A DNA stretch of 64,000 nucleotides. Source: Promethearchaeota archaeon (GTDB lineage: Archaea > Asgardarchaeota > Lokiarchaeia > Sigyniarchaeales > SOKP01). The position numbers were made by a program, and so were the translations under genes. This document shows, one piece after another, positions 1 through 64,000 of this stretch (its first letter is position 1; each line of letters begins with the position of its first letter). The stretch spans positions 29,733-93,732 of the forward strand of contig JALGVJ010000016.1 of NCBI GenBank assembly GCA_029838195.1, read 5' to 3'. The notes beneath the pieces are model-generated. The model was not told the origin of the DNA. It saw nothing but the letters and a program-made list of their open reading frames with translations, and searched no databases.

Positions 1-571
1 TTACAGCTTCCAGCATCGTAATGCCTCGAACGGGATCCCCTCCAATTCCAATAAATGCCGTTAGCCCTAATCCCGAAACTTTCAAAAAATGAGCAATTTC
101 ATAAGAAAGAGTACCACTCTTTGAAATTAAAGCAATTTCTCCCGGTAAACTCAAGTCATTTGGCATGATTCCTAATTTTATTTGATTCGGAATTAGAATT
201 CCTGGCGTATTAGGACCCAAGATACGGGCTTTTCTTTTTCTTGCCAAGTCAATGATTCGAATTACGTCATGAACGGGTATATTTTCCGTGATAATACATA
301 TAAAACCTATTCCGGCGAATAAACTTTCTTCAACGGCTTCTCGAGCAAATCTCGCAGGTACAAATACAATGCTGGTATCAGCATCGTGTTCTTTAACCGC
401 TTCTTTGACAGTACTATACACGGGAATTCCATGGATTTCTTGCCCTCCTTTATTGGGAGTAACACCAGCTACTACATTCGTGCCGAAATCTAACATTAAC
501 TTGGCATGAAATTTTCCTTGATTTCCCGTAATACCTTGAATTATAACTCGAGAATTTTTATTGATATACAT
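1..571 (-). CDS. sucD: Succinyl-CoA synthetase alpha subunit (5' part; runs off the window start)
   Basis: ATG at 571 reads MYINKNSRVIIQGITGNQGKFHAKLMLDFGTNVVAGVTPNKGGQ...GPNTPG...ISKSGTLSYE...IGIGGDP, the SucD pattern; directly downstream of sucC. Not in the ORF track because there is no stop in the window. Confidence 0.9.
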   Translation of the reverse strand, partial: MYINKNSRVIIQGITGNQGKFHAKLMLDFGTNVVAGVTPNKGGQEIHGIPVYSTVKEAVKEHDADTSIVFVPARFAREAVEESLFAGIGFICIITENIPVHDVIRIIDLARKRKARILGPNTPGILIPNQIKLGIMPNDLSLPGEIALISKSGTLSYEIAHFLKVSGLGLTAFIGIGGDPVRGITMLEAV

Positions 572-594
572 GGTCGTTTTTACTCCTAATTATT

Positions 595-1716
595 TCAATG
601 GATAATTTCTTTTATATTGTTAATGGCTTCCATTAAATCTTCATGAGCATGTATTCCTTCGCTTTTAAGAAGTTCTATTCCTTCACGATTCTTGTTTCCC
701 ATGAGCCGGATGATAAGGGGTGGCATTGTTTTAAAGGATTTTATTCCTTGAAGGATACCTTTAGCTATAACATCGCATCTAGTTATTCCTCCGAATACAT
801 TAATGAATATTGCTTTAGGATTTAAATCTAAAATTAAATGCAATGCTTTATAAACTCTCTGAGAACTTGCTCCTCCACCAATATCTAAAAAATTTGCGGG
901 TTTAATTCCCATATCACGCAAAATATCAATCAAGGCTAAGGTGAGACCTGCTCCATTTCCTATAATGCCCACGTCTCCATCAAGTTTTACGAAAAAGAGA
1001 TCATTTTCCTTAGCATATTTTTCTAGTTTCGAGTATTTCTTTTCTTGAAGTTGTTGTAAAAATGGCTGGCGATAAAAGGCATTTTCATCTACAATAATTT
1101 TTCCGTCTAATGCAACGAATCCTGAAGGTGTTAATGCTAAAGGATTAATTTCTACCATTAATGCTTCAATATTCGTGCAAATCTCCCATAACTTAAGAAA
1201 TAGATGAGTAAACTCCTCGATTTGTCCATTTTTCACTCCCAAATTAAGGGCCATTTCTCGAGCCTTTTTCTTGCTCAATCCTTCCGTAAGCGTGAAATTT
1301 GTTCTAAAAATTGCACTTGGATTAGCCCTAGCAACTTCTTCAATTTCTATGCCGCCTTTAGCACTAGCTAATAGAGAAAATTGCCGTTCTGAAGCATCCA
1401 ATACAATAGAGCAGTAATATTCGTGAATTATATTCGCTAATTTTTCAACTAAAGTCGCTTCTACCGAATATCCTCCAATCTTTTTGTTTAAAAATTGTTT
1501 ACAAAGACTAATTCCTTCTTGGTAATTTTTAGCAATTTTTATTAACCCTGCCTTTTTCCTACTCCCGATCGCAATTTGAGACTTAATTATTGCTGGAAAG
1601 GAAAATATTCTTAATTTTTTCTCGGGATCATCGCCTCGAGTCACCAATAATCGTTCTAACAGAGGAATTCCAAATTGCTGGAAAATTTCCTTACTTTCAT
1701 GTTCAAGTAGTCGCAT
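595..1716 (-). CDS. sucC: Succinyl-CoA synthetase beta subunit (ATP-grasp)
   Basis: MRLLEHESK start, KSQIAIGSRKKAG, EINPL, GIIGNGAGL, ANFLDIGGG, NVFGGITRCD motifs. Confidence 0.9.
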   Translation of the reverse strand: MRLLEHESKEIFQQFGIPLLERLLVTRGDDPEKKLRIFSFPAIIKSQIAIGSRKKAGLIKIAKNYQEGISLCKQFLNKKIGGYSVEATLVEKLANIIHEYYCSIVLDASERQFSLLASAKGGIEIEEVARANPSAIFRTNFTLTEGLSKKKAREMALNLGVKNGQIEEFTHLFLKLWEICTNIEALMVEINPLALTPSGFVALDGKIIVDENAFYRQPFLQQLQEKKYSKLEKYAKENDLFFVKLDGDVGIIGNGAGLTLALIDILRDMGIKPANFLDIGGGASSQRVYKALHLILDLNPKAIFINVFGGITRCDVIAKGILQGIKSFKTMPPLIIRLMGNKNREGIELLKSEGIHAHEDLMEAINNIKEIIH

Positions 1717-1719
1717 TTA

Positions 1720-1968
1720 TCATCTAACTCCTTTTTTATAATGAGATCCAAAAAGGATTGCGTCTGAATTTTTAATAATATCGAACGATTTTTCGGGAAG
1801 TGGAGTTCCGTGTTTTTTATAAACACCAGCTCCGGCGGATGCTTTATGAAACTTAAATTTAAAATCGGTATATTTAGAGATTACTTTTAATATTTTAACT
1901 CCTTCTTCCACTACTTCGGGTCCAATTCCATCTCCCCTAATAATTACAATTTTAGAAGCCAAACTCAT
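1720..1968 (-). pseudogene. Truncated isocitrate/isopropylmalate dehydrogenase family gene (N-terminal 82 aa only)
   Basis: IVIIRGDGIGPEVV...TPLPEKSFDIIKNSDAILFG is the family N-terminus; the ORF stops just before sucC and the catalytic core is absent. Confidence 0.75.
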
Positions 1969-2384
1969 TTAACACTTCTCCACAATCTTTTTTAACTGCT
2001 CATGAATCTCCTTGTTTTTTTCTAGAGTTCTCCTTGTTAATGGAAAAAAAAATAATAATTCAGATAAAAGATAAAAAATTCTTTAATATAAAAATCTAAC
2101 ATGACATTTCATGATTTAATTAAATAATGGATGATTTTTACCTATCAAAAATTTATAAAAAGATAATATTCGGAATGATGGATACCTATTACTTTAATTT
2201 AAGAATCTACAATAATGAGAAGAAAAAATTCTATTCTATTTTGGAATCAATTAAAATTAGCTTCATTGATTTCTTCTCAAATCACGATTTTCTTAGAAGT
2301 CTGCTAAAAATCTCCATTTTTTTATAAAAAAAACAAAATAGTCTCTTCTATTCTTCTTGGAATATTTAAGTTTTTCTGTAATTT

Positions 2385-3608
2385 CTACATTCTTTCCACT
2401 AATATTGAAAGGATATTATTACCAAACCCTCCAAAATTACAGGTTATTCCGGTTGTAGCGCCCTCCACTTGCCTTTTTCCTGCTTCACCACGCAACTGCC
2501 AGACCAATTCTACTACCTGTGCCACGCCTGTAGCTCCCAAGGGATGCCCTCTTGCCTTTAAACCGCCCGAGGGATTAATGGGGATCATTCCTCCAATTTT
2601 TGTCAATCCTTCATGAGCCGCTTTGGCGCCCTCCCCTTTTTTGAAAAATCCAATATCCTCACTTTGTACTGCTTCTAATATTTCGAAAGCATCATGAAGT
2701 TCTGCAACATCAATATCTTCAGGTGTTTTATGAGCCATTTTATAGGCTTGTTGCGAACAGAGACGAAGTGCATTTAAAACGGTAACATCCTCCCGTTCAT
2801 GAACAACGTGCGTGTCTGTAGCTTGTCCTATTCCTGAAATCAAAATGGGCGTATCACTGTATTTTTTTGCCAATTTTTCCTTACATAAAACTACTGCAGC
2901 AGCACCATCTGAAATTGGACAAATGTGAAAGAGTCTTAATGGGGCGGCTATTATTGGATTCACGCTATCATCTTTTAAAAATTCATGAACGTTATTCCAT
3001 TGTCCCTTTCCCTTTTTCATCGCACTTTCCATGAAATCATGAATAGTTCTCTGAAAGTGGGCATATGGATTTAATGCACCATTCTCATGATTCTTGATGG
3101 CTATGTCTGAAATCCATTCTAGTTTAGCATTATATTTTTGAAGATATGTTCTTGTTAGCAAGCCAGCAAATGCAGGAAGCGAAATGCCATGAATTCTTTC
3201 TGCTTCGGGATGTGTAATAGTAGCCACAGTCGACGTTATAAAGCCAGGGGTTGTAACATGGGTCATTTTCTCTCCTCCCACGACTAATACTAAATCTGCC
3301 ATTCCCGATGCAATCGCTTGAAAACCCGCCTTAATCGCCGAAGAGCCACTGGCAGGACCATTTTTAATGTGATCGGCAGCGGCAGGTATCATATTTATTT
3401 TATCGACTAAGGCAGAGGCAATTCCCGAAATATTATTCAAAGCATCCGAACTCATGGCTCCCACGTAAACGGCATCAAAATCTTCTTGACCGGTGTTAGA
3501 ATCTTCCATTGCCATTAAAGAAGCTTCCGCAAGTAGATCTACTAATCCTTTCTCTTTTAAAATGCCGAATTTTGTATGCCCTACACCTATAATACATGCT
3601 TTTTCCAA
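2385..3608 (-). CDS. Thiolase-superfamily protein, SCP-x/Ltp2-like, lacking the canonical catalytic Cys
   Basis: IIGVGHTKFG, GGEKMT, NHENGALNPYAHFQ, PISDGAAA, ELHDAF, NPSGGLKARGHPLGATG; NGPASG where NACASG is expected. Confidence 0.85.
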   Translation of the reverse strand: MEKACIIGVGHTKFGILKEKGLVDLLAEASLMAMEDSNTGQEDFDAVYVGAMSSDALNNISGIASALVDKINMIPAAADHIKNGPASGSSAIKAGFQAIASGMADLVLVVGGEKMTHVTTPGFITSTVATITHPEAERIHGISLPAFAGLLTRTYLQKYNAKLEWISDIAIKNHENGALNPYAHFQRTIHDFMESAMKKGKGQWNNVHEFLKDDSVNPIIAAPLRLFHICPISDGAAAVVLCKEKLAKKYSDTPILISGIGQATDTHVVHEREDVTVLNALRLCSQQAYKMAHKTPEDIDVAELHDAFEILEAVQSEDIGFFKKGEGAKAAHEGLTKIGGMIPINPSGGLKARGHPLGATGVAQVVELVWQLRGEAGKRQVEGATTGITCNFGGFGNNILSILVERM

Positions 3609-3750
3609 ATAAACACCTTATCTATAATATTCTTGGAAAACCATGGAGGTAAAAATTTAATGTGAAAAATAAATTTTCTTAAAAATTATCGAGAAATTAA
3701 TCTTGAGATCTTCCCCTCATTCATTCATGTTCATGAAAAAATCCATGAGT

Positions 3751-3786
3751 TAACGAAAATTTCATGAATTAATGAAAATTTCATGA
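3751..3786. repeat. Tandem 17-bp direct repeat TAAYGAAAATTTCATGA (period 19) in a divergent promoter region
   Basis: Copies at 3751-3767 and 3770-3786 with one mismatch; degenerate third copy near 3735-3748. Confidence 0.5.
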
Positions 3787-3831
3787 GATAAAACCAAAAA
3801 ATATATTAAATTACCGGTATTTTAAAAATTA

Positions 3832-4509
3832 ATGGAGACAAAATCAAATAATAATTCTACACCAACGTGTCAATCTACTTTAAACCCTACCAACTGGAAT
3901 GGTAGATCCATTGAAATTGACGATGCGGGTACGGGTGATCTGGTAGGAGATGCTTTTATTGGGTATCGAGATACCGGTAGTGGAAAAATCATTTTTAAAG
4001 CCGTACCAGTAGAATTTTATAAAGAAAAATATCGAGGAGAAGATCGTTCGAAAGAATGTATTCTAAAACTTACGCTAGAAGCCCTCGAAGAGTTAAAATT
4101 TAGCAAAGAAAACGATAGAATCTTGCTTTGTAGGGGCAATTGTTTTGATCGAGTAAGAGAATATTTTGAAGAAAATAAGATCTATCATGAACCCGCCATA
4201 ATTGAAGGCGAATTACAAGAAGCCGTTGAAACCAAGTACATTCAACATTTACGTAAGTTAGGTGTTAAATCTAAAAACTTAACTACTGAATCGGGGGCTA
4301 AACGTTATTTTATTCTTTTTAATTGGGTTTGTAGAGATTTTCCTAATCGCGAAAAATACGTTAAAACGGGATTTCCTTCGTGGAATAAAAAATGGAGAAA
4401 AATAGCCATGGAAAGATATGAAAAATATCAAAAACCTAAGAAAAAAGATCAAAAAATAAAACAAATCCGAGAAAGAGCAAATATTATTTTAAAGAACTTC
4501 TCCAAATAA
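3832..4509 (+). CDS. Hypothetical protein with RNase HII-like N-terminal motif
   Basis: IEIDDAGTGDLVGDAFIG resembles the RNase HII GVDEAGRG-x-x-G strand; the rest is not recognised. Confidence 0.6.
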   Translation: METKSNNNSTPTCQSTLNPTNWNGRSIEIDDAGTGDLVGDAFIGYRDTGSGKIIFKAVPVEFYKEKYRGEDRSKECILKLTLEALEELKFSKENDRILLCRGNCFDRVREYFEENKIYHEPAIIEGELQEAVETKYIQHLRKLGVKSKNLTTESGAKRYFILFNWVCRDFPNREKYVKTGFPSWNKKWRKIAMERYEKYQKPKKKDQKIKQIRERANIILKNFSK

Positions 4510-4535
4510 AAAAATGTAATTTTTAAACTTAATTT

Positions 4536-4557
4536 GTAATTATAAAGTGTTCTGATC
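4536..4557 (+). repeat. IS66 terminal inverted repeat
   Basis: GTAATTATAAAGTGTTCTGATC. Confidence 0.95.
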
Positions 4558-4765
4558 AAAATAGAGGTTACTAATCCTAATTAATTAATCTACCTGATGA
4601 AATAAATTGGGATGATCAATGGTTCAAAACGTGGTATCCGTTCAAGAACATCAATCCTCAAAACCCACGTTTAGCCTGTATCACGAAGAAAAAGCACTCT
4701 TTTGAACCTTCTATCCACTACCCTGCGCTATCGATACGTTTCCTAAATTAATGCTTGAAAACCGT

Positions 4766-6433
4766 TTAAAAGCCGATCGCTTTCAGCACGGGGGTGATCT
4801 TTCCTAAAAGCACCAGGTGTAAGGCTTTCCCGAAGTCCATGCCATGTTTCTTACAGGTCTGGAGGAGGGAGAGGTATAAAGTAAAAGAGTCCATGACCTC
4901 CTCGCTCTTGAAATCGTAGCTTGTTTTTCGCATGATGACAAAGGGACGGAGTTCCCTTTCCGCCGCATTGTTATCGGGCGGGATGCCGGGATGCTTTAAA
5001 TAGGTGAAGAGATACGGTTCATGGCGCCTCATTCGTTCAATGAGGCGCTTTAGATCGCCGTCCACCGCCCCCTCGGCTTCTATTTTCTCAATTAACGCTC
5101 TCAATTGCCGTACGGCATCCTCTTCCGTCGCCCGGATCTCGGGTTTGGCTTGATAACTAAGCGGGGTATTTTCATCCCCCCAAGCTTGTTTAAAAAACGA
5201 GTATAATAAGAACGCATGCTTCATTTTTTGCCGTTCTTTCCTGATTGTTTCCTCACATTCCTTGCGCTCTTCCTCGGAGAGGGGTATCGGGCGCTTCTTT
5301 GGTCGCCCCCGCTTTTTTTTCACGGTATTTTCTTTCATCTTCTCTTCTTTTTGCTGGGCATCCTCCTTTAACCGGGCTCTGAGCTTTTGGCACGTGGATT
5401 CCCCCTTCATCATGATGACCTTTAAGTCTTTTACCAGGTGAGCCAAGCATTTCTGTTGCTCCTGCGTGAGGCCAAGATAAGGTCTCCAAAAATCCGTGAT
5501 CAACACTCCTCCAAAATCCTCGAAGAATTTCTCAATTGCCCTACGGCTTCTCGAGGCGTGCGGGAGAAACAAGGTGAAAAACGTGGTAGTAATGACCCAG
5601 AGCCACCAATTTCCTCCCTTCATCGGCAATCCTGTCTCATCAGCATGAACGTACCTTGCTTCTTTTAACTTTTTCAAGCATTCTAAATAAAATTCTTCCA
5701 GATGAGCACCATGTTTCTTGAACCAATCAATAATGGAGGTAATTGAAATTAAACGGTTCAAATGAGGGATCCAGCGTTCAAACTCCACTAATATTTTGGA
5801 GTAAGAATGCTTGGATTCGATGCGGGATTGCATGACGGTAGCGATGAAGCCGAACCCAAAATGACAGTTTTTTAACACCCCGAAATCGATATTCACGAGC
5901 TTTTTACAAGCTTTACAGCGATAGCGATGGAGGATATATTTCGTAATCACTAAGGATCTATTGTGCTTTCCAACGACCAAATCCAGCATCACGTGGTCCC
6001 AAGTACCGCCCGCTTTTCTCAGCTTGTCGCTCCCGGCACCGCATTGCGGGCATTTTTTAAGGTGAACGTGGACCACGGAATCGATTTGTTCTTCAGGCGG
6101 TCGCCTCCACGTGTCGCCGTTACTCCCCTTGGGCTTGCCTCGCTTTTTTCCCCTGTCATTTCCTCCTAAGTCCGGGCTATCACGCCTTTTGCCCTTGTCT
6201 TTTCGCTGCTTCCTCTTCTGCTCGAAATGCTTACGGGTTTTTTTATTTTCTTCCTGCCAGGTCTCAATCAATTCCTTTTTGACTTCTTTTTTCTGGCGTG
6301 TAAGATTAATTTCGGGCGGCTCATCCGGCATGGAGTGAGCCAAGCACCGTTCCGCTCTCAACTCAAGATATTTTTTGGCTAAAATGAAGAGACCGAAAAG
6401 TAATAAAAAATGGAGGATGTAATAAACCAGCAT
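4766..6433 (-). CDS. IS66-family DDE transposase (TnpC-like)
   Basis: Zn finger CPQC...CKAC, VHADETG, WLWV, LITDFW, QKCLAHL, PPDNNAAERELRP. Confidence 0.93.
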   Translation of the reverse strand: MLVYYILHFLLLFGLFILAKKYLELRAERCLAHSMPDEPPEINLTRQKKEVKKELIETWQEENKKTRKHFEQKRKQRKDKGKRRDSPDLGGNDRGKKRGKPKGSNGDTWRRPPEEQIDSVVHVHLKKCPQCGAGSDKLRKAGGTWDHVMLDLVVGKHNRSLVITKYILHRYRCKACKKLVNIDFGVLKNCHFGFGFIATVMQSRIESKHSYSKILVEFERWIPHLNRLISITSIIDWFKKHGAHLEEFYLECLKKLKEARYVHADETGLPMKGGNWWLWVITTTFFTLFLPHASRSRRAIEKFFEDFGGVLITDFWRPYLGLTQEQQKCLAHLVKDLKVIMMKGESTCQKLRARLKEDAQQKEEKMKENTVKKKRGRPKKRPIPLSEEERKECEETIRKERQKMKHAFLLYSFFKQAWGDENTPLSYQAKPEIRATEEDAVRQLRALIEKIEAEGAVDGDLKRLIERMRRHEPYLFTYLKHPGIPPDNNAAERELRPFVIMRKTSYDFKSEEVMDSFTLYLSLLQTCKKHGMDFGKALHLVLLGKITPVLKAIGF

Positions 6434-6500
6434 GTCATGGAGATATTACATGCCTTGGTATAAGAAACAGAATATCACGTAGAAAATATATTTATAAAGG

Positions 6501-6522
6501 GATCAGAATACTTTATAATTAC
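6501..6522 (-). repeat. IS66 terminal inverted repeat
   Basis: Reverse complement is GTAATTATAAAGTATTCTGATC. Confidence 0.95.
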
Positions 6523-6774
6523 CTTAATTTTTTTAAAAACTTAACGAAATGCATATTTCTTCTTAAAAATTATTTCTTCTAATATATAATTGAAGTTCAA
6601 TTCAATACTTCATGTTTTTTCAATGGTATTTAATATTTAATGCTTTTTCATAGATGAAAAAGTTTTGACAAAACCATTAATAAACAAATGAAATCAAGAA
6701 TTTAATACGAAAATACATGGAATTGATTAAATTATGATTTATTAATTCAAATTACGTTAAAACTTCGAAGAATT

Positions 6775-7641
6775 CTATTGTTTTAATAATTCAAATGCAG
6801 TCATCAGTACCCAAGTAAAAATATTTATCGTCAAAATCCATTCCACTAAGGGATTAAAGATAATGAGGAGTAAGAGCAAATTAGGCATGGTTAAGAATCC
6901 AATGATGACGTGATATAATTTATAAGCTTTTGATTTCAACATTAAAAAACTATAAAGAGTAATGTAAATTCCCGAGCCGATGAAACTAAAAATTGCTACA
7001 ACCCCATGAAAAATGAGAAAATAATCATAATAAACGGGATCGGGAAGAATTCCTACTAATGCTATGCATACTCCCGTAAGAACTGCAGTCCCTGTAGCAA
7101 TCCTTCGAATGAATTCATTAAGTCCTACCAAAGTTTTTTCTAAATATAATAAAAAGGGAATTCCCAAAGAACCTGAAACGACAAAAGCAATGCTAAAAAG
7201 AGTCCTTGCGGTTCCATATCCTAATGAACTCACGGTATTATATAGCGGATTATAATTTGGTGTTAATATAATTGATATAATTATAAGAATAAGAGCTATT
7301 AATGTTCCAATCAGTCCAAAATAAATTTCTAATTTGGATAAATGCGCCTCTACTATATGAATTAGTCTTTCATCAGATAAATCCTCACTAAGTAATTCTC
7401 TAATGAGCACTGATTTTTTTGGTAATACAAATAATTTATTAATTATTTCTTCAACTCCCTTTATTTGCCTTATTAATTTTTCAGCCCTACTTTTTTGCCA
7501 TATTGCAGTTAACGTTCCCTCTAAGGTCACTATCCCATCTTTCACGGTTGCTCTTATCTTGGCAACATCGATCATTTTATCTTTTTTAAGTTTTTTAATT
7601 ACTTCGTATTTAATTTTTGAATCTTTTTGATTTTCACTCAT
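6775..7641 (-). CDS. BON domain fused to a DUF998-like multi-pass membrane domain
   Basis: N-terminal IRATVKDGIVTLEG...AEKLIRQIKGVEEIINKL (BON); YNPLYNTVSSLG followed by about 6 hydrophobic helices with H and E-W residues (DUF998-like). Confidence 0.7.
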   Translation of the reverse strand: MSENQKDSKIKYEVIKKLKKDKMIDVAKIRATVKDGIVTLEGTLTAIWQKSRAEKLIRQIKGVEEIINKLFVLPKKSVLIRELLSEDLSDERLIHIVEAHLSKLEIYFGLIGTLIALILIIISIILTPNYNPLYNTVSSLGYGTARTLFSIAFVVSGSLGIPFLLYLEKTLVGLNEFIRRIATGTAVLTGVCIALVGILPDPVYYDYFLIFHGVVAIFSFIGSGIYITLYSFLMLKSKAYKLYHVIIGFLTMPNLLLLLIIFNPLVEWILTINIFTWVLMTAFELLKQ

Positions 7642-7817
7642 CTTAGTTCCCGATTAATTTTTGATTTCATTAAAATATCAATGGTATAAACATACCATGA
7701 AATTTAAAAATTAAAAATCTAAGGTATTATAGATAATTTTAAGATTTTTTACTGATAAATATTTAATAAAATTAAAGAAAAATTAAAAAAATTAAATGAA
7801 AAGCAAATTTTTTCTTT

Positions 7818-9218
7818 CTATTCTATTTTTTTCCTTTTCAACTCATGCAATTTTTTCGCTTTCTCTGTTATTTCATTATAAATTTCCTTAGTAAGAGGAG
7901 ATTTAATCATTGCGATTAATCCAATTAATAAAAAGATTGCAGGAAAGATAAAGAATAAACTTCTTAAACCAAAAATCGTTTGTTCGGATGTTCCAAGAGG
8001 ATCAAAAATTGCCCATCCAACAGAATTAAAAACCAATGCGATGCAAAGAAAAACAGCAACATTAGTAAGTTTTGCAATGAATCCATTAATACCATAGAAG
8101 CCTGCTTCTCTTCTTATACCATTTATTAATTCATCTTGGTCAATAATTGCAGAAATATTCACATCTCTAACAAATAAGGCTCCAGCTAATCCAATTCCTA
8201 ATAAGAAAAAAAATATAAATGCAAAAAACGCTCTAGAAATAAACATGAAGGGTACAAGGTTAAAAATTAAAATGACTATTGTTGCAATGAAAGCCTTTTT
8301 AATCCCAATTTTTTTGACCACGTGCTGCCAAAAGAATATAAATATGGCAGCAGAGATAAAACCAATTGCTAAAAACAGCGAAAGTATTAACGAATCATCA
8401 ATCTTTAGTACAAAACTTCCATATAACGGTAATATGGTCGGGATCATCCCAAAAACAAACCATACAGAAAAAGTTCCAACAATATGATGACGGAATGCTT
8501 TATTTTTAAAGGTATATTTTAGAGCAGTTAAAAAGGAAGGAGCGTTTTCTGGATCTTTTGAAAATTCTTTTCTTTCTTCGATTCCAAATTTAATAAAAAT
8601 GGTTGCAGAAACACTGCATAATATAGAAATGAAAATGGCTGCAAAGATGTAATTTTGATAATATTGAGGATCATCATATTTGGGAATGAAAAAGCTTGGT
8701 AAAATAAACGCAATCATCAAGGAACAGATTTGAAAAAATTGAATGATTGTATTGGCTTTTGCCCTCTGTTCTAAATTTCTAAACATTTCTGGAAATAGGG
8801 CTGTTTGATTTACACTCCACATTGTATAAAAGAATTCCCACGTAATGATGATGATTAAAAAATATAAAAATATGATTATCTGATCTCCAATTGGAGGTGT
8901 CCATAAAAAAATGTTAATTATCAATAATGGAATAATTCCTACAATAATGTAAGGTAGCCGACGCCCCCATCTTGTGCTTGTTTTATCTGAAATCGTTCCT
9001 AAAAGAGGATCATTAATAGCATTCCAAAAACTCCAAATAATGAAACCTATTGTGATGAGATTCACGTTTAATCCAATAACGGCATAATAGAAGGTAAAAA
9101 TGAGAAAGCTAAAAAATTGAAAGAGAACAACATCTGTAAAGCCAGCAAGACTATAAAAAATAGCTTTTTTCGTCGTATACTCATTAATTTTTCTGTTTTT
9201 ATTGTTCTTAACATTCAT
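7818..9218 (-). CDS. MFS transporter, glycoside-pentoside-hexuronide (MelB-like) family
   Basis: WNAINDPLLGTISDKTSTRWGRRLPY, DQDELINGIRREAGFYG; about 12 TM segments. Confidence 0.9.
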   Translation of the reverse strand: MNVKNNKNRKINEYTTKKAIFYSLAGFTDVVLFQFFSFLIFTFYYAVIGLNVNLITIGFIIWSFWNAINDPLLGTISDKTSTRWGRRLPYIIVGIIPLLIINIFLWTPPIGDQIIIFLYFLIIIITWEFFYTMWSVNQTALFPEMFRNLEQRAKANTIIQFFQICSLMIAFILPSFFIPKYDDPQYYQNYIFAAIFISILCSVSATIFIKFGIEERKEFSKDPENAPSFLTALKYTFKNKAFRHHIVGTFSVWFVFGMIPTILPLYGSFVLKIDDSLILSLFLAIGFISAAIFIFFWQHVVKKIGIKKAFIATIVILIFNLVPFMFISRAFFAFIFFFLLGIGLAGALFVRDVNISAIIDQDELINGIRREAGFYGINGFIAKLTNVAVFLCIALVFNSVGWAIFDPLGTSEQTIFGLRSLFFIFPAIFLLIGLIAMIKSPLTKEIYNEITEKAKKLHELKRKKIE

Positions 9219-9419
9219 AAGATATCGTTTTTCATGAAATAGTTAATTAGTATTTAATAGTGAGAGCATATATAAAGGATTAATTCTTTTCTCAATACGA
9301 TTAATAAAAAAGAGAAAGAATATAATTAACACTAAAAAGAGTTGAAAAAGAAATTTTAACTATTTGATCACTTATTTGAATAGAAAATATTTAATATGTA
9401 TTAATTTATAATAATTAAA

Positions 9420-9830
9420 ATGGGAAATTCAGAGCAAGCAGAACGCTGGATAAAACAAGCTAAAATCGATTATGAAAGTGCAATAAATAATTTAGAATTT
9501 AAGTCATTTGAGTTAGTTTGCTTTTTATCACATCAAGTTGCAGAAAAATCATTAAAAGCATTGTTATATAGCATTGGCCTAAGACCTTTTGGGCATTCTC
9601 TTAAAGAACTAGCAGAAACAATTGAAAAAGAAAACATGAACATAAAAATTCCTAAGGAATGCGTACTTGAATTGGATAAGCATTATATTGCCACGAGATA
9701 TCCGGATGCTTTTGTCTCGGGAATACCCCATGAATATTATTCAAAAAAAAATGCATTAAATTGTTTAAAATGGAGCAAAAAAATATTAGAATTAGCAAAA
9801 GATTACTTGAAAAGCATTGTAAAGAGTTAG
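9420..9830 (+). CDS. HEPN domain protein (COG2250-like)
   Basis: WIKQAKIDY, CFLSHQVAEKSLKALL, GHSL, LDKHYIATRYP. Confidence 0.9.
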   Translation: MGNSEQAERWIKQAKIDYESAINNLEFKSFELVCFLSHQVAEKSLKALLYSIGLRPFGHSLKELAETIEKENMNIKIPKECVLELDKHYIATRYPDAFVSGIPHEYYSKKNALNCLKWSKKILELAKDYLKSIVKS

Positions 9831-10243
9831 TGATTCTAAAAGAATTCATAAATAAAACCCATCAAGCCTTAAAAGATAAATTCATTTGTGCAATTTTAAT
9901 TGGTTCGAGAGCTCGTACAGATTTTAATGAAGGGAGTGATATTGACTTAATTTTAGTTGGAGCATGGGATAATGAAATTCTGTTTGATAGAATTGAAGAA
10001 ATTCAAAATAATACGCCACTTCCTCCCTTACCCATTGATTTCTTCCTATATCGAGTGGAAGAAATTAAAAAAATGATACAGCAAGGAAATCCGATGATTT
10101 TGGATGGTTTTAGGGAGGAGGGAATTTGCTTATATAATGATGTATTCTTTCAGAATGTTCAAGATCTTATTACACAAAAAATCAGTGAGGGTTTTTTGGA
10201 GAAAAAGAATGGCATTTGGAAAGTAAATACTCTTTCTAAATAA
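9761..10243 (+). CDS. Minimal nucleotidyltransferase (MNT), partner of HEPN
   Basis: LIGSRARTDFNEGSDIDL (GS-x10-DxD); overlaps the HEPN gene. Confidence 0.9.
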   Translation: MFKMEQKNIRISKRLLEKHCKELVILKEFINKTHQALKDKFICAILIGSRARTDFNEGSDIDLILVGAWDNEILFDRIEEIQNNTPLPPLPIDFFLYRVEEIKKMIQQGNPMILDGFREEGICLYNDVFFQNVQDLITQKISEGFLEKKNGIWKVNTLSK

Positions 10244-10409
10244 AATTAACAGAAAAAAGAAAAAAAAATTTATTCTTCAAATAATTTCAAGTGAGAAACT
10301 ATTTTGTGATTAATTTAGTATCATCAGAAAGAGATTTATTTTATAAAATCAAATTAAATAACAAAAATGTTTTTCTCTATTTTTTCTTTATTTGATTTAG
10401 GTGTTTTAA

Positions 10410-11942
10410 GTGAATAAAATTCAAATTAACGAGGCAGAATATCTTAATAAAGTACAAGCCTGTTGGTTGGGTAAAAATATTGGAGGAACATTAGGCGCTC
10501 CTTATGAAACAAAGAAAACCATGAATGACCTTACTTTCTATGATCCTATTCCGGAGAAACCCGCACCAAATGATGACCTTGATCTCCAACTCATATGGTT
10601 AATAATGTTAGAAGATATTGGCGTTAATCCTTCATTATATCATTTTGCTGAATATTGGAAAAAATATGCGATTGCTTATCCTTGGAATGAATATGGATTT
10701 TTACGACGTAATTTAAAGCGTGGTTTAATGCCTCCAATCGCTGGATGTTTTGAAAATTATTTTTTAGATGAGATGGGTGCCCCCATTAGAAGTGAAATAT
10801 GGGCGTGCATATCTCCCGGAGATCCTCAATTAGCAGCGGCAACGGCATGGAAAGATGCTGTACTTGATCATGCAGGAGGAGAAGGAATGCATGGAGAAAT
10901 GTTTTGGGCTGCCGTAGAAAGCGCAGCTTTCGTAATTAATGACCCTAAGCAGTTGATCGAAATAGGGTTAAATATGATTCCTCTATCCTCGGCAATTTCT
11001 AGAGTTACGCGAGAAGTTCTATGGTGCCATGAAAATGGATTGACTTGGAAAGAAACGCGGAAACGTATTATTTTATATTATGGCCATAATTCTCCTTGTC
11101 ATGCGCCTCAGAATCATGGATTTACTCTATTAGGATGGCTTTACGGTAATGATTTTGGAGATAAACTTTGTAAAGCGGTGAATTGCGGATATGATACGGA
11201 CTGCACTGCCGCAACATTAGGAGCTCTTCTTGGAATCCTCAATGGTTTAGAATATATTCCTAAAAAATGGAGCGATCCAATAGGAGAAAAGATAGTTCTG
11301 CATTTATTAACAAGAAAAGGGAACTTGAAAAACCCACCCCGCAATATTCACGAATTAACAAATCGAATTTTTAAAATAACAAAGCAATTTTTAATTAAAA
11401 ATTCTAAAACTTCAATTTTAGGAGAAAAAACTACATTACCCGAAAATTTATACTCTTTATTATTTCAAAATGAAAAAGCACATCATGTATTGCGTTCTGA
11501 TATCCATGCAGCAGTATCCCTCGTAAATGATATTGAAATCACCCTATATTATTTTGGTGAACCAGTAATAAAACCAGGGGTTGATAAAATATTAGGAATC
11601 TCTTTGAAAAAAAATGGGTTCAAATTAAAAAATAATGTTTTTCTGGAAGTACCAAATGGCTGGGAGGTTCAATTTTTAGATGATGAATTTGAACAAAAGC
11701 GTTTTATAATTCGGGCATCGGAAATCCAAAATTTTAATATCATCCATGTTTGCTTACCACAAATAAATGAGAATAAAAAGATAAAATTCGTTATCTTAGG
11801 TCCAAATGAAGCTCAAGGATATCCTAGCGGGATAAATATTCCGAGACCTTCCTTTAAAGGTTCTGATAAAGAATGGCTTGAAAAAATAGGAATTTCTAAA
11901 AAAAGATTAAAAGAAAATTCCATTAGAAAAAAAAATGATTAA
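10410..11942 (+). CDS. ADP-ribosylglycohydrolase family protein
   Basis: GKNIGGTLGAPYE, PNDDLD, MGAPIRSE, GYDTDCTAATLGALLG. Confidence 0.88.
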   Translation: MNKIQINEAEYLNKVQACWLGKNIGGTLGAPYETKKTMNDLTFYDPIPEKPAPNDDLDLQLIWLIMLEDIGVNPSLYHFAEYWKKYAIAYPWNEYGFLRRNLKRGLMPPIAGCFENYFLDEMGAPIRSEIWACISPGDPQLAAATAWKDAVLDHAGGEGMHGEMFWAAVESAAFVINDPKQLIEIGLNMIPLSSAISRVTREVLWCHENGLTWKETRKRIILYYGHNSPCHAPQNHGFTLLGWLYGNDFGDKLCKAVNCGYDTDCTAATLGALLGILNGLEYIPKKWSDPIGEKIVLHLLTRKGNLKNPPRNIHELTNRIFKITKQFLIKNSKTSILGEKTTLPENLYSLLFQNEKAHHVLRSDIHAAVSLVNDIEITLYYFGEPVIKPGVDKILGISLKKNGFKLKNNVFLEVPNGWEVQFLDDEFEQKRFIIRASEIQNFNIIHVCLPQINENKKIKFVILGPNEAQGYPSGINIPRPSFKGSDKEWLEKIGISKKRLKENSIRKKND

Positions 11943-11948
11943 AAAGTT

Positions 11949-12494
11949 TCACAAATAATCGTATCCTTTCTGATATGCTTTAAAATTTAATTCCCAAAAC
12001 TTAACAGGAATATTCTGCTTAATTGCTTGATATATGAATTCATTACTAACGAGATTTGAAATTTTAATTAATCCACCTAACATTATAAAATTAATTCCTT
12101 TCATGAATTTTAACTCAGATGCAAGATCATTTGCTGGAATCTTATATATATTTCCTTTATTTTCCGAAAAATGAATGAGATTAGAATTAATCAAGATTTT
12201 ACTCTCTCGGGTAGTAGAAGAATAAAAATAATTAAATGCATCTTCGGAAAATGCAATTAAAAAATCAACTTCATTAATAACGGGATAATTAATCTTATCC
12301 ATGTTGGAAATTATTACATCACTCTTTACTCTCGTTCCTCGCTGTTCTGCTCCATAAGACTGCGTCTGAATAGCATTTTTATTTTCTAATATTGCAGCTG
12401 TTCCCAATATAATACTTGCAAGGATAACGCCCATTCCGCCCGTTCCACAAAATCTAATATGAAATTCACTATTTTCTTTTTTCCCAAAATTCAT
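11949..12494 (-). CDS. korC: 2-oxoacid:ferredoxin oxidoreductase gamma subunit
   Basis: IRFCGTGGMGVILA, QSYGAEQRG. Confidence 0.88.
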   Translation of the reverse strand: MNFGKKENSEFHIRFCGTGGMGVILASIILGTAAILENKNAIQTQSYGAEQRGTRVKSDVIISNMDKINYPVINEVDFLIAFSEDAFNYFYSSTTRESKILINSNLIHFSENKGNIYKIPANDLASELKFMKGINFIMLGGLIKISNLVSNEFIYQAIKQNIPVKFWELNFKAYQKGYDYL

Positions 12495-13344
12495 TCTTTA
12501 TTCTCTCTCGCATTTGTTCATATAATTGATGAAAATCGGGTTTCTCTAAATTAGTGATTTCTCCAATTATTATCTTTCCTTCATAATGTGCAGTAAAACA
12601 TTCACTCAAATCCCGGAAAACATGAGAAGAATATTCATCTTTACATTCCGTGCTATATTGGATGGTTTCATTCAATAAAAAATTTAAATATTCTCGTGTA
12701 TTCGAAAATTCCTTTCTATTTGTAGGACACGGAGATATTAACTCAATGAAAGCAAGTCCTTTCTTTTGTAATCCTTTCTTAATGGATTTTATAGCTTGAA
12801 TTGAATGAGCTGTTGTCCAGCGAGCCACATATACCGCTCCAGCAGCTTTAGCCAAAAAAGATAGATTAAAAGAATGTTCAATATTTTGATATGGTGTAGT
12901 TTTAGTAATATAACCCATGGGCGTTGTTGGACTTACTTGTCCTCCCGTCATGCCATAATTTTCATTATTAATGCAAATTACCGTAATATCAATATTTCTT
13001 CGAACCGCTTGTAAAAAATGGTTTAATCCAATCGCCGCTAAATCTCCATCGCCAGTAAAAACAATGACCGTTAAATTGGGATTCGAAACTTTGATGCCAG
13101 AAGCAAAAGCAATGGCACGGCCGTGAGTAGTATGAACTCCATATGCTTCAAGGTAAGCGGGTAATCTTGAAGAACATCCTATCCCAGAAACAAATACAAG
13201 ATTGTCTTGCGAAATATTTAGATCATCTATCGCTCGAATGACGTAATTCATGACCTGTCCAATACCACACCCTGGACAGAACATGCTAGGCAATAAATCC
13301 TTCCGTAAATATTTTTCCCGTAAATATTCTGAAGATTTTATCAT
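12469..13344 (-). CDS. korB: 2-oxoacid:ferredoxin oxidoreductase beta subunit (TPP-binding)
   Basis: FCPGCG, SGIGCS, HTTHGRA, GDGD...NNENYGMTGGQVSPT, SPCPT. Confidence 0.92.
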   Translation of the reverse strand: MIKSSEYLREKYLRKDLLPSMFCPGCGIGQVMNYVIRAIDDLNISQDNLVFVSGIGCSSRLPAYLEAYGVHTTHGRAIAFASGIKVSNPNLTVIVFTGDGDLAAIGLNHFLQAVRRNIDITVICINNENYGMTGGQVSPTTPMGYITKTTPYQNIEHSFNLSFLAKAAGAVYVARWTTAHSIQAIKSIKKGLQKKGLAFIELISPCPTNRKEFSNTREYLNFLLNETIQYSTECKDEYSSHVFRDLSECFTAHYEGKIIIGEITNLEKPDFHQLYEQMRERIKNEFWEKRK

Positions 13345-13347
13345 GTT

Positions 13348-14520
13348 TCATCCCTTTTTAATTAATTTTAATATTTCTTTAGGCTTAGGTATAGCACCCC
13401 CGATTTTATGAAATCGGTCCACATCACAATGCCCTTGAGAATGTTCCAATACTTTATGATATATTTGTCCTAAATTCATTTCCACAACAATATATTTTCG
13501 TATTTCTAAAGAAAGATCTAAAATTCTTTCGTGAGGAAAAGGCCATATCGTAATCAATCTTAAATAACCTGCCCTATATCCTTGTTTGCGAGCCAATTCA
13601 ACCGCTTCTAATGCTGAACGAGATGCTATTCCACATGAGACGATAATAATATCTGCATCTTCCGTATATTTTTCTTCGATGTCTATGATGTCTCGTCGAT
13701 TATCAGAAATCTTTTCATAAAAACGCCGCACCAATTGCTCATGAACTTCACTATTATCCGTAGAGGGATATGCTTTCCAATCATGAGTAAGGCCCGTTAA
13801 ATACGTGTGATATTTCTGCCCAAAAGCATCCATTTCCGGAACTTTTGAAGGATGCGTGTATCCCGTCCGAAATGGATGATATTTTTTCTTTTCAATGGTC
13901 ACGGGCACCCTTCTAATGATATCCACTTCCTCTTGATATGGAATCTTCAATTTTTCACGAGTATGGGCAAGAGCTGCATCAGAAAGAAAGATAACGGGTA
14001 CTCGATATTTATCTGATAAATTAAATTCGCGAATGATCATCTCTAAGGATTCTTGAACCGTATTAGGATAAATTGCGATGATATAATGATCACCATGGGT
14101 ACCCCAACGTGCCATCATGAGATCTCCCTGAGCGGGTTTCGTTGGTTGACCCGTAGACGGACCCGAGCGCTGAACGTTAACAATCACGCAAGGAGTCTCC
14201 GTCATGCAAGCATACCCAATGTTTTCTTGCATCAAGGAAAAACCAGGTCCGGAGGTAGCAGTCATCGTTCGAAAATTATTCCAGCTTGCCCCGACAATTG
14301 CCGCAATCGAAGCAATTTCATCTTCCATCTGTAAACAATAACCATTTTTCAATAGCGGTAAAAACCTCGCCATTAATTCGAGGATTTCCGTTGCTGGTGT
14401 TATGGGATAACCCGCAAAAAATCTACAATTAGCTAAGAGAGCCCCATAAACGATGGCCTCATTACCAGAAGCAAATTGAATTTTTGGCTCCAAAATATCA
14501 TCTACCGTAATTTCTTTCAT
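13348..14520 (-). CDS. korA: 2-oxoacid:ferredoxin oxidoreductase alpha subunit
   Basis: GNEA, AGYPITPATE, QMEDEIAS, TATSGPGFSLMQE, QRSGPSTGQPT. Confidence 0.92.
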   Translation of the reverse strand: MKEITVDDILEPKIQFASGNEAIVYGALLANCRFFAGYPITPATEILELMARFLPLLKNGYCLQMEDEIASIAAIVGASWNNFRTMTATSGPGFSLMQENIGYACMTETPCVIVNVQRSGPSTGQPTKPAQGDLMMARWGTHGDHYIIAIYPNTVQESLEMIIREFNLSDKYRVPVIFLSDAALAHTREKLKIPYQEEVDIIRRVPVTIEKKKYHPFRTGYTHPSKVPEMDAFGQKYHTYLTGLTHDWKAYPSTDNSEVHEQLVRRFYEKISDNRRDIIDIEEKYTEDADIIIVSCGIASRSALEAVELARKQGYRAGYLRLITIWPFPHERILDLSLEIRKYIVVEMNLGQIYHKVLEHSQGHCDVDRFHKIGGAIPKPKEILKLIKKG

Positions 14521-14792
14521 TCTTCTACCGCCTCCCTTTCTTCTCTAAGAATCACGCTAATTGCCATTTCCGGGCAAATCAATTCGCACTTTTTGCAGCA
14601 CAAGCATTCTTCAATATTTTGAATGGCCGGCAAGGTATAACCTCTCTTATTTCGCTTAGCGGATTCACTGAATATCTTTTTCGGGCAAATTTCAATGCAA
14701 TATCCGCATCCTTTACAAAAATCCTCTTCAATTTTAATTAATAGGGCTTTATTCGTTTTATTCATCGTCGAAAAGATAAATTCTTTAGACAT
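14517..14792 (-). CDS. korD: 2-oxoacid:ferredoxin oxidoreductase delta subunit (2x[4Fe-4S])
   Basis: CKGCGYCIEICP and CLCCKKCELICP; overlaps the korA start. Confidence 0.88.
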   Translation of the reverse strand: MSKEFIFSTMNKTNKALLIKIEEDFCKGCGYCIEICPKKIFSESAKRNKRGYTLPAIQNIEECLCCKKCELICPEMAISVILREEREAVEE

Positions 14793-15233
14793 TTTAAAAA
14801 AATTTCAAGATTTCTTACTTTAATATTATCATTCATTAGTAAATATTATTAATATATAAGAAATGTTCAAAAACATTATGATTAAACACTAAAAATTTTA
14901 ACAATGTTCAAAAATATAACGTGGCGCTAAGAATTATTACATTTCCCAGAATATAAAGTTAATTTTTATATTAATATACTTGATATAATAGATTTTCATG
15001 GAAATTGTTCATTCATAATGGATTTCAAAAGGCAATAAATTTTCCTATTCTAAATAATTTAGTTCAAAATAAAAAATATGAATGTATGAATGGAAGGTCC
15101 ATGAGGAAGTGATTCATATTAACTCAGCAATGAATGCGTTAAAAAGGGCTATATCATGGGAAAAAAGAATTCATGATTTCTCTTTTATCCTGGTATAAGC
15201 CGTAAATCTTTTCTTAAATTTGAGGAAATCACG

Positions 15234-16088
15234 CTAATTAGAGAAAAATTCTTTAATTCGGGCGATTATCACTTCGGGAGCATCATGCATTGCCCAATGA
15301 GAGCTCTTTTCTATTTTTTCAATTCTTAAATCCTTGACCCAATCTGCTAACCCTTCTAAAACTACCGGTTTGACAAAATTATCTTTCATTCCATGGATGA
15401 CAAGAGTAGGCACCTCAATAATTCCTGAATAGGGATCAATATTGCGGTTAGCTCTATAATAATTTACTCCGCATAATATCGAATTCGGAATGGACCATGA
15501 TTCTAAGTATTTTTTCTTATCTTCTTCCGTAAATGCATTTTTTTTCCTTGCAGTTCCAAATACTGCTGCTTTCAGCCCCATCATGTCGTTTTTCAAGAGA
15601 CTTTGTTCTCCTCCCGGTTGTATTAATTGAAAAATGTATCCTGAAGCCCTTCTCTGAACTTCATTCGTTGCAATTTTATGTCCAAAAATTTTGGGATGAG
15701 GTGCATTTATTATCACGAGTTTCTTCATTAATTCCGGATATTTAAATGCAAAAGACCATCCGATGACGCCACCCCAATCATGTCCTACTAAATAAAAATG
15801 ATTGAAACCTAATTTTTCTGCTAAAATTTTAATATCTTCAACGAGGTGTTCTAATTTATAATGTTCAACGCCTTCTGGCTTGTCACTTAAATTAATACCC
15901 CGCGTATCCGGAACAATTAATCGGAAATGCTCTTTTAATCCAATTATCACGTTTTTCCAGCCATACCAAAAATCCGGAAAGCCGTGCAATAAAATAATGG
16001 GGTCTCCTTTTCCAGCGAGAATTACATGCAATTTTACTCCATCATGACATGTAATATATTTTTCTTCTAAGTCTTTTAACCCTTCCAT
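15234..16088 (-). CDS. Alpha/beta hydrolase, epoxide hydrolase-like
   Basis: LHGFPD, GHDWGG nucleophile elbow, NYYRA, SSHW. Confidence 0.88.
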   Translation of the reverse strand: MEGLKDLEEKYITCHDGVKLHVILAGKGDPIILLHGFPDFWYGWKNVIIGLKEHFRLIVPDTRGINLSDKPEGVEHYKLEHLVEDIKILAEKLGFNHFYLVGHDWGGVIGWSFAFKYPELMKKLVIINAPHPKIFGHKIATNEVQRRASGYIFQLIQPGGEQSLLKNDMMGLKAAVFGTARKKNAFTEEDKKKYLESWSIPNSILCGVNYYRANRNIDPYSGIIEVPTLVIHGMKDNFVKPVVLEGLADWVKDLRIEKIEKSSHWAMHDAPEVIIARIKEFFSN

Positions 16089-16144
16089 TTAATTAAACCT
16101 ATCATTTAAATATATTAATAAAAGAAATTATTAAGAAAATCTCT

Positions 16145-17074
16145 TTAAAACACGTCCAAATCATTCGCGCATACAACCTCTCCATTAAAATAATTTTTAA
16201 CCGTACGCTCTATATATTCTGGTGAAGAAATTGTAGGCACGATATGAGTTAATACAAGTTTTTTTGGTTTTATTTCATTTAAAATGTCAATTAATTGTGG
16301 AATTGTTGTGTGAGAGTTAATAATAAAATCTGCCGTTGAATCGTTTCCCAAGAGGAATTGATTAGATATAGCAAATCTAATAACATCATCCAATATTACT
16401 TCATGAACTAAAACATCGACGGGTTTCAATTTAGCTAATTGTATTAGATTTTCATTTTTAGTAGTGTCACCAGATAACAAGATAGATTTCTCTGGTGTAT
16501 CAAAGCGAAAACTAAAGCATGGCATTGTCGGTATGTGCGATGTTAAAGCACAGGTAATTTTAATTCCTCCAATCTCCCATGAAAATCCTTTTTCAATCTC
16601 ATGAACCTCCGTTTCCAATCCCTCAATATTTATTCCCGCGGTCATGCGATCTTCTATATCATTTTGATTAAAAATCTTAATTGCATTAATTACTTCCTTG
16701 GTACCTACGGGACCCCATATTTTCCATGATTTTGTACGACGAGTGAAAATCGAATCCATCCATATTGTAGGCCATGCATTGATATGATCTTGGTGGAGAT
16801 GGGTAAAAATCAATCCTTCTATTTGATTGAAATTTATACCTGCTTCTATAATTCTCATGGAAGCCCATCGTCCGCAATCTACAAGAATGCAAGTCCTTTT
16901 ATATAATATTGCATTTGAGGGGCCCGCACGGGCGACATCTGGTACGGGTGCCCCGGTTCCCAATGTTATTATTTTTAATTCTTTTTCACGTCTAATAGGC
17001 ATTCTTATGGGATTTCTCCCGGGCTCTTGAACACTTTCCAATTTATTTATTATCATATCTCTATATTCTGACAT
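16145..17074 (-). CDS. MBL-fold hydrolase, RNase Z/arylsulfatase-like
   Basis: TLGTG, DCG, THLHQDH, SGDT, LVHE, HT, LTH. Confidence 0.85.
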   Translation of the reverse strand: MSEYRDMIINKLESVQEPGRNPIRMPIRREKELKIITLGTGAPVPDVARAGPSNAILYKRTCILVDCGRWASMRIIEAGINFNQIEGLIFTHLHQDHINAWPTIWMDSIFTRRTKSWKIWGPVGTKEVINAIKIFNQNDIEDRMTAGINIEGLETEVHEIEKGFSWEIGGIKITCALTSHIPTMPCFSFRFDTPEKSILLSGDTTKNENLIQLAKLKPVDVLVHEVILDDVIRFAISNQFLLGNDSTADFIINSHTTIPQLIDILNEIKPKKLVLTHIVPTISSPEYIERTVKNYFNGEVVCANDLDVF

Positions 17075-17089
17075 TTTTCCTCCTCTTTT

Positions 17090-18208
17090 TTAAATAGACC
17101 TGTTCTCTTGATATATTTTTTCCATTAGTTGTAAATGATTATCAATAATTTTTGTTCGCTCCCATCGATGTAATTTAATTGCGCCGTTAGGACATCCGAC
17201 CGCACAAACGCCACATCCGAAACATTTATTTGAATCTATGAGGATTTTTTCATTTTCAACGGAAATAGCGCCGAAGGGGCATCTTTTCAGGCAAGTTTTA
17301 CATCTCTTACAAGCATTCTGGTCTACTTTCGCAATGAAATTGGATTTAGCAACACAATTTTCATTTTTATCTTCAAAACGAGTCATCCCTCTTAATAAGG
17401 CGCAACAACAAGCACAGCAGGAGCAAATTACAAAATGATTAGGATCTTTTACGTTTTCAGTTGTAAATACTAATCCCATTTTTGCATATTTGTTAACTAA
17501 CTCATGAGCTTCCTGAGTAGTTATTTTTCTTCCTTCTCCCCGCTTAATGAAATATTTACCAAATAATCCTACTTGGAAGCACGTCTCCTCAATAGGAAAT
17601 TTACCTTTACATTCTCTAATGCCTAACATTTCCGTGCGATTTCTACAGGGGCAATCTGTAACCACAATAGGACCTGTACAATTGTCTAATACACCATGTA
17701 TTTCTTCAAGATTCAGGAATTGAGACTGATGCGCAATAGCTGTATTAACGGGAACTATTCTTGTCATTGAAGTTCCAGCATCTGATGATTCATAGCGTTT
17801 ATAAAATTTTTCCTTAATAAAGAATTGCTGATATAATTCAGCTCCTTTCTTTCCTAATCTTTTTAATGCTTTCGAATACTTGAAACCAATGTTTAAAAGA
17901 TGTGCCATTGCGAGGAAAAAGGAATATCCTCCAATATCTTGAATGATGCCCTGGTCTGCCATGGCGTTCAAAATTGCCTTCGTCTCTTTTACGCTCTTAC
18001 CAATTCTCTTTGCAATGGTTCCCGCAGATAAAGGTTTGATTTCCAAATGTTGAGCAATTTTAGCCTCTTCCGGAGTAAAAAGCAGCTTAATGTATTCACG
18101 AAAAGCGTTTGATACATTTCCATCTACTAAAGGAATATCAGAAGGATATTCTCTCATTTTTTGTAATATAATCTCGTACGGATCCTCTTTCTTAAGTGCC
18201 ATTTTCAA
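17090..18208 (-). CDS. 4Fe-4S dicluster-domain protein with N-terminal HTH-like region
   Basis: CPCR, ICSCCACCC, CKRCKTCLKRCP, CFGCGVCAVGCP. Confidence 0.85.
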   Translation of the reverse strand: MKMALKKEDPYEIILQKMREYPSDIPLVDGNVSNAFREYIKLLFTPEEAKIAQHLEIKPLSAGTIAKRIGKSVKETKAILNAMADQGIIQDIGGYSFFLAMAHLLNIGFKYSKALKRLGKKGAELYQQFFIKEKFYKRYESSDAGTSMTRIVPVNTAIAHQSQFLNLEEIHGVLDNCTGPIVVTDCPCRNRTEMLGIRECKGKFPIEETCFQVGLFGKYFIKRGEGRKITTQEAHELVNKYAKMGLVFTTENVKDPNHFVICSCCACCCALLRGMTRFEDKNENCVAKSNFIAKVDQNACKRCKTCLKRCPFGAISVENEKILIDSNKCFGCGVCAVGCPNGAIKLHRWERTKIIDNHLQLMEKIYQENRSI

Positions 18209-18537
18209 CTTATACTTAAAATCAATTTCAATTTACTTAATTAATTAGTTTTCCCCATTTTTCTATTAAAGATTTAGTTGATTGGGGCTAAAAGGTTCAT
18301 TCATGCTATATCAAAATATTGAGAATTGTACCTTTTGCTTTACTTAATATTTGTTTAATATTTGTTCGTGTTAAAAAAATCACCTTAACGAGAAGAAATT
18401 TTCTTTATTATTAAAACTTATCAATGGTGTAAAGCTTAAGCATTACCATTAAACACCTTAACCTTGAAGGAAGTGAGCCGATTGTTAATGCGATAACTTT
18501 TTTCGAAAAAAGAAAAGAAAAAGGTATAAATCTTATT

Positions 18538-19821
18538 TTATGATTTAAGTTCCTCAATTTTCATTTTTAACTCTTCAATTCCGTTATAATAACTATTTCT
18601 TGCGATAAATGAAATCTCCTCTCGAGCTTTCTCCTTTAAGATCTTAGCCTTTATTTCATAAGCTTCAAGTAGTAAGTTCTTTTGGACTAACTCTTTTCCT
18701 TTAATGAGCACATCAAGCATGTGAAGAGCTAATTGAAGCTTGCCTCTCTTATAAAGTTCCTTCCCATGTTCGAGAAATTTTTCCGGAAGACTAACATGAA
18801 GATATTCTTTGGCAATTTCTTCTGAGCGTGCTGGAAAAAGATCAGTTGGATTACCCGTGTTATACCAGCCATGATAAAGTCGATAAGCCGCATGGATTCC
18901 AAATCGATAACAGCCATACGTATCTCTCAAAAATTCATGGTTTTTAAATTTCGCGGGATAAATATCCATCATTTCATGATAAATCTGCTCGAACCACTTT
19001 CCCTCATTTAATCTTTTTACGACCTCATCATGGATAAAGTGCATGGCTTCTGCTCGAATGGACAGAGCTTCCTTAACATTTTTTTTTCCCTCGATGAGTT
19101 TTCCGTGACCCGGAACAATAAATTCCGCATCTTTTTCTAACATTTTCTCCATCGCAATAGCCCAATCATAGGGATATCTTTGAACTTTATTTGGATTTCC
19201 TATATTTGGAAATGAGGGGTTCATGACTAAATCTCCGGCGAAGATAGTTTTTTTATCCGGTACCCATACCCATAGAGAATCGTCCGTTTCGCCTTTATCA
19301 TGAAATACTTCAAAAGTCGTATTTCCTAAAGTAAATTCATGATGAGCATCATTTCCTTTAAGCACGATGGTAGGATTCAAGGTTTCTCGAGCTGAAACGG
19401 GATTTTTCTGAGTTTTTAACCCAATAGAAGAGAATTGCTGGCTATTAAGCCAGACGTGATATTTTTCTAATCTCCGATATTTTTCAAATCGACGCAAGAT
19501 ATTTTCATGTGCTATGACATCTGGCCTGTCCCAGCCTTTCTCTTCCGCTTCTTTTATAATTGAAACATATCCAAAACAATGATCAAAATGCCCGTGAGAA
19601 TAAATGATGTATTTCACGGGTTTGGTTGAAAATTTTCGCAAGGCTGTAAAAATACGTTTATGATACTGGCGGGGAGCAACATCTACTAGTACCAATCCGT
19701 CATTCGTCTCTACGGCGCCTACATTTCCAAATGCACCAATGATGTAGCATTTTCCATCAGCAAAAGACTTGGGAGGAAATAGTCCAAAAAAATCATTCAT
19801 ATCTTTAGTGGTAATATCCAT
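18538..19821 (-). CDS. MBL-fold alkyl sulfatase-like hydrolase
   Basis: SHGHFDH, GETDD, GDL, FPNIGNPNKVQR, PGHG, YHGWY (dimerisation region). Confidence 0.85.
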   Translation of the reverse strand: MDITTKDMNDFFGLFPPKSFADGKCYIIGAFGNVGAVETNDGLVLVDVAPRQYHKRIFTALRKFSTKPVKYIIYSHGHFDHCFGYVSIIKEAEEKGWDRPDVIAHENILRRFEKYRRLEKYHVWLNSQQFSSIGLKTQKNPVSARETLNPTIVLKGNDAHHEFTLGNTTFEVFHDKGETDDSLWVWVPDKKTIFAGDLVMNPSFPNIGNPNKVQRYPYDWAIAMEKMLEKDAEFIVPGHGKLIEGKKNVKEALSIRAEAMHFIHDEVVKRLNEGKWFEQIYHEMMDIYPAKFKNHEFLRDTYGCYRFGIHAAYRLYHGWYNTGNPTDLFPARSEEIAKEYLHVSLPEKFLEHGKELYKRGKLQLALHMLDVLIKGKELVQKNLLLEAYEIKAKILKEKAREEISFIARNSYYNGIEELKMKIEELKS

Positions 19822-20152
19822 TATTATTTTCTCACATGTTATTTCAAAATAATTTTATAATTCATGTAATATAATTTAGTGTTGAAATTTTTTTATTTTT
19901 ATTCTTTTTAAAAAAGAAGATGCTAATAAATTTTCATGACATTTCTCTACTACTGACCGTGAAATGTCTCTTGAAGAATATGATCTCTCTGATTTTCAAT
20001 GTTTTATTTTTACGGGAGGTTTTTTTTCATGTGAGGATTCTATGAAAACATCACCTCATGGAGAATAATTTTTAAACTAGAAGAATCTAAGAACTAATAA
20101 AATAACGATATTATCTTAAATCCAGTCCTGAAAAATTTATAGGAAAAATTTA

Positions 20153-20866
20153 TTATTCTTTTTGTTCCAATAAGATTTTCACGCATTTTTCTTTAACATC
20201 AAGGTTCAAGATTTCAGCATGAATGTTTTTTTGAAATACCCATGATAACCCTCTCTCCAAAATCCCTGTTATAATATAATAATGATATTGAAAATCTTCT
20301 GATACTTCAAGCATCTCCAAATTTTTAAAAATAAAGACCCCCTTATTCTTATCAGGCTCTATTTTTTCTTCAATGGTCACATTCTCGTTTATGATAAGAT
20401 CCAAATACGGATAGAGCTTAGGAAAGTAAGTTAGAAAATCATTAAAACTTTTAATTTCTGCTCTTAGTGACTTTGGATATTGATTTATCAACTCCCTCCT
20501 CATGCCATCTGCAATTATATGCCCTAATTTCTTAAATTCTTCAAGATTGGTGAATTTATTTTTCAAACCTCTCAAAATACCGTTATAATATTTCGACATG
20601 AATCTCAAGGGCAGAACAATTCGGTCAGAACAATAATATAATTTATATAATCCGACTTCTCTCGCAAAAACTTTTCCTTCATCTTGGAGCATTTTTATGT
20701 ATTTATATACCGTGACTCGGGACGTGGAAACGCCTTCTGCGATGTCCTTAATTGTTTGGCCAAACGGATTTTCTCGCAAGTAATTATGAATCTCATCCGC
20801 CCAATTAATTCCTTTTCGAAATTTTCTCTTAGTTTTTTTATTTATGATCATTAACTTTACACTCAA
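20153..20866 (-). CDS. Winged-HTH transcriptional regulator with C-terminal V4R-like domain
   Basis: GQTIKDIAEGVSTSRVTVYKYIKML...REVGLYKLY; C-terminal YIITGILE pattern. Confidence 0.7.
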   Translation of the reverse strand: MSVKLMIINKKTKRKFRKGINWADEIHNYLRENPFGQTIKDIAEGVSTSRVTVYKYIKMLQDEGKVFAREVGLYKLYYCSDRIVLPLRFMSKYYNGILRGLKNKFTNLEEFKKLGHIIADGMRRELINQYPKSLRAEIKSFNDFLTYFPKLYPYLDLIINENVTIEEKIEPDKNKGVFIFKNLEMLEVSEDFQYHYYIITGILERGLSWVFQKNIHAEILNLDVKEKCVKILLEQKE

Positions 20867-21334
20867 GTAAAGTATTTGAATATTTTAGTTATTAAAATTA
20901 ATAATGGTTTTTCAGTTTTATTCCATGCCATCATATTTTTTGTTTACTCCAATGATCATTAACCGTACATGATTTAGGGAAAAAGAAAAGATCCTCAATT
21001 ATATTTAACAAGAGTAAAAATCTCGAAACAGGATTAAAGGGAATCAACAATTAATGATTCTCGGAAAATTTCAAACTAATTCTTAAAGGTGCTATTAGTG
21101 TAGAAAATTCTGCATTATTAAAACAAAGCAAATGGAAAATAACAACATTGATATAATTAATATTTCATTTAAAGATTCATCCAATAAAAAGAAAAGAAGT
21201 TGAATAATTCATGTGAAATTCTAGCAAAAATTTAATGGTTCAAATGTTTTCACGAAAAATAAAAATTTCCTAACTCCTTAATAGTATTCGATTCTTTTTC
21301 TAATTAATATCTCTTTAATTGGTTAAAAGATCCC

Positions 21335-22594
21335 ATGTCGAATCCACAAACTTTTATTGAATTAGACTATAAATATGGTGCAAATAATTATCATCCGCTT
21401 CCGGTCGTGCTTTCCAAGGCGAAAGGATGCTGGGTATGGGATGTTTCAGGTAAAAAATATTTAGATTTTCTTTCTGCTTATTCTTGTCAAAATTTAGGAC
21501 ATTGTCATCCCGAAATCATTGAAGCAATGATCAGCCAAGCACGGAGAGTAGCCGTGACTTCCAGAGCGTTCCATAATGATAAAATGGGGCCCTTCCTCAA
21601 AAAATTATGTGAAATCATGAAACCTCATGTCAATGATCCTGAAAATGTAGGAATAATGGCTTTACTCATGAATACTGGAACGGAAGCAGTTGAAACGGGT
21701 CTTAAAATTGCTCGTGCTTGGAGTTATATCCAAAAGAAAATTCCAAAAAATAAGGCTCAAATCATTGCCTGCGAAAATAATTTTCACGGACGCTCAATAA
21801 CTATTGTGAGCTTTAGCACGAACATGGAACATGGAAAATATTTTGATAATTTCGGACCATTTACGCCAGGATTTCACGTGATTAAATATGGAGATGCTAA
21901 TTCATTAGAAGTTAAAATCAATGAGCTAGGCGAAGAAAACGTGGCGGCTTTCATCTTAGAACCCCTGCAAGGAGAAGGAGGAGTAATCGTTCCGCCGAAA
22001 GGATATTTAAAAAAAATAAGGGAAATTTGCACGGCGCATGATATCTTATTAATAGCAGATGAAATTCAAACAGGGTTGGGTAGAACAGGCGCTCTGCTTG
22101 CTTGTGATCATGAAAATGTTCAGCCAGATATTTTGATCTTAGGTAAAGCTTTAGGGGGAGGCGTCTATCCGGTTTCAGCCGTAATGAGCAGTAAAAACAT
22201 AATGGGTCCTGAAATTATTAAACCTGGCACCCATGGTAGTACTTTTGGAGGAAATGCTCTGGCTTCTGCAATCGCAATAAAAGCCTTGGATTTATTACTC
22301 GAAAATAACTTAGCTGAACGAGCTAACAAGTTGGGATCTTATTTCTTGGATAAATTAAAAGAACTGCTTGCTTCTAAAAATACGGTAGTGCCCATAAAAG
22401 AAATAAGAGGAAAGGGATTATTAATTGGTATAGAACTTGAAGCACAAGCTCGTCCAATCGTGGAAGAGCTCATGAAAAGGGGTTTATTAGTAAAAGAAAC
22501 GCACGATACTATCATTCGATTTGCTCCTCCCTTAATTATCACGCGAGAAGAGATCGACCTAGCACTAAAAATCATTAAAGGAGTCTTATTATAA
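21335..22594 (+). CDS. rocD: Ornithine aminotransferase (class III PLP)
   Basis: YGANNYHPLPVV, LSAYS, TSRAF, NFHGRS, EPLQGEGG, DEIQTGLGRTG, LGKALGGG, HGSTFGGN. Confidence 0.93.
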   Translation: MSNPQTFIELDYKYGANNYHPLPVVLSKAKGCWVWDVSGKKYLDFLSAYSCQNLGHCHPEIIEAMISQARRVAVTSRAFHNDKMGPFLKKLCEIMKPHVNDPENVGIMALLMNTGTEAVETGLKIARAWSYIQKKIPKNKAQIIACENNFHGRSITIVSFSTNMEHGKYFDNFGPFTPGFHVIKYGDANSLEVKINELGEENVAAFILEPLQGEGGVIVPPKGYLKKIREICTAHDILLIADEIQTGLGRTGALLACDHENVQPDILILGKALGGGVYPVSAVMSSKNIMGPEIIKPGTHGSTFGGNALASAIAIKALDLLLENNLAERANKLGSYFLDKLKELLASKNTVVPIKEIRGKGLLIGIELEAQARPIVEELMKRGLLVKETHDTIIRFAPPLIITREEIDLALKIIKGVLL

Positions 22595-22615
22595 TAATAG
22601 TTATTTCTAAAATTT

Positions 22616-23131
22616 TTAACCTCCGGCTAATAATGGAAAGATCGCTACGACATCATTTTTTTTTAAAATATAGTCGGGCGAAATATGGGGTATCCCATTT
22701 ACCATGATTTTCACGTTCTCTTTATCTAAAGGAATATTATATTTCTTTAAAATAGTGTTTACCGTGCTTCCTTCTGGTACAAGCATGAATGCTTTTGGAG
22801 GCCCATATTTTTGTAAAGTAGCAAAGAATTTTACCGTGATGGGGATTGTGTTATTAGTAGCAATTTCGATAAAATTAAGTCCCATTCTACGAGGAAAAAT
22901 TCCGATTCTATCCCCATCCTTAATTTCTTTTCCGGGACCGCAATATTTTCCATTAACAAAAATATGACTAATTTCATTTTCGGTTATTCCAAATTCCTTG
23001 AGTACATCGCTTACGGTCTTTTTCTCATTTTTATCAATGTTAAATTTTAAAGGAGGGGTTTTTCTCTCTTTTTTTTCTTTTGCTTTTTCCAATAGATCTC
23101 CGTATAAATAAACTTGAAGTGGCATGTTCAT
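22616..23131 (-). CDS. Tandem beta-grasp (MoaD/ThiS/SAMP-like) protein ending in Gly-Gly
   Basis: Two repeats: IFVNG...KDGDRIGIFP and IMVNG...KKNDVVAIFPLLAGG. Confidence 0.85.
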   Translation of the reverse strand: MNMPLQVYLYGDLLEKAKEKKERKTPPLKFNIDKNEKKTVSDVLKEFGITENEISHIFVNGKYCGPGKEIKDGDRIGIFPRRMGLNFIEIATNNTIPITVKFFATLQKYGPPKAFMLVPEGSTVNTILKKYNIPLDKENVKIMVNGIPHISPDYILKKNDVVAIFPLLAGG

Positions 23132-23361
23132 GTATAAAACTGCAAATTTTTAATAAAAATTTACCGATTATATTAAATAAACTTAAATTAATGATTATTT
23201 CCTAATTCCTAATATATAAAAATCACGGCAATATTATTAGCATTAGATTCATCATCATGAAAATTACCGCATCCCATTTTTTTAATTATAATCACGTTAT
23301 ACTGATGGCAAGTACCGTGATCGCATGATGATTAATAAAATAAAATAGAGGTGGTTTTATC

Positions 23362-23805
23362 ATGGAAGAAAAAGCTGAAATGTTAGTAAAAGAAACAAAA
23401 ATATTAAATATCGCCCGCTTAGCAAAAATGTTAGTGGATCTATTTGGATTAGAAGAACCCTTTAGAAAAGTTGGCAAGAGAGAGGGACAAGAGATAGAAA
23501 TGTTCATGCCCGCTTTAAATGGATATATTACCTTTATTTTGAGTTCAGATAAAGAAAATTTCGATTGTAAGGCTACTCCAGCAAATAATCCCGTTTCCAA
23601 AATTATTATTAACGTGAAAGAAGAAAAGATCTTAACGATCTTAAGTAACATCATCCGTTCAAAAAATAACATGATTGGATTAATTAAATTGTTAAAATAT
23701 CTTCTCCCAGGAAGGATAAAAGTGAAAGGGTCCTTTATCGCAGCCATTAAACTCGTTAGATGTTTGATGATTGGTACAAATCCAATTTATAAAGAAAAAT
23801 GGTGA
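23362..23805 (+). CDS. SCP2 (sterol carrier protein 2)-like protein
   Basis: C-terminal LLKYLLPGRIKVKGSFIAAIKL, matching the SCP2 G[KR][IL]KVKG pattern. Confidence 0.6.
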   Translation: MEEKAEMLVKETKILNIARLAKMLVDLFGLEEPFRKVGKREGQEIEMFMPALNGYITFILSSDKENFDCKATPANNPVSKIIINVKEEKILTILSNIIRSKNNMIGLIKLLKYLLPGRIKVKGSFIAAIKLVRCLMIGTNPIYKEKW

Positions 23806-24976
23806 GGTAAGACATGTCATGGATTTTGAAAATGATCCCTTTTTGAAGATTGCGGATGGAATTCAAGAGTTTAACCCCTACTTGAATGAAGGGCAAACAA
23901 ATTATCATAAAAAAATTATTGGATATTATTGTACTTACATTCCGGAAGAAATTATTCATGCGGCAGGTCTACTCCCCTTCAGGATTCGTGCGACGGGTCA
24001 TGATTCAACAGAATTAGGGGATATCTACATGGTTAGATTTACATGCTCTTTTGTTCGAGCCACCTTAGATTTAGCATTACGAGGTAAATATGATTTTCTT
24101 GATGGACTTGCAATCTGTAATTCGTGCGATCACTCTAGAAGGATGTTCGAATTGTTTGATTTAAAAGTATTTAACCGAAAAGATTTTAAGAAAAAAGTGC
24201 CCAGGTTCTATATATCCATGCCTCACGTGATTACTGATGAAGGTTTTGAATGGCTTAAATCAGAAATCGAAGAATTCAAAAATTCCTTAGAATCCACGCA
24301 TGAGATCAAGATAAGTAATGAAGATCTCATCAATTCAATAAAACTTTATAATGAAAATCGAAAAATATTAAGGCAAATTCATGAACTCAGGATTTTAGAT
24401 ACTCCGAAATTAAACGGAACAAATGCATTACGCTTGTTCATGGCAAATAACTCCATTCCAAAAGAACGGGCAAATCAAGAACTATCAAGGATACTAAGAG
24501 AATTAAAAAATGAGGAAGGAATCTCCCATGTAAAAAAGAGAATCCTTCTTGTGGGAAGCGTAGTTGACGATGTGAACTTCATCAAGTTAATCGAAGAGGC
24601 GGGGGCCACCGTGGTATCGGATTTCCTATGCTTCGGAACCAGAAATTTCATGGATGACATTAAATTAAACAATAAAAACAACCCCTTGGAAGATATTTCA
24701 AGACGATTATATTACCGCCTTTCTTGCCCTCGCATGATGGACGATCACGAGCGAAGATTGAAGTTTATTCAACAAGAAATAAAGAGAGCCAAAATTGATG
24801 GCGTAATATTACAAAGAATTAATAATTGCGATTTACACGGATGCGATAATATGTTATTTGAACACGAACTCAAGAAACTGGAAATTCCTGTTATCAATAT
24901 TGACCGAGAGTTCTTTCAAGCCGATACAACACGATTGCAAACCAGAATTGAAGCTTTCTTAGAAATGATTACTTGA
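23771..24976 (+). CDS. 2-hydroxyacyl-CoA dehydratase / benzoyl-CoA reductase-type subunit (HgdB/BcrC-like); true start probably ATG near 23819
   Basis: GYYCTYIPEEIIHAAG, CSFVR, NSCDHSRR, CFGTR, SCPR, CDLHG, TRIEAFLEM. Confidence 0.88.
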   Translation: MVQIQFIKKNGEVRHVMDFENDPFLKIADGIQEFNPYLNEGQTNYHKKIIGYYCTYIPEEIIHAAGLLPFRIRATGHDSTELGDIYMVRFTCSFVRATLDLALRGKYDFLDGLAICNSCDHSRRMFELFDLKVFNRKDFKKKVPRFYISMPHVITDEGFEWLKSEIEEFKNSLESTHEIKISNEDLINSIKLYNENRKILRQIHELRILDTPKLNGTNALRLFMANNSIPKERANQELSRILRELKNEEGISHVKKRILLVGSVVDDVNFIKLIEEAGATVVSDFLCFGTRNFMDDIKLNNKNNPLEDISRRLYYRLSCPRMMDDHERRLKFIQQEIKRAKIDGVILQRINNCDLHGCDNMLFEHELKKLEIPVINIDREFFQADTTRLQTRIEAFLEMIT

Positions 24977-25039
24977 ATTTATGATTTTTTTAATATCCTA
25001 AAATGATAACATTCTCATAAAACAAAAAAGTACTTCATT

Positions 25040-26323
25040 ATGATTTTCAACCGAGAAAATAAAGCAATACCGTATAAAATGTTAATCAAAGCTTTATCTA
25101 CTACTAAAGAATTGGTAGAACGAATCTTACCCGAACATGGAATGCCTTCCCTAAGAATTGGATTGAAATATATTTTATCCTCCCTCAATAAAAATAAAGA
25201 AAAAATAAATAAAGGTAAACCCATCGTTGGTTATCACTTCGCATTTCCCGCAGAATTTCTCCGTTGTTTTGATTGCGTACCCATTTGTTTAGAAGGAGTA
25301 GGATATTTTTTATCCACGCTTTTGTTACACGGCGTGGAAAAATATTATGACCTTATTGCTGCATTCGGGCACCCATTTCACACTTGTACGGCTCAAAAGG
25401 GTGCCATGGGCATGACTCTGGATAATCTGTTTGAATTTGATGCAATCATCACGCCTAATAGCCCTTGTGATTCGACTTGTGCCTCCTATCCTTGGTTTAA
25501 ATATTATAAGAAATTCCCCATCGTTATTGCTGATATGCCCTTTGAATATAATGAAAAAGGGTATCGCTATTATGCTACTCAATTGAAATTGAGTCTTGAG
25601 AAACTCGGTCGCTTGATTGGACAAGAACCAGACCATGAAAAACTAAAAGAAGCTCTCCGCATCGAAAACGAAGTCCTAAAAATTAAATTAGAATTATTCG
25701 AGTTGATAAAATCAATACCAAGTCCGATAGAAAACATGTTTAATGCGGTTTCTGCAGGAAGTTCTATTTTAATTCCGGGTACCCATGAAAACCTTAATTT
25801 TTACCGAGACATGCTACAACTCGCTAAAATGCGGTATAAAAAGAAAATTCATCACGGAATTGAAGAAAAAATACGTACGATTTGGCCCTACATGCTCACT
25901 TTTTTCGACATCTCGTTATGTGAGTGGTTAGATCGTAAATTAGGAATGAGCGTACTATTTGATATTTTTAATTATACATTTAGCGATCCAATTAATCTTT
26001 CCGGGAACTTGAATGAAATTTATTACGGAATGGCCAAAAAAGCAATGCAAATGCCGATGGTCAAACAATCGGGAGAATTTTTTTATACTTTTTTAGAAGA
26101 TTCGGTAAGACTCGCTAAAGAATTTAGTGCAGATTGCTTTATCTTCACCCAGAGCCTTGCTTGCAAGCAATTCGGAAGCGTCCCCCAATTATTAAGAGAA
26201 GTACTCAAGGAAGAGGTCGGTATTCCCATGCTAATCATAAATTTCGACGTGGGCGATGCCAGAGTAACCTCCATTAAAAAAATTAAAGAAACTATTACCC
26301 AATTTGTCCATACTTTATTGTAA
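25040..26323 (+). CDS. 2-hydroxyacyl-CoA dehydratase family subunit (HgdA-like), paralogue 1
   Basis: HTCTAQKG, SPCDST, ACKQ, GIPMLIINFDVGDAR. Confidence 0.82.
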   Translation: MIFNRENKAIPYKMLIKALSTTKELVERILPEHGMPSLRIGLKYILSSLNKNKEKINKGKPIVGYHFAFPAEFLRCFDCVPICLEGVGYFLSTLLLHGVEKYYDLIAAFGHPFHTCTAQKGAMGMTLDNLFEFDAIITPNSPCDSTCASYPWFKYYKKFPIVIADMPFEYNEKGYRYYATQLKLSLEKLGRLIGQEPDHEKLKEALRIENEVLKIKLELFELIKSIPSPIENMFNAVSAGSSILIPGTHENLNFYRDMLQLAKMRYKKKIHHGIEEKIRTIWPYMLTFFDISLCEWLDRKLGMSVLFDIFNYTFSDPINLSGNLNEIYYGMAKKAMQMPMVKQSGEFFYTFLEDSVRLAKEFSADCFIFTQSLACKQFGSVPQLLREVLKEEVGIPMLIINFDVGDARVTSIKKIKETITQFVHTLL

Positions 26324-26363
26324 ATACATTTTTTACTTGAAAAGTAGTTAAAGAATAAATAAA

Positions 26364-27674
26364 ATGAAAAAGAATGACCCTACAATGAGTAAAGAAAAAG
26401 CATTAGAAAATAGGATTATTCCCTATAAAATGCTATTAGAAGGGGTTTCTACCACTCATGCCCTTGTAGAGGGCATCTTACCCGAACATGGAATTCCTTC
26501 TTTAAAAATAGGCTTAGAAAACCTTATTTCATTGTTAAAAGACTTGATTCAAAAGGCGAAAGAGGGATTGCCGGTTATAGGGCATCATTTTTCCTTTCCA
26601 ACAGAATATTTATATTGTTTTGATTGTGTTCCCGTCTGTATTGAGGCTACTTCCTATTTAATGGCCGCCTTATTACCTAATGGCTCCGAACCATATTATG
26701 ACCTCATAACTTCTTACGGACATCCTTTTCATACGTGCACTTCACAGAAAGGCACCATGGGAATGACCATGGATGGCTTGTTCAAGTTTGATGCAATCAT
26801 TACGCCCACCGCTCCATGTGATAATACCTTTGCAAGTTATCCTTTTTTTAAGTTTCATGAAAATGTACCTCTCATCCTTCCAGATTTGCCATATCTAAAG
26901 GCCGAGAAAAGCATTCCTTACTATGCCGAACAACTTCGCCTAGGATTGGAAAAATTAGGAAAAATAATTGGTCAAGAACCTGATTATAATAAATTGAAAA
27001 AAGCAATTGAGATTCAAAATAAAGTTCATGAGTATCAAATGGAGCTTTTTGAATTAAAAAAAGTCATTCCTTGCCCCGTAGAAAACATGTTAAATCCCAT
27101 GGCCGCCGCTGCGGCAATTTTCATGGCCGGCCGGCCGGAAATCTTGACTTTTTATGAGAAAATGCTCGAAGTTGCCAAATATCGATATAACAACAAAATT
27201 TATCACGGAAATGAGGAAAAAATCCGATCTATTTGGCCTTACATGATTATTTTTTTTGATTTAGCCTTATGTGAATGGTTAAATCGTGAAATGGGCATGA
27301 GCATCCTTTTTGACATTTTTAATTATAACTTTAGCGATCCTATAAATATTAATTCAGATCTGGACAAATTATTTCATGGCATGGCAAGACACGGTCTTGA
27401 GGCGCCCATGGTAAAACAATCGGCAGAGTTTTATTATCCTTTCATTGAAGATTGCGTCCATTTAGCAAGAGATTTTTCCGTAGATTGTTTTATTTTTACC
27501 TCGCACGTGGGATGTAAGCAATTTGGATCGGTGGCACAACTATTAAGAGAAGCCTTAAAAGAAGAGGTCGGTATTCCTTTATTACTGATTGATGTGGATG
27601 TGGGAGATCGAAGATTTGCTTCCGAGAAGGTTATCCGGGAAAAAATTAAACTATTCATCCAAACCTTGCTATAG
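26364..27674 (+). CDS. 2-hydroxyacyl-CoA dehydratase family subunit (HgdA-like), paralogue 2
   Basis: Collinear paralogue of the upstream gene (IPYKML, LPEHG, GHPFHTC, PCDN, GCKQFGSV). Confidence 0.82.
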   Translation: MKKNDPTMSKEKALENRIIPYKMLLEGVSTTHALVEGILPEHGIPSLKIGLENLISLLKDLIQKAKEGLPVIGHHFSFPTEYLYCFDCVPVCIEATSYLMAALLPNGSEPYYDLITSYGHPFHTCTSQKGTMGMTMDGLFKFDAIITPTAPCDNTFASYPFFKFHENVPLILPDLPYLKAEKSIPYYAEQLRLGLEKLGKIIGQEPDYNKLKKAIEIQNKVHEYQMELFELKKVIPCPVENMLNPMAAAAAIFMAGRPEILTFYEKMLEVAKYRYNNKIYHGNEEKIRSIWPYMIIFFDLALCEWLNREMGMSILFDIFNYNFSDPININSDLDKLFHGMARHGLEAPMVKQSAEFYYPFIEDCVHLARDFSVDCFIFTSHVGCKQFGSVAQLLREALKEEVGIPLLLIDVDVGDRRFASEKVIREKIKLFIQTLL

Positions 27675-28128
27675 ATTGAACATGCGAACAATTTTAAATG
27701 GCTGATGTACCAAAAATTTCTTTATCTCACGCTCCTTTTTTTTAAAGTCCCCTTTTTAAAAAGCTTCTTGGTTACATTCAAAAAGCCAGAAAGCTTTTAG
27801 ATGTGCTTTTATTCTATATTAAGGTTAGAAACGGGAAAAAAAAGGTGAATTTAAAAAATGAATAGATCATTCCATGTCTCTAATCAAAAATTTGGCCAAT
27901 CTATATGGTAATAAAAATGCAAAGGAGAATTCAATCAAACTAGACGTCAGCAAGAAATATGCGATGATAAGAAATACAAGATTAACGAGAAGTAAAACGT
28001 GAAGGGATGAGGCAATTAAATTCCGAACAAGCATTAAAAAATGGGAGTTTTAACAAGCTCTTTCAAACTATAATACTGAAAAATAAAATTGCATAAAATT
28101 GAATTGCAATTTTTGATTTAAATTCACG

Positions 28129-29022
28129 ATGATGACTCAAATTGTTGAGCATGAAAACGGGAATATTATAGAATGGAAATGGGCTTCAGATAATGAATTA
28201 ATCCCCGCCCCATTTTTTACGTCAGTGTATTTTATTGATGGTATCTTGATTGATGCGGGAGCTCCCGGGGGGGTAAATGATTTTCGTGAATTCATTCAAT
28301 TAATTTTGAAAAGAGAAAATGGGACCATAAAAGCATGTGTAATAACGCATGCCCACGAAGATCATTGTGGAGGAGCTTGGTTATTACAAGAAGAATTTAA
28401 GATTCCCATCCTTGCTCACGAGCTTGCGATAGAAAAATTGGAAAAAGAATACACTTATCCGCAGTACCGTCAAATAACGTGGGGCAAAATGCGATTACCC
28501 GTAAAGAACGTGGAAATCCTCCCGGAGATTTTAACATCGAAATCCAAAAAATATACGTTTGAATTAATCCCCATGCCAGGACATGCACCTGAACAAGTAG
28601 CATTAATTGAAAAAAAAGCACAATGGGTATTTGTAGCAGACGCTATTCAACCTAAATATAAAATGTTATTTGGAGGAAATAGCGATATTCAAGAAGATAT
28701 CTCCATGATCTATGATTCTATTGAACGGCTCTATAACTATACTGCTAATTTGAATAAGCTAAAAATCTTCATGAGCCGTTCAGGAGTTCAAGAGGGAAGG
28801 GAATTTTTAAAGGAAAAATTAGATGAAATCAAAGCATTGCACCTAAAAGTCCATCAAGCGTGGGAAAAAGAAGCTAAACACAATATAAATCAAGAAAAAA
28901 TTTTGCGAAAGGTATTGAAAAATGTTTTTGGAAAAGAAACTATGGTTGAAAAATTATCCAATGGAGATTTATCCACCATGAATCTCGTTAAATCTTTATT
29001 AAAATGGGAATTAATGGAGTAA
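28129..29022 (+). CDS. MBL-fold metallo-hydrolase
   Basis: LIDAG, THAHEDHCGG, PGHAP, AD motif. Confidence 0.85.
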   Translation: MMTQIVEHENGNIIEWKWASDNELIPAPFFTSVYFIDGILIDAGAPGGVNDFREFIQLILKRENGTIKACVITHAHEDHCGGAWLLQEEFKIPILAHELAIEKLEKEYTYPQYRQITWGKMRLPVKNVEILPEILTSKSKKYTFELIPMPGHAPEQVALIEKKAQWVFVADAIQPKYKMLFGGNSDIQEDISMIYDSIERLYNYTANLNKLKIFMSRSGVQEGREFLKEKLDEIKALHLKVHQAWEKEAKHNINQEKILRKVLKNVFGKETMVEKLSNGDLSTMNLVKSLLKWELME

Positions 29023-29143
29023 GTTTTTTCCTCCTTTTCGATTTCATTTTTTTAAAAAAAGCAACAATCCGAAAGAGAGGTTTGAAATTAAAATATAAAG
29101 AATAAAAAATTATATCAAGAAATTCAAATCCTACTTCCTTTTT

Positions 29144-29272
29144 TCAGAGGGTTTGATCAATTTCTTCACGAGTTTCCTGAATTAAAAATTGAATGATCAA
29201 GGTAGTTGGAAATCCCAAAATAAAACCTACAATGAATCCTTGCATCCCAGCAAGGAAAAAGTAAAATCCTTG
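29144..29272 (-). pseudogene. Possible remnant of a membrane transporter C-terminus
   Basis: QGFYFFLAGMQGFIVGFILGFPTTLIIQFLIQETREEIDQTL*; hydrophobic helices followed by an MFS-like ET[RK] tail; no upstream continuation. Confidence 0.3.
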
Positions 29273-29663
29273 GTGAAACGGGCAAGATTTATCCCTCCTT
29301 CTTTTACATGATAAGATTCTTCTTTCTGCGAAGCTATCTTTCTTCTAATTTGAGATAGTATTTTAAGGTTCTTATCGTAAAGCGACTAGAAATAGAAGCC
29401 GGCCTACCCTCCATTTCTATTGCTATATTCTTCTCGATTTTTAAATATTTTTTCTATCTCTTTCATGTTAGATCATTGGAAAGTAATCTTAATAATATCA
29501 GTTGTCCTTATCAATTCATATTTTTTCAAATTTAGAGTCATTGGCAAGTATTAAAAGATTTAACCAAGTGCATGCTATAAAAGGGTCTCAATTATTAGCA
29601 AAACTATAAAAAATATAGAGTTTTTAACCATTCAATAAATAATACTTTATCTATTCAAATTGA

Positions 29664-30185
29664 ATGCCCATGAATGAAGAATTAAATTCACTTTCAAAAG
29701 AAGAATTGATTCAATATATTGAAGATCTTTCTAAAAACTGGTTAGCTATTGATGGAACGTGGTTCTTGGCTGCTGAGGAGAAATTTGGAATGGATATAGC
29801 AATTGAACTTGATACGAAATCGTGGGAACGATTCACGGTAATTGAAGCGGAAAGAATAATGAAACGGTTTCATGTTCCCAAAAATGGCGGAATTCCTGCC
29901 CTGATGAAAGCATTGAAATTTCGCGTGTATGCTAATATTAATAAACAAGAGATCATCGAGGTTTCAAAAAAGCAATGCATTTTTCGCATGATAGATTGCC
30001 GGGTGCAATCGACTCGTAAAAGAAAAGGATTACCTGACTTTCCATGTAAAAAAGTTGGATTGGTTGAGTATTCTCTTTTTGCAAAAACCATTGATCCTCG
30101 AATCGAGGTTAAATGCCTTGCGTGCCCTCCTGATGACCATCCCGAGAATTATTATTGTGCCTGGGAATTTAGTATAAAAGAATAG
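29664..30185 (+). CDS. DUF6125-like (V4R-related) protein
   Basis: NWLAIDGTWF, CRVQSTRKRKGLPDFPCK, CLACPPD...CAWEF. Confidence 0.75.
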   Translation: MPMNEELNSLSKEELIQYIEDLSKNWLAIDGTWFLAAEEKFGMDIAIELDTKSWERFTVIEAERIMKRFHVPKNGGIPALMKALKFRVYANINKQEIIEVSKKQCIFRMIDCRVQSTRKRKGLPDFPCKKVGLVEYSLFAKTIDPRIEVKCLACPPDDHPENYYCAWEFSIKE

Positions 30186-30306
30186 TCCTCCTCCTCAGTT
30201 TTAAAATCTAATCATTTATATTAATTGGAAAATCTATTTATACAAAAGAATTATTTAATAATTATTCAATTAATTTTAAACAATAAATTAAAAGAGAAAT
30301 AATATC

Positions 30307-31332
30307 ATGTTTGATCCATCAAATTGTTCGTCATGTTCTAATATTGATTGTTTAATGCGCTGCCAATGGATTAATTTTGAGAATATTGATGAAGCAAGAA
30401 CTGAAATGATGAAAATGATTAATGAAGAAGAATCAAGGGTACTGCAAGAATGCGTGACGTGCTTCGCCTGTGAAGAATATTGTCGAAAAGGCTCTCATCC
30501 TTTTGATTTGATTACCACCTTGCAAGAGAAATATGGATCCCTAAATATCAATCCAAAAATAGTTGATGCAACAGTAAATCGATATAAACCTCATGCGGAA
30601 TTGCGCTTGAAAGAAATTGATCCCAACAAACCTGTTTTAAATAAGTGTGCATTTGGAAGAACAAACGCTGAAAACATGAAAGGTAAGCTTTTTGATGAGC
30701 TTCAAGCTGTTGGGGGGTTATCTTATTTCTGTAATTTAGTATATCATCATTATGCTAAGGATTCTGTCATTAGAGAACGAGCCCCCATTATAGCGGAAAA
30801 TATTAAAAAGCAAGGAATAAAGGAAATGATCTGCTTCCATGATGAATGCTATGGATTTTATAACTCATATTTTCCAAGAAATAATATTCCCTTGCCGGAA
30901 GGGTTTAAACCCATCCATTTGTTTGAATATATCCGCGATTTCTTGAAAGCGCATGCAACCGAGATAACCAAACTTAACTTGAAAGTAGCATATCAGAGAC
31001 CCTGTTCAAATAGGTTTTCTCCTCATGTTGATAAGATCGTGGATGAAATCTGTGAACTGATTGGAGTAGAAAGAGTGGCACGAAAATATGACAGGGAAAA
31101 TGCTTTATGTTGTGCTGGAGTCCTTGCTACTCTTGGTAAAAGTAAATTAATGAGAACGACTCAAGATAAAAACATAAAAGACATGCTTGATCACGGTGCC
31201 GAGGCGGTTGCTTATAACTGTCCCATGTGTCTTGAATCTTTAGGCTCTAAAGTTAAGAGAAAGGGATTAAAAAATTATTTACTAAGTGATTTATGTCGAC
31301 TTGCTTTAGGGGAGAGCGTTCCGGATAGATGA
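30307..31332 (+). CDS. Fe-S protein with CCG (HdrB/D-like cysteine-rich) domain
   Basis: CVTCFACEEYC, YQRPC, ALCCAG, NCPMC. Confidence 0.82.
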   Translation: MFDPSNCSSCSNIDCLMRCQWINFENIDEARTEMMKMINEEESRVLQECVTCFACEEYCRKGSHPFDLITTLQEKYGSLNINPKIVDATVNRYKPHAELRLKEIDPNKPVLNKCAFGRTNAENMKGKLFDELQAVGGLSYFCNLVYHHYAKDSVIRERAPIIAENIKKQGIKEMICFHDECYGFYNSYFPRNNIPLPEGFKPIHLFEYIRDFLKAHATEITKLNLKVAYQRPCSNRFSPHVDKIVDEICELIGVERVARKYDRENALCCAGVLATLGKSKLMRTTQDKNIKDMLDHGAEAVAYNCPMCLESLGSKVKRKGLKNYLLSDLCRLALGESVPDR

Positions 31333-31464
31333 TTCTCTAAACCGGTATTTAATTAAATATTGATTTATAGAAAACGTTAAATAGTATCTTTTCTTGAAAA
31401 TACATGATAATCTTTTTTTAGATTAATTCTCATGAAATCTAAATGTTTAATAGAATAATTAAAG

Positions 31465-31878
31465 GTGAAATTAATGAATGAGGCAGACATAAGAAGTAAA
31501 ATATCCGCAAAAGAAGATGAGATAACTAAAGTAGAAGAGGCTGCCAATAAAAAGGAAACAGAAGCGGAAAATCAAATTAAAGGAGAATATGACCCTAAAA
31601 TCGACGAAACCTCGAAGAAACTTGCTGAGGAGCAAAAATTACTTGATGAGGCAATCCAAAATTTTAATCAATGGAAAGCAAAGATGGAAGAAAAGAAAGC
31701 GGTAGTTAAAAATTTAGAAAAAGAGTTAAAAACGCTCAAATCCACGAAAGATAAGGCTCTGAAAACAAAATTAAAAGAAATTCAAAAGGAAAAAAGCACG
31801 AATATCAAGGCGATTCAAAAAGAAATAAAAGCACTTCAGAAAGAGCTGGCAGCTTTACAGAAAGCTTCTCAAACATGA
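31465..31878 (+). CDS. Coiled-coil hypothetical protein
   Basis: K/E-rich heptad pattern along the whole length. Confidence 0.7.
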   Translation: MKLMNEADIRSKISAKEDEITKVEEAANKKETEAENQIKGEYDPKIDETSKKLAEEQKLLDEAIQNFNQWKAKMEEKKAVVKNLEKELKTLKSTKDKALKTKLKEIQKEKSTNIKAIQKEIKALQKELAALQKASQT

Positions 31879-32357
31879 ATTGATTAATTTTTATTTATCC
31901 TCAATGATGTTATTAAATTCCAGTTTTATTTTTTTTATTTTTAATACAATTATCTCCTTACTTAAATATTAAAGATTAAGGGGTAATTTTTTCCCTTTTT
32001 CTTTTATTTCATTTTTTTTATTTACGGGTTGTATAGAAATTTCTTCAAAAATCCAATTTATTAGTCTTAGTCTCGCATTATAAAGTTCTCTTTCTATTTC
32101 AAATAATTTCAAGATAATAAGCCTCACGATATCCTCATGTTACAATGATAATAGGAAATTCTTTTATTAATTAAAGTAATATATACATGTACATTTAAGA
32201 GGAATTAAAACAAGGAGGATGCTAATATTAATAATTTTTCGCTTGGTTAAATGCTATTTTTAACTTTAAATCTACCTTTAGAACTTAAAATGAGATTTAC
32301 ATTCAATATTCATCTTAAAGGTAGCTCCTTCATGCGAAAAATGAATCCTTAAAATTC

Positions 32358-32582
32358 TCAATTCATTAATGTCAATTCGTTGATCATTAAGATTCTTTTT
32401 TGACATTTTTCTTGCTTGGTATTAAAGTCAATTTCAAAAATTTCGATGACTCCCTCATCATCTTTAGGGATGTAATCCATGATGGCTTTTACGACTTCTT
32501 CCATGGTATAACGATTAATTTTTAAACTTTTCTTTCCCTTGCCTTTAAATATAGCCCGATAAAATTTATTATAAGACTGCAT
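32358..32582 (-). CDS. Small hypothetical protein (74 aa)
   Basis: Non-overlapping ORF with globular-looking composition; no recognised motif. Confidence 0.55.
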   Translation of the reverse strand: MQSYNKFYRAIFKGKGKKSLKINRYTMEEVVKAIMDYIPKDDEGVIEIFEIDFNTKQEKCQKRILMINELTLMN

Positions 32583-32813
32583 GGTAAAGAACCTACAAAT
32601 GTTAGGTAATAGAAGATGTATTTAAATCCAAACAAAAACAAACATTTATATACCATGAATCAAATCTACCATGAAATGAAAGTTAAAGGGATTTGAAAAT
32701 AATGCAGTGTCTGACCCCTAATTCTTGAAAAACTTAATTTAAGCTGCCGGATAAGAATAAATAAATTATAAAAAATATTTTCTAATATATTTATAAAGGA
32801 TGGCTTAAAAAAC

Positions 32814-33725
32814 ATGAAGCAGAAAAGTACTCTTCCGCAACCAAAAGATAATCTTAAATTTATTGACGTCCATTGTCACCTTCCTTTTCCAAGACCGGCA
32901 AGAGATACACTTCCTTCGGATATGGCCCAGATAGAATCTTATTTCAAAATGGGAGGTCTCTATCTGATTTCTAGTACCATAGACATGTATACCCTTAAAT
33001 TAACGTTAAAATTTAAAAAAAATATGAAAAATTATGGGTTCACCTGTGGATGGGCGCCTCAAACCGTGACATATACCTCGAAAAAGGAGCATGAACTCCA
33101 ATGGAAGGAATGGAAGAAATATGTAAACGACCATCCCCATGAATTTTTAGCCATTGGAGAAATTGGCTTAGATTTTCATCATGCTACAACCTTGGAAAAG
33201 CGAGAAAAACAAGTAGATGTGCTGAAAAAAATTTTTGAATTTACAATTCCCTTAGAAAAACCGTATGTATTACACGTGAGAAATGCCGCCGCCCCTAAGG
33301 AGATAGATAAAGCCCATCCTGATCATGAATTTAATCATGAAGATGGCGCAAACAAAGAAATTTTAAGAATTATTAAGGAATTTCGCATTCCTCCTCAAAG
33401 AGTCATGTGGCATTGCTTTTCTGGCCCTCAGAAGTATGGTAAGATCCTTTCTCAACAAGGTTTTACATTATCCGTTCCGAGTTCGGCATTTGGCTTCAAA
33501 AAATGGAGAGAAGTAATCAAAGAAGCCTCTTTAAGTTCGTTAGTTACGGAAACGGATAGCTATTATCAACATCCTTTCAAAAGAGGTCCCATAAACGTTC
33601 CAGCAAATGTGAGATATTCTATTGCGGCCATTGCTTTTACTCTTGATGTATCCCAAGAAGAGGTAAGCAAAACGACAATTGAAAACGCTAAGAATTTTTT
33701 TAATCTTGAACTTGAAGCCTCTTGA
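32814..33725 (+). CDS. tatD: TatD-family nuclease
   Basis: DVHCHL, IGEIGLDF, LHVR, WHCFSG, ETDS. Confidence 0.88.
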   Translation: MKQKSTLPQPKDNLKFIDVHCHLPFPRPARDTLPSDMAQIESYFKMGGLYLISSTIDMYTLKLTLKFKKNMKNYGFTCGWAPQTVTYTSKKEHELQWKEWKKYVNDHPHEFLAIGEIGLDFHHATTLEKREKQVDVLKKIFEFTIPLEKPYVLHVRNAAAPKEIDKAHPDHEFNHEDGANKEILRIIKEFRIPPQRVMWHCFSGPQKYGKILSQQGFTLSVPSSAFGFKKWREVIKEASLSSLVTETDSYYQHPFKRGPINVPANVRYSIAAIAFTLDVSQEEVSKTTIENAKNFFNLELEAS

Positions 33726-33752
33726 AAAACACGACGAGATCTTATTTTAATG

Positions 33753-34145
33753 TTATTTTCTAGTTTCTAATACGTGGTGTTTTGGTATGAAGCAAGTGAA
33801 TTCTCCCTCAAACACGCTTGAATTTTCAAATCTCACGTCGACATGAACAAAAATTTTTTTCCCTTCCTTTTTGGTAATAATGGCTTCAGCAATAATTGTT
33901 TGCCCTTCTCTGACAGGTTTAAGAAATTTAACATGTGCCGCTCCTAATACCACGTTTGGATGATTTATTGCAAGCATTGCAGCATGGTCGGCTAAACTAA
34001 AGATGAATCCCCCATGTATGAGCCCGGTCTTATCTGCACGCATTTTATTAGTTGTCAGGAGTTCTATTTTGCTATATCCTTCTTGTAATAAAATGGGTGT
34101 TCCGCTTAACTCTTTATTAATCTCTTCATGTGTTTGTTGTTTCAT
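33753..34145 (-). CDS. PaaI-like hotdog-fold thioesterase
   Basis: GLIHGGFIFSLADHAAM, VKFLKPV. Confidence 0.88.
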   Translation of the reverse strand: MKQQTHEEINKELSGTPILLQEGYSKIELLTTNKMRADKTGLIHGGFIFSLADHAAMLAINHPNVVLGAAHVKFLKPVREGQTIIAEAIITKKEGKKIFVHVDVRFENSSVFEGEFTCFIPKHHVLETRK

Positions 34146-34254
34146 GGACTCACGTCTCTTATCGTTCTAAATAATAATTTTAGAAAAAAAAAGGTGAGAA
34201 AATAATGATTTATTACTCATCCATTATTTTTCCATATTATTAAAAAAACCTTGA

Positions 34255-34782
34255 ATGATAAAAAAAATGAAAATAGGCATAATATATTTTTCTAATACGG
34301 GAAATACGGAAAAAATTGCTAGAGCGATGGCCAATGCCTTATCTGACCATGAAGTGGATCTTTGTTCAGTAAATGGCGCTGATAATACTAATTTAAGTAA
34401 ATATGACCTTTTATTTCTCGGCTCAGGAGTGTATGCTAGTAGAGCAAGTAATACTCTTATTAAATTTATAAGCTCGGCACCAGCATTACCAAAAAAAATT
34501 GCCTTGTTTTGCACTCATGAAAGCTTGCAATTTTACCAAAAACCCTTTAAAAAATTAGAAAAAGTGTTTCAAAAGCAAGGCTGTTCTGTCATTGGAGAAT
34601 TCGACTGCGTTGGAGAAAATCTTGGCATGAAAATGGAAGATAGGATGAAAATGATTGAATCTCTCCCTCCGGATAAAAGAGAAGAAGTTAAAAAGTCTCT
34701 AGGGCTTTCTAAAGGACGCCCAAATGAGGAAGATATGAGCAATGCTAAAAAATTTGCCTTGGAAATGATAAAAAAATTATAA
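34255..34782 (+). CDS. Flavodoxin family protein
   Basis: YFSNTGNTEKIA, YDLLFLGSGVY, ALFCTH, GRP. Confidence 0.85.
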   Translation: MIKKMKIGIIYFSNTGNTEKIARAMANALSDHEVDLCSVNGADNTNLSKYDLLFLGSGVYASRASNTLIKFISSAPALPKKIALFCTHESLQFYQKPFKKLEKVFQKQGCSVIGEFDCVGENLGMKMEDRMKMIESLPPDKREEVKKSLGLSKGRPNEEDMSNAKKFALEMIKKL

Positions 34783-35025
34783 CTCTATTTTTCTTTTCCT
34801 TTTGGTCAAGCATCCATTCCATGTACATGATGATGGGAAGATACTTATATTTTATTCTAATTCTATAAGATTTTATATTGTAGTTAATAAAAAATGAGTT
34901 TAATTAAAATCTGCCTAAATGCATTAAATTTAAAAGATCCTCTAAAAAGATCTAATTGTAAGAGAATTTTTTTCACGTGAGCTAATTCATGCTTAATTTA
35001 AAAAAAGAAATGAAGAGGTTAAAAA

Positions 35026-35826
35026 ATGGAAAACAAATTTTTAACGGGAAAAACAGCCTTAATTACTGGCGCTGCAAGTGGATTTGGGAGAGAAATGGCC
35101 ATCCAATTTGCTAAAAAGGGGGCCGATCTCTTGCTTAATGATATAAACATGGAAGGTCTTGAAGAAACAGAACAATTAATATTGAAAGAAGCCTCCCCAA
35201 AAATAATATTACATAAGGCAGATATATCCGATTCAGATCAAACGAAATTAATGGCCAAAAAAGCCTTTAAAGAATTTGATAATATCTTTGTCATTATTAA
35301 TAATGCAGGAATTTCCGGTACTTTGAGTACTTCTCTTAAAACAAAGGAGGAAGTCTATGATAGAGTCATGAAAGTTAATGTAAAAGGCGCCTGGAACGTG
35401 ACCAAAGCCTTTTTTAGAAACATGAAACGCCAAAAGCAATTTTCTCCCGTCGTTGGAAAAATCATAAATATTGCATCTATTGCCGGAACAGCTAATGGAA
35501 TAAACCCTTACTTAGGAATATATAGTGCGAGTAAAGCAGCGTTAATAGCTTTGACCAAACTATGGGCTCTTGAATTAGGAGCTGCTAACATCACGGTAAA
35601 CGCGATTTCTCCTGGATTATTCGTCACTCCTATATATAAAGATTCCCCTGAATTAATTCATAAATTGAGAGAAATGCGGGGTGTAAGGCTTCCTATTGAC
35701 CGGCTTGGAGAAACGAGAGAAGTTGCTGGTGTAGCACTATTTTTAGCATCTCCCGCCGCAGATTATATTACCGGGGAAAATATCATCATAGATGGAGGAA
35801 TGTCGATTTCAATTAATAAACTATGA
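35026..35826 (+). CDS. SDR family oxidoreductase
   Basis: TGAASGFG, NNAG, YSASK, VNAISPG, DGG. Confidence 0.92.
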   Translation: MENKFLTGKTALITGAASGFGREMAIQFAKKGADLLLNDINMEGLEETEQLILKEASPKIILHKADISDSDQTKLMAKKAFKEFDNIFVIINNAGISGTLSTSLKTKEEVYDRVMKVNVKGAWNVTKAFFRNMKRQKQFSPVVGKIINIASIAGTANGINPYLGIYSASKAALIALTKLWALELGAANITVNAISPGLFVTPIYKDSPELIHKLREMRGVRLPIDRLGETREVAGVALFLASPAADYITGENIIIDGGMSISINKL

Positions 35827-36021
35827 AAAAAAGTTAGCCATGGTGTATTATTAAGACCGCTTTCTTTTTTACCGGTTTTATTTTTTTTCCCATTTATTTC
35901 TTTCCATTGAAAAAGAAGCAATTAAATTTTTCTTTGAAAATACCAGAGTAGAATATTTTAAAACATGATATTCAAAGGTTAATACTTTAAAAAAAATAGT
36001 AAAAAAGATATTAAAAAAAAA

Positions 36022-37503
36022 TTATTTTAATCCTTTTAAATGCCTACCCATTATATTCTTTCGAGTGACTCTATCGCCCGTTTTTTCTCGCCATTTTTTT
36101 AATCTTCCTTTTAAATCTACGAGGATCTTTTCATGCTTGGAGTCATTAATCAAGTTATTAAGTTCAAAAGGATCTTTTTCTAAATCATATAATTCATCCA
36201 TATCCCCCTCGTTATAAATATATTTGTAATGATCCTTTACGATTAATCTCCCCAAGTGGGACGAAAAATGTCCGTGTGTCTCTACCATGAGATCTTCCCG
36301 AAAATCATCTAATTCTCCCCTTAATAAAGGTAGTAAGCTCGTGCCCGGCAAAGGCGTCTTAAAAGAAGTCCCCGCAATATCTAAAAATGTCGGAACTAAA
36401 TCGATTAAACTTACCAGTTCATCTCTTACTTGCCCCTTTTCAATTTCTCCCGGAAATTTAATGGCCATGGGTATTCGCACCATTTCTTCAGGCATGTATG
36501 CATTTTTGTCGAAATGACCTCCATGGCACGCAAGTCCATCGCCATGATCTGTCGTCCAAACAATAATAGTATTTTCTGTTAATCCTAATTCTTTAATTTT
36601 CTCAAGGATTCTTCCAGCCGCATCGTCGATTTGTGTTTGTTGAGCATAATTACAGGCCAAGACTTCTTGCCATTCCTCCCAAGGAACCGGATTTGGATAA
36701 ATTAATTTTTTATTTTTACTAATGCGATAATGATGGTCATATTGATAAATTTTTGGCTTATCACTCAAATCATCTTCGAAATTCGGACGTTTTGGAATTT
36801 TTTTCGGATCATATTGGTCAAAAAATTCTCTTGCCGGAAAATAGGGTTGATGCGGTCCCCAAAAATCAATACGCATGTGAAAAGGTTGACTGGTTTTTGA
36901 ACGTGCTATTTCTTCTAATTTTTTGCAAGCCAAGTGAGCTAAAAAATAAGATTCATGAGTTTCTTTAGGCGTAGTAATCACGCCTGCCGCATTTTCAGAA
37001 TAAACGGACAATTTTGGTTTATACATCATGCCTTTTTTCAAATTCGCTTGGAAACTTTGAATGATCTCTACTTCGATGTAAGGCAAGTCCCTCTCTTTCA
37101 AGTATTCTTCATAGTCGGGCGTAATATACGGGTTTCCATAACTTGGATAACTATAACCTTCGCAACCGAGATCATGGGCTGTTCCTGGTCCCGCATGCCA
37201 CTTACCAAAATAATAATTATGATACCCTTGTTTGGCGAGAGCTGGGATGTACGTTTCCTCTGTAAATGGAACAAGCGAATCATTCTTTATTTCTCCATGG
37301 GTATGAGAAAAAAGTCCGTTCAGCATGGTCCTCCTGGCGGGCCCGCACAGCGGCGTGCATGTACATGCACGCGTGAAAATGGCTCCCTCTTTTCCTAATC
37401 TTTCAAAATTAGGACGTCTTATTTCTGGACCTCCGACCATTTTTCCGTGGCCATAATAGGCTTGATGGTCATTTAAAATGAAAATTATATTTGGCTTTGC
37501 CAT
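36022..37503 (-). CDS. Formylglycine-dependent sulfatase
   Basis: PNIIFILNDH, CGPAR (CxPxR), GKWH, PHQPY, TDHGD, ELYDLEKDPFELNNL. Confidence 0.92.
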   Translation of the reverse strand: MAKPNIIFILNDHQAYYGHGKMVGGPEIRRPNFERLGKEGAIFTRACTCTPLCGPARRTMLNGLFSHTHGEIKNDSLVPFTEETYIPALAKQGYHNYYFGKWHAGPGTAHDLGCEGYSYPSYGNPYITPDYEEYLKERDLPYIEVEIIQSFQANLKKGMMYKPKLSVYSENAAGVITTPKETHESYFLAHLACKKLEEIARSKTSQPFHMRIDFWGPHQPYFPAREFFDQYDPKKIPKRPNFEDDLSDKPKIYQYDHHYRISKNKKLIYPNPVPWEEWQEVLACNYAQQTQIDDAAGRILEKIKELGLTENTIIVWTTDHGDGLACHGGHFDKNAYMPEEMVRIPMAIKFPGEIEKGQVRDELVSLIDLVPTFLDIAGTSFKTPLPGTSLLPLLRGELDDFREDLMVETHGHFSSHLGRLIVKDHYKYIYNEGDMDELYDLEKDPFELNNLINDSKHEKILVDLKGRLKKWREKTGDRVTRKNIMGRHLKGLK

Positions 37504-37583
37504 TTTGTTTTAACCTACTTATTTTTTTATAATTGAAAAAATTACGTGAGATCAATGAGCCTTGATTTTATTTAGAAGAACCT

Positions 37584-37745
37584 TTATTGTTCCTTGAGAT
37601 ACTTGATGACAAGTCTACTGATAAGCATGGAAAAAAACAATGTGCCCAATAAAATAATGGAAATGAGCTCTACATCTACATCATAGCCTTCTAATTTGAA
37701 ACCCGGCGGTTCTTCTAATAAAAATGAAATGATGCTTGCTATCAT
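37584..37745 (-). CDS. Small single-pass membrane protein resembling a stand-alone Loki-CTERM-type sorting segment (53 aa)
   Basis: MIASIISFLLEEPPGFKLEGYDVDVELISIILLGTLFFSMLISRLVIKYLKEQ*; co-oriented between 37805 and the sulfatase; below the ORF-track cutoff. Confidence 0.55.
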   Translation of the reverse strand: MIASIISFLLEEPPGFKLEGYDVDVELISIILLGTLFFSMLISRLVIKYLKEQ

Positions 37746-37804
37746 GTGGCTCAATTACAAGTTAGAAAAATTATATAGAAAAAAAGTAGCATTCTTTATA
37801 ATAT

Positions 37805-38998
37805 CTATTTTTTTCCCGAGCTCCTTCGCTCAATTCCTACTTGATCTAAAATCTCTAATAAATCTACTATTTCTAACCCTCCCGCATGTTTTTCATTCGC
37901 ATCACTTAAATTCGTGCGGCAAAAAGGACAAACCGAAGATAAGACCGTGGCTCCCGTTGCTTGAGCTTCTTTAATTCGTTCTTCGGAAATTTCTATAGCC
38001 CATTCGGGATAGCCTATTTTCACGCCTCCTCCTGCTCCACAACACCACGCATGATTTCTATTTCTTTCCATTTCTACAAGTGTTAAGCCCGGAATTTTCT
38101 TGTATATCTCACGAGGTGTTTGATAAAGTCCCATGTGTCTCCCTAAATGACAAGGATCATGATAGGTTACTTTTTTATTATAGGTTGTTTTAAACTGTAA
38201 TTTATTCGCATCGAATAACTCCTTGAGTAGTTCTACCGTGTGATATACTTCAAAATCTAGGCTCACTCCAAATTTTTCGAAATCTTTTTTCATGGTCCTA
38301 TAACAACCCGCACAGCTTGTCACGACCTTTGAAGCTCCCGTCTTCCTTATTTGTTCAACATTATACACCATGAAATCTTTTACAATATCTACTTGACCCG
38401 TTCTTATCATGGGACTCGTACAACAATGCTCATCAATTAAAGTAAAATTAATACCGGCATTTTTGAGAAATCGAAGAGTGGCGTCCCTAATGGTTTTCTG
38501 ACGATAATTAGACGTGCAACCTATGAAATACACCCATTCTGCCTTCTCAGGAAGATTATAGTGCCTTTTTAAATCTTCATTCGTTGAATTGGGTTCTCCA
38601 TAAGGGTTGAATGTTTGTAATGCCCGGTCTACTAAAGCTGCTTGATTAGGTCCTGGCCCAACATGTTTGACCGCCATCTCTCTTAAAGCTTCAATCATAT
38701 CGATTATAAAATCTGCGTGAGGGGCTTGACATGAATCAGCACATGCTCCACAAGTAGTGCAAGCAAAAATCGGGTGCTTTATATCCTCCGTCCAATCTAA
38801 ATCTCCGTTAATCAGCCCTCTAATTAGGCGAATTCGACCTGAAGCCCAATAGGACTCGAATAAAAAAGTTTCCCCAGAGGGACATGATGGTGCAAAACCT
38901 TTGTAACTGTATTTGCATGTCGAGCATTTTAAACAATGCTTAAACGCGAGTTCCAGAACTTCCTTTCCCTTAATATCTTCTTTAATTTCGATTCCCAT
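37805..38998 (-). CDS. HdrD/GlcF-like Fe-S oxidoreductase (2x[4Fe-4S] plus two CCG domains)
   Basis: CLKCSTC, CTTCGACADSC, FIGC, HCC, TSCAGC, YHDPCHLGR, WCCGAGGG, VCPFC. Confidence 0.9.
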   Translation of the reverse strand: MGIEIKEDIKGKEVLELAFKHCLKCSTCKYSYKGFAPSCPSGETFLFESYWASGRIRLIRGLINGDLDWTEDIKHPIFACTTCGACADSCQAPHADFIIDMIEALREMAVKHVGPGPNQAALVDRALQTFNPYGEPNSTNEDLKRHYNLPEKAEWVYFIGCTSNYRQKTIRDATLRFLKNAGINFTLIDEHCCTSPMIRTGQVDIVKDFMVYNVEQIRKTGASKVVTSCAGCYRTMKKDFEKFGVSLDFEVYHTVELLKELFDANKLQFKTTYNKKVTYHDPCHLGRHMGLYQTPREIYKKIPGLTLVEMERNRNHAWCCGAGGGVKIGYPEWAIEISEERIKEAQATGATVLSSVCPFCRTNLSDANEKHAGGLEIVDLLEILDQVGIERRSSGKK

Positions 38999-39181
38999 GC
39001 GGAAAAACCCATATTATTTTAATTTATAATACTTGTCTTGAAAATCCATGCGAAACGTAAATCAATACTCTTAATGTGTATTTAGTGGTATTAAAATTTA
39101 ATTCTTTTTTAAATTAATTTTTCCCTCTCCCTCCTCAGGGTCTTAATAAAAGAAGCAAGAAGTTATTTATTTGGAGGATGA

Positions 39182-39439
39182 TTTAGAACTAGGACTATTT
39201 TTTTATTAATAATTTGGGGTTTTGTTCTTTCGCATGAAGAAACAGGCAGTTATACGGGATTATTTTACATGTTTTGGTACATGGCCTCTTCTATAGGTCG
39301 TTTCATCATCGGATTTTTTATTGATTTAACGGCCATGAGCTTTTATTTTTTAATTCTGGCGATGTTCGTGATTAGTTCATTCATTCTCATGCTTTTTGTT
39401 AAAAGAGAGGCTCGTCTTGAATTAAATGGAGAAATCTAG
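39182..39439 (+). pseudogene. C-terminal fragment of an MFS transporter
   Basis: Start-less frame ...IWGFVLSHEETGSYTGLFYMFWYMASSIGRFIIGFFIDLTAMSFYFLILAMFVISSFILMLFVKRE...*, matching the last MFS helices. Confidence 0.55.
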
Positions 39440-39666
39440 AACCAAAAAAATGAGAAATCTTAAATTCTAATTGTTTTTTATTGTACAATCGCATTATTTT
39501 TTAATGCATTGTTAATGATGAATCTAATCTCCTGAAAGATCAAATGGAGTTCTTGATATTACTTAATTCTTAGTGCATTCTCCACGTTTTCATTGATCTG
39601 GCAAAATAATTCAATCCAAATCAGTAGAAAAACACGAGAATAAATTTTAACGAGGAGGTCACGTTT

Positions 39667-41145
39667 TTAAGTATTCCATCGTCCCGGATTAAATATTCCG
39701 TTCGGATCCATGGTTTTTTTAATCTTTTCAAACAGTTTTATCCATCCTGGATTGATTATTTTTCTCATCTTTTCCGTGAGCCACGTTGGAGTTTTATAAG
39801 GAATGGCACCTTCTGCAATCAACGCATCAGCAAACTCATTCATCAACGCACGCACCTTTTCTTCATCCTTAAATTTATCATAGCGAATGATGGGTCGAAA
39901 GATGCAAAAATGCGAATATTTCATGGGTTTAATGTACAGGAAGAACGGAATGTTATATTTTTCAAATAGTGCATCCACCTTCGCTGACATGATTTCTATC
40001 TTATGCGTCGGGGCATAACTTCCAAACCACGTCAATCCAGAATATTCTACTAAGGAAAGGACCATGGAAGGCACATCAATGTAGCAACGCAATCTTAAAT
40101 TCAATATTTTTAAAAATTCGTCAAAATGTTCCACCGCATAAACGTCTTTTCCCTTTTTAATTAATTTGTTGACAACGTCTAAATAGATCTCCTTCTTGGC
40201 CTCAAATTCTTTTTTCGTATGAGCGGAAATCTTAGCAATGGAAAACATCCGAGGTTCACCCGGAAACCTTTTTGGTTCTGGAATCTCACAGCACATTTTT
40301 ATCACTTCGGAGCTTGCGATGGCTATATCATCTACGACTTCTGATCTTCCGATTTCTCGGCAAACTTCTCCCACATCTTCTAAATTCTTGATTGTTAAAG
40401 CAAGTGTTTCATCAATGGGTAATTTGGGCCATAATTGAACGGCACATTTAGTGACGAGCCCGGTCATGCCCTGCCAATTAATGAATAAACCCATCAAGTC
40501 AGGGATCGGGTATCTGCACCACCAACTATCCGGATCGGCTTCTTCCTTGCCATAAAAGCAAGATCCAACGTGCACCACGTCTCCTTCTGCCGTAATTACT
40601 TCTAAACCATTGATGCTATCTGCCATGGAACCTAATTTACAAGAGAGATTATTCATTCCACTCAATAAGGCATTTCCAACCACGCTGGCGTAGGGCGGGG
40701 CATAGGGGTAAGAGTATCTAAGATTCGGATGATATTTATCCAAATAACTCTTGAGATGGCCGAATGTCACGCCGGGTTCTAAAATCGCATACATCATGTT
40801 TTCATTCACGTGTAAAATTTTATTCATTTTTTTACCAAAATCTACGATAATTCCCCCTCTTTCCGGAATGGTTAGTCCCCCCACGTTATTGCCCGTGATG
40901 TAGGGGACAATAGGAATAACTTTTTCATTGCAATATTTAACTAATTCAATTAATTGTTCTTTATTTTCAGGGATGACAACGAAATCCGGCATGTGAGGCT
41001 TGCTTTCCGTCATGTCGTACGAATAGGGATACAAGTCTGCTTGTTTATCAGAAATATTCGATTTACCAAAAATTTCAACCAATTTATTATAAATTTCCTC
41101 TTTACTTGCATTTTTAAAGGCAGGGGATTCTTTTACCGTCGTCAT
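39667..41145 (-). CDS. FAD-binding oxidoreductase, VAO/PCMH family (GlcD/alkyl-DHAP synthase-like)
   Basis: PDFVVIP, GGIIVDF..MNKIL, EPGVTF, ASVVGNAL, GLEV, IKKTMDPNGIFNPG. Confidence 0.88.
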   Translation of the reverse strand: MTTVKESPAFKNASKEEIYNKLVEIFGKSNISDKQADLYPYSYDMTESKPHMPDFVVIPENKEQLIELVKYCNEKVIPIVPYITGNNVGGLTIPERGGIIVDFGKKMNKILHVNENMMYAILEPGVTFGHLKSYLDKYHPNLRYSYPYAPPYASVVGNALLSGMNNLSCKLGSMADSINGLEVITAEGDVVHVGSCFYGKEEADPDSWWCRYPIPDLMGLFINWQGMTGLVTKCAVQLWPKLPIDETLALTIKNLEDVGEVCREIGRSEVVDDIAIASSEVIKMCCEIPEPKRFPGEPRMFSIAKISAHTKKEFEAKKEIYLDVVNKLIKKGKDVYAVEHFDEFLKILNLRLRCYIDVPSMVLSLVEYSGLTWFGSYAPTHKIEIMSAKVDALFEKYNIPFFLYIKPMKYSHFCIFRPIIRYDKFKDEEKVRALMNEFADALIAEGAIPYKTPTWLTEKMRKIINPGWIKLFEKIKKTMDPNGIFNPGRWNT

Positions 41146-41171
41146 GTTCGATTCACGCTTTCATGTTTTTT

Positions 41172-41606
41172 TTATTTAATAAATTTATCTATTTCATAAT
41201 AGTTTTGGGTAGGGTCGGCTGCCATGCGTTTCATGGTATCAAGAAATATTTTCATGAATTTTAGTAAGGTCTTAATTTTATAGATTCCTTTTATTTTCAA
41301 TTTTCCCTTCAAGAGAGCTTTCACGGGATTCAATTTTCCACTTGCTATTTTTAGCATTGTATTAAGGTCAATTTGCACGTGCAAATTTGCATTTTTAACG
41401 TGTTCTCTATCGAATTTAATCTCATTTCCCTGGAAAATAATAGCCAAGGGATAGAAAGGAATGATATGGAGCACGATTTTCTTGTTCCAATTTCGAATTA
41501 AATTAATGAATTGTTTATCATTTTTTCGATAATTAAGCATGTTATAAAGGGAAATTGAAATCAAATCTTCGGGTTCTTCAATCGAGATCTCATTCTCTGT
41601 ATGCAT
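41172..41606 (-). CDS. SCP2 sterol/acyl-binding domain protein
   Basis: MLKIASGKLNPVKALLKGKLKIKG is the SCP2 C-terminal signature. Confidence 0.82.
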   Translation of the reverse strand: MHTENEISIEEPEDLISISLYNMLNYRKNDKQFINLIRNWNKKIVLHIIPFYPLAIIFQGNEIKFDREHVKNANLHVQIDLNTMLKIASGKLNPVKALLKGKLKIKGIYKIKTLLKFMKIFLDTMKRMAADPTQNYYEIDKFIK

Positions 41607-41735
41607 TTTTTCTTGATACTTTATTTATTAATATGGATAGTTTTACTTTAGAAAACTAAATATTTAAACATTCTTAATAATGGTGGTTTTATATTTATTA
41701 GTGATAAATAAGTATCACGTGATATTACCACGATC

Positions 41736-42503
41736 GTGCCTGAAAAGGAGATAATTGCAGATATCAAAAAATATATTGAAGATCAACGGCAATCAAGTAA
41801 TTTCTACAGAGAAATTAGCACTAAATCAGATTTAAAGCGTTTTATTACATCGCACGAAATTCATGTTGCTTTAGATTCGCATAAAGAAATCATCCTCCAA
41901 GAAGAAACGGGATTGGAGTTGGGAGGGATGGGAAACACCTCTTATTCCTTGATATATCCTACGAATGAGTCCATCGAAATACACGATGGTACAATAATGG
42001 TGCTAGGTCCAGAAATAAATCAGCTCTCTCAATCATCGGTTGATTTTGCCCTTATCATTTTCATTAAGGGAAAAAACCTCACGCGAAAAATGCGCTCGCA
42101 CCTCAAGCACCTCTCGTTCCTCTCAGATGGAATCGAAGGATTTTCCATACGTAGCATTCCTCAGCGATTGTGGTGCAGGCTTACCAAAAATATTTTAAAA
42201 AGAAATTTTTCTTTCGAATTTTTGGCCAAAGCCTTCCTGTATCTTTATGAGGAAAAATATGGTTCATGGATTGAAAAGATCGAAATAATTTTAATAAATT
42301 CTTTGCCTGAGCTCATTGAGAGAATTAAAACCATGGGAATGAAACTTGATAAACTGGAAAGATTAAGGTGGAAGGAAAAAATTAATGAGTGGAAAAAGCG
42401 TTTAGATTGTGATTATAACTGGGATTGTATTACGTGCCCTTATACCGAAACGTGTGAAGAGCTAAGAAAAATAATAAGGTTAAGGAATGAAATTGAACCT
42501 TAA
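41736..42503 (+). CDS. Truncated acetyl-CoA synthase beta subunit (CdhC)-like protein with C-terminal 4-Cys motif
   Basis: IILQEETGLELGG, IHDGTIMVLGPEI, IEGFSIR...LWCRLTK...FSFE resemble the CdhC N-terminal domain; ends CDYNWDCITCPYTETC. Confidence 0.65.
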   Translation: MPEKEIIADIKKYIEDQRQSSNFYREISTKSDLKRFITSHEIHVALDSHKEIILQEETGLELGGMGNTSYSLIYPTNESIEIHDGTIMVLGPEINQLSQSSVDFALIIFIKGKNLTRKMRSHLKHLSFLSDGIEGFSIRSIPQRLWCRLTKNILKRNFSFEFLAKAFLYLYEEKYGSWIEKIEIILINSLPELIERIKTMGMKLDKLERLRWKEKINEWKKRLDCDYNWDCITCPYTETCEELRKIIRLRNEIEP

Positions 42504-42535
42504 TTTAATAAAATTAGATATGCTCGTGAGTAAAA

Positions 42536-43303
42536 ATGAAAGAAAAACCATTTCGAATTGCAATAACCGGTAAAGGGGGAAGCGGAAAAACCTCCATCAC
42601 CGTCTTACTTGCGAAGGCGTTAATTGAGAATAGAACTACTAAACTGCTATTGGTAGATGCGGATCCGACCCATCCTCATCTCTGCGATATGGTGGATCTT
42701 CACCCGCACCAAACCATTGAAAAAATCAGAAAGAATCTCATTCAGAGCGTTTACCGAAACGAAAAAGTTCTCTCTAAAATTGCTCAAGACATCGATTTTG
42801 AAGTCTATAATGCCATTCAAGAAAGTAAACATTTTTCTCTATTTTCCTTAGGGCAGCCCGAAGGACCTGGCTGTTTTTGTCCCTCTAATACGATTTTAAG
42901 AAATGTTATCGATAGCATTTCTCATGATTTTGATGTCGTTTTAATAGATTGCGAGGCGGGATTAGAACAAATTCATCGTCAAGTTTTAAAATCCATCCAT
43001 TTTCTAATTATAGTTGTTGATCTCTCCATGCGGAGTGTTGAAACTGCCCGATCTATTAAATCAAGCGCAAAAAAATTCACAAATAGTCAATCGATGGGAG
43101 TCATCGTAAATAAATCATTAGGCGATATCACGCCCCTCCTCAATAAAATAGAGGAATTCAAATTGTCTTTAATTGGAACGATTTCTGATGATCCCCTTAT
43201 TAAAAATTTTGATTTAATGGGAAAACCCTTGATTTACCTGCCCGAAACCTCTACTAGTTTCCGAGAAATGAAACTCCTCATTGACAGGATCTTTCCCTCT
43301 TGA
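42536..43303 (+). CDS. cooC: CooC/AcsF-type nickel-insertion ATPase
   Basis: GKGGSGKT, DADP, GPGCFCP (CxC), DCEAGLE. Confidence 0.88.
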   Translation: MKEKPFRIAITGKGGSGKTSITVLLAKALIENRTTKLLLVDADPTHPHLCDMVDLHPHQTIEKIRKNLIQSVYRNEKVLSKIAQDIDFEVYNAIQESKHFSLFSLGQPEGPGCFCPSNTILRNVIDSISHDFDVVLIDCEAGLEQIHRQVLKSIHFLIIVVDLSMRSVETARSIKSSAKKFTNSQSMGVIVNKSLGDITPLLNKIEEFKLSLIGTISDDPLIKNFDLMGKPLIYLPETSTSFREMKLLIDRIFPS

Positions 43304-43355
43304 GACCGAAGAGAGGCGTTCAAAATAAGAATGATTAATGAAAGGTGGTCTTGAG

Positions 43356-44120
43356 TTATTCGGACTGAGATTCCAAATTCTTGAAACAATTACAACAATA
43401 AAATTCTAAATGAGGATTTTCCCACAATTCCACTAAACGCTCTTTAGATAAGCTCGCATTCGTGGAACTAAATTCGCTAAAATATAAAGGACGAGAACAA
43501 TTCCAGCACTTCCGAATGATCTTTCGCGTGTTGTATAACTCATCGTGCACGCTCTGAATTCTTCTCTCCAGAAACTCTCTATGATCTTGATATTCCTCCT
43601 CCGTAATTTTGCCCTTAGTTCTTAACCCAATTAATATCGCTAACTCAAATACGATTTCTAAATTATCTCGGAACCTCGCCGATGTTTCGATTAAACATTC
43701 TAAATGATATTTCTCCATGATGAGCCTTAAATAATCGGGATCCACGATTCTACAATCAAATAAATCCGTTTTATTTGCCACTAAAATGATCTGGTCAGAA
43801 GTTAAATTAACTTCTCTTGCCAAACTTATAAAATAATTCAATTCCTCAAAAGTATTCGGACGCGTTAAATCTCCAACTAAAACACAGCTGTGCGCTCCCT
43901 TATAATAATTCGAACGCAAGAAATCGAACCGACATACACCCCCTAAGTCCCAAAATTGTGCTCTTACTTCATGTTCTAGCAAGAAATAATCTTTCGTAAA
44001 AAAATTCACTCCAATCGTAATTCGAGTGTTATCAATAAAATTACCCTTAATTAAAGATTGTAGCATCGTGCTTTTTCCCGTCCCGCCTCGGCCATCAACA
44101 ATAACCTTGATTATCTCCAT
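43356..44120 (-). CDS. Rab-like small GTPase fused to a C-terminal zinc-finger-like domain
   Basis: G1 DGRGGTGKST, TIGVNF, WDLGG, NKTD, ETSAR; C-terminal CWNC...CCNC. Confidence 0.88.
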   Translation of the reverse strand: MEIIKVIVDGRGGTGKSTMLQSLIKGNFIDNTRITIGVNFFTKDYFLLEHEVRAQFWDLGGVCRFDFLRSNYYKGAHSCVLVGDLTRPNTFEELNYFISLAREVNLTSDQIILVANKTDLFDCRIVDPDYLRLIMEKYHLECLIETSARFRDNLEIVFELAILIGLRTKGKITEEEYQDHREFLERRIQSVHDELYNTRKIIRKCWNCSRPLYFSEFSSTNASLSKERLVELWENPHLEFYCCNCFKNLESQSE

Positions 44121-44384
44121 GAAAAAAAAACACTCGCGATAGTTCTATATTGTATAGAAAAAAATTTACTATATAAACCTTTGTTATTAATAAAAAGAGC
44201 TTGTCCACGTTCGGTTAAATATACTCGTGAGTATAAAAGGATCTTGCCTCGAGCGACAAAATTCTTTACGAGTAGAAAATGTATTTTTTTCTCATTTTAG
44301 AAATATTATTATCTAATTCTTCTTCTTTAAGAAGTATTGCAATCCCATGGTTTTTTAAAAAAAGAAAAATAAAACCGATTGCCA

Positions 44385-45644
44385 TCATGGAAAAATCCCT
44401 CTTAATCGTATGGCCCTGGAAATTCTGTCAATTGCAATCATGTAGGCGGCAATTCGTAAAGGAATATGTTTTTCTTCCGCAAGTGAATATACATGTTCGA
44501 AAGCTTCTAAAAGAATGCTTTTCAATTCGCTATAAATTCTCTCTAATTTCCAAAAATATGCGTGAATATCTTGAATGTATTCAAAATATGAAACAATGAC
44601 TCCTCCAGCATTTGCTAAAATATCGGGAATCACGACAATTCCTTTCTCATTTAAAATCTCATCTGCTTCAGGAGTCGTGGGACCATTTGCTCCTTCCAAG
44701 ATGATCTTGCAATCAATATCCCTTGCGATGCTTGCCGTTATTTGATTTTGCGTGGCCGCCGGAACTAATATGTCGCATTTTATTTTAAATAATTGCTTAT
44801 TGGGAATGGATGTGGCACCATTCTCCGCATAATCTTTTAATAAATGATTTTGTGTTTTCCATTTTAATAAATCATCTACATTCAAGCCATTTTCAGAGTA
44901 TACCGTTCCTTCCTTTTCTTGGATGGCAAGAATTTTGCAGCCGTAATCGTGAAGTTTCTTAGCAATAATGCTTCCTACCTTGCCAAACCCTTGAATTACT
45001 ACGGACATGGCTTTCAAATCAAGGTTTTTTTTTTCGCAAAATGCCTTCAAAACATAAAACATCCCTGTTCCCGTAGCATCTCTGCGCCCTACAGATCCTC
45101 CAATTTCTATGGGTTTACCCGTAACAACGCCAGGAATGGTTCTCCCTTTTTGCATTGAATAGACATCCATTATCCAAGCCATTATTTGACTGTCCGTGTT
45201 CATATCAGGAGCCGGGATGTCAATATCCGGGCCAATAACATTAATGATTTCCGCTGTGAATCTTCTCGTCAACCTTTCTAATTCTCCTTTTGATAGTTTT
45301 TCTGGGTTCACGCAAACACCCCCCTTGCCCCCCCCAAAAGGTAAATTGACTAGGCTACATTTTAAGGTCATCCAAAAAGCAAGAGCTTTGACCTCATCAA
45401 GATTTACATCAGGAGCAAATCGTATTCCTCCTTTTGCTGGCCCTCTAACTGTAGAATGATGAACTCTATACCCCTCAAAAATTTGAAGAGATCCATCATC
45501 CATTAAAACGGGGATCGAAACCATTAATGCACGTTCTACTCTTTTCAGATACGTGGCAATGTTAGCTTCTAAATTCATGTATTTGGCAACGATATCTATT
45601 AATTTTTTTACATTTTCATAAGGATTTGATGCATTATTTTTCAT
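44385..45644 (-). CDS. gdhA: Glutamate dehydrogenase (Glu/Leu/Phe/Val family)
   Basis: RGPAKGGIRF, MTLKC, PFGGGKGG, DIPAPD, VTGKP, QGFGKVG, EGANGP, PDILANAGGV. Confidence 0.95.
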   Translation of the reverse strand: MKNNASNPYENVKKLIDIVAKYMNLEANIATYLKRVERALMVSIPVLMDDGSLQIFEGYRVHHSTVRGPAKGGIRFAPDVNLDEVKALAFWMTLKCSLVNLPFGGGKGGVCVNPEKLSKGELERLTRRFTAEIINVIGPDIDIPAPDMNTDSQIMAWIMDVYSMQKGRTIPGVVTGKPIEIGGSVGRRDATGTGMFYVLKAFCEKKNLDLKAMSVVIQGFGKVGSIIAKKLHDYGCKILAIQEKEGTVYSENGLNVDDLLKWKTQNHLLKDYAENGATSIPNKQLFKIKCDILVPAATQNQITASIARDIDCKIILEGANGPTTPEADEILNEKGIVVIPDILANAGGVIVSYFEYIQDIHAYFWKLERIYSELKSILLEAFEHVYSLAEEKHIPLRIAAYMIAIDRISRAIRLRGIFP

Positions 45645-45944
45645 TTTTTTTTTCTCATGTTTTTAATTTTGTTTCTGTATTAATATTGAAAAATGAAGAA
45701 GTTAACAATTGAAAAAAGGTAAATATTTTTAAATCTTTTTCTGTTCAGAAAAGTCAATCTTTTTCGCATCATTTTCAAACGAAAATTGATTATTCTTCGA
45801 ATTAATTAACATTTTTTTATTCACTAATAATATTATGGTGAAAATTATTAAAAAAATACATCTAATATAATCAATCTATATTTTATTACTTTTATCGCAT
45901 GAGGACAATCTTTTTGAATTCTTGTCATTTTGGTAATTTGAACA

Positions 45945-46055
45945 ATGATTATTTGTACATCTTGTGGTCAAATTTTAAAGAAAAAATCTGCTGGATACGC
46001 GTTTTGTCCTTCTTGCAAGAAAATCACCTATTTCATGCAATACCTTCCTAAATGA
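45945..46055 (+). CDS. Zinc-ribbon microprotein (36 aa; 37 aa with terminal Sec if the TGA is recoded)
   Basis: MIICTSCGQILKKKSAGYAFCPSCKKITYFMQYLPK then TGA TAA TAG; CxxC-x13-CxxC; absent from the ORF track. Confidence 0.7.
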   Translation: MIICTSCGQILKKKSAGYAFCPSCKKITYFMQYLPK

Positions 46056-46076
46056 TAATAGACATGTGAAATTAGA

Positions 46077-46167
46077 TTAAGGTGGATTCGAAATTCCGAA
46101 TGAAATGCGCGTGAAAACCGTAGATGAGCATCGACGACCTTGCGAGGGGTTAAAAATTCCACCTTAA
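46077..46167 (+). ncRNA. SECIS-like structured RNA element (core 46100-46147)
   Basis: AUGAA / 8-bp stem AUGCGCGU:AUGAGCAU (one G.A, one G.U) / loop GAAAACCGUAG / CGAC / GA / CCUUGCGAGG, enclosed by a 10-bp outer stem UUAAGGUGGA:UCCACCUUAA; same layout as the vhuU element. Confidence 0.6.
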
Positions 46168-46281
46168 ATTACTCATTTTATCTCGTTTTCTTTTTTTAAT
46201 ACTTATATTCCTGTTTTTAGATTAAAAGGTACTTTTCAATTAATGAAAAATTATTATACGTGATAATAAATTCAATAACTC

Positions 46282-47439
46282 ATGAGCATATTTAAAGAAG
46301 ATATCGAAGAAGCTAAAGAGCGATTATCTGCGTGGTGGGATCATGAACTCATTGATCGTCCTTGCATTATTTATTTTCATCCCAAAACAGGCGTTCCCTT
46401 TCATGGAATTTATGACATCTGGTATCTATCAAAAAAATGGGACGATATTCAGGGCTGTTTAGAGGATTTTGAAAAAAAATCAAAATCCATCTATTTCGGA
46501 GCAGAGACCATTCCTTGGTTTTGGCCGAATTATGGCCCGGGAATCATAGCGTCTGTCTTGGGTGTAGAACCTAATTATCAAGAACAAACTCAGACGGTTT
46601 GGTTTAGTCGTCCCACGCCGGTAAATGAAATCATTTCGCACCTGGAAAGCCAGAAATTGAATAAAAATAATCCCTGGTATGCCCGCTTAATTAATATAAC
46701 AGAACATGCGGCAAAAAGAGCTAAAAAAGATTATTCTGTGGCACTGACGGATCTAGGTGGAGTCATAGATATTTTATCCTCATTTTTAGGACCAACCAAT
46801 ATCATTCTTACCATGAAACGTTCTCCCGGAATAATTGACACGTGTCGAGCTATCATCTTGGAGAAGTTACTAAAAGTTTATGACGAGTTACAAGACATTA
46901 TTGAAAGGTACGGGGATGGTTGTAATAGTTGGATTCCTATTTGGTGTCCAAAGCGCTATTATCCCATCCAATCTGATTTTTCTGCCATGCTTTCTCCTAA
47001 ATTATTTAAACGATTCGTGTTACCAGATATCAAGGAGCAAGCAGAACACATGGATCATGCCATTTATCACTTAGATGGTCCCGGACAGCTCGTCCATTTA
47101 GATGATTTATTAAATGAGCCTTCCATAACGGCAATACAATGGGTGCCCGGAGCGGGAGAGGCGCCTTCTTCTGATGAAAAATGGATGCCGATTTATAAAA
47201 AAATACAGAAGGCGGGGAAAAGCGTGATTATTGATAATCCAGGCGAAACCCCGGCAGCAGCTACTTACTTGTATGACGTATTAGATCCAAAATATCTAAT
47301 AATGCCTCTTATATTTCTCACGGAAATGCAAGCAGCCTATTATCTTCCTGAATTTGTAGGAGGGAATGGGGCTAAAGGAGATTTTAAGCAATTTAAAAAA
47401 GAGTTTAGAAAACGTCAGAAAGAAAAACAAGGGATTTAG
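46282..47439 (+). CDS. Uroporphyrinogen decarboxylase/MtaA-like TIM-barrel protein
   Basis: ERLSAWW...DRP, NYGPG, TDLGG, QSDFSAMLSPKLFKRFVLP, YHLDGPG, IQWVPGAG. Confidence 0.8.
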   Translation: MSIFKEDIEEAKERLSAWWDHELIDRPCIIYFHPKTGVPFHGIYDIWYLSKKWDDIQGCLEDFEKKSKSIYFGAETIPWFWPNYGPGIIASVLGVEPNYQEQTQTVWFSRPTPVNEIISHLESQKLNKNNPWYARLINITEHAAKRAKKDYSVALTDLGGVIDILSSFLGPTNIILTMKRSPGIIDTCRAIILEKLLKVYDELQDIIERYGDGCNSWIPIWCPKRYYPIQSDFSAMLSPKLFKRFVLPDIKEQAEHMDHAIYHLDGPGQLVHLDDLLNEPSITAIQWVPGAGEAPSSDEKWMPIYKKIQKAGKSVIIDNPGETPAAATYLYDVLDPKYLIMPLIFLTEMQAAYYLPEFVGGNGAKGDFKQFKKEFRKRQKEKQGI

Positions 47440-47512
47440 TATTAAACCGGGCAAAAATTAATACATGACTTATTCGATCAAATTAAAATTCATTTTACTA
47501 AAAAATCATGAA

Positions 47513-48311
47513 TCAAGATTTCACGAATCGTAATTCTCCCTTCTTAATGATTAATTCGTTATCTAAGAAAAGCGTTTTTATCATTTTTAGAAGTGAGAAC
47601 TTTTTTAATATCTCAGCTTGATATCCTCCTTTAATCTCCGTTATATATCCTTCTTTAATTTTCATGTGAATGGGTTCTTCAAGCAAACCAATATTGAGAT
47701 AAGGCATGCTAGCATCGACAACAAGGTTTCCCGTGGTTGTCCCTTCCACCGGCGAAAAGTTTGATTCGATGATCGGGATGGGAGAAAATTGAGATGGCCG
47801 TACGATCCTGGTTAAGCTATTGCCATGCCGTCCTTCTATATTCATAGTTAAATTTGTACCCGCGGAAGTAATTAATTGTAATTGACTTGCCCGCGTGAAT
47901 AATTCGCCTAATTTTTCGAAGATGATTTTTGTGCCTTAAAATTGGTCTCGATCCCTCCTTTGATCATCATTCGTTCTGAAAAAGCCGTCATTAATAAACG
48001 TGAGCACCTGAATTTGTTGCGTTTTTAATGGCAGTTGTATGGGTGATAGATTTACTCACGGGACATAATTTGAGATTTGCTTGTTTCATGGCTTCGCCAA
48101 CCGGCAAGGGAGGCTCTTGGCCATCATGTTCGCGGGGATTAAATATAATTAACACGGGGGCTGCTTCTCTTTCATTAATTACTGCCATTAAAACTTGAGC
48201 GATGCTTATCATGAGCGTATCAGTAATGATTAATAACTTTTCTTCTTTTTGAAGAGAAACACAATCCTCCAAGATGGTCTTAGCTCCTCTCATCATCCGA
48301 GTCCATTCCAT
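47513..48311 (-). pseudogene. Frameshifted, truncated leucyl aminopeptidase (thermophilic metalloprotease M29-like)
   Basis: Three successive frames: ...EPPLPVGEAM...SITHT...SGA | RLLMTAFSERMMIKGGIETNF | FEKLGELFT...SAGTNLTMNIEGRHG...EGTTTGNLVVD...; metal-binding C-terminal part is missing. Confidence 0.8.
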
Positions 48312-48550
48312 GGTCTTCCACTCTTTCCATGATATCCATTGTTTTTTAAAAAATTAATTCTTGTATGATTGAAATTTGTTAAATTAATTTAAACTAGTAA
48401 ATTTTCATGGAATGCATTAAAAATCCAAGTCAGAGAATCTTACTCGAGATGTTTCATGAAAAATTAAAAATTGGGGAAATTTGAAAAAAAAATAATCTCA
48501 GGAAAAAAAAAAATCATGATGATGGATAAATTTTTCGAGAATAGCATTCA

Positions 48551-50851
48551 TTAATAAGCTAATTGCACCTTGCTCGGCTGGTATTCGCCTTTTCCTTTGA
48601 TTTGATAAGAAATTTCGAGTTCTTCTCCTTCTTCAAGTGTTTCTATGGTCCATTGAAGAATATCCTCGCCTTCCATGTCAATAATTTCGGGTTCCATGGA
48701 GAAATTACTTCTTTCGAAATTATCCGGGACTTTATCAAGAATTTTGAAGTTTTTCAGGGGCATGTGGGTGGTTCCAATGTTTTTCAAGTAGAGAACGATT
48801 TGATACTCCCCTAAATTTCCTAAGGGGATGATTTCTTTTCCTAATCTGTATTGTCTTCTCAAGTGAACTGCTTTTATAACAGGTACTTCTTCGGGAATGA
48901 CTCTATATTCTAATTCTGGCCCTATCGGATATGTATTAGCATTTATCAATACCTCGGATTCAAATTCCACGTCTTCCACGGGTTTGGAGGCATGTATGGG
49001 ATACTTTAACTCATAAACGCTATTAGGATCGAACATGCCTTCCGGGCGATCTTTCAAATCTTTTACTTCATAAATTAAAGCATCATCATCAATTCGCAAA
49101 TCGCCTGGTTGGATCTCCACGGGCTTTCCGTCTTTCAATACTTGCACTTCTGGTGGAATTTTTTCTCCTGTTTCCTCATCCACGGTTTCTTCTAAGTTTG
49201 GGGGCTGAAATTGGTCAGAAAAAGGTTGATGCGTGATTTTTACCTCGTTAAGAGGAGCCGACCCATCATTGTGCACGGTTAACACGGCGTTAATATCTGT
49301 GTCTTTATACGTTGGGATTTTTATGATTCCCTCCTCTTCTTCCACGGGCAATTCAATTTCAGCCACATCAAATGTCAGTTCTCCTTTAATGCTTGCTAAC
49401 ACTAATTCTACATCCTTAATTAAAATCGTACTATTGACGCTGGTTTGGAAATCGGGTAATACTCTAAATTCAATATTCTTTCTAAATTGAGGATAATCTT
49501 CACTTTCAATATTCCAGCGGCTAGAATGCCATTGGGCACCCGGTGGCAATAAGGGAAAGTTCTCTGATTCTATTTCAGCGTAATTAGTGGATTTATCTTC
49601 CGGTCGATATACATCAATATTAAAGAGTTCTATCATGAATTCAGATGAATTTTCGAATACCAATTTACAATCCCAAATTCCAGGCTCCTCGTCTCTTTCC
49701 ATGATATCCACGTGGAATTTGTTTCGGGTAAATGCATCAAACGTATCAATGCCTAATCCGGGGACAAAAGAAGAACTCGCTTCAAACGTTACTTCAATTT
49801 CTCCCGTGTTTTTTGCTTCTAATTCGGAAACCATGATGTTACACGTGAACTTTAAGAGAACTGTTTTTTCGGGTTTTAAAACATCGATTTTCCATGTTAA
49901 TTGCTCTCCTTCGATTTCTGCGTATCCAATGGTAGTATCAATTACTTTTGGATTAGTAAAATGTTCGAGAATTGTTTTTTTAACTACGATATTGTAAAGT
50001 GGTTTTTCAAAAAGACTCCTTATGCCTATAGCAAACGTGACGGTAAATTCCTTGTCTAAAGAAATTCCAAAAGACTCTAAAGTAAATTCTTCAGCTGCAA
50101 CTCCTCCATCGGGCTCTTCATTACCTTCTTCTTCCTCTTCTTCTTCCTCTTCTTTTTCCTCCTCTTCTTCCTCCTCTTCCTCTTCCCCTTCTTCTTTTTT
50201 TTCTTCCTCTTCTACAGCCTCCTCCTCAACAGCAATTTCTTCTGCTTTAGCGGTTTTATCTTTGAGGTTAAGTAAATTAGTTTCAATATCGCGAATGTTA
50301 AGAATTTCATCGGCGTTCGGCAAGGTACTGATGTATTCTTTTACTAATAAAAGATTTTTTGCTTCTCCTTCGATTTTAAATTCATGGCTTTTAATGTTGT
50401 CGTTTTCAGTGACCCCCAATTCCTGAATCTTAATTTCATTCGGGGGTAAGGAGGTCGTCTCTATGTTTTTCAGTACCAAATTAATATCCCACAGTCTATC
50501 CTTTTTACTCGGGTTTTCTATATTTAATTTTCCACTAAATCCGATAGATTCAATATTTGCATCATGATCTTGTGAAACTTTAACATCTTCAATGATTTTT
50601 ACAAGAGCTATAAGTCCATCTCGTTTTCCATCCTTTAAGAGAACATAATTTTCTAAAAGAGAAACATCTTCTCCTGGTTTCTCGGTATATATAATATTTT
50701 CGGGATCTCTTTCTAATTTTGCTCTCCCTTGTTCTTTATCAATTAATCTTAAGCCTTTTTTAGTTAATTCTTCATTTACTCCCTCTTCTACCTCTCGTTC
50801 TATGGGTACTGGCTTTTTAGGCTTCTTTTCTTTTTTTTCTCTTCTAAACAA
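48551..50851 (-). CDS. Large acidic protein: adaptin mu/delta-COP mu-homology-like domain with poly-Glu insert, followed by Ig-like beta-sandwich domains
   Basis: LVKIIEDVKV...IESIGFSGKLNI, TTIGYAEIEGEQLTWKI and GEIEVTFEASSSFVPGLGI match MHD strand patterns; C-terminal VLYLKNIG...ILDKVP...LQWTIETLEEGEELEISY; no signal peptide. Confidence 0.6.
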   Translation of the reverse strand: MFRREKKEKKPKKPVPIEREVEEGVNEELTKKGLRLIDKEQGRAKLERDPENIIYTEKPGEDVSLLENYVLLKDGKRDGLIALVKIIEDVKVSQDHDANIESIGFSGKLNIENPSKKDRLWDINLVLKNIETTSLPPNEIKIQELGVTENDNIKSHEFKIEGEAKNLLLVKEYISTLPNADEILNIRDIETNLLNLKDKTAKAEEIAVEEEAVEEEEKKEEGEEEEEEEEEEKEEEEEEEEEGNEEPDGGVAAEEFTLESFGISLDKEFTVTFAIGIRSLFEKPLYNIVVKKTILEHFTNPKVIDTTIGYAEIEGEQLTWKIDVLKPEKTVLLKFTCNIMVSELEAKNTGEIEVTFEASSSFVPGLGIDTFDAFTRNKFHVDIMERDEEPGIWDCKLVFENSSEFMIELFNIDVYRPEDKSTNYAEIESENFPLLPPGAQWHSSRWNIESEDYPQFRKNIEFRVLPDFQTSVNSTILIKDVELVLASIKGELTFDVAEIELPVEEEEGIIKIPTYKDTDINAVLTVHNDGSAPLNEVKITHQPFSDQFQPPNLEETVDEETGEKIPPEVQVLKDGKPVEIQPGDLRIDDDALIYEVKDLKDRPEGMFDPNSVYELKYPIHASKPVEDVEFESEVLINANTYPIGPELEYRVIPEEVPVIKAVHLRRQYRLGKEIIPLGNLGEYQIVLYLKNIGTTHMPLKNFKILDKVPDNFERSNFSMEPEIIDMEGEDILQWTIETLEEGEELEISYQIKGKGEYQPSKVQLAY
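50126..50230 (-). repeat. Low-complexity GAA/GAG tract encoding poly-glutamate
   Basis: EEEAVEEEEKKEEGEEEEEEEEEKEEEEEEEEEG within the 766-aa protein. Confidence 0.85.
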
Positions 50852-51085
50852 AATTTTTTCACCATGATAAATTGGTTAATAAAGATGGAGATTATTTTTA
50901 TTTATAAAGTTTTCCGACATTAATCATAGATAATTCCCTATATAAAGGTTTTTTACGCCATTTAATGATTTTACATGGGCCTAAGAGCAAGAATTTTAAT
51001 GGTAATTAAACAAAATTTTTTTTAGTATTCCATATTAAAATTCATATCACGTGCTTGAAGAGAACAATTACTTTTCTTTCTTTTC

Positions 51086-51481
51086 ATGAATGAACTTGAA
51101 AAATGCCATGATTGTGGGCTGTGCTGCTTAGAAACAGAAATGCTTCTTTCTAAAAGTGATATTCTTCGGATTCAAAAACGTTATTTCAACAAGCCAGAAA
51201 AAAAAGAATTTTTCTTTAAAAATAAGACGGGAATGTATCAATTAAAAAATATTAATAATAAATGTTATTTTTTTGAGGCGACTACAAAAACATGTAAGAT
51301 ATACGAAATAAGACCGAAGGGGTGCGAATTTTATCCTTTAATTTATGATAATGTAAATGATACTTGCTTACTAGATGAGGATTGCCCTCGTTCTTCCCTA
51401 TTCTATAAAAATTCAAGTCAGATAAAAAATTCCTGTAAAAGATTAAAAAAATTCATACATGACGAATTATTGAGCCAATAA
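51086..51481 (+). CDS. YkgJ/UPF0153-family Cys-cluster protein
   Basis: CHDCGLCC, CYF, CKIYEIRPKGCEFYP. Confidence 0.85.
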   Translation: MNELEKCHDCGLCCLETEMLLSKSDILRIQKRYFNKPEKKEFFFKNKTGMYQLKNINNKCYFFEATTKTCKIYEIRPKGCEFYPLIYDNVNDTCLLDEDCPRSSLFYKNSSQIKNSCKRLKKFIHDELLSQ

Positions 51482-51482
51482 T

Positions 51483-52418
51483 TCAAGATTGCTCGTCCAT
51501 TTTTTCCCAAATCATTTGTTCTTCTTTTTTAATTTCTTTTCTTCGTTTCATTTTATCGATTATGGATAATCTTACATCATGGCGTTTCACATACTGTTCA
51601 TCATATCTTCTTCTCAATTCCTCCATGTTCTTGGAGACGCCTACAATTCTTTTTTCCAACCCTGGTTGGAAAAAATAGTTTTTTTTGAATTTTTTAGCAG
51701 GACCACCATTATAAATCCACCCTGCTTCTAATTCTTGTCCTACAATGGTAGTGGACCACGTGTTTAACACGCAATTTTTTCCAATATGAGTTCCCGGTAA
51801 AACGATGGCATGAGCTCCAATTCTTACGTTATCCTCTATTACGGTTTTTCTGATAATGAGAAAATTTCCAATAATGAGAGCACTCATGACTATGGCTCCT
51901 TGCCCAACCACCACGTTTTTTCCAATTTCCATGAATTCTGTATCAACCCATCCTTCAAAAAGAGAATTCGAAAATTTTGTTTTCACTCCAAACATTTTAA
52001 ATGCTATGTTATCCAAAAAAGGAAAGGGAAATCGATGGCAAATCCAAAAAGGCCATTTTTTAATAACATTTCGAAGGCTCCAATAGCGATAATCTTTATC
52101 GGAAGGATCTCTTAGGAATACTCCTTCTTTAGGGGGATGAATGGCATTTACAATTATTAATAACAACTTAGCAAATACTAAAGCGCTGGCTGCTAACGTG
52201 AGATATAAGAAAAAAATCAAAATCGGCAAATAGATATAAAAATGAACCGGTCGGACTTGATCCCAAAATAGTTGCCAATAAACCCAAAATACTAAAATTG
52301 GAGGTAAGAAACTAAACCAAAGATTTAGAAAATGAAAAATTAAATATCTTTTTTTAACCAGCACGTTAGAAACGAAAGGACCGACTCGTAATGAAGAGGG
52401 AACTGAAATATTTCTCAC
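51483..52418 (-). CDS. Membrane-anchored left-handed beta-helix (hexapeptide) acyltransferase-like protein, paralogue 3
   Basis: Two TM helices, PPKEGVF...YRYWSLR, hexapeptide repeats IGKNVVVG / IEDNVRIG / IGKNCVL, GGPAK. Confidence 0.82.
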   Translation of the reverse strand: MRNISVPSSLRVGPFVSNVLVKKRYLIFHFLNLWFSFLPPILVFWVYWQLFWDQVRPVHFYIYLPILIFFLYLTLAASALVFAKLLLIIVNAIHPPKEGVFLRDPSDKDYRYWSLRNVIKKWPFWICHRFPFPFLDNIAFKMFGVKTKFSNSLFEGWVDTEFMEIGKNVVVGQGAIVMSALIIGNFLIIRKTVIEDNVRIGAHAIVLPGTHIGKNCVLNTWSTTIVGQELEAGWIYNGGPAKKFKKNYFFQPGLEKRIVGVSKNMEELRRRYDEQYVKRHDVRLSIIDKMKRRKEIKKEEQMIWEKMDEQS

Positions 52419-52443
52419 CTTTTTTTATACATGGTAATTTTTT

Positions 52444-53406
52444 TCATGCTAAATCTTTTTTCTCTTGTTCTACATTTACTTCATGTACGACATCCGTGCG
52501 GGCTTCTTCGTCCACGATTATTTTTGCGATGACATCCCTTCTCAATTCGTGCAATTTGTTAGGTTTATATTTTCTCGCAGGAATACCAGAATAAATCCAG
52601 CCCGCTTCTAATAATTGATCATAAGTCGTGATTGAAACAGCGCCTAAAACTGTATCTCTTCCCATGATGGTGCCGGGGGCAATAGTAGAAATCCCACCTA
52701 TAACGATATAATCATCAAAGATCACTTTTTTAATAATGAGGTAATTTCCTACTACCATGGAGCACATTAAAACACTTGCTTGGCCCGCCATGACTTTGCG
52801 GCCAAATTTCATGAATTCTCCATCACACCACGCATCATTTAAATGGCTGGAAAAATTAATTTGAATTCCATACCATTTAAAAGCTAATACATCAATCCAT
52901 GGAATGGGACAATTACGAATGAGCCAAAAAATGAATTTTTTTAACTCCGTTCGCAAGCACCAAAATTCAAAATCATTATCTCCTAATTCTGCTCGAAATA
53001 TTCCTTCTTTTGGTTGATGGATTAAATTCACTAACGTTAGAAATAACTTACCAAAAAAGACTGCCTCTACTATAAAAATGAAATACATGCATAAAAAGGC
53101 AAATGGCAAGAGAAGAATCGTTCCGAGCCAACTTTTCAAATCTTGTTGAATGGGAGGGAGATTTTTCGTCCACTCATACCAAAAAATGGCAACTCCTAAT
53201 CCACAGATCCAAATTAAGGGTAAATACACCGCAAGAAATTTTATATTTACCCGACTAATTGCACTGCTCGTGGTGAAATCGAGGATTACTTCCTCATCTT
53301 CTCCCATGATCTCTTCTCTCTTCTCTTCTTCTTCTCGCAAGGCTTCTTTCTCTGGTTTTTCTTGACTCATTTGGGCCTTCCTCCCGTTATTAACCATTCT
53401 CTCCAT
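52444..53406 (-). CDS. Membrane-anchored left-handed beta-helix acyltransferase-like protein, paralogue 2
   Basis: Two TM helices, QPKEGIF...FEFWCLR, hexapeptide repeats, SGIPAR. Confidence 0.82.
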   Translation of the reverse strand: MERMVNNGRKAQMSQEKPEKEALREEEEKREEIMGEDEEVILDFTTSSAISRVNIKFLAVYLPLIWICGLGVAIFWYEWTKNLPPIQQDLKSWLGTILLLPFAFLCMYFIFIVEAVFFGKLFLTLVNLIHQPKEGIFRAELGDNDFEFWCLRTELKKFIFWLIRNCPIPWIDVLAFKWYGIQINFSSHLNDAWCDGEFMKFGRKVMAGQASVLMCSMVVGNYLIIKKVIFDDYIVIGGISTIAPGTIMGRDTVLGAVSITTYDQLLEAGWIYSGIPARKYKPNKLHELRRDVIAKIIVDEEARTDVVHEVNVEQEKKDLA

Positions 53407-54286
53407 TTCTCTTGATTCTTAATTCTTCTGCTCGAGCTAAATCTTCTTCGGAAATCTTTAAATATTCCATTATTTTCTTTTTAAAGATTTTTCGAAAAGG
53501 CATGCCAAAATAATAATTATTTCCCTTAGTTTCATTGAACTTAGTTCCACACGCCATGGGAAATAAATAAGAATCGCGTTGAATGACACAACCGGGGCCA
53601 AGCGTCGTTCTTGCTGCGCACGTGGAGTTATCTCCAATTTTAATTTCAAAATAAGGAATATTACCAAAAATCCCTTCTACTACATGAGAACTTATACCCG
53701 AGCCCACTCCTAAATAACTATTCTTTCCAATATCTACAAATTTATCCGCTCCAAATTGTTCTTCTATGGTGGCTCCCTTTCCGACTTTATTAGTGCCTAC
53801 AAAATTATATAACCAATTAATTAACCAAGGGAAAATGCCTTTCATGAAGGCATTTTTTGGATATTTAATTAAGAAAGAACGTTTATGATAATATTCGAGT
53901 GTTTTACTCCGAAAATTGCGGGGAATGATGCCATTCTTAGTAGGCATTTTCTTTTCTGTATATCTCCAAAAAATTCGCGTTAATACGGCAATAAAAAATA
54001 ATCGGGTTAAATAACAAGCAATTAAAACCAAAGGGAACGATAGAAGCGTAATAAGATGTACCCCTGTAAAAAGACTAAAAAAATCATTCACGTCTAAAAC
54101 AAGAGGGACAAATAAATATAAAACATAACTCATGAACATTATTCCTGGAAAAAACAAAGCTCCCATATAAATGATAAGAAAGACGGTAACACTCCACGCA
54201 TAATGAACATCTACTTCTTCTCGAATGGGTTCTTTTTCCAATTTTTCTTTCTCTTGTCTATATTGTTCTCGTGGTTTCAGTACCAT
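53390..54286 (-). CDS. Membrane-anchored left-handed beta-helix acyltransferase-like protein, paralogue 1
   Basis: Two TM helices, PTKNGII...YYHKR, WLYNFVGTNKVGKG, IGKNSYLG...SSHVVEG, IGDNS, FGMP. Confidence 0.82.
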   Translation of the reverse strand: MVLKPREQYRQEKEKLEKEPIREEVDVHYAWSVTVFLIIYMGALFFPGIMFMSYVLYLFVPLVLDVNDFFSLFTGVHLITLLSFPLVLIACYLTRLFFIAVLTRIFWRYTEKKMPTKNGIIPRNFRSKTLEYYHKRSFLIKYPKNAFMKGIFPWLINWLYNFVGTNKVGKGATIEEQFGADKFVDIGKNSYLGVGSGISSHVVEGIFGNIPYFEIKIGDNSTCAARTTLGPGCVIQRDSYLFPMACGTKFNETKGNNYYFGMPFRKIFKKKIMEYLKISEEDLARAEELRIKRNGENG

Positions 54287-54703
54287 TTGCGATATTCACA
54301 TTTGGGGTCCATTTTCCTTGTTTAATTTAGTTGAGAAGATAAATGGTGGTTTTTATTTAAAAATAATGAGATCTTGAAGATTCTGAAATGTAAAATAAAA
54401 TTTTGAAAATCATCATGGGGTTAGTATATTAAAATATTTTTTCTTTTAAATATCTTGAAAGTTGTATTAAATACATGAATAAATTAAGTGAGATTAATAA
54501 TTTAAAGAAAAAAGATTTTTACGTTCGAAAAATTAAAGGTTAATGGAGATCTTTCATGTGAAAAAGTAATATTACCCTTTCAACTATTAATAATCTAATA
54601 TGTAACCTTTAAATTTTATAAAACATAAGTTTATTGAATGCTTTTCATGATATCATGCTCATTCGTGAAAAGGTAATAAGAATTAAATGGAAAAGGTGTT
54701 TAA

Positions 54704-56944
54704 ATGACCGACAATTCGTTTTCTTTAGCTGATTTGTATCCAAAATACGTGATTAATTCCAAAGGAGAAAAAGAACCGTTTGATGAGACGAATATTGCCA
54801 AAGTGCTTAATAAAGAAACGGGATTAGATATGAACGTGGCCGTGCAAGTGGCGGAAGATGTTATTCGAAAGATCATTGGTTTGGGAGTAAAAGAAATTAC
54901 CACCAATTATATCAGAGAATTAGTCTGTTTAGAATTAACTCAAAGGGGATTAAATAAATATAGAAATTTGTTTGCTCGTGCGATCAACCTGGAAAATATC
55001 AATTTTACGTTAGATGAAGAGTTTTTGACAAAATACAAGAATAAACAACCTGATTGGGGTCCTATTGGCTATATAACTTATAAAAGAACTTATGCCCGTA
55101 TTATTGAAAAAGAAAATCGCAAAGAAGAATTCTGGGAAACTATAAAACGAGTCGTGGAAGGATGTTATTCCGTTCAAAAAGAACATTGCATGAAATTAAG
55201 CTTGCCATGGGACGAAGAAAAAGCGCAAAAATCTGCTCAACGCATGTTTGAAAAAATATGGAATTTTAAAATGCTCCCTCCTGGAAGAGGCTTATGGATG
55301 ATGGGCACGGAATTCATTGCGCGGCATGGTTCCATGGCTTTAAACAATTGTGGATTTGCATCCACGGAAGATATTAATCTTAAATACACGAAAGCTTTCG
55401 AATTTGTCATGGATGCTCTCATGCTTGGAGTTGGCGTAGGTTTTGATACGAAAGGAGCGGGTAAAATCATAATAAAAAAGCCAAAAGAGGGGCATTTTCA
55501 TTTTCAAATCCCGGATAGCAGGGAAGGATGGGTGGAAGCATTAAAGCTCATGTTAGAAGCATATTTTTTGGGTAAACAAGTGCCAATTTATGATTTTTCA
55601 AAGATACGTCCCGCAGGCGCGCCTATTCGGGGATTTGGAGGGGTAGCTTCTGGTCCGAAACCTTTAAAGAGAATGTTAGAAGATATACAAGAAATATTAG
55701 AGAAAAGAATTGGTCAACCCATTACTTCGGTAGATATTGTTGACATTATGAACCATATTGGAAAATGTGTTGTAGCCGGGAACGTGCGGCGCAGCGCTGA
55801 AATCGCTCTCGGAGATCCTAATGATATCGAATTCTTAACTTGCAAGCAAGATAAAGAGAAATTATATTCCCACCGATGGGCAAGTAACAATAGCGTTTTT
55901 GCTAAAAAAGGAATAGATTATTCCGTTATTGCAAAGCAAATTATTGTAAATGGGGAACCCGGCGTGTTCTGGTTAGATAATGCCAGGCAATATTCTCGCA
56001 TGGGTGATCCGCCCGATTTCAAGGACAACAAGGTAGCTGGCGTGAATCCGTGCGGAGAACAATCGCTTGAAAGCTTTGAATTATGCTGCCTCGTAGAAAC
56101 GTTTCCTTCCCGCCATGACTCTTATGAAGAATTTCAAGAAACCCTCAAGTATGCTTATCTTTATGCTAAAAGTGTCACCTTGGTTAATACCCATTGGAAA
56201 GAAACTAATGCTGTCATGCTAAAAAATAGAAGAATGGGTATCTCCCAAACAGGAATTATCGAAGCAATGGTAAAACACGGAAGGAGAACATTGTTAGAAT
56301 GGTGCGATAAAGCATATAAGTATTTAAGAAAACTTGACGAGGAATATTCCAACTGGTTATGCATACCAAAATCCATAAAGCTCACCACGGTAAAACCTTC
56401 GGGTACCGTGAGCCTCCTTCCGGGAGTCACACCCGGCATTCACTATCCCCATTCGGAATATTACATTCGAAGAGTTCGAATTTCCAAAAATTCTGACCTA
56501 ATTGAACCATTGAAAGAAGCGGGATATAAAATTGAGCCGGATAAATATTCTGACAATTCCTTGGTCGTAGAATTTCCAATTCACGAGAAATATTATGATC
56601 GTTCAAAAGATGATGTTTCGATATGGGAACAAGCAGAAAATGCCGCAGCATATCAAAGATATTGGTCCGATAATCAAGTATCGATTACTATTACGTTTAA
56701 AAAAGAAGAAGCCGATCAAATCCAACATGTCCTAGAATGCTATGAAGATAAATTAAAAAGCGTGAGCTTCTTACCCTTAAAAGATCACGGATATGAACAA
56801 GCTCCCTACGAAAAAATTACTAAAGAGCAGTATGAAAAAATGGTGGCAAAATTAAAACCAATTAATTTATCTCATACAAGCGATAGAGCCATCGGAGAGA
56901 AATTTTGCGATTCAGACATATGTGAGGTTAAATTAGATATTTAA
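54704..56944 (+). CDS. nrdJ: Class II (AdoCbl-dependent) ribonucleotide reductase, monomeric RTPR type, with N-terminal ATP cone
   Basis: VINSKGEKEPFDETNI (ATP cone); GYITYKRTYAR, PPGRGLW, NNC, GNVRRSAEI, NPCGEQ, TTVKPSGT, C-terminal FCDSDIC. Confidence 0.92.
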   Translation: MTDNSFSLADLYPKYVINSKGEKEPFDETNIAKVLNKETGLDMNVAVQVAEDVIRKIIGLGVKEITTNYIRELVCLELTQRGLNKYRNLFARAINLENINFTLDEEFLTKYKNKQPDWGPIGYITYKRTYARIIEKENRKEEFWETIKRVVEGCYSVQKEHCMKLSLPWDEEKAQKSAQRMFEKIWNFKMLPPGRGLWMMGTEFIARHGSMALNNCGFASTEDINLKYTKAFEFVMDALMLGVGVGFDTKGAGKIIIKKPKEGHFHFQIPDSREGWVEALKLMLEAYFLGKQVPIYDFSKIRPAGAPIRGFGGVASGPKPLKRMLEDIQEILEKRIGQPITSVDIVDIMNHIGKCVVAGNVRRSAEIALGDPNDIEFLTCKQDKEKLYSHRWASNNSVFAKKGIDYSVIAKQIIVNGEPGVFWLDNARQYSRMGDPPDFKDNKVAGVNPCGEQSLESFELCCLVETFPSRHDSYEEFQETLKYAYLYAKSVTLVNTHWKETNAVMLKNRRMGISQTGIIEAMVKHGRRTLLEWCDKAYKYLRKLDEEYSNWLCIPKSIKLTTVKPSGTVSLLPGVTPGIHYPHSEYYIRRVRISKNSDLIEPLKEAGYKIEPDKYSDNSLVVEFPIHEKYYDRSKDDVSIWEQAENAAAYQRYWSDNQVSITITFKKEEADQIQHVLECYEDKLKSVSFLPLKDHGYEQAPYEKITKEQYEKMVAKLKPINLSHTSDRAIGEKFCDSDICEVKLDI

Positions 56945-57048
56945 TTTTTTATATTCTTTTACATGCTCTGACGACGAATGTATTAATTATAATGAAACTG
57001 AAAAAGATAATAATACCCGTTTTAAAACCTACCTATTACAACAAGAAG

Positions 57049-57606
57049 TCATGTGATTTCGATATTACGAATCCTTTCAAACAAAACTTCGACCATTTTC
57101 TCAATCGCTAATTCTATGTTTTCGCCCGTTTTTGATGAAATTTCTAAAAATATGGGTAAATTAAACTTTTTACGGGCAGATTCTCCTTGTTCAAAAGATA
57201 TTTTTCTTAGACTTTTTTTATCAATTTTTGTGCCCAATAAAATGATGGGAATATCATTAGTATTGCTTCTAGCAATAGTTAGCCAATCTTCTAGATGATT
57301 GAAAGATTCCTCATTTGTACAATCATAAAGCAAAAAAGCACCATGTGCTCCTAAACAGAATTTAGGTAATAAGCTTCTAAATTTCATCTCTCCTCCAAAA
57401 TCGTAAATGATTAAATTGACTTGGATCCCTTCATATTTAATATTCTTGGAAATTATATCCAAACCAATGGTACGCTTTAAATCTTTAATAAAACTCCCCG
57501 TCATGTAGCGATACGTTAACGTGCTCTTCCCTACTTGCTTTTCTCCAAGCATTAAAATCTTAAATTGATAATGAAGTACATCCATGCTAAAATGTAGATC
57601 TTCCAA
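57049..57606 (-). CDS. Rab-like small GTPase
   Basis: FKILMLGEKQVGKST, TIGLD, YDFGGE.KFRSL, TKID, EISSKTGENI. Confidence 0.92.
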   Translation of the reverse strand: MEDLHFSMDVLHYQFKILMLGEKQVGKSTLTYRYMTGSFIKDLKRTIGLDIISKNIKYEGIQVNLIIYDFGGEMKFRSLLPKFCLGAHGAFLLYDCTNEESFNHLEDWLTIARSNTNDIPIILLGTKIDKKSLRKISFEQGESARKKFNLPIFLEISSKTGENIELAIEKMVEVLFERIRNIEIT

Positions 57607-57876
57607 ATTTATTTTTTAAAAAAAAATACCCTAATCTTATTTATTTTATTTTAACCCTAATATTTACATAAATGAATGAGAAATATTCTCAATTTTAAAT
57701 AATTAGGATATAATATAAATTTAATTAATTAATAAATATATAATTATATTCTTTCAAATTTTATTCAATAAATTGGAAATGTCCTTGTTTAATAATATTT
57801 CGTAAAAAATATATATGTCTATTTTGAATTTATTTTATAAGAACCAATTAATAATGAAAAATAAAAGTGAAATTTC

Positions 57877-58779
57877 ATGGCAAAAACAAAATCGTCTAAA
57901 AAAGAAGAAAAAGCCGGTTCGAAAGAGAAAACTCAATCAAAAAAAAGCACTAGAGCTAAAAAAGGAGATGTTCCAAAAAAACCAAAACCTAAGAGAGTAG
58001 TATATAAACACATAAAAATCAATTTCTGGCGCACAGAACTTCATGGCGAAGAAATCGGAATCCACCAAAAGCTTAAATACCAAGCTAAGACACGATACTT
58101 TTCTAAGGGCTTTGATATCGAAGGAAAAATTGAAATAGATGATGAAGACAAATATGTTCTTGCATTTAATAAAGATGAATGGGAAGAAACCCCAAAAAAT
58201 CAGGATAAACGATTGCTCCTCCGCCTTTTTACCATAATGGAAGAAAAACTAGGTGAGCGAACAGGAGGTAATTTCATCGGAGGATTTGAGCTTTCCATAT
58301 TACATTCCATAGTTCAAAGTTTTGAAGTAAGACATCCCGCACCAGTTTTTTTTGTAAACCTTCCTTACTTAAAAATGCTTCCACGAATCGTGAAAGGACA
58401 TCGATTAATTGGAACGCGCTGGACCTTTCCTCTCCTTCCTGAAAAGAGTGATGATAAGCTCCAAATGGTCGTTTGCAAAGGAAAGGTGGGCATGGGAAAC
58501 GATTATAATGTCTATTTAGGAAAAAAGCTCATAGCTGAAGTGAATCATCAGCGGATTCAAAAGGATGTAGAGATTTATATTTTTGATGAATTTTATGCTA
58601 AAGATAAAACGTTCATCCTGATGATCACGCTTTTTGGGTGTGCATTGAATTTTGTAAAAGAGATTTATAAAATGGTTAAAAAGCACGTTTCTAAAATGGA
58701 AACAACGGGTACCTCTGATTATAAACCGCCAAAACCCGAACTTGATTTATTCTTGAATCCACGAATGGTTAGAAAATAA
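57877..58779 (+). CDS. Protein with Lys-rich N-terminus and Tubby/LURP-one/scramblase-like C-terminal domain
   Basis: GNDYNVYLGKKLIAEVN...DVEIYIFDE...FILMITLFGCALNF follows the LURP-one strand-strand-buried-helix pattern. Confidence 0.55.
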   Translation: MAKTKSSKKEEKAGSKEKTQSKKSTRAKKGDVPKKPKPKRVVYKHIKINFWRTELHGEEIGIHQKLKYQAKTRYFSKGFDIEGKIEIDDEDKYVLAFNKDEWEETPKNQDKRLLLRLFTIMEEKLGERTGGNFIGGFELSILHSIVQSFEVRHPAPVFFVNLPYLKMLPRIVKGHRLIGTRWTFPLLPEKSDDKLQMVVCKGKVGMGNDYNVYLGKKLIAEVNHQRIQKDVEIYIFDEFYAKDKTFILMITLFGCALNFVKEIYKMVKKHVSKMETTGTSDYKPPKPELDLFLNPRMVRK

Positions 58780-58861
58780 TCAATTTAATGGAATATTTTT
58801 TTATGGAGATGCAAATAAAATAAATAAAAAGAAAGTAAAAAGCAAGCAATACTTTTAAAAA

Positions 58862-59647
58862 TTATAAAATCCCTTTTTTCTTTTTCCATTCACGATACCC
58901 TTTTGTCTCTTTCCCTCGATAAGTTGCTCTCTTTCCCGTTTCTTTTCTATAAGCTTTCCTTCTCGTTTTTTCATCAGCAGTTCTTAACCGTTCTATTACA
59001 ATTTCCTCTCTTATCTCTTCTTCTTCCTCAATTGTTTTAATTCGCCTTAAAACCCAGTATACCCAATGATTCCAAATAACAAATGCCAAGAAAACAAATC
59101 CTATTCCCAGCAAGATCATGAGTCCGGTAAATAAAATCCAGTGAACAAATCCAAAATTTTCAATCATCCATTGAGTTAAACTTAGTGCCCAATTTGACAA
59201 GGGTAAAATTGATACGACCACGGAAATCATGGTTACGTAGACACCCAAAAGAGTAACGGCAATTAACCAGCGTAAGACGGTATAATCTTCCCATTTTTTT
59301 GCAATTAAACGATCTTTAAACAAAATCCGGCAAGTTCTCACGATACCTCCACGAAATAGCGCGTAAAATAAAACTAAAAGGACGAGATGGCCTGTAACGA
59401 TGCCTCCAATTAGTGCAACTTGAAGCCCTAAGGCAAGATTCAAATAAAAATCTAAAAATCTCGTATTAAATAAAAGGAGGTCAATGATAGTTCCCCAAAT
59501 TCCAAATATTATGATGATCGTGGCTATAATGACAGCATAATAGAATGCTTGCGCTATTCTGACATCCCAAGTAGAATATTCATCCAATGGGTCATAATCC
59601 CTTTCGGGTTCTGTTCGAGGTTTTCTTCTTTTCGCCATTTTCTTCAC
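58862..59647 (-). CDS. Four-TM membrane protein with basic C-terminal tail
   Basis: Four hydrophobic segments; tail AYRKETGKRATYRGKETKGYREWKK. Confidence 0.75.
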   Translation of the reverse strand: MKKMAKRRKPRTEPERDYDPLDEYSTWDVRIAQAFYYAVIIATIIIIFGIWGTIIDLLLFNTRFLDFYLNLALGLQVALIGGIVTGHLVLLVLFYALFRGGIVRTCRILFKDRLIAKKWEDYTVLRWLIAVTLLGVYVTMISVVVSILPLSNWALSLTQWMIENFGFVHWILFTGLMILLGIGFVFLAFVIWNHWVYWVLRRIKTIEEEEEIREEIVIERLRTADEKTRRKAYRKETGKRATYRGKETKGYREWKKKKGIL

Positions 59648-59801
59648 TTTTGAAAAGCGTGAAATTAATTAAGATTTTTATGTTTATTTTTAATTATATT
59701 TTTTGTTGTTAAGAAGACATTTATTTTAAAGCAATTTAAATCTGAGGATTTTATTGGTCTTAATGATTAAATAGAAATTTAAAGGAAAAATGAAAATTTA
59801 A

Positions 59802-60776
59802 ATGAAAAAAAAAATTTTGGGAATTTTTATTATTATAATTTCAATCACCCTTGGGTGTAGTTTCTATTTTATTTGTTTTTATTCACCCCCCAGCAATTCA
59901 GATACAGATACACCTCCAACGTTCCATGTTGGTGGTTTTAAAGTAAATGATTTTGCCTATCAACTTCAAAACATGGAATTAAATGAAATTTCCACATCTT
60001 TATATGATCTCATCATCATGGATTATTCTTCTGATGGTACGGAACAGAATGAATATACCTCGAGCCAAGTGAAATACATGAAAGAGGGTAATGAAAAAAA
60101 ATTGTTAATCAGTTACATAAGCATTGGTGAGGCGGAAAATTATCGATTTTATTGGAAAGAAGAATGGGATTCAAATGAAGATGGAATTCCCGATGTTAGC
60201 GCTCCAGAATGGTTGGATAACGAAAATCCAGAGTGGGAAGGAAATTATAAAGTGAAATATTGGGATCCTGACTGGCAGAAAATAATCTATGGTACTCCAA
60301 ATAGCTACCTTGATAAAATAATAAGTGCGGGATTTGATGGTTGCTATCTGGATATAATCGATGCTTTTGAATATTATGAAGAGGAAAGGCCAACGGCTCA
60401 ACAAGACATGATAAATTTCGTGATTGCCCTTAGTAATTACGCTAAATCAATAAGGGCTAATTTTTTAATAATTTCCCAAAACGGAGAATCACTCCTCGAA
60501 CATGATGATTATCGTGGAGCTATTGATGGTATCGGGCGAGAGGATGTCTATTTTGATGGTAACATGAAGCGTACTCAAGCAGAAATTGCATATGTGATTG
60601 ATTTCTTGAAATTACTCCTCGCTGAAAATAAACTTGTCATGATTGTCGATTATCCCACTCTTCCTTCAAATGTAAAAAAGTTTTACCATTTAGCGTGGCA
60701 AGATGGTTTTCTGGCTCATGCGCCACCAAGAGATTTAAATGATTTAACTTATTATCCCGATTTTCCTCCCGATTAA
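59802..60776 (+). CDS. Secreted/membrane-anchored glycoside hydrolase, GH114/PelA-like (MJ1477/TM1410 family)
   Basis: N-terminal signal anchor; AYQLQ, YISIGEAENYR.YW, ENPEWEGNYKVKYWDPDW, GFDGCYLDIIDAF, QNG. Confidence 0.85.
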   Translation: MKKKILGIFIIIISITLGCSFYFICFYSPPSNSDTDTPPTFHVGGFKVNDFAYQLQNMELNEISTSLYDLIIMDYSSDGTEQNEYTSSQVKYMKEGNEKKLLISYISIGEAENYRFYWKEEWDSNEDGIPDVSAPEWLDNENPEWEGNYKVKYWDPDWQKIIYGTPNSYLDKIISAGFDGCYLDIIDAFEYYEEERPTAQQDMINFVIALSNYAKSIRANFLIISQNGESLLEHDDYRGAIDGIGREDVYFDGNMKRTQAEIAYVIDFLKLLLAENKLVMIVDYPTLPSNVKKFYHLAWQDGFLAHAPPRDLNDLTYYPDFPPD

Positions 60777-61029
60777 ATGGTATTAAAAAGAAAAATATTA
60801 GAAAAATTCATTCTAATAAGAAATTATAAACATTAAAATATCGATTTTCCTTAAAAAAATTTATTTTAAAACATGAGATCCTTCTCTCTTAATTGAAATT
60901 TTATCCTATTTCAATGGATTGATCATGAGTTGTAGTATAAAGCTTTTATTTTTCGGCATGTTGATAAAGGTAGAAATAAGGAAATTTAGATGAATAAAAA
61001 TCGATTGAGGAAATTCTCATTAGATCATC

Positions 61030-62367
61030 TTGTTTCGGTTAGATGGAATGAAAGAGAAAAATAATACTTTTTATATTGAGACTTACGGCTGTACCTCAAA
61101 TCAAGCAGATTCAAAAATAATTTCCCAAATTTTAATGGATGCTGGATATAAGAAAGCGGATATTGAAAATGCTAATTTTATAATAATTAACACGTGTGGG
61201 GTAAAGCAGCAAACAGAGAATAAAATTAAACGAAGATTAAGAGAATTGCATGAGCTTTATAAGAATAATAAACATAAACACGTGATCATTGCTGGTTGTT
61301 TGCCTCATATTGCTCCAGATTACCTCGAACTCGTGCGAAAAATCATTCCTAGTCATGCGGCTATTTTGGGTTTAAATACATTTCAAGAGATTCCTTCACT
61401 CTTTGAACAAATCAAGCAAGGTAATAGAAATATATTCGTGAAATCAAACAAGAAAATCGATAAGGCTCGATTTCTCATCAAGCATTCTCACGATACAGTG
61501 ACAGGAATAATACCCATATCTGAAGGCTGTTTAGGAAATTGCACGTATTGTTGCGTGAAAAATGCTCGCGGACATCTTAAATGCTATGATCCTGGAAAAA
61601 TAGTGGAAAATGTAAAGTCTCAATTAAATCAAGGAATCAAGGAAATACTTTTGACTTCGCAAGATTGCAGCGTATATAAATATCGAAATACTGATTTAAA
61701 AGATTTAATCATTAGAATATCACGTTTAGACCATGAATTCTTTTTAAGAATAGGAATGATAAATCCCGCCTTTCTCATTAATAATTTCGAACAATTACTC
61801 ACCATTTTTAAATCAGATAAAGTATATCAATTCCTACATCTTCCCATTCAGGCCGGGAGTGATAAGATTTTAAAAAAAATGAAAAGGCCTTATACAATAA
61901 CTACTCTTCTTGATAAAATAGACCTTCTGCGAAAAGAATTTCCTTTTCTTACTTTTTCTACAGATATCATATGTGGATTTCCGGGTGAAACAGAACATGA
62001 TTTTTACAAGACAATTAATGTAATAAAATGGCTCCGACCCGAAATTATAAATATTTCAAAATTTACCCCCCGTCCCAATACTGAAGCTAAAAATATGGAA
62101 CAAGTGGATTCTAAAATAATAAAAGAGCGCTCAAAAAGATTATCTGCCGTATTTCGAATTTATTTGGAGCACTTGAATGATAAATGGAAGGGTTGGAAAG
62201 GAAAAATGCTCTGTTTATATCATGATGAGAAAAACCATTATACTTTTGGCAGAAATTTCGCGTATAAAAACATCCTTTTACCCAATATCAAGATACATCC
62301 CGGCACCTTCATTAAGGTATCGATTCAAGAAGTTGATGGAGCAAATCTAATCGGAACACCATATTGA
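61030..62367 (+). CDS. mtaB: Radical-SAM tRNA methylthiotransferase, archaeal MtaB/CDKAL1 type (true start probably ATG near 61048)
   Basis: ETYGCTSNQADS, NTCGVK, AGC, GCLGNCTYC, LRIGMINP, HLPIQAGS, TDIICGFPGET, C-terminal TRAM domain. Confidence 0.88.
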   Translation: MFRLDGMKEKNNTFYIETYGCTSNQADSKIISQILMDAGYKKADIENANFIIINTCGVKQQTENKIKRRLRELHELYKNNKHKHVIIAGCLPHIAPDYLELVRKIIPSHAAILGLNTFQEIPSLFEQIKQGNRNIFVKSNKKIDKARFLIKHSHDTVTGIIPISEGCLGNCTYCCVKNARGHLKCYDPGKIVENVKSQLNQGIKEILLTSQDCSVYKYRNTDLKDLIIRISRLDHEFFLRIGMINPAFLINNFEQLLTIFKSDKVYQFLHLPIQAGSDKILKKMKRPYTITTLLDKIDLLRKEFPFLTFSTDIICGFPGETEHDFYKTINVIKWLRPEIINISKFTPRPNTEAKNMEQVDSKIIKERSKRLSAVFRIYLEHLNDKWKGWKGKMLCLYHDEKNHYTFGRNFAYKNILLPNIKIHPGTFIKVSIQEVDGANLIGTPY

Positions 62368-62535
62368 TAACCTATAGTTCTATATTCAAAATGGACTCAA
62401 TTGTTTTAAAAAAATTTTAGGAAAGCACTTAAGGGAATTTTTGATGTATCCACTCTAATCAATAAAGAAACAATTTCTTTAATGACATAAAATATGTTTC
62501 AGCTCAAATAAGAGAAAAAAAATAAAGGAAAAAAT

Positions 62536-62603
62536 GTTGGTTATCCTGCGCAAGGCAGTCCCATTCAATCTCTTTTTTTATTGAATGTTCATCCTAAACC
62601 AAC
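62536..62603 (-). promoter_or_regulatory. Eukaryote-like SECIS element of vhuU, overlapping the stop codon
   Basis: GUUGGUU-UAGG-AUGAA-CAUUCAAU-AAAAAAAGAG-AUUGAAUG-GGAC-UG-CCUUGCGCAGG-AU-AACCAAC: AUGA/GA core, perfect 8-bp stem, A-rich loop, 7-bp lower stem. Confidence 0.8.
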
Positions 62604-62741
62604 GTTTAACTTGCGAGAGTAAATCTCTTTACCATCTTCATCAACCACGGTGATGTGAGCAGCACACGATAGTCAGCAGTCAAAACAACGAACGACCATT
62701 TCTAAGAGATTTACTACTCCTTCCGGGACCTCTTCACTCAT
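62589..62741 (-). CDS. vhuU: Selenocysteine-containing [NiFeSe]-hydrogenase small peptide VhuU (50 aa, Sec23)
   Basis: MSEEVPEGVVNLLEMVVRCFDC-U-LSCAAHITVVDEDGKEIYSRKLNVGLG; in-frame TGA at 62673-62675 sits in the L2 Ni-binding motif (D-x-[C/U]-x-x-C-x-x-H); the upstream large subunit lacks this motif. Confidence 0.92.
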
Positions 62742-62818
62742 GTAATAATTCCTTTTTTAAGTATTTAATTGTTCAATAATTTATAAATAAATAGAATTAA
62801 TTGTTATTTTTCTAAAGT

Positions 62819-63706
62819 TTATTCTAATTTATAGGCATCCAAGAAATTCTTCAATCGCGTGCGGTGAAATTTCATTCCAAGCTCTTCAGATTTGAAGCCA
62901 AATGCTAATGCGAACAATTCAGTCAAATATAATATGGGAATGTTATATTGTTGTCCAAATAATTTTGCAAGGGTTTTTTGATTCGTGTCCATTTGCTGAA
63001 AGCACGCCGGACAGATCACCACAAAAATCTCGGCGCCAGCTTTTAATGCACTATCAAATTTATTCTTTAAGATCTGCATGGAAGGTTCTTCTTCGGTATT
63101 TCCTACTCCCGCCCCACAACATAATACTTCTTCTTCATAATCTATAGGTATTGCCCCCGTGGCGGTTACTAATTCTCTTAACTTTTTTGGTTTCAAGGGA
63201 TCATCCGTTTGCATGAGTTCAGATGGTCTGTTATAGTGGCACCCCGTATGACACGCCACCTTGAGACCTGATAATTCATGAACTACATGTTTTTTTATTT
63301 CATCGACCCCCAATTCATGAAGTACTTCTACAAAATGCTTCACGTTAATGGTCCCCTTGAATTCCCTATTAATGGTCTTTAGAATATTATTAATTTTTTC
63401 CTTTTCATGCTCGTCTCGTTGTAATTCTACATTCACAACCTTGAGAGTCTGAAAACACCCATTGCACAATGAAACAATATCCTTCCCTTCTTGCTCTGCA
63501 ATGGTTAAATTCCGGGCAGCTATTGCCAACCAGCTTTCATGATCAACTGAATTAAATCCGACAGGATCCGGACAGCAAGAAAAAGGCCCCTCAACAGTTT
63601 TAATTCCCAATTTTTCAAATACCTTTCTTGCTGATGCCTCAATAAAGGGTATTCGATTTCCAATGGTACACCCTTCAAACATTAAATATTCTTGAGCTTT
63701 TGCCAC
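62819..63706 (-). CDS. hdrB: Heterodisulfide reductase subunit B
   Basis: EGCTI, FSCCPDP, AARNL, LCNGC, HTGCHYNRP, LCCGAG, ICPACFQQMD. Confidence 0.93.
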   Translation of the reverse strand: MAKAQEYLMFEGCTIGNRIPFIEASARKVFEKLGIKTVEGPFSCCPDPVGFNSVDHESWLAIAARNLTIAEQEGKDIVSLCNGCFQTLKVVNVELQRDEHEKEKINNILKTINREFKGTINVKHFVEVLHELGVDEIKKHVVHELSGLKVACHTGCHYNRPSELMQTDDPLKPKKLRELVTATGAIPIDYEEEVLCCGAGVGNTEEEPSMQILKNKFDSALKAGAEIFVVICPACFQQMDTNQKTLAKLFGQQYNIPILYLTELFALAFGFKSEELGMKFHRTRLKNFLDAYKLE

Positions 63707-63756
63707 TTTATACCACCAATTATTTTTTAAAAAAATTAATTAGATTAATTTAAGAT

Positions 63757-63999
63757 TTATTTAATCCAAGGGTCAGGTAATTTTAACCCTTCCAAGACCT
63801 TATCTTCAAAGATTTGCTTCGCCACGTGCATGAGAGTCTTCTCGATTCCCGCAATGTTGTGATTCGTTGCCACCAGGAGATTCAATTTCTTGCACATGCC
63901 GTCGGCATCGGACCAGATGTTGTAGAGCAAGATACCTCTCGGAGCTTCCACCATGCCCACGCCATTACCTTCCCGCGGCTCCACGTCCAGTGTCTTGCA
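63757..63999 (-). CDS. vhuA: F420-non-reducing [NiFe]-hydrogenase large subunit, C-terminal part (continues beyond the window)
   Basis: GVGMVEAPRGILLY...LNLLVATNHN; ends without the C-terminal DPCxxC, consistent with the split VhuA/VhuU type. Confidence 0.85.
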   Translation of the reverse strand, partial: CKTLDVEPREGNGVGMVEAPRGILLYNIWSDADGMCKKLNLLVATNHNIAGIEKTLMHVAKQIFEDKVLEGLKLPDPWIK

Positions 64000-64000
64000 A

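Follow-up and report, generated by a model that had tools for sequence, protein, structure and literature searches.

Organization of the locus

We analyzed a 64,000-nucleotide stretch of contig JALGVJ010000016.1 from a Promethearchaeota archaeon (hereafter the window, whose numbering is used for all positions given without a contig name). Its forward strand carries, between a glutamate dehydrogenase (GDH) gene and an ORF of 385 aa (46282-47439), a micro-ORF followed by a SECIS-like RNA element. The micro-ORF, as given in the list of open reading frames, has 36 sense codons (45945-46052) and encodes a CxxC-x13-CxxC arrangement with a 12-residue tail ending in FMQYLPK. Codon 37 is a TGA (46053-46055), which a comparison with TGT-bearing homologues (see below) marks as the putative codon of a selenocysteine (Sec) in last position; it is followed by TAA (codon 38, the proposed true stop) and by an in-frame TAG (46056-46061).

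The RNA element occupies positions 46077-46167 of the same strand. The AUGA, a K-turn quartet that makes up the 5' half of the core, is located at 46100-46103 and starts 44 nt past the micro-ORF TGA. Next comes a main (upper) stem of nine positions (46104-46112 with 46124-46132), seven of which pair: the base position, A46104/C46132, is unpaired and 46109/46127 is a G.A mismatch, while one of the pairs is G.U. The stem carries an apical loop of 11 nt (46113-46123), GAAAACCGUAG, with an A-rich start and an AG end, and is followed by GA (46133-46134), the 3' half of the core, and then by C. RNAfold predicted a 3' mini-hairpin, GACCUU / GCGA / GGGGUU (46136-46151), which contains CCUUGCGAGG. An outer (lower) helix of 10 bp, recognizable in the sequence and in the RNAfold structure, is formed by UUAAGGUGGA (46077-46086) with UCCACCUUAA (46158-46167). 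The 5' side of the internal loop (46087-46099, 13 nt) presents a predicted 5-bp hairpin (RNAfold) that overlaps the beginning of the AUGA. An oligo-T tract at 46186-46197 may be an archaeal terminator of the unit formed by the microgene and the SECIS.

A first-pass annotation of this DNA had described a SECIS-like layout with an 8-bp stem at 46100-46147, enclosed by a 10-bp outer stem and resembling the SECIS of the vhuU gene in the same window. The layout was confirmed, and so was the complementarity of both outer arms, but the main stem is not a run of 8 bp, given its G.A mismatch, its G.U pair and its unpaired base position. The vhuU element (AUGA at 62592, negative strand; mini-hairpin at 62545-62558) indeed follows the same plan, with a loop of 10 nt. 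Folding of the positive strand with RNAfold reproduced the outer helix, the weakened main stem and the mini-hairpin; the folding energy of 46077-46167 was only modestly below that of shuffled sequences (z = -1.87), which is weak support by itself, and the opposite strand folded no better than chance.

The SECIS of Lokiarchaea (lokiSECIS) has been described as an AUGA followed by a stem of 9 bp and then by a GA, the loop having 11 nt, an A-rich start and a last G that usually comes after an A (PMC4989117), and the model of Huang for the type I eSECIS-like stem allows 7-15 bp with up to two mismatches (PMC11227280). The element at 46077-46167 agrees with this description in every sequence feature: AUGA directly 5' of the main stem, 7/9 stem positions paired with two mismatches tolerated, an 11-nt loop with A-rich first five nucleotides and an AG end, GA (rarely AA in such elements) directly 3' of the stem, and a 3'-UTR position close behind a UGA-containing ORF, which is also its position in the 51 Sec-form relatives described below. 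The earlier assignment to the eukaryote-like (K-turn type) Lokiarchaeal SECIS is thus upheld. No Rfam family reached its gathering score in the 64-kb window, and the search around the site gave no SECIS family at E <= 10, no C/D-box and no other match beyond noise. This result was expected since, according to Mariotti et al., Lokiarchaeal elements are missed by standard SECIS models (PMC4989117).

The micro-ORF family

Small ORFs homologous to the micro-ORF were found in a peptide search of related genomes with E values from 2e-11 to 1e-5. Eleven members aligned without gaps over 37 columns, with M1, C4, C7, G8, G17, Y18, C21, C24, F30, K36 and position 37 invariant, and the family consensus was MIIC..CG........GY.YCP.CKK..YF....FK. 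The same start ATG is present in all the relatives; a longer ORF running through the in-frame TGAs at 45900, 45915 and 45939 was therefore ruled out. With the family profile, hits at E <= 1e-5 were obtained in 85 of the 134 genomes that belong to the same taxonomic family and in none of the 26 from the class's other families; the 266 genomes assigned to other Asgard families gave none at E <= 1e-6. A DNA-level search with 45900-46200 against 60 relatives yielded chance matches only; the homology can be recognized from protein and structure and not from DNA.

AlphaFold2, run on the 11-row alignment, predicted a three-stranded zinc ribbon (pLDDT 88.6) with residues 33-37 as an unstructured tail. 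Foldseek against the PDB retrieved weak matches only (E ~1), mostly bacterial ribosomal zinc-ribbon chains, and searches of Pfam and NCBIfam gave generic zinc-ribbon hits, all below cut-off. The exact peptides of the micro-ORF and of three relatives were absent from a collection of 15 billion proteins, showing that such genes are missed by gene callers.

Two further observations concern zinc-ribbon ORFs. One family member (genome G159, locus L053; contig 10, 35055-35168, negative strand) has, besides the terminal TGA, another one in the place of zinc ligand Cys24, and contains a two-residue insertion. On contig 45 of the genome studied here there are two paralogous zinc-ribbon ORFs of 33 codons (8454-8558 and 11698-11796, positive strand) with the pattern MVSCNECG...YYCPICD..TYFS; they end in TGA and lack both a SECIS and the FK-Sec tail, and their TGAs are probably ordinary stops.

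Sec/Cys alternation and presence of the SECIS

Codon 37 was read in 56 members from 55 genomes. It was TGA in 51 of them and TGT, i.e., Cys, in the other five (G011, G017, G077, G102 and G111), so that an in-frame UGA aligns with a Cys of homologues, as in selenoprotein genes. Codon 38 was TAA or TAG in all 56 members. As a background, TAA or TAG directly follows the TGA stop in only 25 of the 697 TGA-ended ORFs of at least 200 aa in this genome (3.6%); the second stop is thus under selection, as would be expected of a TGA read as a sense codon.

With covariance model R2 (see below), a SECIS was detected between the micro-ORF and the gene after it in all 51 TGA forms (38-71 bits) and in none of the five Cys forms. 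Genera g6 and g11 each include both Sec and Cys forms, which implies that the switch happened at least twice. The distance from the ATG to the AUGA was 141-163 nt in all the members except that of G068 (about 250 nt); with a single exception among the 51 Sec-form members, the SECIS was placed about 33-55 nt past the UGA.

These comparative data bear on several earlier proposals. The first-pass annotation considered the element apparently orphan and suggested that it might recode the TGA of the upstream zinc-ribbon microgene, act as a decoy, regulatory SECIS or selenium-responsive switch, or be left over from a lost gene. Recoding is the option supported by the comparison (51/51 versus 0/5). 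An element that always accompanies the codon-37 TGA of a conserved micro-ORF, and is missing where that codon specifies Cys, is not an orphan; the same correlation contradicts the decoy and switch proposals, and the tracking of this TGA speaks against a relic.

Conservation of the RNA structure

We aligned, without gaps, 21 orthologous elements from 21 genomes. All nine stem pairs changed on both sides, which bears out the conservation and covariation in relatives anticipated for a genuine SECIS. Paired cells amounted to 91.5%, versus 32-45% when the 3' partners were slid by 1-3 columns, and the observed covariation was reached in 0 of 500 shuffles. The stem was also recovered de novo by RNAalifold, which predicted 8 pairs, all of them with compensatory changes. 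The AUGA did not vary among the 21 aligned orthologues or among the 11 elements of this genome (see below); within the alignment, loop positions 3-5 (AAA) and the last loop nucleotide (G) were likewise invariant. The 3' half of the core was GA in 19 sequences and AA in two, and the C next to it was invariant.

Beyond the core, a hairpin of 3-6 bp follows the GA-C in 45 of 45 orthologous elements, with 24 different 5' arms; the published structural model consists of the core, the upper stem and the apical loop, and does not include this 3' mini-hairpin (PMC11227280). A same-genus relative (G001) has an outer helix of 10 bp with a different sequence at an equal distance to the AUGA. Across the family, the best outer helix averaged 8.0 bp, barely exceeding the 7.1 bp of shuffled sequences, an excess too small to establish family-wide conservation.

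Two covariance models were used to score the element. Model R1 was restricted to the core and built from eight elements of this genome, the one at 46077-46167 and those of VhuU being left out; eight gapless cores were taken because MAFFT misaligned both VhuU elements. R1 gave 22.8 bits to the element and 23.3 bits to the genuine VhuU element, but 24.2 bits to a chance site in the GDH gene, indicating that the core alone does not discriminate. The genome-wide pre-filter passed over the element.

Model R2 comprised 20 orthologous elements from other genomes and reached through the mini-hairpin region. With it, the element scored 41.9 bits, with an E value of 1.3e-6 when the window was searched with the filters switched off and of 9e-5 genome-wide. 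This is far from a background level, as the best non-SECIS match after it in the window had 12.1 bits. The remaining matches above 30 bits in the whole genome were the elements of HdrA-VhuD (58 and 31 bits) and VhuU (45 and 38 bits). The score was the second lowest among the 51 Sec-form micro-ORF elements, and no other element of the set has a main stem as weak as this one, in which two positions do not pair. The site in the GDH coding sequence (45463-45503, negative strand) presents a SECIS-like core with AUGA, a 9-position stem, a loop ending in G, and GA; it was discarded as a chance match, with 9.4 bits in R2 and no mini-hairpin.

Other SECIS elements and Sec genes of the genome

When the complete 4.5-Mb assembly was scanned for the pattern, 11 elements of the lokiSECIS plan emerged, each with a 3' mini-hairpin as judged by eye. 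The likeness to the vhuU SECIS, initially taken as a special mirroring, is therefore a property of all 11 elements. Seen in this way, the hairpins are short, rich in G+C, placed 1-5 nt past the core GA, and often have GC in the loop. The genes upstream of the elements are three HdrA-VhuD pairs, two VhuU genes and, for the rest, TGA-containing ORFs without a Pfam match; the HdrA, VhuD and VhuU genes thus occur here with TGA and the same type of SECIS.

Components of the Sec machinery were also present. A tRNA-Sec gene was located on contig 3 (36948-37040), about 800 nt from the gene for SepSecS (37832-38989; 389 bits), and a PSTK-like gene scored 154 bits, below the equivalog cut-off.

Several of the TGA-containing ORFs have relatives of their own. 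On contig 39 (9995-10180; L022:334-519, negative strand), a 62-codon zinc-ribbon ORF contains four in-frame TGAs, has its own lokiSECIS (AUGA at 9962) and shows the motif CPSCG...U...CKNCG...GHxNPHxUPU..C..GD.PU. Its homologues in eight relatives from two taxonomic families have four TGAs each (one has five), at identical positions in the six loci read out, and the ORF has the look of a further multi-Sec selenoprotein family that is not on the published lists. Upstream of the window, on contig 34 (12285-12746; L019:320-784, negative strand), an ORF of 155 codons without a Pfam match presents adjacent TGAs (...PDPGC-U-U-EKV...) and a lokiSECIS 15 nt past its stop; homologues with 2-3 in-frame TGAs were found in 26 of 30 relatives. 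A pair of paralogues on contig 7 (31745-32143; L017:2596-2994, positive strand) and contig 38 (L021:2637-2984), ORFs of 116 and 133 codons, have one in-frame TGA each, near-identical SECIS stems and no Pfam match; one-TGA homologues of the 133-codon ORF (contig 7) were present in 10 of 30 relatives. Finally, contig 19 (29986-30138; L018:333-485, negative strand) carries an ORF of 51 codons, for which a single membrane helix was predicted and which ends in ...SNS-U-PG-stop, and a perfect-stem lokiSECIS that starts 28 nt downstream. No homologue of it was found in 40 relatives, and it may be lineage-specific or spurious.

Neighbouring genes

The gene downstream of the micro-ORF was, in 11 of 30 loci (L028, L037-L042, L045, L046, L049 and L053), that of a Prx-like (AhpC/TSA) selenoprotein, PrxL, on the same strand and with the motif FFRG.WU..C; in other relatives it was an AlaX-like gene or others. 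Those Sec-form loci beside PrxL that were long enough (G024, G070 and G159) had two SECIS, one per gene, and Cys-form loci had a single SECIS, located after the downstream PrxL. The upstream neighbour in 21 of 30 loci was a divergent gene for a leucine-rich-repeat protein, a position taken by GDH in this window. The frequent adjacency suggests that the microprotein could be a partner of PrxL; the link would not be obligatory, since a search with the PrxL protein of G024 did not find PrxL in this genome.

Proposed function and alternative explanations

We propose, with a probability of roughly 0.88, that 46077-46167 is the 3'-UTR SECIS of a microgene at 45945-46058 and recodes its terminal UGA, giving a zinc-ribbon selenoprotein of 37 residues. 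On this comparative evidence, the last amino acid of the microprotein is very probably Sec. A short transcript, with boundaries placed by inference, would carry the 37-codon ORF and the SECIS. The ribosome would translate the 36 zinc-ribbon codons and arrive at the UGA (46053-46055), with the SECIS core, i.e., the AUGA/GA K-turn, the 9-position helix and the A-rich 11-nt loop, 44 nt downstream. The SECIS would recruit the presumed archaeal Sec-specific elongation factor with Sec-tRNASec, Sec would be inserted as residue 37, and termination would occur at the next codon, UAA. Translation would thereby yield 37 residues, folded as a Zn(Cys)4 ribbon, its zinc binding being predicted, with a flexible tail ...K-Sec-COOH. 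The alternation of Sec and Cys beside an invariant Lys suggests a C-terminal tail that is redox-active or metal-binding; our guess is a redox or metal-handling tail that possibly works with the Prx-like selenoprotein.

An unlikely alternative is that the family is genuine and this particular copy is decaying, its SECIS weakened to the point that the TGA terminates and a 36-residue protein without Sec is made. The two non-pairs in the 9-position stem and an R2 score that is low for the family would fit such a decay. Against it, a mismatch at the base position is common in genuine elements (5 of the 10 other lokiSECIS of the genome), and the column of the internal mismatch is also unpaired in three other orthologues; the SECIS behind the conserved ORF with two Sec codons on contig 34 (12266) has a mismatch there as well. 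The two non-pairs are accordingly within the range of genuine elements. Every invariant nucleotide of the SECIS and every invariant residue of the protein is retained here, the TGA-TAA is intact, and the score itself was lowered because the element had been left out of the training of the model.

The RNA could otherwise act on its own, for instance by binding L7Ae, by diverting the Sec machinery as a decoy or by sensing selenium as a switch, next to a micro-ORF with an ordinary TGA stop. The AUGA/GA motif could form a K-turn, the structure bound by L7Ae-type proteins, and no known selenoprotein family adjoins the element. We consider this very improbable given the presence of the element with 51 of 51 TGA forms and 0 of 5 Cys forms, the TAA or TAG after the TGA in every member, and the lack of any Rfam match, C/D-box or other, at the site. 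Service to another gene, either a lost neighbour or, from a 5'-UTR position, the 385-aa gene downstream, finds a precedent in one documented archaeal 5'-UTR SECIS (as cited in PMC4989117), but here it is scarcely credible: the ORF at 46282-47439 has no in-frame TGA, the downstream genes vary among relatives, and PrxL, where it comes next, has a SECIS of its own. Recoding of the terminal UGA of the micro-ORF is thus the reading that we retain.

Comparison with known systems

The Asgard selenoprotein families published so far are SelD, VhuU/FrhA, HdrA, VhuD/FrhD, PrxL, AhpF-N-like and DsbA-like (PMC4989117, PMC11227280, PMC13188914), and a large Asgard survey of 2024 relied on homology to known families. 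Full-text literature searches gave no report of the micro-ORF family, and in the literature on the subject we found no archaeal description of Sec as the very last residue. It is probable, in our estimation, that the micro-ORF represents an unpublished selenoprotein family restricted to one taxonomic family of Lokiarchaeia, with 37 residues, a C-terminal Sec and a close eukaryote-like SECIS, and that this genome holds in addition at least three further families of lokiSECIS-linked TGA-containing ORFs without a Pfam match, namely the four-Sec zinc ribbon, the 155-aa adjacent-Sec protein and the 116-133-aa one-Sec protein. To our knowledge, a size of 37 residues would rank among the smallest of selenoproteins. 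If this is correct, the Asgard selenoproteome substantially exceeds the seven published families, and an apparent orphan RNA becomes an explained gene. With gene and SECIS in about 220 nt, the locus would be a very compact natural test case for the eukaryote-like SECIS of Asgard archaea, suited to questions on the minimal distance between UGA and SECIS, the decoding of a UGA placed just before a stop and the contribution of the conserved 3' mini-hairpin.

Among bacteria, KCU-star and SaoC are precedents for a C-terminal Sec. The micro-ORF product resembles these small proteins in having the putative Sec at or near the C-terminus, aligned with Cys in homologues; it differs in being archaeal and in its zinc-ribbon body and eukaryote-like 3'-UTR SECIS, with no sequence relation detected. 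OS_HP3, a dual CXXC motif small selenoprotein (NF041197), is likewise small and has two CxxC motifs and one Sec; that family is bacterial with the Sec motif RxU, and its HMM matched none of the 11 micro-ORF members at E <= 1. The element does not match the euryarchaeal SECIS (GAA_A bulge type) or the Rfam SECIS models.

The closest likeness is with the lokiSECIS, or Asgard type I eSECIS-like elements, of VhuU, HdrA-VhuD and PrxL (PMC4989117, PMC11227280), with which the element shares the core, the stem, the loop and the 3'-UTR site. Within the window, the VhuU gene (62589-62741, negative strand) is also very small (50 codons) and precedes a SECIS built in the same way; however, its peptide is unrelated, its Sec is internal, at the Ni-ligand motif, the gene belongs to a hydrogenase operon, and its UGA is about 80 nt from the AUGA, as compared with 44 nt in the micro-ORF. 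Unlike the published lokiSECIS, the element at 46077-46167 would serve an unlisted gene family in which the recoded UGA is the last sense codon.
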